Shown here: piece after piece, positions 1 to 26,925 of the stretch
Layout: each line of letters begins with the position of its first letter
How positions within the stretch are numbered: the first letter of the stretch is position 1
Assembly (NCBI GenBank): GCA_030623545.1
Contig: JAUXLW010000001.1
Span: forward strand, 1-26,925
Length of the DNA: 26,925 nt
Origin: Acidimicrobiia bacterium
Lineage (GTDB): Bacteria > Actinomycetota > Acidimicrobiia > Spongiisociales > SHLN01
Reading direction: 5' to 3'
Made by a program: the position numbers and the translations under genes
The notes under the pieces: model-generated
What the model was told of the DNA's origin: nothing
Databases searched by the model: none
The model's input: only the letters and a program-made list of their open reading frames with translations

Positions 1-2271
1 CTGCTCACCAGCGCGCTGGAGGACATCGAACAACTTGGCACCAGGGGATCGGAAGTCACGGGCATCCCCACCGGGTTCCACGACCTCGACCGCAAATTGG
101 CAGGACTTCACCCCGCAAACCTCATCGTCATCGCCGCGCGGCCGTCTATGGGAAAGTGCTTGGTGGGCGAGACGCGACTTGTGGATCCGAAGACAGGTGA
201 GATAAGCACCATTCAGGAGCTCGTAGAAGACCGGGACCGGCAAGGCACATGGCACACGATCTCACTCAACGAGGCTGCTCTCCAGCTGGAGACCTCCGCA
301 CCCATCGATTTCATCGACAACGGAATGGAGGACACATTCCGCCTACGTACGAGGCTCGGACGCGAGATCGTCGCCACTGCCAACCATCCTTTCCTCACGG
401 TGCATGGTTGGAAAGACCTCGGTGAACTCGAATTGGATGATGCCATCGCAGTCCCCCGCCGGATTGACAGTTTCGGAGTCGATGAGTTGCCAGACGCCGA
501 GGTTGCTCTCCTGGGCTATCTGATCGGAGACGGCTCGTTAACCGGCCCCACCCCTCGTTTCACAACAGCGGATGACGAAATCGCCGAAGATTTTGCTCGC
601 TTTGCCGACGACCTCGGCCTCGACGTTTCCGTCACCTCGGAAGAGCGGGCCGCGCTCACATACCGGTTGAAACGACGCCGGGGGCCCTCCCAAGCAGACG
701 TGGCCGTGGCATCCAGGGTCAGCCCCGCCACCGTGAGTATCGCTCTCGGACCCGACAGCGACAGGCTCAATGAGACAACGGTCGACGCCGTGCGGAAGTC
801 CGCTGAATCCCTCGGCTATGTAAATCGAGGTCCCAGTCCCGAGAACCCGGTCATGCTGCTACTAGAGCAGCACGGTCTTGCCGGCACTACCTCCCACACC
901 AAGTTCGTGCCCCCCGCGGTCTTTCGTTTGCCAGAGCGACAGATGGCCCTCTTCTTGTCCCGCCTGTACGCAACAGATGGCTCGGCCTGGGTGCACGACA
1001 ACATGTATCGGATCGAGTACGCGACAGTTTCAGAGCGCCTCGCGCGAGACGTTCACCACCTGCTCCTTCGTTTCGGAATAAGCGCCAGGTTACGGAAGCG
1101 TCTCGTGAAATACGGGTCGGGCAGACGCCGGGCCTGGGACGTCGCGATCCAGGATCCTGCAAGTGTCAGGCGTTTTGCAGATCGGATAGGACTCTTCTCG
1201 AAGGAACCAAAACTGAGAGCAGTCGTCGAGATGGCCGACAGCCGATCACGTGATCGGGCCGCAGTCGATCTTCTTCCGATGCAAGTGTGGGAGATCATCA
1301 TGGAGGCAAAGGGAGGCCGGTCGTGGGCCGAGGTGTCCGAAGCAGCCGGTCGGCCTCGAAACCACAACTGGCACGTTCGGGCACGTAGACCATCACGTTC
1401 CCTGGCAAAGGAGCTGGCCGAAATCCTCGAGAGCTCCGAGCTTCTCACTCTTGCCGAATCCGATGTGGTGTGGGATACCGTCGTTCACATCGAGCCGGCG
1501 GGAAAACGACGGGTGTATGACTTGACCATCCCGTCTTATCACAACTTCATTGCCAACGACATCGTCGTTCACAACAGTGCCCTGGCGACGAACATCGCGC
1601 TCAACGTTGCCCGCCAGGGCCACCCGGTGGCCATCTTCACGCTCGAGATGAGCCGGGAAGAAGTGGTGCAGCGCCTGCTGTGTGCTGTCGGTCGGGTCGA
1701 TTCTCAGAAACTGAGGACCGGTCAACTCCAGGAGCAGCAGTGGCAGCGAGTGGCTCGCGCCGCCGGCGATCTTTTCGAAGCCCCGGTTTACATCGACGAC
1801 TCGGCGTCCCTCACCGTCACCGAGATCAGGGCCAAATGTCGCCGCCTCAAGCGGCAGCGCGGCCTTGGCCTTGTCGTGGTCGACTACCTCCAACTCATGA
1901 CCGGCGGCAACCGCCGTACGGAGAACCGCCAGCAAGAAATCGCCGAGATCAGCCGCAACCTCAAGAACCTGGCGCGCGAGCTGGCAGTGCCGATCATTGC
2001 CGTTTCGCAGCTCAACCGTGCTCTGGAACAGCGGCAAGACAAGCGACCGATGTTGGGCGACCTGCGCGAGTCCGGGGCCATCGAGCAGGACTCCGACGTA
2101 GTGATGTTCATCTACCGCGATGAGTACTACCACCCCGAGAATGCTGAAAATAAGGGGGTGGCCGAGGTCAACATCGCCAAACACCGCGCCGGAGCCACCG
2201 GCCGGGTCACCATGACCTTCCTGGCCGAGTTCACCCTATTCAGTGATCTGGGCCGCGACGTGGCGGTCTAG
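1..2271 (+). CDS. dnaB: Replicative DNA helicase DnaB (5'-partial, intein-containing)
   Basis: Frame 1 is open from base 1 (LLTSALEDIEQLGTRGSEVTGIPTGFHDLDRKLAGL), so the ORF-track start at 97 is not the true start. Walker A ARPSMGK|S is split by the intein. The C-extein has VVVDYLQLM, RQQEIAEISRNLK, SQLNR, DLRESGAIEQDSD and IAKHRAG. Confidence 0.98.
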   Translation: MLTSALEDIEQLGTRGSEVTGIPTGFHDLDRKLAGLHPANLIVIAARPSMGKCLVGETRLVDPKTGEISTIQELVEDRDRQGTWHTISLNEAALQLETSAPIDFIDNGMEDTFRLRTRLGREIVATANHPFLTVHGWKDLGELELDDAIAVPRRIDSFGVDELPDAEVALLGYLIGDGSLTGPTPRFTTADDEIAEDFARFADDLGLDVSVTSEERAALTYRLKRRRGPSQADVAVASRVSPATVSIALGPDSDRLNETTVDAVRKSAESLGYVNRGPSPENPVMLLLEQHGLAGTTSHTKFVPPAVFRLPERQMALFLSRLYATDGSAWVHDNMYRIEYATVSERLARDVHHLLLRFGISARLRKRLVKYGSGRRRAWDVAIQDPASVRRFADRIGLFSKEPKLRAVVEMADSRSRDRAAVDLLPMQVWEIIMEAKGGRSWAEVSEAAGRPRNHNWHVRARRPSRSLAKELAEILESSELLTLAESDVVWDTVVHIEPAGKRRVYDLTIPSYHNFIANDIVVHNSALATNIALNVARQGHPVAIFTLEMSREEVVQRLLCAVGRVDSQKLRTGQLQEQQWQRVARAAGDLFEAPVYIDDSASLTVTEIRAKCRRLKRQRGLGLVVVDYLQLMTGGNRRTENRQQEIAEISRNLKNLARELAVPIIAVSQLNRALEQRQDKRPMLGDLRESGAIEQDSDVVMFIYRDEYYHPENAENKGVAEVNIAKHRAGATGRVTMTFLAEFTLFSDLGRDVAV
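157..1575 (+). mobile_element. Class 1 intein (473 aa) with LAGLIDADG homing endonuclease, inserted in the DnaB Walker A motif
   Basis: Starts with Cys1 (CLVGET), block B TANH, block F VYDL, ends VVHN followed by Ser+1. LAGLIDADG motifs LLGYLIGDG (508-534) and FLSRLYATDG (952-981), with KFVP at 901. Confidence 0.97.
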
Positions 2272-2351
2272 CACCCCCGGTGTCCGGTCGTTGAGGCCAA
2301 TACTCAATCTGATCGGCCAGTATTGACCACGGCCCAGACGAAAGATGCTCG

Positions 2352-3041
2352 ATGCCCCAACCTGCGTTCATCCCCTACCGCCCCGATCGGGTCCCCTCGG
2401 GAGAGATCGTGGCCCGGGCCGAGCGGATCTTTGCTGAAATGGATCAACGCCGTTCGGTGCGTATGTTCAGTCCCGAGCCCGTGCCCCGTGAGGCGATTGA
2501 GTTGGCCATCCGTACGGCATCCACCGCTCCCTCCGGCGCTCACCGTCAGCCCTGGACGTTCGTTGTCATCGACGACCCGGAGAAGAAGCGGGCCATTCGA
2601 GAAGCGGCCGAAGAGGAAGAGCGCACTAACTATGAGGGCGGACGTCTCCCCGATCATTGGCTCAAAGCTCTCGAGCCACTAGGCACCGACTGGCACAAGG
2701 AGTACCTGGAAACGGCGCCGTGGATCGTGGTCATCTTCGAGCAGCGTTATGGGATTGGCCCGGATGGCGAGCAGCAGAAGAACTTCTACGTCAAGGAGAG
2801 CGTTGGCATCGCCTGTGGTTTGTTCATTGCGGCAATCCATCAGATGGGCCTGGCGACTCTCACCCATACCCCGAGCCCTATGGCGTTTCTGACGAAGCTG
2901 CTCGAACGGCCCAAGAACGAGCGACCGTTCGCTCTTCTGCCAATTGGATATCCGGCCGCCGATTGCGAGGTGCCGGACATCACCCGCAAGGATCTCAACC
3001 AGGTCATGATTGAATTCAGCGGAGAGGACGATCCGGCGTGA
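2352..3041 (+). CDS. Nitroreductase-fold protein, iodotyrosine deiodinase (IYD)-like
   Basis: RRSVRMF, APSGAHRQPWTF, EEEERTNY, DWHKEYL, YVKESVGIACG and LTHTPSPM match the IYD subfamily of FMN-dependent nitroreductases. Confidence 0.88.
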   Translation: MPQPAFIPYRPDRVPSGEIVARAERIFAEMDQRRSVRMFSPEPVPREAIELAIRTASTAPSGAHRQPWTFVVIDDPEKKRAIREAAEEEERTNYEGGRLPDHWLKALEPLGTDWHKEYLETAPWIVVIFEQRYGIGPDGEQQKNFYVKESVGIACGLFIAAIHQMGLATLTHTPSPMAFLTKLLERPKNERPFALLPIGYPAADCEVPDITRKDLNQVMIEFSGEDDPA

Positions 3042-3244
3042 AACCTGGTTGGCTTGTGGGCGGGTTGGTTGTGGTCGCCGCGGCCTGTGGGGGCGAAGAC
3101 GAGCCCGCGACAGCCGCCACCACCACCTCCACGATCGCAACCACCACCACCAAGGCCGCCACCACGACGATCGATCCGACGGTGGGCCTCGACGGCTCCG
3201 TCGTTGGCGTCCTCGACCTCGTCGACCCGGCCCTCGTTGAATGA
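3038..3244 (+). CDS. Short Thr-rich lipoprotein, probably truncated
   Basis: Signal peptide with lipobox AAAC-GG, then a Thr-rich linker and only about 23 further residues. It overlaps both neighbours by 4 bases (GTGA, ATGA). Confidence 0.6.
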   Translation: MKPGWLVGGLVVVAAACGGEDEPATAATTTSTIATTTTKAATTTIDPTVGLDGSVVGVLDLVDPALVE

Positions 3245-3627
3245 ATCCTCACCTCCGCATCGCCCGCCCGACCGACCGGCTGGATGAAATCGCCGCTATG
3301 TACCGGGAGGGCCTGGGCCTCGAAGACCTCGGGGGGTTCGAAGGCCACGACGGGTTCGACGGGGCCATGGTGGGATCTCCCGGGGGCAGCTGGCATTTGG
3401 AGTTCACTCATCACCGCGGCCGTGCAGTTACCCCCTCCCCCACTGAAGAGGACCTGCTCGTCTTCTACATTCCTGATGAGGGGGAGTGGACTGCGGCCTG
3501 CCGGCAGATGGTGGCTGCAGGCTTCGAAAAAGTCACCGCCTATAACCCTTACTGGGATCAGCACGGACAGACGTTTCAAGACCCCGACGGTTACCGGGTC
3601 GTACTGGCAAAGAGAGCCTGGAACTAG
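3241..3627 (+). CDS. VOC/glyoxalase family protein (YycE-like)
   Basis: HLRIARPTDRL, GFEGHDGFDG, WHLEFT, LLVFY, NPYW, FQDPDGYRVVL. Confidence 0.9.
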   Translation: MNPHLRIARPTDRLDEIAAMYREGLGLEDLGGFEGHDGFDGAMVGSPGGSWHLEFTHHRGRAVTPSPTEEDLLVFYIPDEGEWTAACRQMVAAGFEKVTAYNPYWDQHGQTFQDPDGYRVVLAKRAWN

Positions 3628-4028
3628 TCGACGCGTTGGCTGATCTCGAAGAGGTGCCCATCGGGATCACGGAAGAAGCACCTGATCTCCGCTCCCCAGT
3701 CGTAAGGGGGCGTCAGGAATTCGGCCCCCCGCCCGTTCAGAATCTCATAGGCCTCCTGGCAGTCCTCAACCCGGATGGTGAATGAGTGGTTGACCGCGCC
3801 GGGCTCGGCCGGGGCCGACATGGCTAGTCCGGGCTTGTCGGCCGTGGGCTCACCGCCTTCAACCAACAACAACCACACGCCGTTGAAAGTGAAGACTGCT
3901 GAGGTTCCATAAGAGCGGTAGAGCTCGGCACCGAGCACATCTCCATACCAGGCTGTCGATGCCTGCGGATCACTCACCACCAAGATGTGAGTCAGAGCCA
4001 TATCCGGGGTAGGAAACTCGCCTGCCAT
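3624..4028 (-). CDS. VOC/glyoxalase family protein
   Basis: THILVVSD...WYGDVLG, and C-terminal FFRDPDGHLFEI. Confidence 0.9.
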   Translation of the reverse strand: MAGEFPTPDMALTHILVVSDPQASTAWYGDVLGAELYRSYGTSAVFTFNGVWLLLVEGGEPTADKPGLAMSAPAEPGAVNHSFTIRVEDCQEAYEILNGRGAEFLTPPYDWGAEIRCFFRDPDGHLFEISQRVD

Positions 4029-4108
4029 CTACCAAAGCTAGCTCGCCTCCCGGAGGGTGCTTCGTGGTACGAGGCCTACCCCGGCGCTATTGAACATCGG
4101 CCGAATAT

Positions 4109-4140
4109 GAAAGGGCCCCATCTTGCGACAGGGCCCTTTC
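4109..4140 (-). terminator. Strong hairpin, probable intrinsic terminator on the minus strand
   Basis: Minus-strand RNA GAAAGGGCCC-UGUC-GCAA-GAUG-GGGCCCUUUC forms a 14-bp stem with a GNRA tetraloop. Two G-U pairs form only on the minus strand. Confidence 0.6.
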
Positions 4141-4300
4141 GATCCGATCCGCGAGCTGAGGAGGAGTCCAAGGAAGGGAGTTACTCCACAACGGAGATGG
4201 ACTGTCGCCGACCGAATCAACTAAAGATTTCGGCATCGGCGGAGGGGGCCTTGAGAAATTCGCCGCCAATCAGGGGGTGTCCCCTAAGTAGTCTGCCCCG

Positions 4301-5176
4301 ATGTCACCTCGCCTATGGCCGACACTGGTCCTATCGTCGCTGGCCGTCTCCTTCGGGATCATCCCGATAATCGTTCGCGAAGTCGAGCTCTCGAGTGAGC
4401 AGCTAGTGGCCATGAGAATCTGGCTCTCTACCTTCTTCTTCTTCGGGCTGATGCTCCTCCGTGGTCAACGACGGCTCCCGGCGACCTCGCGGGGGCGGAT
4501 ACTCATCACCGGTTTGCTGCTCCCGGTGCACTGGTTCACTTTTTTTCGAGCTATCGAGACGACCCGAGTTCTGGTTGCGCTGGTGCTCGTATTTGTAGCT
4601 GCGCCGGCCATGACAATCGCCGCCACCAAAGTTCTCGGAGAGAAATTGCTCCTCGTCACCGGCCTGGCCGTCCTCGGCGGCTTCATCGGCGCCGCGGTTG
4701 CGGTGGACCCTTCCAACGGTGCCACTACGGAGGGAGTCCTGTGGGCGTTGCTTTCCGGGGCGTTGTTGGCAGTCTTGCTTCTGACTGTGAAGCCGGGGGT
4801 CGCCGACCTTGGCGCTCTCCAGTTCGGCGCATGGCAAGCGCTGGTGGCGGCCCTGGTGACGGTGCCGTGGGCGGTGGCAGCCATACCCAACGTCGATGGA
4901 GATCTCCCGCTCGTGCTTCTTCTCGGCGTAGGCCTCACCGGGCTTTCCGGACTGATCTTCCTCACGGCTATGCACAGGATCCCGGTTTCTCAGCTCGGTT
5001 CAATCATGTACCTCGAGCCCATGGCGGCGGTGGTTGCCGCCGCGGTGATACTCAATGAAGACCCCGGCCTTCGGGGCTGGATCGGCGTAGCGCTGGTCAT
5101 CTTGTTCGGGCTCGTGGTCGCCTGGTCAAACGAACGGGCCGCCCGGACAACTGCCGAAGTCGCGGCCGGACTCTGA
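4301..5176 (+). CDS. DMT/EamA family transporter
   Basis: About 10 hydrophobic segments in two repeats; second-repeat motif YLEPMAAV. Confidence 0.9.
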   Translation: MSPRLWPTLVLSSLAVSFGIIPIIVREVELSSEQLVAMRIWLSTFFFFGLMLLRGQRRLPATSRGRILITGLLLPVHWFTFFRAIETTRVLVALVLVFVAAPAMTIAATKVLGEKLLLVTGLAVLGGFIGAAVAVDPSNGATTEGVLWALLSGALLAVLLLTVKPGVADLGALQFGAWQALVAALVTVPWAVAAIPNVDGDLPLVLLLGVGLTGLSGLIFLTAMHRIPVSQLGSIMYLEPMAAVVAAAVILNEDPGLRGWIGVALVILFGLVVAWSNERAARTTAEVAAGL

Positions 5177-5191
5177 CACATGGGATCCGGG

Positions 5192-5641
5192 CTACGAGGA
5201 AGCTGAGCTTTCCAAGACTTCTTTGAGCCGCGCCAGTCTGGCGTCCCAGATCTTCTGGCCCTGCCGGGCGAAAAGGGGTTCTAGCAATCTCAACGGCCCT
5301 CGACCGCTGGCCCCCCCGTCGGCTGTTACCAGCGTTCCTGCCTCAGTGTCGTCGAACGTAACGCTCATGGTCAGAGTCATCGGCCCCGCCTTGACCTCGG
5401 CCGCGATCCTATGGTTGGGCTCGACGGCCGTGAAAATCAAAGATGTCTTTCGCCGCTTCCCCATCACGTGTTGAACCTGCTGGAAGGTAGTCCCGGCACC
5501 AATGGGTCCGTCGGTCGTTTTTTGAGCGGATTCGAGGTCGGGGGCCCATTCCGGACCATTGCTCGGGAGATCAAGAATGTATGAAAAGACGTCTTCCACC
5601 GGTCGCCCGACGACCACCGAAGAATTTACCGTGGCTGCCAT
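5192..5641 (-). CDS. SRPBCC (polyketide cyclase/dehydrase-like) family protein
   Basis: VGRPVEDVFSYI...NGPEW, GPIGAGTTF, VEPNHRI, terminal helix ARLKEVLES. Confidence 0.85.
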   Translation of the reverse strand: MAATVNSSVVVGRPVEDVFSYILDLPSNGPEWAPDLESAQKTTDGPIGAGTTFQQVQHVMGKRRKTSLIFTAVEPNHRIAAEVKAGPMTLTMSVTFDDTEAGTLVTADGGASGRGPLRLLEPLFARQGQKIWDARLARLKEVLESSASS

Positions 5642-5744
5642 GCAGAACTTCCCTTCAACGGAGGGGCCGTCGTACTCCCCTCTTTCTCAGTGAGGAAAGA
5701 TCATGGCATAGAGGGGTTCTCATCGGCAACCGCTCTCTGCGCTT

Positions 5745-6308
5745 CTACTCGAAGTCCTGGTGAATCCGACTCGGGGTGGGCCCCCGCTGACCCTGGTATT
5801 TCGAGCCCGCCGCCTTGCTTCCGTAGGGATTGTCGGCGGGCGTTGATAGCTCATAGAACGACACCTGCCCGATCCTCATCCCCGGATAGATGGCGATGGG
5901 GAGATTTGCGACATTGGACAGTTCGAGAGTTATGTGCCCGGAAAACCCTGGATCTATGAACCCGGCCGTGGAATGAATGAGGAGGCCGAGACGGCCCAGG
6001 CTGGATTTCCCTTCGAGACGGGCGACAACATCGTCCGCCAGAGTGATGGCCTCCAACGTCGATCCGAGAACGAACTCCCCGGGGTGAAGTATGAAGGGAT
6101 GGTCCTCGTCGGCTTCAACTTCCGTCGTGAGATCGGGTTGCGGTGTTCGGGGGTCAATGAACGAATAGCGGTGGTTTTCGAAGGTTCGAAAATAGGAGTC
6201 GACCCGAACGTCGATACTCGACGGTTGAATGTTGGCTTCAACCAGCGGGTCGATTTGGATCCGCTTCTCGGCGAAAGCTTCCTTCATTGTGCGGTCCGAA
6301 AAGATCAC
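5745..6308 (-). CDS. dcd: dCTP deaminase
   Basis: [61 protein letters not shown]. Confidence 0.96.
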
Positions 6309-6328
6309 GGCTACTCCGCTGTGGTGTG

Positions 6329-6399
6329 AGCGGGTGAGGGGAATCGGACCCCCGTTCCGAGCTTGGGAAGCTCGTGTTCTACCACTGAACTACACCCGC
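6329..6399 (-). tRNA. tRNA-Gly (anticodon CCC), CCA end not encoded
   Basis: Cloverleaf GCGGGTG-TA-GTTC-AGTGGTA-GAAC-A-CGAGC-TTCCCAA-GCTCG-GAAC-GGGGG-TCCGATT-CCCCT-CACCCGC-T, with U73 discriminator typical of Gly. Confidence 0.95.
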
Positions 6400-6409
6400 G
6401 AAGGCCGCC

Positions 6410-6415
6410 AGCTTA
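6410..6415 (-). promoter_or_regulatory. Putative -10 element (TAAGCT) for the tRNA-Gly/dcd transcript
   Basis: TANNNT hexamer 10 nt upstream of the tRNA 5' end. Confidence 0.45.
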
Positions 6416-6609
6416 CCCCCGGCGATGACCAGCTTGACCTCAGATGCCGTGCCGGTTCTGGAGTTGCCGCCACTTCGTCCACATATCCTTCACCGGGCGG
6501 TCAAGAGAGTCGGATGGCGTGGCGCTTTAGGAGACCCCGTCCGATCCAGCGTCATAGGTGAAGCATCACGCTCCGCTTTAGCATTCAGCGTCCCCGGCCA
6601 GGCAGGCGA

Positions 6610-6819
6610 ATGGACCTATTCGATATTCAGGCGCTCTTTCCCGAGCTGGTGTTGGCGCTGGGCGCGGCTCTCGTCGGGGGAAATGGTCTTGCCCTCTGGC
6701 AAGAGCGCCGGGGGAATCGGCCGGCCGGCGCCCCGCAACTCCGGGCCGGGCGGGCCAGGTTTCTAATGGCGGTGGGGCTGGTTATGGCAGTGTGGGGCCT
6801 GGCGACACTCATCACCTGA
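6610..6819 (+). CDS. Small two-TM membrane protein, hypothetical
   Basis: Two hydrophobic segments with a basic loop, GC-rich third positions, and in tandem with the downstream gene. Confidence 0.7.
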   Translation: MDLFDIQALFPELVLALGAALVGGNGLALWQERRGNRPAGAPQLRAGRARFLMAVGLVMAVWGLATLIT

Positions 6820-6843
6820 GCGGTGGACCGGTACCCTCCACAG

Positions 6844-7656
6844 GTGCGCAAGCTTCTTCTCGTCGTCTCGGCCCTCGCTTTCGTCCTCACGGCTTGCCGG
6901 GCAGAATCGGTAACCCGGGTGCGGATCGATCCGAGCGGTACCACAACGGTGATCTCCGAGATCGCCTTCGACGATGAGGCCCTCGCGGTGATCGGCAATA
7001 GAGGCGAAGACCCCGAAGATGTGCTCCGGGCGCTTTCCGAGATCATCGATCCTTCGGCGCTCCCGGTCGCGGGTGAAGGTTCCGACGTGGAGCAGTTTGA
7101 AAGAGACGACCTCAAGGGCGTGCGCGTGACCGTCGAAGGCCTCGACCCCACCCAGGTCACCGAGCGGGTTGCCTCGGGCAGAAGCATTCTCGACTTCGTG
7201 ACGATCGGCGTGGAAGACGGCGTTCTCCTGGTAGCGGGCCGGACTCGCGATATCCCCGCCATCGAGCGGGAGACCTTCTCGACGCTGGCCGGGGGTGACA
7301 TCTCCTCAGTTCTCGATCTCGTGCTGCAGGTGGAGGTCCCCGGCACCGTGACCGACCACAATGCCGATCGGATCGTGGACGGCAGCCTGCTCGAATGGGA
7401 TTTGTTGCCGGCCCTGACCCAGGGCAAGCGCATCAACGTCTTCGTCGAAGCCACGGTGGATCCCGATTTCCAGTTCATTGACCTGGCAGGCAAACCCTTT
7501 GCCGAGACACCACCGATCGAGTCGGAGCCAGGAATCTCGCTGTGGCCGGTAGTGCTGGCCATCGCCGTCGCCGTCCTCGTCTCAGTGTTGATCATCCGCC
7601 GAATGCAAGCCAGGTCCCGTCTGAGTGATATCGAGGGCTTCACTCCCCGTAGGTAG
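6844..7656 (+). CDS. LppM/DUF3153-like lipoprotein with C-terminal TM anchor
   Basis: GTG start gives MRKLLLVVSALAFVLTAC (lipobox). VEVPGTVTDHNAD...LLEWDL motif, then a C-terminal TM and basic tail. An alternative start at 6823 is possible. Confidence 0.75.
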   Translation: MRKLLLVVSALAFVLTACRAESVTRVRIDPSGTTTVISEIAFDDEALAVIGNRGEDPEDVLRALSEIIDPSALPVAGEGSDVEQFERDDLKGVRVTVEGLDPTQVTERVASGRSILDFVTIGVEDGVLLVAGRTRDIPAIERETFSTLAGGDISSVLDLVLQVEVPGTVTDHNADRIVDGSLLEWDLLPALTQGKRINVFVEATVDPDFQFIDLAGKPFAETPPIESEPGISLWPVVLAIAVAVLVSVLIIRRMQARSRLSDIEGFTPRR

Positions 7657-7670
7657 GCTCGGAGGACCCC

Positions 7671-8921
7671 ATGGACCACTCCTCCAACCTTTCCGCCGAG
7701 CGCCCCACCTTCCTCACCCACCTCGAGTGCAGCGGCACGGGGAGTCGCTACGAGCCGGACCGATTGCACAGCCTGTCCGATACCGGCCATCCCCTGCTGG
7801 CTCGCTACGACCTGGAGGCGCTGGCAGGTCAGGTCACTAAGGAAACCCTGGCAGGCCGCCCCCCGGACATGTGGCGTTATCGAGAGTTCCTTCCGGTGCG
7901 CTCAACTGCCAGCATCGTTTCCCTGGGCGAGGTGATGACTCCCATCGTCTCGATGCCTGCGGCGGCGACCCGTGTCGGGTCACGCTCTCTGCTGGTTAAG
8001 GATGAGTCACGCCTCCCAACTGCATCGTTCAAGGCTCGCGGCCTGTGTGTAGCCGTGAGCATGGCCAAAGAGCTGGGTGTGACTCGAGCGGCGCTCGCGA
8101 CCAACGGCAACGCCGGAGCTGCACTGGCGGCCTATGGGCGCCGGGCGGGCATGGAGGTCTACGTGTTCTGCCCGGCCGATACTCCTGAGGTGAGCGTGCG
8201 TGAGATCGCCATGCAGGGTGCGAAGGTGTACCGCGTCAATGGCTTGATCAATGATTGTGGCCGCATAGTCGCCGGCGGCGTCGACGAGGCGGCATGGTTC
8301 GACTTCTCGACATTGCGAGAGCCATACCGCATCGAAGGCAAGAAAACCATGGGCCTGGAGCTGGCAGAACAGCTCAATTGGAGCCTCCCCGACGTCATCT
8401 TCTATCCGACCGGTGGCGGCACCGGGATCATCGGAATGTGGAAGGCCTTCAACGAGCTGGAGGCGATGGGCTGGATCGACAGGAAGCCGAGGATGGTGGC
8501 GGTCCAGGCCGAGGGTTGTGCTCCCATCGTCAAGGCTTACCACGAGGGGGCCGATCACGCCGAGTTGTGGCCCGACGCTTCCACCGTCGCGGCAGGGATC
8601 CGGGTCCCGGCCGCCATTGGGGACTTCCTCATCCTCCGGGCAGTTCGCGAGAGCGAAGGGTTCGCAATTGCTGTGTCTGACGAGGAGATAGCCGCCGCCC
8701 AGGCCGATGCCGCCAAGCAGGACGGTCTTTTGACCAGCCCTGAGGGAGCTGCCACGCTGGCCGCCTTTGAGGCCGCGCGGGCCGACGGCCTCATAAGCAA
8801 GGACGACCGCGTGCTCTTGTTCAATTGCGGGCATGGGCTCAAATACCCGATGCCACCGTCGAATCGAGCCATCGACCACACCGGCCCGATCGACTTTGCC
8901 GAAATCACCTCGGGGCACTAG
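7671..8921 (+). CDS. thrC: Threonine synthase (PLP-dependent)
   Basis: SLGEVMTP, PTASFKARG (PLP lysine), TNGNAG, EGKKTMG, YPTGGGTG, SPEGAA; GGAGG RBS. Confidence 0.9.
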   Translation: MDHSSNLSAERPTFLTHLECSGTGSRYEPDRLHSLSDTGHPLLARYDLEALAGQVTKETLAGRPPDMWRYREFLPVRSTASIVSLGEVMTPIVSMPAAATRVGSRSLLVKDESRLPTASFKARGLCVAVSMAKELGVTRAALATNGNAGAALAAYGRRAGMEVYVFCPADTPEVSVREIAMQGAKVYRVNGLINDCGRIVAGGVDEAAWFDFSTLREPYRIEGKKTMGLELAEQLNWSLPDVIFYPTGGGTGIIGMWKAFNELEAMGWIDRKPRMVAVQAEGCAPIVKAYHEGADHAELWPDASTVAAGIRVPAAIGDFLILRAVRESEGFAIAVSDEEIAAAQADAAKQDGLLTSPEGAATLAAFEAARADGLISKDDRVLLFNCGHGLKYPMPPSNRAIDHTGPIDFAEITSGH

Positions 8922-8960
8922 GTGTAACCCCCCAGATCGAGAACGGTAGCCTCGCGACGC

Positions 8961-10007
8961 ATGTGGTCAGTCCTCTCCACCGCCTGGCGCATTGTGATTC
9001 GGCGGGCTATCTCGGACCGCTTGATCTTGCTGGCTGCGGCCATCACGATCTTGGCCGCCACGATGCTCGTGGCCTCAGGCCCGATCTATGCCGATGCCGT
9101 CACGCTGAGCGCCGTTCAGCGAACCCTGGCAGACGCCGACGTCGACGAAGCCAACGTGTCCATCTCCACACGGGTGTCGGCGGCGACTTTTACTGCTACC
9201 AACAATCTGGTTAACGAACAAGTTGCGCGCTCGCTCGCGCTCACCGGTTTCAACGGGGAGCGGCGGGGCACCTCTGAGTCCTACTCGCTCCCCATCCAAC
9301 CCGGAGATGAGGTCACCAATCTCGTGGTCTTCCGCTACTTCGGACAAATTGAGGAGCACGTAACTGTCGTGGATGGGCTCTGGCCCACAGTCGGGGGAGC
9401 CCCTCACGAGGTGGCCCTGCCAGAACCCGCCGCCCTGACGCTCGGGTTGGCCGTGGACGATCAACTCGAGCTCACCAATCGACGCGACAACGACGTGCGG
9501 GTAACGGTTCGCATCAGCGGGATCTACCAGATAAACGATCCGCGCGATCCGTTCTGGTTCGGCGACGAGCTCGATCTCAGCGGCCGGTCTGAGGGGGCCT
9601 CCTTCGTCACTTTCGGGCCGCTCGTAGTCCCATTCGACACGTTCTTCCAAACGGCAACGCCCGTGAGCTCCAAATTCGACTGGCGGATATTCCCGAACCA
9701 TGAAAACCTCGCCGTCGCCGACATCCGCGACCGGGTTGAACATCGGCCCCACGAGCTCTCAGGTGGTGAACAGCAACGGGTGGGAATCGCTCGCGCCCTG
9801 GCCAACAATCCTCCATTGCTTCTGGCGGATGAGCCCACGGGTCAACTCGACTCGAGGACCGGTCGATCCATCATGAATTTGATCAAGCAACTAGTGGCAA
9901 GCGAGGGGGTCACCGCTATTGTCGCCACCCACGATTCGGCACTCATCGACCTGGCGGACCGGGTGGTCGATCTCCGCGACGGGGAGATCGCGGCCGATAC
10001 CGGCTGA
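8961..10007 (+). pseudogene. In-frame chimera of an FtsX-like ABC permease N-terminus and the C-terminal half of an ABC ATPase
   Basis: Residues 1-255 are one TM plus an extracytoplasmic domain. After about 9725 come [23 protein letters not shown] and VATHD, with no Walker A or Q-loop. Confidence 0.8.
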
Positions 10008-10024
10008 CTCCCGTCGAATAGCGA

Positions 10025-10909
10025 TCACTCCAGATCTTCGAGGGTTTTGGGAAACTCATCTTTCAGAAGTCGTGACAGCGACCTGTCGGCCAGAATCTTG
10101 CCGCCGGTCTGGCACCCGGCGCAGTAGTTCATCTCGTTGGAGGCGTAGACCACGCGCTGCACCGGAGAGCCACACACCGGACACGGCTCCCCGTACTTGC
10201 CGTGCACGGCCATCTCCGGCCGAAAAGCCGTGACCTTGTCCGGAAAGCCATCACCGACCTCGGCTATCAGCAGGTCGGTCCACTGCCCGAGGACTTCAAC
10301 CACTGCGCCGTAAAGTGCCTGCGCCTCCTCACGGGTCATCTGCCGTGTCTTCTTGAAAGGCGAGAGTTTGGCCCGGTGGAGAATCTCGTCGGAATAGGCG
10401 TTGCCGATCCCGCTGAAGTAGCGAGGGTCCGTCAGCGCCCGCTTCACAGTGTGGCTCACGGACAGCAAGCGGTCGGCAAACTCATCGGCGGTGGAGTCGA
10501 GGACTTCGAGACCGCCCCGACTGTGGTCGACCAGGCTCTCCTCGCCCTTGACCAGGTGCAACGTCGCTCGCTTCCTGGTACTGGCCTCCGTCAACAACAA
10601 GGTCCCATGGGGAAAGTCGAAGGCCGCCAGGCCAATTCTTTTCGGAATGGTGGCGCCCCGGTCCTTCCAGCGAATTCGCCCGGCCACCATCAGATGCAGC
10701 ACGAGAAACAGATCACCCTCGAGCTCGAACACAATCCGCTTGCCAAGCCGGCGCAAGCCAAGGACCCGCTTCCCCTCTGCGGCTTCGATCGGTGGGTCGT
10801 AGGAGCCGAGTAGCGAGATACCGGAGATCCGGACTCGCTCCAGCGGCTCACCAACAACGAAGCGCTCGAGGGCCTTGATGTACGTGACGGTGTCGGGAAG
10901 CTCAGGCAT
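10025..10909 (-). CDS. Fpg/Nei family DNA glycosylase
   Basis: True start MPELPD (catalytic Pro2/Glu3) at 10909, RLGKRI, H2TH motif GIGNAYSDEILHRA, zinc finger CPVC...YCAGCQ. Confidence 0.93.
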   Translation of the reverse strand: MPELPDTVTYIKALERFVVGEPLERVRISGISLLGSYDPPIEAAEGKRVLGLRRLGKRIVFELEGDLFLVLHLMVAGRIRWKDRGATIPKRIGLAAFDFPHGTLLLTEASTRKRATLHLVKGEESLVDHSRGGLEVLDSTADEFADRLLSVSHTVKRALTDPRYFSGIGNAYSDEILHRAKLSPFKKTRQMTREEAQALYGAVVEVLGQWTDLLIAEVGDGFPDKVTAFRPEMAVHGKYGEPCPVCGSPVQRVVYASNEMNYCAGCQTGGKILADRSLSRLLKDEFPKTLEDLE

Positions 10910-10994
10910 TTCGCGAACATTCTCGCGGGAGCCGTTCATTTTGTGTCTGGAGTGAGAGTCAGAAATCCCCCGACGACTCATAGACTCCTCATCC

Positions 10995-11906
10995 ATGGCC
11001 GGTTCGGAATCCAAGACGCTCGTCATCCTCGCCCTCTTCGCCAACATGGGAATCGCCGTGATGAAGTTCATCGCAGCGGCAATCACCGGCTCGGCAGCCC
11101 TCCTCGCAGAGGGGTATCACTCCTTAGCCGACAGCGGAAACCAACTCTTCTTGCTGCGGGGCACCGCCGTCTCTCGATACGGGCCCAGCGTCAAGCATCA
11201 GTTTGGAAGGGGCAAGGAGCTCTACTTTTGGTCTCTCATGGTGGCGGTATTCCTCTTCGTCGGAGGAGCGGTCGTGTCGTTCATCGAGGGATTGGAGCGC
11301 TTTCGCCATCCCGAAGAGACCACCAACCTGGCTCTGAGTGTCGGTGTCCTCCTCGCCGCCGGCGCCTTCGAGGTCGGCATCGCTTTCATACCGGCCCTCA
11401 GAGAGTTCAACCGGCGACGGGGAAGCCGCAAGGTCTGGCGATCACTTCGGGAGTCGAAGGACCCGGCGCTGATGGTTGTGCTCTTCGAGGACTCGGCAGC
11501 GGTCTTCGGGGTTCTCATAGCTCTCACTGGAATCCTGATCGGAGAATGGAGCGGTAACCCCCGGTGGGACGGAGGTGCCTCGATGGCGATCGGCGTTCTA
11601 CTCGCCCTGGTTGCCTTCCTGGTGGCTTACGAAGTCAAGAGCCTTCTGGTGGGTGAGAGCGCATCCCGAGAAGTTCGCTCGCAGATTCGGACCGCCGTCC
11701 TGACTCATCCCAACGTTGAAAGCATCGGCCGTCTATTGACAATGCACATGGGCCCGACCGATATCGTCGTAAACCTGGAAGTGGACTTTGAAGACGGTCT
11801 CAAGGACACCGAGGTCGAGTCCACCATCGACGACGTGGAGGAAGCAATACGGCGAGTGGCTCCTTCAGCAACCCTCATCTTCGTAGAGCCGGAGTCCCGC
11901 CGATGA
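10995..11906 (+). CDS. Cation diffusion facilitator family transporter
   Basis: AEGYHSLADSGNQ, VLFEDSAA, C-terminal dimerisation domain (LTMHMGP...IFVEPE). Confidence 0.92.
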   Translation: MAGSESKTLVILALFANMGIAVMKFIAAAITGSAALLAEGYHSLADSGNQLFLLRGTAVSRYGPSVKHQFGRGKELYFWSLMVAVFLFVGGAVVSFIEGLERFRHPEETTNLALSVGVLLAAGAFEVGIAFIPALREFNRRRGSRKVWRSLRESKDPALMVVLFEDSAAVFGVLIALTGILIGEWSGNPRWDGGASMAIGVLLALVAFLVAYEVKSLLVGESASREVRSQIRTAVLTHPNVESIGRLLTMHMGPTDIVVNLEVDFEDGLKDTEVESTIDDVEEAIRRVAPSATLIFVEPESRR

Positions 11907-12718
11907 GAGCCACCGCGCCGGCTTCAACCGCCAATCTTGGACCCGGATTTGACACGCTGGCCCTGGCCCTCGAGATCCGCTGCTCGGTGGCGGTCGAATC
12001 CAGCGACGAGCTCGAGGTTGCCACCCCCGATCCGGATGGATTTGTGGCCGGGGTCGCCGCCCGACTGACACAGGAGCCGTTGCGCATCTCCGTTGATAGT
12101 CAGATTCCCAGCGGCCGGGGTCTCGGCTCGAGCGCGGCGATAACCGCCGCGCTGGGAGCGGCCATCTCCCGGCTTCATGGCGAGGAGCCCGATCATGACC
12201 GGCTGTTCGAGTTGGTGGCGGAGATCGAGGGGCACCCCGACAACGCCGCGGCCACCGTCTACGGCGGTCTGGTGGCCACGGATGGCGCCCGCGCTCACCT
12301 TCTCGACCTCGACTCCGATTTGCGAGTTTTGGTCGCCGTGCCCGATGTCACCCTCCCAACCGATGAAGCGCGGAGAGCCCTGCCATCAAAGATCGATTTC
12401 GGCATCGCCGCCCGCACCGCTTCGCGAGCCATAAGGCTGATCGAAGGCCTCCGCCAGGGAAATGAGGACCTGCTGCGGTCAATCGGTCGCGACGAGCTCC
12501 ACGAGCCGTACCGAATCGAACTGCGACCGATCATCGGCGAGCTGTTGAGCGCCGCCACCGACGCCGGAGCCCTTTTCAGCGCCTTGAGCGGTGCGGGCCC
12601 TTCTGTGGTGGCGATCGTGACCAGGGCTCATGAACAGCTGGTGGCATCGGCGCTGACCGATGCAGTCGGTTCAGGAACGGTACTCAGCCCGGCTATTGCT
12701 CTCACCGGAGTGGAGTAG
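11903..12718 (+). CDS. thrB: Homoserine kinase
   Basis: APASTANLGPGFD, GHMP motif IPSGRGLGSSAA, EGHPDNAA, DELHEPYR, SGAGPS. Confidence 0.94.
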   Translation: MRATAPASTANLGPGFDTLALALEIRCSVAVESSDELEVATPDPDGFVAGVAARLTQEPLRISVDSQIPSGRGLGSSAAITAALGAAISRLHGEEPDHDRLFELVAEIEGHPDNAAATVYGGLVATDGARAHLLDLDSDLRVLVAVPDVTLPTDEARRALPSKIDFGIAARTASRAIRLIEGLRQGNEDLLRSIGRDELHEPYRIELRPIIGELLSAATDAGALFSALSGAGPSVVAIVTRAHEQLVASALTDAVGSGTVLSPAIALTGVE

Positions 12719-12744
12719 GGCTTTAAGGAGGCCGGGCAGCCCTC

Positions 12745-14241
12745 CTAGAGAATGCTCCACGGATTTGAAAGGGTCACCGAGCGGCATCCGTCGGGGTTGT
12801 CCACAGTGCTCGGAAGGAAGGAGCTGCCGTGGTGGGCTCCAGTCAGGGCGTTCTCGACGGTGCAATACCAGCGACCGCTTGCGCTCTGAGTAAGGATCAC
12901 GACTTCCTGACCCATGTCCATGTAGGCAACAACACCTGGGCCGGCGAGATCGGGAGTGCCTACGAAAAGCAGCGACTCATCTATGAACATGGCGTTGAGG
13001 GTGGAGTTGGGAATGTCGTAGTCGCCGACTGCCGCATAGAGGTCCCTGGCAACCAGTAACACGGCTTCCATGTTGTCGATGGTCACATCATTGGCGGTTC
13101 CGTCATTCACCCTGTTGAGCGTCCACTTGCAGGGATGAACCGCGGCAAACCATTCGCCGCCCCACGACCAGGCACCGAAATCCTCGACAAGGAGGGTCTC
13201 TCCCGAGTCGGTGTAGGTGAGCTCGAAGGTCGCATAACCCTCGTCGTTGCCGCCGGTGATCTCGAAGTCGCCGAAGGTGAGCGCCGTTGGGCTCCAATGG
13301 AACGAGCCGAGGTCGGCTGCCGTATCGGTGGCGTCACAGGAAAACAGCGCCGGCACCGCGTCGTGCAGTGAAACGTAGTCTTGAGAAGCCTCGGCGATCA
13401 TGAACTGTTTGAGGATGGCCTCGATTTCGGCCTCGTCCGCCGCCGTCAGAGGTATCGGCGCCAATGTGGTGGTCGTCGTGGTAGATCCGCCGATCCCCCC
13501 GGGCCCGAAGATGTCGGGCGACGTGGTGGTTGTCGATGCGCCGGGAGCCAGCGTGGTGGTGGTGAGATCTGGATCAATCGGGGCGCCGTCTGAGGGAGCT
13601 CCACCGTCGGCCCCGCCGTCGCCGTCAGCACCAACTTCGCCGGCAAGTGTCGTCGTGGTGATCACCAGCGGGTAGGTGAAGTCTCCTGATCCCACCTTGG
13701 CCACGACATCGCACGGATTGATGGCCATTCGCCATCCTTCCGGATCCAAAACCGCCAGCAACCCTTCTATGGGGAGGGTTCCGGCTGCATCTGTCACCTC
13801 GAACCGCCCGGAGGCAAAGTCGCCGACAACGTGGATCTCGAATTCTTCGGAGAAGACAATCTCGGTCGCCTCTGCAGCAATCCCGGCCATGGCCGCAAAC
13901 TCTTCAAAGCCACAAGTTCCGAGGAATTCACTTGATGAGGCCGAATAGACCGCATCCCAGTCCCTGGCGCCGGCCGCCTCAAAGTATCCCTTGACCAGTT
14001 CCGTAACGAAAAGCTCGGCTTCAACCCGCTGGGCCGGCGTGGTTGTTGAGGTGGACGCCGGGGTCCCTCCAAACTGAAGCAACTCGAGCAGGTCGGCTCC
14101 AGCGTCCGGCAAATTTGCAGCCGGAGCTTGGGTTACAGGGGGTGTCGCCACCGCGACAGAATCGTCGCCGCCGGAACAAGCTGCGGCGACCAGGGCGAGC
14201 CCGAGCAGCAACGAAACCAACGAACGAGTGTGACTAGACAT
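12745..14241 (-). CDS. Large acidic lipoprotein with Thr/Gly-rich linkers, two NTF2-like repeats and a pilin-like C-terminal domain
   Basis: Lipobox VAAAC-SGG. Two similar domains end in GWRMAINPC and GEWFAAVHPC. Domain identities are my inference. Confidence 0.8.
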   Translation of the reverse strand: MSSHTRSLVSLLLGLALVAAACSGGDDSVAVATPPVTQAPAANLPDAGADLLELLQFGGTPASTSTTTPAQRVEAELFVTELVKGYFEAAGARDWDAVYSASSSEFLGTCGFEEFAAMAGIAAEATEIVFSEEFEIHVVGDFASGRFEVTDAAGTLPIEGLLAVLDPEGWRMAINPCDVVAKVGSGDFTYPLVITTTTLAGEVGADGDGGADGGAPSDGAPIDPDLTTTTLAPGASTTTTSPDIFGPGGIGGSTTTTTTLAPIPLTAADEAEIEAILKQFMIAEASQDYVSLHDAVPALFSCDATDTAADLGSFHWSPTALTFGDFEITGGNDEGYATFELTYTDSGETLLVEDFGAWSWGGEWFAAVHPCKWTLNRVNDGTANDVTIDNMEAVLLVARDLYAAVGDYDIPNSTLNAMFIDESLLFVGTPDLAGPGVVAYMDMGQEVVILTQSASGRWYCTVENALTGAHHGSSFLPSTVDNPDGCRSVTLSNPWSIL

Positions 14242-14281
14242 CGCACTGGATATCGACCCGATTTTACCGAGGCTTTAGACG

Positions 14282-15016
14282 TTAAGAAATGCCCTCGGAA
14301 GCAGCTCGTACCAGCCCCTCGAACAGTGCCCTGGCGGCCGATTCACTGTCCACCAGGTGCTCGGGATGCCATTGCACACCACGCATCTCCCAACGGTCAT
14401 CATCGGGCTCCATCGCCTCGATGACCCCATCCTCGCTCCAGGCCACCGGATGCAAGCCCGGCGCCACCTCTGCCACCGCCTGGTGATGCAGCGAGTTGAC
14501 CTTGAGCTCGCTGGTACCAAAGAGGCCGGCCAGGTGACAGGATTCTTCGAGTCGGAGAGCCTGATGGGCCCGCTTGGCGTCCTCCCCTGCACGAAAATGG
14601 TCAAAACCACCGTCGACCTGAGTGGGAATATCCACTATCAACGTGCCGCCAAGCGCAACATTGAGGACTTGAAGCCCCCGGCAGATGGCGAGCACCGGAA
14701 GTTTCGTCTCGGCAATCTGGCGGGCAAGCGCCAGCTCAAACTCGTCACGCGCCGCATCTACTCCATAGACGGTCGAATGTTCGAGGAGGCGGTAATGACT
14801 CGGATCGACGTCTCCGCCGCCGCTCAGAACAACGCCGTTCAGGCGCTCAATAAGGCCGGGCACTGCCTCGGGATTGAGTATGGGCAACAGAACCGGGATG
14901 CCTCCCGCCTCGGCGACGGCACTGGAGTAGGTAAGCACGACGGTGTTAGCCGGCTCGGCGCCGTAGGTGGTGTTGACCTCGCGTCTTTGGGCCGTGATAC
15001 CGATCAGGGGTCGCAT
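14282..15016 (-). CDS. Gamma-glutamyl-gamma-aminobutyrate hydrolase family (peptidase C26, PuuD-like)
   Basis: LSGGGDVDP, nucleophile elbow AICRGLQ, VNSLHHQAV, catalytic QWHPE. Confidence 0.92.
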   Translation of the reverse strand: MRPLIGITAQRREVNTTYGAEPANTVVLTYSSAVAEAGGIPVLLPILNPEAVPGLIERLNGVVLSGGGDVDPSHYRLLEHSTVYGVDAARDEFELALARQIAETKLPVLAICRGLQVLNVALGGTLIVDIPTQVDGGFDHFRAGEDAKRAHQALRLEESCHLAGLFGTSELKVNSLHHQAVAEVAPGLHPVAWSEDGVIEAMEPDDDRWEMRGVQWHPEHLVDSESAARALFEGLVRAASEGIS

Positions 15017-15073
15017 GTCGCTGAACTCTAGGAGTGTTTGCGAAGCGAGGCAGAGTGGACCAAGCTATGGGTA

Positions 15074-15166
15074 ATGGGATCAGTGATAAAGAAGCGGCGC
15101 AAGAAGATGTCAAAGCACAAGTACCGCAAACGTCTTCGAGCAAACCGGCACAAGCGCAAGAAGTAG
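15074..15166 (+). CDS. 30S ribosomal protein bS22 (AURKAIP1/COX24 domain), 30 aa
   Basis: Translated by hand: MGSVIKKRRKKMSKHKYRKRLRANRHKRKK. It is below the ORF-track length cutoff. Confidence 0.93.
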   Translation: MGSVIKKRRKKMSKHKYRKRLRANRHKRKK

Positions 15167-15185
15167 CCCGAGACGGCAGGCCAGG

Positions 15186-16319
15186 TTGATCCTCGAATCA
15201 CAGCGCCACCTGTTCAACATTCCGGACGACGTCGCGTATTTCAACACGTCCTACCTGAGCCCGCAGCTGCATTCCGTGCGGGCAGCCGGGGAGGCGGCAC
15301 TGCAACAGGTGGCGACGCCGTGGACGGTCACGCCGGGTGACTTCTTCACCAGGAGTGAGCAGGTTCGCGGCTTGTTTGGAGGGCTGATAGGCGCCCCACC
15401 CGACGGAATCGCCATCGTCCCGGCGGTGTCGTACGCCAACGCCATCGCCGCCAATAACCTCGAGGTGGCCCCCGGCCAGACCATTCTCGTCCTCGACGAA
15501 CAGTTCCCATCGAACGTCTACCCGTGGTGGGACAAAGCCTGCCGGTCGAATGCGGACCTCATCGTCGTTCCCCGACCCGCAGACCACGATTGGACTTCGA
15601 CAATCTTGGAGCACATCGATGAGCGCCTGGCCATCGCCGCCCTCCCTAATTGTCACTGGACCGACGGCGGCCTGGTCGACCTGGTCGCGGTGGGAAAAAT
15701 GGTCCGGGAGGCTGGCGCCGCACTGGTGGTCGACGCCTCGCAATCGCTCGGGGCGTTGCCGCTCGACGTCGGCGATGTGCAGCCGGATTTCCTTTGCACC
15801 GTTGGCTACAAGTGGATGCTGGGCCCTTACAGCTACTCGTATCTGTACGTGGGGCCGGGGCATCGGGGAGGAGAGCCCATCGAGCAAGGCTGGATAACCC
15901 GCAAGGGAAGTGAGGACTTCACGAGGCTCGTCGATTACGAAACCGAGCTCGAGGCTGGAGCAACCCGGTTCGATGTTGGAGAACGATCCAACTTCATCCT
16001 CACACCGATGGCCGAGGCCGCCCTAACCCAGATTGGGGACTGGGGTATGGAGAACATTGCAGCCACCATTGCCAGGTCGACAGCTGAAATCGAGCGCAGG
16101 ATGATCAGCCTGGGCCTCGAGCCGATTCCCGCCGGCCGGCGGGGTCCCCATATGACCGGCGTCTATTTCCCAAACGGTGTCCCTGTGGACCTGGGAGACC
16201 GACTGCGGGCGGCCGGCGTGTACGCCAGCATCCGCGGCGATTCCCTACGGCTGGCGCCTCATCTCTTCACAACTGAAGCCGACCTCGATCGACTGTCGGA
16301 GGTGGTGGCAGCCGGCTAG
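15186..16319 (+). CDS. Class V PLP aminotransferase (cysteine desulfurase/selenocysteine lyase-like)
   Basis: YFNTSYLSP, EQFPSN, HWTDG, VDASQSLG, GYKWMLGP (PLP lysine), LRLAPH. Substrate cannot be determined from sequence alone. Confidence 0.88.
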   Translation: MILESQRHLFNIPDDVAYFNTSYLSPQLHSVRAAGEAALQQVATPWTVTPGDFFTRSEQVRGLFGGLIGAPPDGIAIVPAVSYANAIAANNLEVAPGQTILVLDEQFPSNVYPWWDKACRSNADLIVVPRPADHDWTSTILEHIDERLAIAALPNCHWTDGGLVDLVAVGKMVREAGAALVVDASQSLGALPLDVGDVQPDFLCTVGYKWMLGPYSYSYLYVGPGHRGGEPIEQGWITRKGSEDFTRLVDYETELEAGATRFDVGERSNFILTPMAEAALTQIGDWGMENIAATIARSTAEIERRMISLGLEPIPAGRRGPHMTGVYFPNGVPVDLGDRLRAAGVYASIRGDSLRLAPHLFTTEADLDRLSEVVAAG

Positions 16320-16475
16320 GGGGCCAACGCGGGCAGTCCCGGCCCAACCCATGCCGTTCAGTTCCAATCCCGGTCGGAAACCCCTGTCCGGCGAACGTTC
16401 TTACGTGGGCGAGGGGCCCTGCCAAGCCGACGAGGATGCCTCGACCCGGCCGCTATCCACCTGAGACCTCTCCGC

Positions 16476-16838
16476 TCAATCGGGGACGTCTATCGGCTGC
16501 ATTCTCCGACGCTGCCTGGCGGCATCCACGAACGCGCTCCAGGCAACGAAGATCGACAGGACTCCGACGGCTGCGACCGGGGGAAACCAGAACAGGGCAA
16601 TCAGCAGCGTTCCAGGGAGCACTCCGACGCCGATCATGAGGCTGCCCCGTGCCTCGTTCCCCTCCCGAACTCCGAGGCCGCCGAAAATCAAACCGGCGAA
16701 GGCCACCGCCACTGCGACGGCGACAATCTTGCCGTACAGGGGTCCGCCGTCGTCGCCGAGCAGGTTGCCGATCCCGAAAACTGCCATTGCGAGGCCGATG
16801 AGCCCGGCAGCAAAAAGCCACCATTTCTGCTTCCACAT
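16476..16838 (-). CDS. Hypothetical membrane protein (about 4 TM)
   Basis: AGGAG RBS precedes ATG at 16838 (MWKQKWWLF...); hydrophobic segments with Gly-rich turns. Confidence 0.75.
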   Translation of the reverse strand: MWKQKWWLFAAGLIGLAMAVFGIGNLLGDDGGPLYGKIVAVAVAVAFAGLIFGGLGVREGNEARGSLMIGVGVLPGTLLIALFWFPPVAAVGVLSIFVAWSAFVDAARQRRRMQPIDVPD

Positions 16839-16922
16839 ATCCACTCTCCTTCGCGTCACCCCTACAGACGATCCCCGCAGTCATCCGGGTGACACCGGGT
16901 ACTCAGCACCCTCCGAGGAGGC

Positions 16923-17606
16923 CTAGGGATTCACCCCCGGCACCACACCCCAGTCCTCGGGTGGATATTTCCTGGCGCGATCAGCCTGGAGGCGAGCCGC
17001 GTAGGCGGCGGCTTCACTGCGCCGGCTCATCTCGAGCTTGGAGAGGAGATTGGACACGTAATTCTTGACCGTCTTCTCGGCAAGGAACATGTCCTCGGCG
17101 ATTTGTTTGTTGGTCTTGCCCTCGGAGATGAGGTCGAGGATCCGACGCTCCTGGGGTGACAGGCGGCTGAGCAGCGGATCGTCCGACTCGTCTCCTCTGA
17201 TCCTGGCGAAGAGACGCTCGGTGAGGTTGGGATCAAGAAGGGACTCCCCCCGGCCGACCCGCCTGATCGCATCGACCAGATCCTCGGAGTTGATCCGTTT
17301 CAGCACGTAGCCGGAGGCTCCCGCCATGATCGAGGACACCAGTGCTTCCTCGTCGGCGTACGAGGTCAACATCAGCACATTGACGTTCTCCCAGCGGGAT
17401 CGAATTTCCCGGCAGGCCTCGACCCCGGTCCCATCCGGCAGCCGAACGTCCATTACGACAACATCGGGCGTGTGATAACCAACCTGGCGGATGGCGTTGT
17501 CGACATCCCCGGCTTCCCCAACTACCTCGAGGTCGTCCTGGCTATCGATCAAGGCCTTGAGACCCTGCCTGACTACGTCATGATCGTCTACTAGCACGAC
17601 CTTCAT
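16923..17606 (-). CDS. NarL/LuxR family response regulator, DosR/DevR-like
   Basis: VDDHDVVRQG, phosphoacceptor in MDVRLPDG, LTSYADEEAL, and a recognition helix EKTVKNYVSNLLSKL close to the DosR KTVKNYVS motif. Confidence 0.9.
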   Translation of the reverse strand: MKVVLVDDHDVVRQGLKALIDSQDDLEVVGEAGDVDNAIRQVGYHTPDVVVMDVRLPDGTGVEACREIRSRWENVNVLMLTSYADEEALVSSIMAGASGYVLKRINSEDLVDAIRRVGRGESLLDPNLTERLFARIRGDESDDPLLSRLSPQERRILDLISEGKTNKQIAEDMFLAEKTVKNYVSNLLSKLEMSRRSEAAAYAARLQADRARKYPPEDWGVVPGVNP

Positions 17607-17663
17607 AGGCCAACTCCCTGTTGCCGACCCTCAGCGTATCTCACAAGCCCGGCAGATTGGCAG

Positions 17664-17700
17664 TGGCCGGTTGGCCCTTTCCCTTCAGGGCCAAAGACCT
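17664..17700. promoter_or_regulatory. Two tandem putative DosR-box-like pseudo-palindromes
   Basis: TGGCC-GGTT-GGCCC (17664-17677) and AGGGC-CAAA-GACCT (17687-17700) resemble GGGAC-N4-GTCCC and lie between the divergent regulator and kinase. Confidence 0.4.
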
Positions 17701-17726
17701 GGAAGGACGGCGTTAGCCTGCCGATA

Positions 17727-18836
17727 ATGACGGGACTCTCTCCAGAACGTGTGGCTGAACTGGTCGAAGCGGCCGCCGCTGTAGCAGGAGCCGCCGAGCT
17801 CACAGACACCCTCGAGACAATCGTGGAAACAGCCATGGAACTGACCAACGCACGTTACGGCGCATTGGGAGTTCTTGGCTCGCACGGGTTTGTCAGCGAG
17901 TTCATTCACCGGGGGATGGACAAGGAGACCGTCTCCGCCATCGGCCAGCTTCCGGCAGGGCGAGGCCTGCTCGGAACCATCACCAGAACCGAAGGTCCCG
18001 TGCGGGTCGATCAAATCTCCGACCATGAGGACACGGCGGGTTTTCCTCCCCATCATCCAGTCATGGAGAGCTTCCTCGGCATGCCAATCCGGGTTGGTGA
18101 TGAGGTATTCGGCAACCTCTATTTGACCGAGAAGGATGGGGGTTTCACACAGGAAGATCAGGAGCTCGTGCAGGCTCTCGCCACGATCAGCGGGTCGGCC
18201 TTAGCTACTGCCAGACGCCAGCGCCGCCTGACCTCCGTTGCTGTCGTGGAGGATCGCGAGCGGATTGCCCGTGACCTGCACGACGCCATCATCCAGGATC
18301 TGTTCGCGGTGGGTCTCGGCCTCGAGGCGACGGCAAAGCTAGAGGGCGCCGGCGATGTGCGAGACCAACTGGAGGACGCTGCCGGCCGCCTCGACGAGAC
18401 CATTACTTCCCTCAGACGATTTATCTTTGATCTACGTCCCCCGGTGTGGGGTCAACGCCGGCTGCGGGTAGAGATGGGTGACCTCCTGGCATCACTCTCA
18501 GAGCCCCATGACGTCGCGATGGAGGTCTCCTATAACGGCGAGGTGGATGATCTGCCGGACCGGCTGATAGACGAAATCCTCCAATGCACCGGTGAGTCGG
18601 TGAGTAACGCCCTGCGCCACGCCTCTGCCAGTCACATCAGCGTGGCTCTGAGCCGAACGTCACATCAACTCGAGATGGTGACTATCGACGACGGGGTGGG
18701 GTTCGACGTCGACTCGGCCCACGAGGGGATGGGTCTCAATAACTTGCGACGACGGGCCGCCGACCTCGGAGGGCACGCCGAGATAACGTCTCAACCAGGC
18801 TCCGGGACCACAGTTGTATTGCAGCTACCTCTGTAG
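17727..18836 (+). CDS. GAF-domain sensor histidine kinase, DosS/DevS-like (single GAF)
   Basis: GAF motif GFPPHHPVMESFLGMP...FGNLYLTEK, HisKA_3 H-box ERIARDLHD, ATPase motifs SNALRH, DDGVGF, GMGLNN. Confidence 0.9.
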   Translation: MTGLSPERVAELVEAAAAVAGAAELTDTLETIVETAMELTNARYGALGVLGSHGFVSEFIHRGMDKETVSAIGQLPAGRGLLGTITRTEGPVRVDQISDHEDTAGFPPHHPVMESFLGMPIRVGDEVFGNLYLTEKDGGFTQEDQELVQALATISGSALATARRQRRLTSVAVVEDRERIARDLHDAIIQDLFAVGLGLEATAKLEGAGDVRDQLEDAAGRLDETITSLRRFIFDLRPPVWGQRRLRVEMGDLLASLSEPHDVAMEVSYNGEVDDLPDRLIDEILQCTGESVSNALRHASASHISVALSRTSHQLEMVTIDDGVGFDVDSAHEGMGLNNLRRRAADLGGHAEITSQPGSGTTVVLQLPL

Positions 18837-19001
18837 CTAGTGCTCTGCCGTGCAAATAATGTGCATGTATCGCCGAGCAATCGGCGTCATCTGGCAAGGA
18901 TCGACGACGAAGACGCACTTCACCCGGGCGTCGAGGAGAAGGACGTAGTCCGGGGCGTCGAGGGCCGGCGAGACCTGGGCAGAATTTGTGCGGCGGTCCA
19001 C
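18837..19001 (-). CDS. Putative small protein (54 aa), hypothetical
   Basis: Translated by hand: (V/M)DRRTNSAQVSPALDAPDYVLLLDARVKCVFVVDPCQMTPIARRYMHIICTAEH. Its stop directly abuts the kinase stop. Start uncertain. Confidence 0.45.
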   Translation of the reverse strand: MDRRTNSAQVSPALDAPDYVLLLDARVKCVFVVDPCQMTPIARRYMHIICTAEH

Positions 19002-19062
19002 TAGTGGGAGACATGTGGCCTGTCGTAGAGATAGCGCCGTGTCTATTTGTGCGACTAGTGCC

Positions 19063-19530
19063 CTAGAGCCGGCCCGGCTTGGTCGTCGGTGCGAACCCGG
19101 ACCCCGAAGCCCGGCCGGTCATCTCGACAATAGGCACCTCTACGACAACTTCTTCGGATGCCAGGGGGCTTGGCCTCGAAAATGCCAGCACACCTCCAAA
19201 CACTTCCCGATACTTGAGGAGTAGCAATCCAATCACATCGGCCTCCAGGCCGGGATCTTCGACAACGCGACCAGAGCCCCACGCAAGCACGCTCTCCCAG
19301 TCACCTTCGTCATTGGAATAACGGCTCACCTCAATGCACACCCGGCTCCCATCCTGGATCGCCGTGAGCCTGCGGCCGGGGCCGGTGCGGAAATAGATGG
19401 CATCTTCGTAATGGACGAACGAGATTGCGGTCACATAAGGGTCTTCCTCGGAGATGACGCCCATGTGGGCAACGGGTTCCTCGGCCAGGAGGCGGACACA
19501 CTGAGCATGAGTGGTTGGTTCCACAGTCAA
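19063..19530 (-). CDS. Pyridoxamine 5'-phosphate oxidase-like flavin-binding protein (NimA-like)
   Basis: LLAEEPVAHMG, PYVTAISF, IYFRTGPGRR, VCIEV, WESVLAWG. Start may be 19524. Confidence 0.85.
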   Translation of the reverse strand: MTVEPTTHAQCVRLLAEEPVAHMGVISEEDPYVTAISFVHYEDAIYFRTGPGRRLTAIQDGSRVCIEVSRYSNDEGDWESVLAWGSGRVVEDPGLEADVIGLLLLKYREVFGGVLAFSRPSPLASEEVVVEVPIVEMTGRASGSGFAPTTKPGRL

Positions 19531-19625
19531 ACCTTGCTTAACGGTTCCTATTCGAGCCTAGAGGCAAACGACCTTTCGCGGCAGCGACGCTCTGGGCGAA
19601 AGGCAGGCGCCGAAGGACCCATGAG

Positions 19626-20483
19626 CTAGTCGTCCCAGTTCTCTGCCAGGATCCGGTGGACCTTCTTCGACTTCCAATATTTACTGTGCGCCTTAGTGGG
19701 CCGATCGCTGTGATCCGGGTACAGATCGTGAACCCGGTCGGTCCGGTATACGCCGGCGGCGGGGAAAGAGAGGATGTCGTGGCGGTCCCAGACGTTGAGC
19801 CAGAGGGGCCGACGTCCGTCGTGGGCGGTTTGATCGAACCCGATTACTGCAGGATCTAGCCACGGACCCGGCCCGGCTGCGATCTCTTCGACCAGGTCTG
19901 CCGATCGAACCACGAGCGGCACGAACGGAGATCCCAATGTAACCAGGCGGCGAATGCGCCAGTTCTCAGCCGCTGCCTCCCAGTCGCAGTCGGGGGCATA
20001 TTGGTGACGACGCTCGTTGCGTAAGCCGCTGAACAGGAAGAACAAGAAATCATGACCTATGAGAGCTCCGGCGCTGTGGCCAATCAGAGTCAAATCCACC
20101 GGCTCATCCGTCGGAAAGCGGCGAAGGATCGACGTCCAGATCACGCCCCGAATCCGCTCCTTGCCTCCATCGTCCAGGTAGTAGGCGATGTCGGACCATC
20201 CGTAAAAGACGAGGTCCCGCAATGGGGCCATCAAGCGCCGGGTCCAGCGGTCACGTTGACGGGCATCCCCTCGCAGCACTTCCAGCTGACTCTGCGCTCG
20301 CGCCAATAGGGCACTACTGCCTGCGCTGGGCGTGGGCCACCCCCACTCAACGCTCACGCTGTCCTCGACGGCGGGAATGTCGATCCCGCGCCTATCCAGC
20401 CCATCGCGCAACGCCCGGTATTCCCCGGAATGGCTCCCGTAGCGCCGGCCAACGATTCCGTGGATGTAGACAACGGCGTGCAC
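19626..20483 (-). CDS. Alpha/beta hydrolase-fold protein, hypothetical
   Basis: VYIHG oxyanion motif, GHSAG nucleophile elbow, VTLGSP, NVWDRHDIL (Asp), AHSKYW (His). Confidence 0.75.
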   Translation of the reverse strand: MHAVVYIHGIVGRRYGSHSGEYRALRDGLDRRGIDIPAVEDSVSVEWGWPTPSAGSSALLARAQSQLEVLRGDARQRDRWTRRLMAPLRDLVFYGWSDIAYYLDDGGKERIRGVIWTSILRRFPTDEPVDLTLIGHSAGALIGHDFLFFLFSGLRNERRHQYAPDCDWEAAAENWRIRRLVTLGSPFVPLVVRSADLVEEIAAGPGPWLDPAVIGFDQTAHDGRRPLWLNVWDRHDILSFPAAGVYRTDRVHDLYPDHSDRPTKAHSKYWKSKKVHRILAENWDD

Positions 20484-20550
20484 GTTGCCAAGCTACACCG
20501 AGCCTGCTCTCCTCAATGTGTACCTACGCAGTTAGCTACCCTGTTTAGCG

Positions 20551-21399
20551 ATGGATCCAATCCGGAGATTCTCCGAGCCAAGCCTGCGGGCCCCGGTAGC
20601 AGTGATGGCCTTCGAAGGCTGGAACGACGCCAGCGAGGCGGCCTCGGGCACGGTTGCCTATTTGATCGGTCAATACGACGCAGAGCCGTTTGCAATCGTC
20701 GATCCCGAGACTTTTATCAACTTCGAAGAAACCCGTCCGACGATCGTGGTCGAGGACGGTCGAGCCCGGGAGGTCTCCTGGCCGGCAACCAGGTTGTATG
20801 CAGCGGAGATGGCCGATCGCGATCACGATCTGGTCGTCGTCGTCGGGAGTGAGCCCCAGCTGAGGTGGCAGGGCTTCGCCCAGGTCATTACCGACTTGTT
20901 GCGCGACCTGGGGGTGAAGCAGGTGGTGTTGCTAGGAGCATTTCTCGCTCAGACCCCACACACGAGCCCGGTTCCGGTGATGGGAACGGCTGATGACCCA
21001 CAGGTTTTAGTCGAGCTAGGAGTCCGGGGCGCTAACTACGAGGGGCCGACAGGAATCGTTGGTGTTCTCGGGCCCATCTTGCGCCAGGAAGGCTTCGACG
21101 TAATGAGCTTCTGGGCGGCGACGCCTCATTATCTCGGTACTAACGCCAATCCCAAGGCCATGCTGGCGCTTCTGGAGAAGACCGCCAAAGTCCTCGATCT
21201 TTCTGTCGACGCTTCCGAGCTGGCAACGGTCTCCGGGGACTTCGAAAGCCGCGTCAACGCCGCCATGAGCGTCTCCACCGAATTCACTTCCTACGTCACA
21301 CGGCTCGAGGAGGCCGCCGAGGAGCCCACGACCCAAATCAGCCCCTCCGACGCGGCCGAACTGGTCAGCGAGGTCGAAGACTTCCTCAAAGAGATCTAA
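20551..21399 (+). CDS. PAC2 family (proteasome assembly chaperone-like) protein
   Basis: AFEGWNDASEAAS, GSEPQLRW, LGAFLAQTPHT, YEGPTGIVG, WAATPHY, NPKAMLALL. Confidence 0.9.
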   Translation: MDPIRRFSEPSLRAPVAVMAFEGWNDASEAASGTVAYLIGQYDAEPFAIVDPETFINFEETRPTIVVEDGRAREVSWPATRLYAAEMADRDHDLVVVVGSEPQLRWQGFAQVITDLLRDLGVKQVVLLGAFLAQTPHTSPVPVMGTADDPQVLVELGVRGANYEGPTGIVGVLGPILRQEGFDVMSFWAATPHYLGTNANPKAMLALLEKTAKVLDLSVDASELATVSGDFESRVNAAMSVSTEFTSYVTRLEEAAEEPTTQISPSDAAELVSEVEDFLKEI

Positions 21400-21416
21400 G
21401 TACCGACCGGCCTCCT

Positions 21417-23588
21417 CTAGGAGAAGCGACGCAGGCGCAGGCTGTTGGCAACCACCGACACGCTCGAAAACGCCATAGCCAGGGCGGCGATGCTGGGATC
21501 CAACCGGCCAGAAGCTGCCAGCGGGATGGCGGCCGCGTTATAGAAGAAGGCCCAGAACAGGTTCTGATTAATCGTGCGATGGGTTCGCCTCGCCAAACGA
21601 ATGGCCGTGACGACGAGCCCGGGTTGACCCGACATCAAAACGACATGGCCGGCTTCGATGGCGATATCTGTGCCAGAGCCGACGGCCATACCCAGGTCCG
21701 CTTGAGTCAAGGCCGGTGCATCGTTGACGCCGTCACCTACAAAGGCCACCACCTCACCACCCTCCTGAAGGCGACTGACGGCAGTCGCTTTGGCTTCCGG
21801 CTTGACCTGATACATCACGCGCCTGATGCCCACCTCCCGAGCAACCGACTCGGCGGTCACCGCGTTATCGCCTGTCACCATCACCAGGTCGACTCCCATG
21901 GCGCGCAACTCGGACATCACAATTGCGGCATTCGGTCGGGGAGCATCAACAAGCGCTATCGCCCCGCGAGCCTCTCCGCCCCAGACAGCGATGAACGATG
22001 TTCTCCCCTTCATCTCGATGTCGGCGACCCAGGCGCGGACCCGATCTGGTGTTTCCACTCCAAGAGAGTCCATCAGCTCGAGATTGCCCACGACCATGGC
22101 CTTGCCGTTGACCGCACCGCGGAGACCTCCACCCGGCAGATTCTCTACTTCGGTCGGCGCAGTCAGAGTGAGATCCATTTCTTCAGCAGCCAGAGTGACG
22201 GCTCTCGCTACCGGGTGGCCACTGGCCGACTCGAGGGACGCCACATCTCTCAAAAAGGAGTCGTGGTCCGCAGCCGTCTCGATGACATCGACGGTCATCC
22301 GTCCGGTGGTAATCGTTCCCGTTTTGTCGAACGCCACGGTGTCGATGTCTCGAGTTCGCTCGAACACCTCGGCCGACTGGAACATCACGCCAAGCTCAGC
22401 CCCCCGGCCCGATCCCACCATGATCGCGGTCGGCGTGGCCAGCCCGAGCGCACATGGACAGGCGATGATCAGCACCGCGACCGCGTTGCGCAGCGCCGTC
22501 TCCACCTCCCCGTTGATTGCCAGCCAGAACGCACCGGTGATGAAGGCAATGACGATCACCACGGGAACAAAAACGCTCGACACCTTGTCGGCGAGCCGCT
22601 GAACCGGTGCCTTGCTCGCCTGAGCGGCTTCCACGACGTGAGCTATCCGCGCGAGAGCGGTGTCGGCGCCTACGGCCCGGGCTTCCACCGCAATCCGACC
22701 CTCGTGATTCACGGTGGCCCCGTAGACAACATCGCCCGGTCCCCGATCAACCGGCGCCGCCTCTCCGGTCAGGAGGCTCTCATCCACGGAGCTTCGACCG
22801 GCATGGACAACACCGTCGGTCGGGATCTTCTCCCCCGGGTTCACCACCATGATGTCCCCGGGACGCACCGACTCGATCGGAATCATGGTCTCTACACCGT
22901 TGCGGACAACGCGGGCCTGCTTGGCGCCCAGTTCGAGCAACCGGCTTATGGCCTGGGAGGCGCTCCCCTTGGCCCTGGCCTCGAAAAACCTCCCCAACAA
23001 GATGAACGAGACAATCAGGGCCGCGGTCTCGAAAAACACCTTCTCTTCGGCGAATACTGCCCAAACCGAGTAGCCGTAGGCAGCCAGAGTGCCCATCGAC
23101 ACAAGCGTGTCCATTGAAGTGTCGAACAGCCGGGCCCGTTTCAGAGCGACCCTATGGAATTGCCAGCCGAAGACGAACACAACCGGCGTGGCCAGGGCCC
23201 ACATCGCCACTTTGGCCGCCGTACCCCCATTGCCGAACCAGGCCACCAGCAAGAGCGGGGCGGTGAAAACTGCGGCCAACGCCACGTTGCGCTGCTGGAA
23301 TCTCACAACCGCGTCGTACTTTTCCGTGGGCGTTTCCCTGGCTTCACCCTCAACTATTGGAGTTAGCCGATAACCGAGCTTCTCTATCGCTGATTCGAGA
23401 GCCGGCACATCCCCGGAAGAAGCAACTTGGACAACTGCACCCTGTCCCGCGTAGTTGACCACCGCCGACGTAACCCCATCCTGACGTTGCAACACCCGCT
23501 CGATACGAACCGCACAAGACGCGCAGGTCATCCCGTCGATATCGAATGCGACTTCAACGGCTTCATCTCGAGCGGGAGCCTCGATCAT
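21417..23588 (-). CDS. copA: Cu(I)-translocating P1B-1 ATPase
   Basis: N-terminal GMTCASC, TGE (LTGEA), [29 protein letters not shown]7 YN and TM8 MAFSS. Confidence 0.95.
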
Positions 23589-23794
23589 TCGGCTACTTCG
23601 TAGCCTTGTTCCTCGATGGCATCGACAATTGTCTCCAAATCCACCTCGGCGGGTTGAAAGCTCAGCGTCACCGTCTTCGAGGGAATGTCAACCTCTGACG
23701 AACTGACGCCCGCAAGGGCCTGCGTCGCCGACTCAATGGAGGTCTTGCAGTGGTCACACGAGATATCGGGAACCACCAGCTTCGTAGTGTTCAT
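23585..23794 (-). CDS. copZ: Copper chaperone (HMA domain)
   Basis: DISCDHC motif, terminal EQGY, 4-nt overlap with copA. Confidence 0.92.
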
Positions 23795-23800
23795 GAGAGA

Positions 23801-23842
23801 AGCATATCGCTAAACCGGGCAACGCCCCTCCGCCCGTAGACT
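23801..23842. promoter_or_regulatory. Back-to-back leaderless promoters for copZA (TATGCT, minus, 23801-23806) and cbs-metB (TAGACT, plus, 23837-23842)
   Basis: Each TANNNT hexamer lies exactly 6 nt before its ATG, and neither gene has an SD sequence. Confidence 0.6.
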
Positions 23843-23848
23843 CGGCAA

Positions 23849-24808
23849 ATGGACGTAAAGGAGAGCATTGTTGATGCCATCGGCGGTACTCCGTTAGTCC
23901 GTCTATCCAGATTGCATCCCGGTGGGAACCTGGTTGCCAAGGTGGAGTTCGTCAACCCCGGGGGCTCTATCAAAGACCGCATCGGGTTCACGATGATCGA
24001 GGCCGCCGAAAGGGATGGGCTCCTGGAACCCGGTGGAACCATCGTTGAGCCAACGAGCGGCAACACGGGCGTCGGGCTGGCGATGGCAGCTGCGGTCAAG
24101 GGTTATCGCCTCATCTGCGTCATGCCGGACAAGATGAGCCAGGAAAAAATCGACGGGCTCCGGGCTTACGGAGCAGAAGTCCATGTGGCCCCGACAGACG
24201 TGGCAGCCGAAGACCCCCGCTCCTATTACTCCGTCTCGGCCCGGCTGGTTGAAGAAACGCCCGGCGCTTTCAGCCCCAACCAGTACACCAATGAGGCGAA
24301 CCCGCAGAGCCACTACGACACCACCGGCCCCGAGCTATGGGACCAAACGGACGGGGCCATAGACGTACTGGTTGTCGGCGTGGGTACGGGAGGGACCGTG
24401 ACGGGAACGGGTAGGTATCTCAAAGAAATGAAACCAGAACTCACTGTGGTAGGCGTCGACCCCGTGGGCTCCATCTTCACGGCCGACTCAGATGAGGAGG
24501 TCCACCAGTACCTAACAGAAGGTGTGGGTGAAGATTTCTGGCCGGAGACCTTCGACCCCGCTGTGGTCGATAAGTTTGTGCAGGTTACCGATGCAGACGC
24601 TTTCAGCATGGTCCGGCAACTAGCTTCGACGGAGGGGGTCCTGGTTGGCCCCTCCGGAGGAATGGCGGTGGTGGCAGCCCGGCAGGTCGCCAGGGAGCGA
24701 CCGGAAGATCTGGTCGTGGTCATCATCCCCGACTCGGGTCGCAATTATGTCTCCAAAGTATTCAATGACGAATGGATGAGCGCCCACGGGCTTCTCGAGA
24801 AGAGCTGA
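23849..24808 (+). CDS. cbs: Cystathionine beta-synthase / cysteine synthase family, without CBS domains
   Basis: NPGGSIKDR (PLP lysine), EPTSGNTG, DKMSQEK, GVGTGGT, PDSGRNYVSKVFNDEWM; coupled to the next gene by TGATG. Confidence 0.85.
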   Translation: MDVKESIVDAIGGTPLVRLSRLHPGGNLVAKVEFVNPGGSIKDRIGFTMIEAAERDGLLEPGGTIVEPTSGNTGVGLAMAAAVKGYRLICVMPDKMSQEKIDGLRAYGAEVHVAPTDVAAEDPRSYYSVSARLVEETPGAFSPNQYTNEANPQSHYDTTGPELWDQTDGAIDVLVVGVGTGGTVTGTGRYLKEMKPELTVVGVDPVGSIFTADSDEEVHQYLTEGVGEDFWPETFDPAVVDKFVQVTDADAFSMVRQLASTEGVLVGPSGGMAVVAARQVARERPEDLVVVIIPDSGRNYVSKVFNDEWMSAHGLLEKS

Positions 24809-25947
24809 TGCCACGCAAATTTGAAACAATCGCCATTCACGCTGGCCAGGAGCCGGATCCGACCACGGGTGCCGTTGTGACCCCCATCTACGCCACCTCC
24901 ACTTATGTGCAGGAAGCCCCCGGCGTTTTCACACACGACTACTCCCGGACCGTCAATCCAACCCGGACCGCTCTGGAAACCGCCCTCTCCGCCCTCGAGG
25001 GAGCCGACGACGGCGGGGCAGTTGCCACATCATCTGGCATGGCTGCGGCGGCTCTAATCGGCTACTTGCTGAAACCCGGCGATCACATCGTGTTACCTAA
25101 CGACACTTACGGAGGCACTTTTCGATTCTTCGCCAGGGTCCTCGGTGAGCAGGGGATCGAGTTGACGGTGGTTGATCCCACCGAGTCGGCCGAAGTGGCC
25201 GCCGCCATGCGCGACACAACGCGGATCGTGTGGGTGGAAACGCCATCCAACCCGCTGCTACGGATAGTCGACATTGCCGCTGTTGCCGGCATCGCCCACT
25301 CCGGCAACAGCCTCCTGGTGGTCGACAACACCTTTGCAACCTCCTACTTGCAGCAGCCGCTTTCACTTGGCGCCGACCTTTCGCTCTATTCGACTACCAA
25401 GTACATCGGGGGTCATAGCGACATTGTCGGCGGCGCCATCGTCACCAACGACGCCGAGTTGTTTGCCCGCCTGCGCTTTCTCCAGAACTCGGCGGGCCCG
25501 GTGCCCGGGCCGTTCGACGCTTATCTCACGCTGCGGGGCCTGAAGACCCTGGCGGTGCGCATGGACCGCCACTGCGCCAACGCCCGCCAGATCGCCGAGT
25601 TTCTCACCGAGCATCCAGCAGTGGGCGAAGTGTTTTTCCCCGGCCTTCCCACCCACCCGCAGCACGATCTGGCCCGAAGCCAAATGACAGACTTTGGGGG
25701 GATGGTTTCGTTTCGTACCCGGGCGGGGCCCGACGTTGCCGAGAAGGTGTCGGCCGGGACCGAGTTGTTCTTCCTGGCAGAGAGCCTGGGCGGTGTGGAG
25801 TCATTACTCGAAATACCGGCCCTGATGACCCACATGTCGGTGGCGGGGACCGACCTCGAGGTACCGGACGACCTGATCCGATTGTCGGTTGGCATCGAAC
25901 ACATCGACGACTTGATCGCCGACCTCGACCAGGCCCTCAGCGGCTGA
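24808..25947 (+). CDS. metB: Cystathionine gamma-synthase/gamma-lyase (Cys/Met metabolism PLP family)
   Basis: Start MPRKFETIAIHAGQEPD, YSRTVNPT, ETPSNP, VDNTFA, STTKYIGGHSD (PLP lysine), AESLGGVESL, RLSVGIE. Synthase versus lyase cannot be resolved from sequence alone. Confidence 0.9.
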   Translation: MPRKFETIAIHAGQEPDPTTGAVVTPIYATSTYVQEAPGVFTHDYSRTVNPTRTALETALSALEGADDGGAVATSSGMAAAALIGYLLKPGDHIVLPNDTYGGTFRFFARVLGEQGIELTVVDPTESAEVAAAMRDTTRIVWVETPSNPLLRIVDIAAVAGIAHSGNSLLVVDNTFATSYLQQPLSLGADLSLYSTTKYIGGHSDIVGGAIVTNDAELFARLRFLQNSAGPVPGPFDAYLTLRGLKTLAVRMDRHCANARQIAEFLTEHPAVGEVFFPGLPTHPQHDLARSQMTDFGGMVSFRTRAGPDVAEKVSAGTELFFLAESLGGVESLLEIPALMTHMSVAGTDLEVPDDLIRLSVGIEHIDDLIADLDQALSG

Positions 25948-26022
25948 TCGAGCCCTCGCAGATTCCTACCTGCCCGGTCCAGACACTCACTCCGCGGGAG
26001 AGGTGATTGGATCAACGGCCTC

Positions 26023-26901
26023 TCACCCGGCAAAGAACTGGGGCAGCAGGACATCCTGTCCGAAGATCAGCAAGCCACCCACCGTCAAACTGATGGCAGC
26101 CGTAACCGCTCCCAGCACGGCATAAACCCGTTGCCTGCGACCGGCAGCCTCGAATCCGAACGCGCTGATCAGAGTGATGGCGGAGTTCGCCGCCAACAAG
26201 CCGACCAGGAAGAAAAGGAGGACCGCGATGCCGGCGGCCGTGCCACCGGCGTTGGCTGCGCCGAGGAAGATCAAGACCTGAGTGGGGGTTTCGGCGCCGA
26301 TGCCGTGGAGCACGCCAATTCCGATTGCGCTGGTGGCTGTGTAATCGGCGAACGGGTCTTCGTCCAGGCGGTGAGTATGACGGTGACGATGGGTCGGCAC
26401 ACGCATGCCGGACGCGGACTCCGGCGTTGGGCCGGCCCCGGCGTGGTGAAACGATGGCACCGTGGCGTGTTCGTGCTCGTGTTCAATCTGGCCTTCGCGA
26501 GCTGATCCAGCCCAGGCCCGAATACGAACATAACCGCGGCGAACAGCAGACAGGACGAGCATCCAGCGGCTGCGCATGCGGAACTGGCCTCTGTGGCGAA
26601 CGAGAGAATAAACGATATAGGCACCGAGCAGAACCAGGGTCCACCCGACGATTCGGCCCATGATGGCGTCCGCCCATTCGGGCAAGCTGCGCCCGAGCGC
26701 AATGGCGACGATCCCAAGCACCAGAACCATGCCGGCATGTCCCAGCGCATAGAGCGTGGCGAGATAGGCTCGCCGCCGGGGCCGCTCCTGACTTGCAGAG
26801 ATGTCGGCGATAGCCGCCAGGTGATCCCAATCGATCCCGTGACGAAGCCCCAGCGCCAGCGCGCTGATCAGGAGACCCAACCCGAAATCCTGCCCATCCA
26901 A
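26023..26901 (-). CDS. NiCoT/UreH-like nickel/cobalt transporter
   Basis: RHGIDWDHLAAI (variant of RHxxDADH), His-rich loop, GVLHGIGAET; GGAGG RBS before TTG start. Confidence 0.85.
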   Translation of the reverse strand: MDGQDFGLGLLISALALGLRHGIDWDHLAAIADISASQERPRRRAYLATLYALGHAGMVLVLGIVAIALGRSLPEWADAIMGRIVGWTLVLLGAYIVYSLVRHRGQFRMRSRWMLVLSAVRRGYVRIRAWAGSAREGQIEHEHEHATVPSFHHAGAGPTPESASGMRVPTHRHRHTHRLDEDPFADYTATSAIGIGVLHGIGAETPTQVLIFLGAANAGGTAAGIAVLLFFLVGLLAANSAITLISAFGFEAAGRRQRVYAVLGAVTAAISLTVGGLLIFGQDVLLPQFFAG

Positions 26902-26925
26902 TGTCTGCCGCCTCCGCTATTGCAA

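What the first reader, a model, noticed from the sequence alone, without database searches (positions are those of the whole stretch)
685..822. LacI-type HTH headpiece inserted inside the intein's LAGLIDADG homing endonuclease
Seen: between the two LAGLIDADG motifs the intein reads PSQADVAVASRVSPATVSIALGPDSDRLNETTVDAVRKSAESLGY. Established: the LacI-family headpiece consensus is roughly TIxDVAxxAGVSxATVSRALN...VSxETRxRVxxAAxELGY, and the match runs through all three helices up to LGY. The LacI YxPN motif and hinge helix are absent. From my recollection of related inteins, the stretch between TYRL and NPV is normally a short linker. Inference: a transcription-factor DNA-binding domain has been captured by the endonuclease and may extend or retarget DNA recognition, or give the excised intein a regulatory activity. 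I do not know of a described example but could not search for one.
Basis: partly seen in the sequence, partly recalled or inferred. Interest (0 to 1): 0.72.

Follow-up and report, generated by a model that had tools for sequence, protein, structure and literature searches.

The report
LacI-type DNA-binding domain inside DnaB intein
The self-splicing intein that interrupts this bacterium's replicative helicase gene carries, inside its DNA-cutting domain, a small DNA-binding module homologous to that of LacI-family repressors, most likely as an extra grip on its target DNA, and I found no paper describing this arrangement.

Summary
Window 157-1575 is a 473-aa class-1 intein in the Walker-A (P-loop, "DnaB-b") site of dnaB. 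Codons 177-222 (nt 685-822) form a three-helix domain homologous to the LacI-family headpiece.

- **Homology.** The query alone is just under Pfam's cut-off (25 bits against 27, E 1.5e-5). A profile of 26 orthologous inserts hits solved LacI-family headpieces at E 8e-15. The AlphaFold model of the insert retrieves only LacI-family headpieces among its top 40 matches.
- **Discrete module.** It is about 49 aa long and sits between strand β4 and helix α3 of the first LAGLIDADG half. Same-site inteins that are about 57% identical elsewhere lack it.
- **Distribution.** It occurs in Acidimicrobiia and in Egicoccus-type Nitriliruptoria, and was probably gained once and lost once.
- **Selection.** dN/dS is about 0.3.
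- **Second case.** A cyanobacterial clade of the same intein carries an XRE-type HTH at the same junction.

Function is inferred, not shown. The most likely role is an accessory DNA-binding module for homing-site binding. Caveats are that the hinge helix and effector domain are absent, and the usual base-contacting Arg22 is replaced by Leu. I found no published description. The closest concept is the intein "accessory domain" of Beyer et al. 2022. I class it as a new variant of a known kind, of moderate interest.

The parts
1..156 (+). dnaB N-extein fragment (5'-truncated by the contig end), ending in the Walker-A ...RPSMGK
   Evidence: ORF and translation; PF03796 DnaB_C at E 6e-103 on the whole ORF.
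157..1575 (+). Class-1 intein, 473 aa, at the DnaB-b (P-loop) site. It has Cys1, a block-B TxxH (T74, H77), a terminal His-Asn, and Ser at +1.
   Evidence: PF14890 at E 1e-25; TIGR01445 and TIGR01443; AF2 pLDDT 94 and pTM 0.89; Foldseek top hits are TliVMA, PI-PfuI, PI-TkoII and PI-SceI.
472..681 (+). N-terminal LAGLIDADG half-domain (intein aa 106-175): LAGLIDADG helix 1 (aa 113-125, catalytic Asp125), then the strands up to β4 (aa 167-173).
   Evidence: PF14528 matches in two stretches; DSSP of the model; D125 and G126 invariant in 48 inteins.
685..822 (+). LacI-type helix-turn-helix headpiece (intein aa 177-222; helices 179-186, 190-197, 206-219). The inserted block relative to HTH-less relatives is about aa 177-225 (nt 685-831).
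844..1191 (+). Helix α3 and linker, then the C-terminal LAGLIDADG half-domain (LAGLIDADG helix 2 at aa 260-274, catalytic Asp274).
   Evidence: PF14528 best stretch at aa 262-345; D274 and G275 invariant; DSSP.
1192..1461 (+). Helical region between the endonuclease and the C-terminal splicing strands (aa 346-435). This is the position of the published intein 'accessory domain'. It is present in HTH-less relatives too.
   Evidence: DSSP helices 350-362, 377-385, 390-396, 414-424, 427-433; aligns in all P-loop inteins; dN/dS 0.31-0.34. No informative Pfam match.
1462..1575 (+). C-terminal splicing (HINT) strands, ending ...VVHN.
   Evidence: TIGR01443; DSSP.
1576..2271 (+). dnaB C-extein (starts with Ser+1, SALATN...) with its stop codon.
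   Evidence: It is 90% identical to the intein-less DnaB of two same-family genomes.

Best explanation
Shown: window 685-822 encodes a LacI-family-type three-helix HTH headpiece. It is a discrete module of about 49 aa at the junction between strand β4 and helix α3 of the first LAGLIDADG half-domain. The host is a class-1, endonuclease-bearing intein in the P-loop (DnaB-b site) of the replicative helicase. The module is shared by a clade of DnaB-b inteins in Acidimicrobiia and Egicoccus-type Nitriliruptoria. It is under purifying selection and has been cleanly lost in one nested subclade.

Inferred: it acts as an accessory DNA-binding module of the homing endonuclease. Tethered by two flexible linkers next to the DNA-binding β-saddle, it adds contacts to the intein-less dnaB homing site. 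These are probably largely backbone or low-specificity contacts. The result would be higher affinity, or a longer or shifted footprint, in the way published intein accessory domains modulate binding and cleavage-site choice.
For: - **Homology.** Pfam LacI at E 1.5e-5 for the query and down to 2.4e-14 for orthologues, with 26 of 26 matching. The profile against PDB hits CytR, LacI, CcpA and PurR headpieces at 8e-15 to 1e-6. The AF2 insert model (pLDDT above 90 over the helices) has LacI-family headpieces as its top 40 Foldseek hits, with TM 0.53-0.74 and mostly rmsd 1-2.5 A.
- **Discrete module.** MAFFT alignments show 6-10 aa in place of the insert in same-site inteins. Genome hits split at query aa 171-177 / 223-229, with 0-7 aa between the pieces.
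- **Fold context.** In the whole-intein AF2 model (pLDDT 94) the insert lies between E167-173 and H231-238, with pLDDT dips on both linkers.
- **Selection.** HTH pairwise identity is 45% against 50% for the neighbouring endonuclease half. dN/dS is 0.25-0.31, like the other accessory region and well below 1.
- **Endonuclease and splicing residues.** Both catalytic Asp-Gly are invariant, and Cys1 and the terminal His-Asn are present.
- **Mobility.** Two same-family genomes have empty sites, and the distribution across 401 class genomes is sporadic.
- **Retained residues.** The Ser/Thr positions that I recall contacting the DNA backbone in LacI-family headpieces (equivalents of Ser16, Thr19, Ser21, Thr34) are conserved in the clade (combined with established knowledge).
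- **Second capture.** A different, XRE-type HTH occupies the same junction in a cyanobacterial clade of the same intein. Each insert is closer to its own transcription-factor family than to the other.
- **Precedent.** HTH-like accessory domains in inteins change DNA binding and site choice (PMC8966425).
Against: - No DNA-binding or cleavage data exist.
- Model coordinates could not be inspected, so it is not shown that the recognition helix faces DNA.
- The equivalents of LacI Leu6 and Arg22 (base contacts in LacI-family complexes) are Gln and Leu in most members. Position 17 is variable, and Asn25 is not conserved. This argues against a conserved sequence-specific readout.
- The hinge helix and dimerisation domain are absent, and isolated LacI headpieces bind DNA weakly (established knowledge).
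- dN/dS is three to five times higher than in the catalytic cores.
- In the query's own subclade the HTH-turn Gly is lost.
- One subclade lost the module yet keeps its catalytic residues, so the module is dispensable.
Confidence: 0.6

Rival explanations
1. Tolerated passenger or structural filler. The HTH was captured once and persists because it folds independently in a permissive loop. It no longer binds DNA and contributes nothing to homing.
For: Typical base-contact residues are replaced (Arg22 to Leu, Leu6 to Gln) and specificity position 17 is variable. dN/dS is higher than in the cores. There is a clean loss in a nested subclade that keeps the catalytic Asp residues. The query subclade lacks the turn Gly.
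Against: dN/dS is about 0.3, not about 1. LacI signature residues are retained across two classes at 45% pairwise identity. A second HTH family occupies the same junction in another clade, which is hard to explain by neutrality. Only a few decayed remnants were seen (P0105, P0086).
Confidence: 0.2
2. Moonlighting regulator. After splicing, the free intein uses the LacI-type HTH to bind an operator and regulate transcription, for example of dnaB or other genes.
For: The domain family is otherwise used almost exclusively by repressors. WhiA is a precedent for a LAGLIDADG scaffold turned transcription factor (PMC3240954 and PMC11701221, listed).
Against: There is no hinge helix, no dimerisation or effector domain, and a single HTH per monomer. 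Catalytic Asp residues are retained, unlike WhiA as I recall it. The intein is absent from same-family genomes, so it cannot have an essential regulatory role. In a 97%-identical relative, dnaB follows rpsR-rplI directly, with no obvious promoter or operator region of its own.
Confidence: 0.08
3. Splicing or helicase-maturation sensor. DNA binding by the HTH within the unspliced DnaB precursor tunes splicing, so that helicase activation is coupled to DNA.
For: P-loop DnaB inteins in mycobacteria show conditional splicing (PMC6195587). The intein sits in the ATPase P-loop.
Against: This is purely speculative. The HTH is in the endonuclease domain, remote in sequence from the splice junctions. 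HTH-less sister inteins occupy the same site.
Confidence: 0.05

Closest known systems
Accessory domains (ACDs) of endonuclease-bearing inteins: TliVMA (7QSS), PI-TkoII (2CW7), PI-PfuI (1DQ3), and the DRR of PI-SceI (Beyer et al. 2022, PMC8966425)
   Same: An extra, modular domain on a HINT plus LAGLIDADG intein. Some are HTH-like, they modulate DNA binding and cleavage-site choice, and they are hypothesised to derive from transcription factors. These inteins are the best structural matches of the whole model.
   Different: Published ACDs sit between the endonuclease and the C-terminal HINT part, or inside HINT in PI-SceI. The paper reports no sequence-level assignment of them to a transcription-factor family. 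Here the module is inside the endonuclease domain (β4/α3 of the first half) and is assignable by sequence to the LacI family. This intein also has a helical region at the usual ACD position.
LacI/GalR-family repressor headpiece (PF00356; LacI, PurR, CcpA, CytR)
   Same: Three-helix HTH with the family signature (S-x-D-V-A...G-V-S-x-A-T-V-S...T-x-x-x-V...A-A-x-x-L-G-Y); profile E 8e-15; same fold.
   Different: No YxPN or hinge helix and no periplasmic-binding-protein-like effector or dimerisation domain. Arg22 is Leu and Leu6 is Gln. It is embedded in another protein's loop rather than at an N-terminus.
WhiA (LAGLIDADG scaffold plus C-terminal HTH; 3HYI)
   Same: Combines a LAGLIDADG fold with an HTH. 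It appears among the Foldseek hits (rank 50) and as a weak PF14527 match.
   Different: As I recall, WhiA has lost the catalytic residues. It is free-standing, its HTH is C-terminal and sigma-region-4-like, and it is a transcription factor. Here the catalytic Asp residues are invariant and the HTH is internal and LacI-type.
Modular DNA-binding domains of other homing endonucleases (the I-TevI HTH, the I-HmuI NUMOD-like domain)
   Same: The principle of a small HTH module appended to a nuclease to extend the target (own knowledge; PF22083 appears as a weak hit on an unrelated protein).
   Different: Those are GIY-YIG or HNH enzymes with terminal, linker-tethered modules, not an insertion inside a LAGLIDADG half-domain of an intein.
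DnaB-b (P-loop) inteins of mycobacteria (Msm DnaBi1, Mle DnaBi; PMC6195587, PMC4760082)
   Same: Same insertion point in the DnaB Walker-A motif.
   Different: Msm DnaBi1 is a class-3 mini-intein without an endonuclease. The present one is class 1 (Cys1) with a full LAGLIDADG endonuclease plus the HTH.

Membership tests
LacI-family HTH domain (Pfam PF00356) | Sequence match to the family HMM at or above the gathering score (27 bits) | tested here: inconclusive
   The query scores 24.3-25.1 bits (E 1.5e-5 to 3.9e-4), just under the cut-off. Orthologous inserts reach E 2.4e-14, and many orthologues carry a precomputed PF00356 hit. The clade profile scores E 8e-15 to solved headpieces.
LacI-family HTH domain (Pfam PF00356) | Three-helix headpiece fold (HTH plus third helix) | tested here: met
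   AF2 gives helices 179-186, 190-197 and 206-219. For the isolated insert model, the top 40 Foldseek PDB hits are all LacI-family headpieces, with TM 0.53-0.74 (E-values of 0.03 to 0.5 are weak because the domain is small).
LacI/GalR-family transcriptional regulator (whole protein) | Hinge helix (YxPN...) following the headpiece | tested here: not met
   After LGY the sequence runs straight into the conserved intein N-P-[LV] helix α3.
LacI/GalR-family transcriptional regulator (whole protein) | C-terminal periplasmic-binding-protein-like effector and dimerisation domain | tested here: not met
   There is no Peripla_BP hit on the intein or the ORF. Genuine regulators in the representative search do have one.
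Class-1 intein with LAGLIDADG homing endonuclease | Cys/Ser1, block-B TxxH, C-terminal His-Asn, nucleophile at +1 | tested here: met
   C1, T74/H77, H472-N473 and S+1 are present. C1, H77, H472 and N473 are invariant in 48 sequences. PF14890, TIGR01445 and TIGR01443 match.
Class-1 intein with LAGLIDADG homing endonuclease | Two LAGLIDADG helices, each ending in a catalytic acidic residue | tested here: met
   PF14528 matches in two stretches. D125-G126 and D274-G275 are invariant. The fold matches PI-PfuI, TliVMA and I-OnuI. Enzymatic activity was not tested.
Intein accessory domain (ACD) sensu Beyer et al. 2022 | Extra domain located between the endonuclease domain and the C-terminal HINT segment | tested here: not met
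   The LacI-type HTH lies inside the endonuclease domain, between β4 and α3 of the first half. A separate helical region (aa 346-435) occupies the canonical ACD position.
Intein accessory domain (ACD) sensu Beyer et al. 2022 | Modulates DNA binding or cleavage-site choice of the intein endonuclease | not testable with these tools
   This needs EMSA and cleavage assays with and without the module.
WhiA-type LAGLIDADG-HTH transcription factor | Free-standing protein, degenerate LAGLIDADG active site, C-terminal HTH | tested here: not met
   This protein is embedded in an intein, its catalytic Asp residues are invariant, and its HTH is internal. PF14527 scores only 20 bits, below the cut-off.

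The most novel reading that the evidence does not exclude
The β4/α3 junction of the first LAGLIDADG half in DnaB-b inteins is a natural docking port for transcription-factor HTH modules. A LacI-type headpiece in Actinomycetota and an XRE-type HTH in Cyanobacteria were captured there independently, and each extends or shifts the endonuclease's DNA target. This would be the first sequence-traceable natural evidence for the proposal that inteins escape extinction by acquiring DNA-binding domains from transcription factors. It would also be a natural blueprint for HTH-meganuclease chimeras.
Probability: 0.4. Interest if true: 0.7.

Novelty: new variant of a known kind. Interest (0 to 1): 0.55.

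Why it matters
LAGLIDADG endonucleases are hard to re-engineer, so a naturally tolerated site for an extra DNA-binding module would be of practical interest. Beyer et al. [quoted passage not shown] They based this on structurally diverse accessory domains whose origin could not be traced.

Here the origin can be traced by sequence, to the LacI family, and in a sister case to the XRE family. The insertion point is new: it lies inside the endonuclease fold. A natural gain/loss series exists, with HTH-bearing inteins, HTH-less inteins and empty sites among close relatives. That makes the question testable with simple cleavage and EMSA experiments. One HTH-bearing intein comes from a named strain record (Egicoccus sp. 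AB-alg2).

If the module proves inert, the finding is only a domain-architecture curiosity.

Tried and rejected
1. **Representative search with the insert profile.** I looked for other intein hosts carrying a LacI HTH. The top 150 were dominated by proteins with several tandem HTHs and by ordinary LacI regulators. Apart from the known orthologues P0013 and P0075, the only additional endonuclease-linked hit I identified was a 234-aa fragment of the same intein type (P0241). Only nine of the unfamiliar hits were checked by Pfam. This does not settle whether other hosts exist.

2. **ESM-Atlas feature search of the endonuclease part.** Scores were at most 0.82, so these are leads only. They are LAGLIDADG_3 clusters, some with HTH_3 and none with LacI.

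3. **Recent capture from the host's own LacI regulators.** The genome has one true LacI-family gene. The insert is shared across two classes, so capture is ancient and no donor can be named. I did not pursue this further.

4. **Looking for a LacI-like operator half-site in the empty homing site.** The joined flanks are highly conserved because they encode the P-loop region. With 8 occupied and 5 empty alleles, no signal can be separated from coding constraint, so I dropped this.

5. **A single ancestral HTH for the LacI-type and XRE-type inserts.** hhalign gives 86% probability but only 19% identity. Each insert is far closer to its own transcription-factor family, and HTH-less lineages lie between them in the tree. 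I judged this less likely, but it is not excluded.

6. **Monophyly of the HTH-bearing inteins (single gain, no loss).** The AU test rejects it at p 0.007. The group was defined after the first tree was seen.

7. **Geometry of the HTH relative to DNA.** The tools return no coordinates, so this could not be tested.
Full report
**What is at the coordinates**

The window opens inside a 5'-truncated dnaB (window 1-2271, + strand; PF03796 E 6e-103). The Walker-A motif is split after ...RPSMGK by a 473-aa in-frame element (window 157-1575) that begins with Cys, ends in His-Asn and is followed by Ser.

- Pfam and NCBIfam identify it as an intein: PF14890 at 1e-25, plus TIGR01445 and TIGR01443. It has two LAGLIDADG_3 stretches (2e-21).
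- By the published site nomenclature the P-loop position is DnaB insertion point b (PMC4760082; PMC6195587).
These are intein aa 177-222, between LAGLIDADG motif 1 (aa 113-126) and motif 2 (aa 260-275).

**Is it a LacI-type HTH?**

Taken alone, the query matches PF00356 over profile positions 4-44 of 46. The score is 24.3-25.1 bits (E 1.5e-5 to 3.9e-4), just under the 27-bit gathering score. Against PDB it matches only the CytR DNA-binding domain, at E 5.6e-4.

The case becomes strong with orthologues.

- A search of the 5.8-billion-protein collection found many DnaB proteins of about 910-925 aa, named Acidimicrobiia where a name exists. Many already carry a precomputed PF00356 hit.
- I aligned 26 insert segments (A1). 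All 26 match PF00356, with a best E of 2.4e-14.
- The profile hits 48 LacI-family chains in PDB (CytR 8e-15, LacI headpiece about 1e-12, CcpA, PurR, FruR) before any other family appears.
- AlphaFold2 on 48 aligned inteins gives pLDDT 94 and pTM 0.89, with three helices at 179-186, 190-197 and 206-219.
- The insert modelled alone has pLDDT above 90 over the helices. Its top 40 Foldseek PDB hits are all LacI-family headpieces, with TM 0.53-0.74 and mostly rmsd 1-2.5 A. The E-values (0.03 to 0.5) are weak because the domain is small.
- There is no YxPN or hinge helix. After L-G-Y the chain runs into the N-P-[LV] helix that all P-loop inteins share.

**Is it a discrete insertion?**

Yes.

- In a MAFFT alignment of 74 P-loop-site inteins, the Acidimicrobiia group has a block of about 47-50 aa where the others have 6-10 residues. 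The others are cyanobacterial, Streptomyces-type and Acidobacteria-type inteins, mostly about 400-440 aa long.
- In 401 genomes sampled from the class, G000, G066 and G270 match the query contiguously.
- G082, G001 and G348 (same order) carry same-site inteins that are 57-58% identical over the C-terminal part. Their match breaks at query aa 171-177 / 223-229, with only 0-7 residues between the two pieces.
- In the fold, the block lies between strand β4 (E167-173) and helix α3 (H231-238) of the first LAGLIDADG half. pLDDT dips to 76 and 70 on the two linkers.

**Distribution and history**

- A phylum-level sample found the same architecture in 4 of 19 genomes of another family.
- One of these is Egicoccus sp. 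AB-alg2 (WP_373679415.1), with LacI at E 9.8e-6 at the same position.
- I built a maximum-likelihood tree with the insert columns masked. The 28 Acidimicrobiia HTH-bearing inteins and 7 HTH-less inteins form one 100/100 clade.
- The HTH-less group is itself 100/100 and is nested inside that clade (node 98/82).
- The four Egicoccus-type inteins are the weakly supported sister (66/42).
- Forcing all HTH-bearing rows into one clade is rejected (AU p 0.007). The caveat is that the group was defined after the first tree was seen.
- One gain followed by one clean loss is the most parsimonious reading.
- Two genomes of the window's own family have uninterrupted P-loop sites, although their DnaB C-terminal part is 90% identical. 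So the intein comes and goes among close relatives.

**Selection and activity proxies**

- Among the 28 Acidimicrobiia-clade HTH-bearing inteins, mean pairwise identity of the HTH is 45%. The adjacent endonuclease half is at 50% and N-terminal HINT at 51%.
- Nei-Gojobori estimates against an 83%-identical relative give dN/dS 0.31 for the HTH. This is like the helical region at aa 346-435 (0.31). The endonuclease and HINT cores are at 0.05-0.11.
- Both catalytic Asp-Gly pairs, Cys1 and the terminal His-Asn are invariant in 48 sequences.
- The module is therefore constrained, but more loosely than the catalytic parts. The endonuclease looks intact.

**A second HTH at the same junction**

- Four cyanobacterial-type inteins in the first alignment had longer inserts at the same place.
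- A targeted search found 22 DnaB proteins sharing it, for example in Pleurocapsa sp. PCC 7319.
- Their profile (A3) hits an XRE/Cro-C1-type HTH protein in PDB at 2.3e-9. Members match HTH_19, HTH_31 and HTH_3, down to 7.7e-8.
- A1 against A3 gives only 86% hhalign probability at 19% identity. Each insert is far closer to its own transcription-factor family than to the other, and HTH-less lineages separate them in the tree.
- Independent capture of two HTH families at one structural junction is the likelier reading. A single ancient HTH is not excluded.

**How it most likely works**

This section is inference. The first LAGLIDADG half here shows only short strands where free-standing enzymes, as I recall, have a long β1-β2 ribbon. 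A folded HTH tethered at the end of β4 could reach DNA beside the saddle.

- The Ser/Thr positions that I recall contacting the DNA backbone in LacI-family headpieces are conserved (equivalents of Ser16, Thr19, Ser21, Thr34).
- The base-reading positions are not. Arg22 is Leu in 20 of 28, Leu6 is Gln in 20 of 28, and position 17 is variable.
- I therefore expect added affinity or a shifted footprint more than a strict new specificity.
- This agrees with the published behaviour of intein accessory domains. In that work, deleting the TliVMA accessory domain reduced DNA binding and changed site choice. The authors proposed that such domains come from transcription factors (PMC8966425).
- I could not inspect model coordinates, so the orientation toward DNA is untested.

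**Rivals**

- An inert passenger. This is supported by the changed contact residues, the higher dN/dS and the clean loss.
- A regulator role for the free intein. This is weakened by the missing hinge and dimerisation parts, the retained nuclease residues and the intein's absence from close relatives.
- A DNA-coupled splicing switch. This is speculation.

**Novelty**

- Three full-text searches and two targeted readings found no description of a LacI-type HTH in an intein or a LAGLIDADG enzyme.
- The concept of modular, sometimes HTH-like accessory domains is known, and LAGLIDADG plus HTH is known in WhiA.
- Automatic Pfam hits already mark these proteins.
- Earlier notes of this scan list an aRF1 intein with an XRE-type HTH, on other DNA. 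None lists a LacI-type HTH.
- I class this as a new variant of a known kind. What is new is the position of the module inside the endonuclease fold, its sequence-traceable origin, and the gain/loss series that makes its function testable.

Noticed in passing
window 157-1575 compared with L038 (P0004) and L039 (P0003): Synonymous divergence is mosaic. Between the query and the 83%-identical relative, dS is about 1.0-2.5 in the N-extein and intein aa 1-170. It is about 0.4-0.6 from about aa 175 to the intein's end, and 0.7-1.3 in the C-extein. This suggests that the C-terminal two-thirds of the intein, from the HTH onward, was exchanged between lineages more recently than the host gene diverged (partial gene conversion or homing).
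   Followed up: partly
P0118, P0272-P0291, P0063, P0050 (cyanobacterial DnaB, e.g. Pleurocapsa sp. PCC 7319); alignment A3: An XRE/Cro-C1-type HTH of about 70 aa is inserted at the same β4/α3 junction of the DnaB-b intein endonuclease (profile E 2.3e-9 to PDB 2kpj). P0105 and P0086 carry what look like decayed remnants at the same spot.
   Followed up: yes
L041-L044 (G463, G489, G407, G683); L042 = Egicoccus sp. AB-alg2, WP_373679415.1: DnaB-b inteins with the LacI-type HTH also occur outside Acidimicrobiia, in an Egicoccus-containing family. One of them is a named strain record that may be usable for experiments.
   Followed up: partly
P0123 (3982 aa), P0124-P0126, P0134, P0136 (6400-8000 aa); P0128, P0129, P0131, P0132 (about 200 aa): The representative search with the insert profile surfaced giant proteins with 7-11 LacI/XRE-type HTH stretches and no other Pfam domain. 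It also surfaced small proteins made of two or three tandem LacI headpieces. None contains an intein, and their nature is unknown.
   Followed up: partly
P0017, P0102, P0120 (Streptacidiphilus/Peterkaempfera-type DnaB-b inteins), same junction: These carry a different short insert, rich in Cys, His and acidic residues, at the same β4/α3 junction. It is not HTH-like by eye and was not analysed.
   Followed up: no
window 1192-1461 (intein aa 346-435): The helical region at the canonical accessory-domain position includes an HTH-looking stretch (helices 377-385 and 390-396). It is present in all P-loop inteins aligned and evolves as fast as the LacI-type module (dN/dS 0.31-0.34). Its only Pfam match is weak (DUF4912, E 0.003).
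   Followed up: partly
genome G000: The window's genome is a fragmentary MAG: 1.56 Mb in 250 contigs, 73.6% complete. It has a single bona fide LacI-family regulator gene (contig C93, L001).
   Followed up: no
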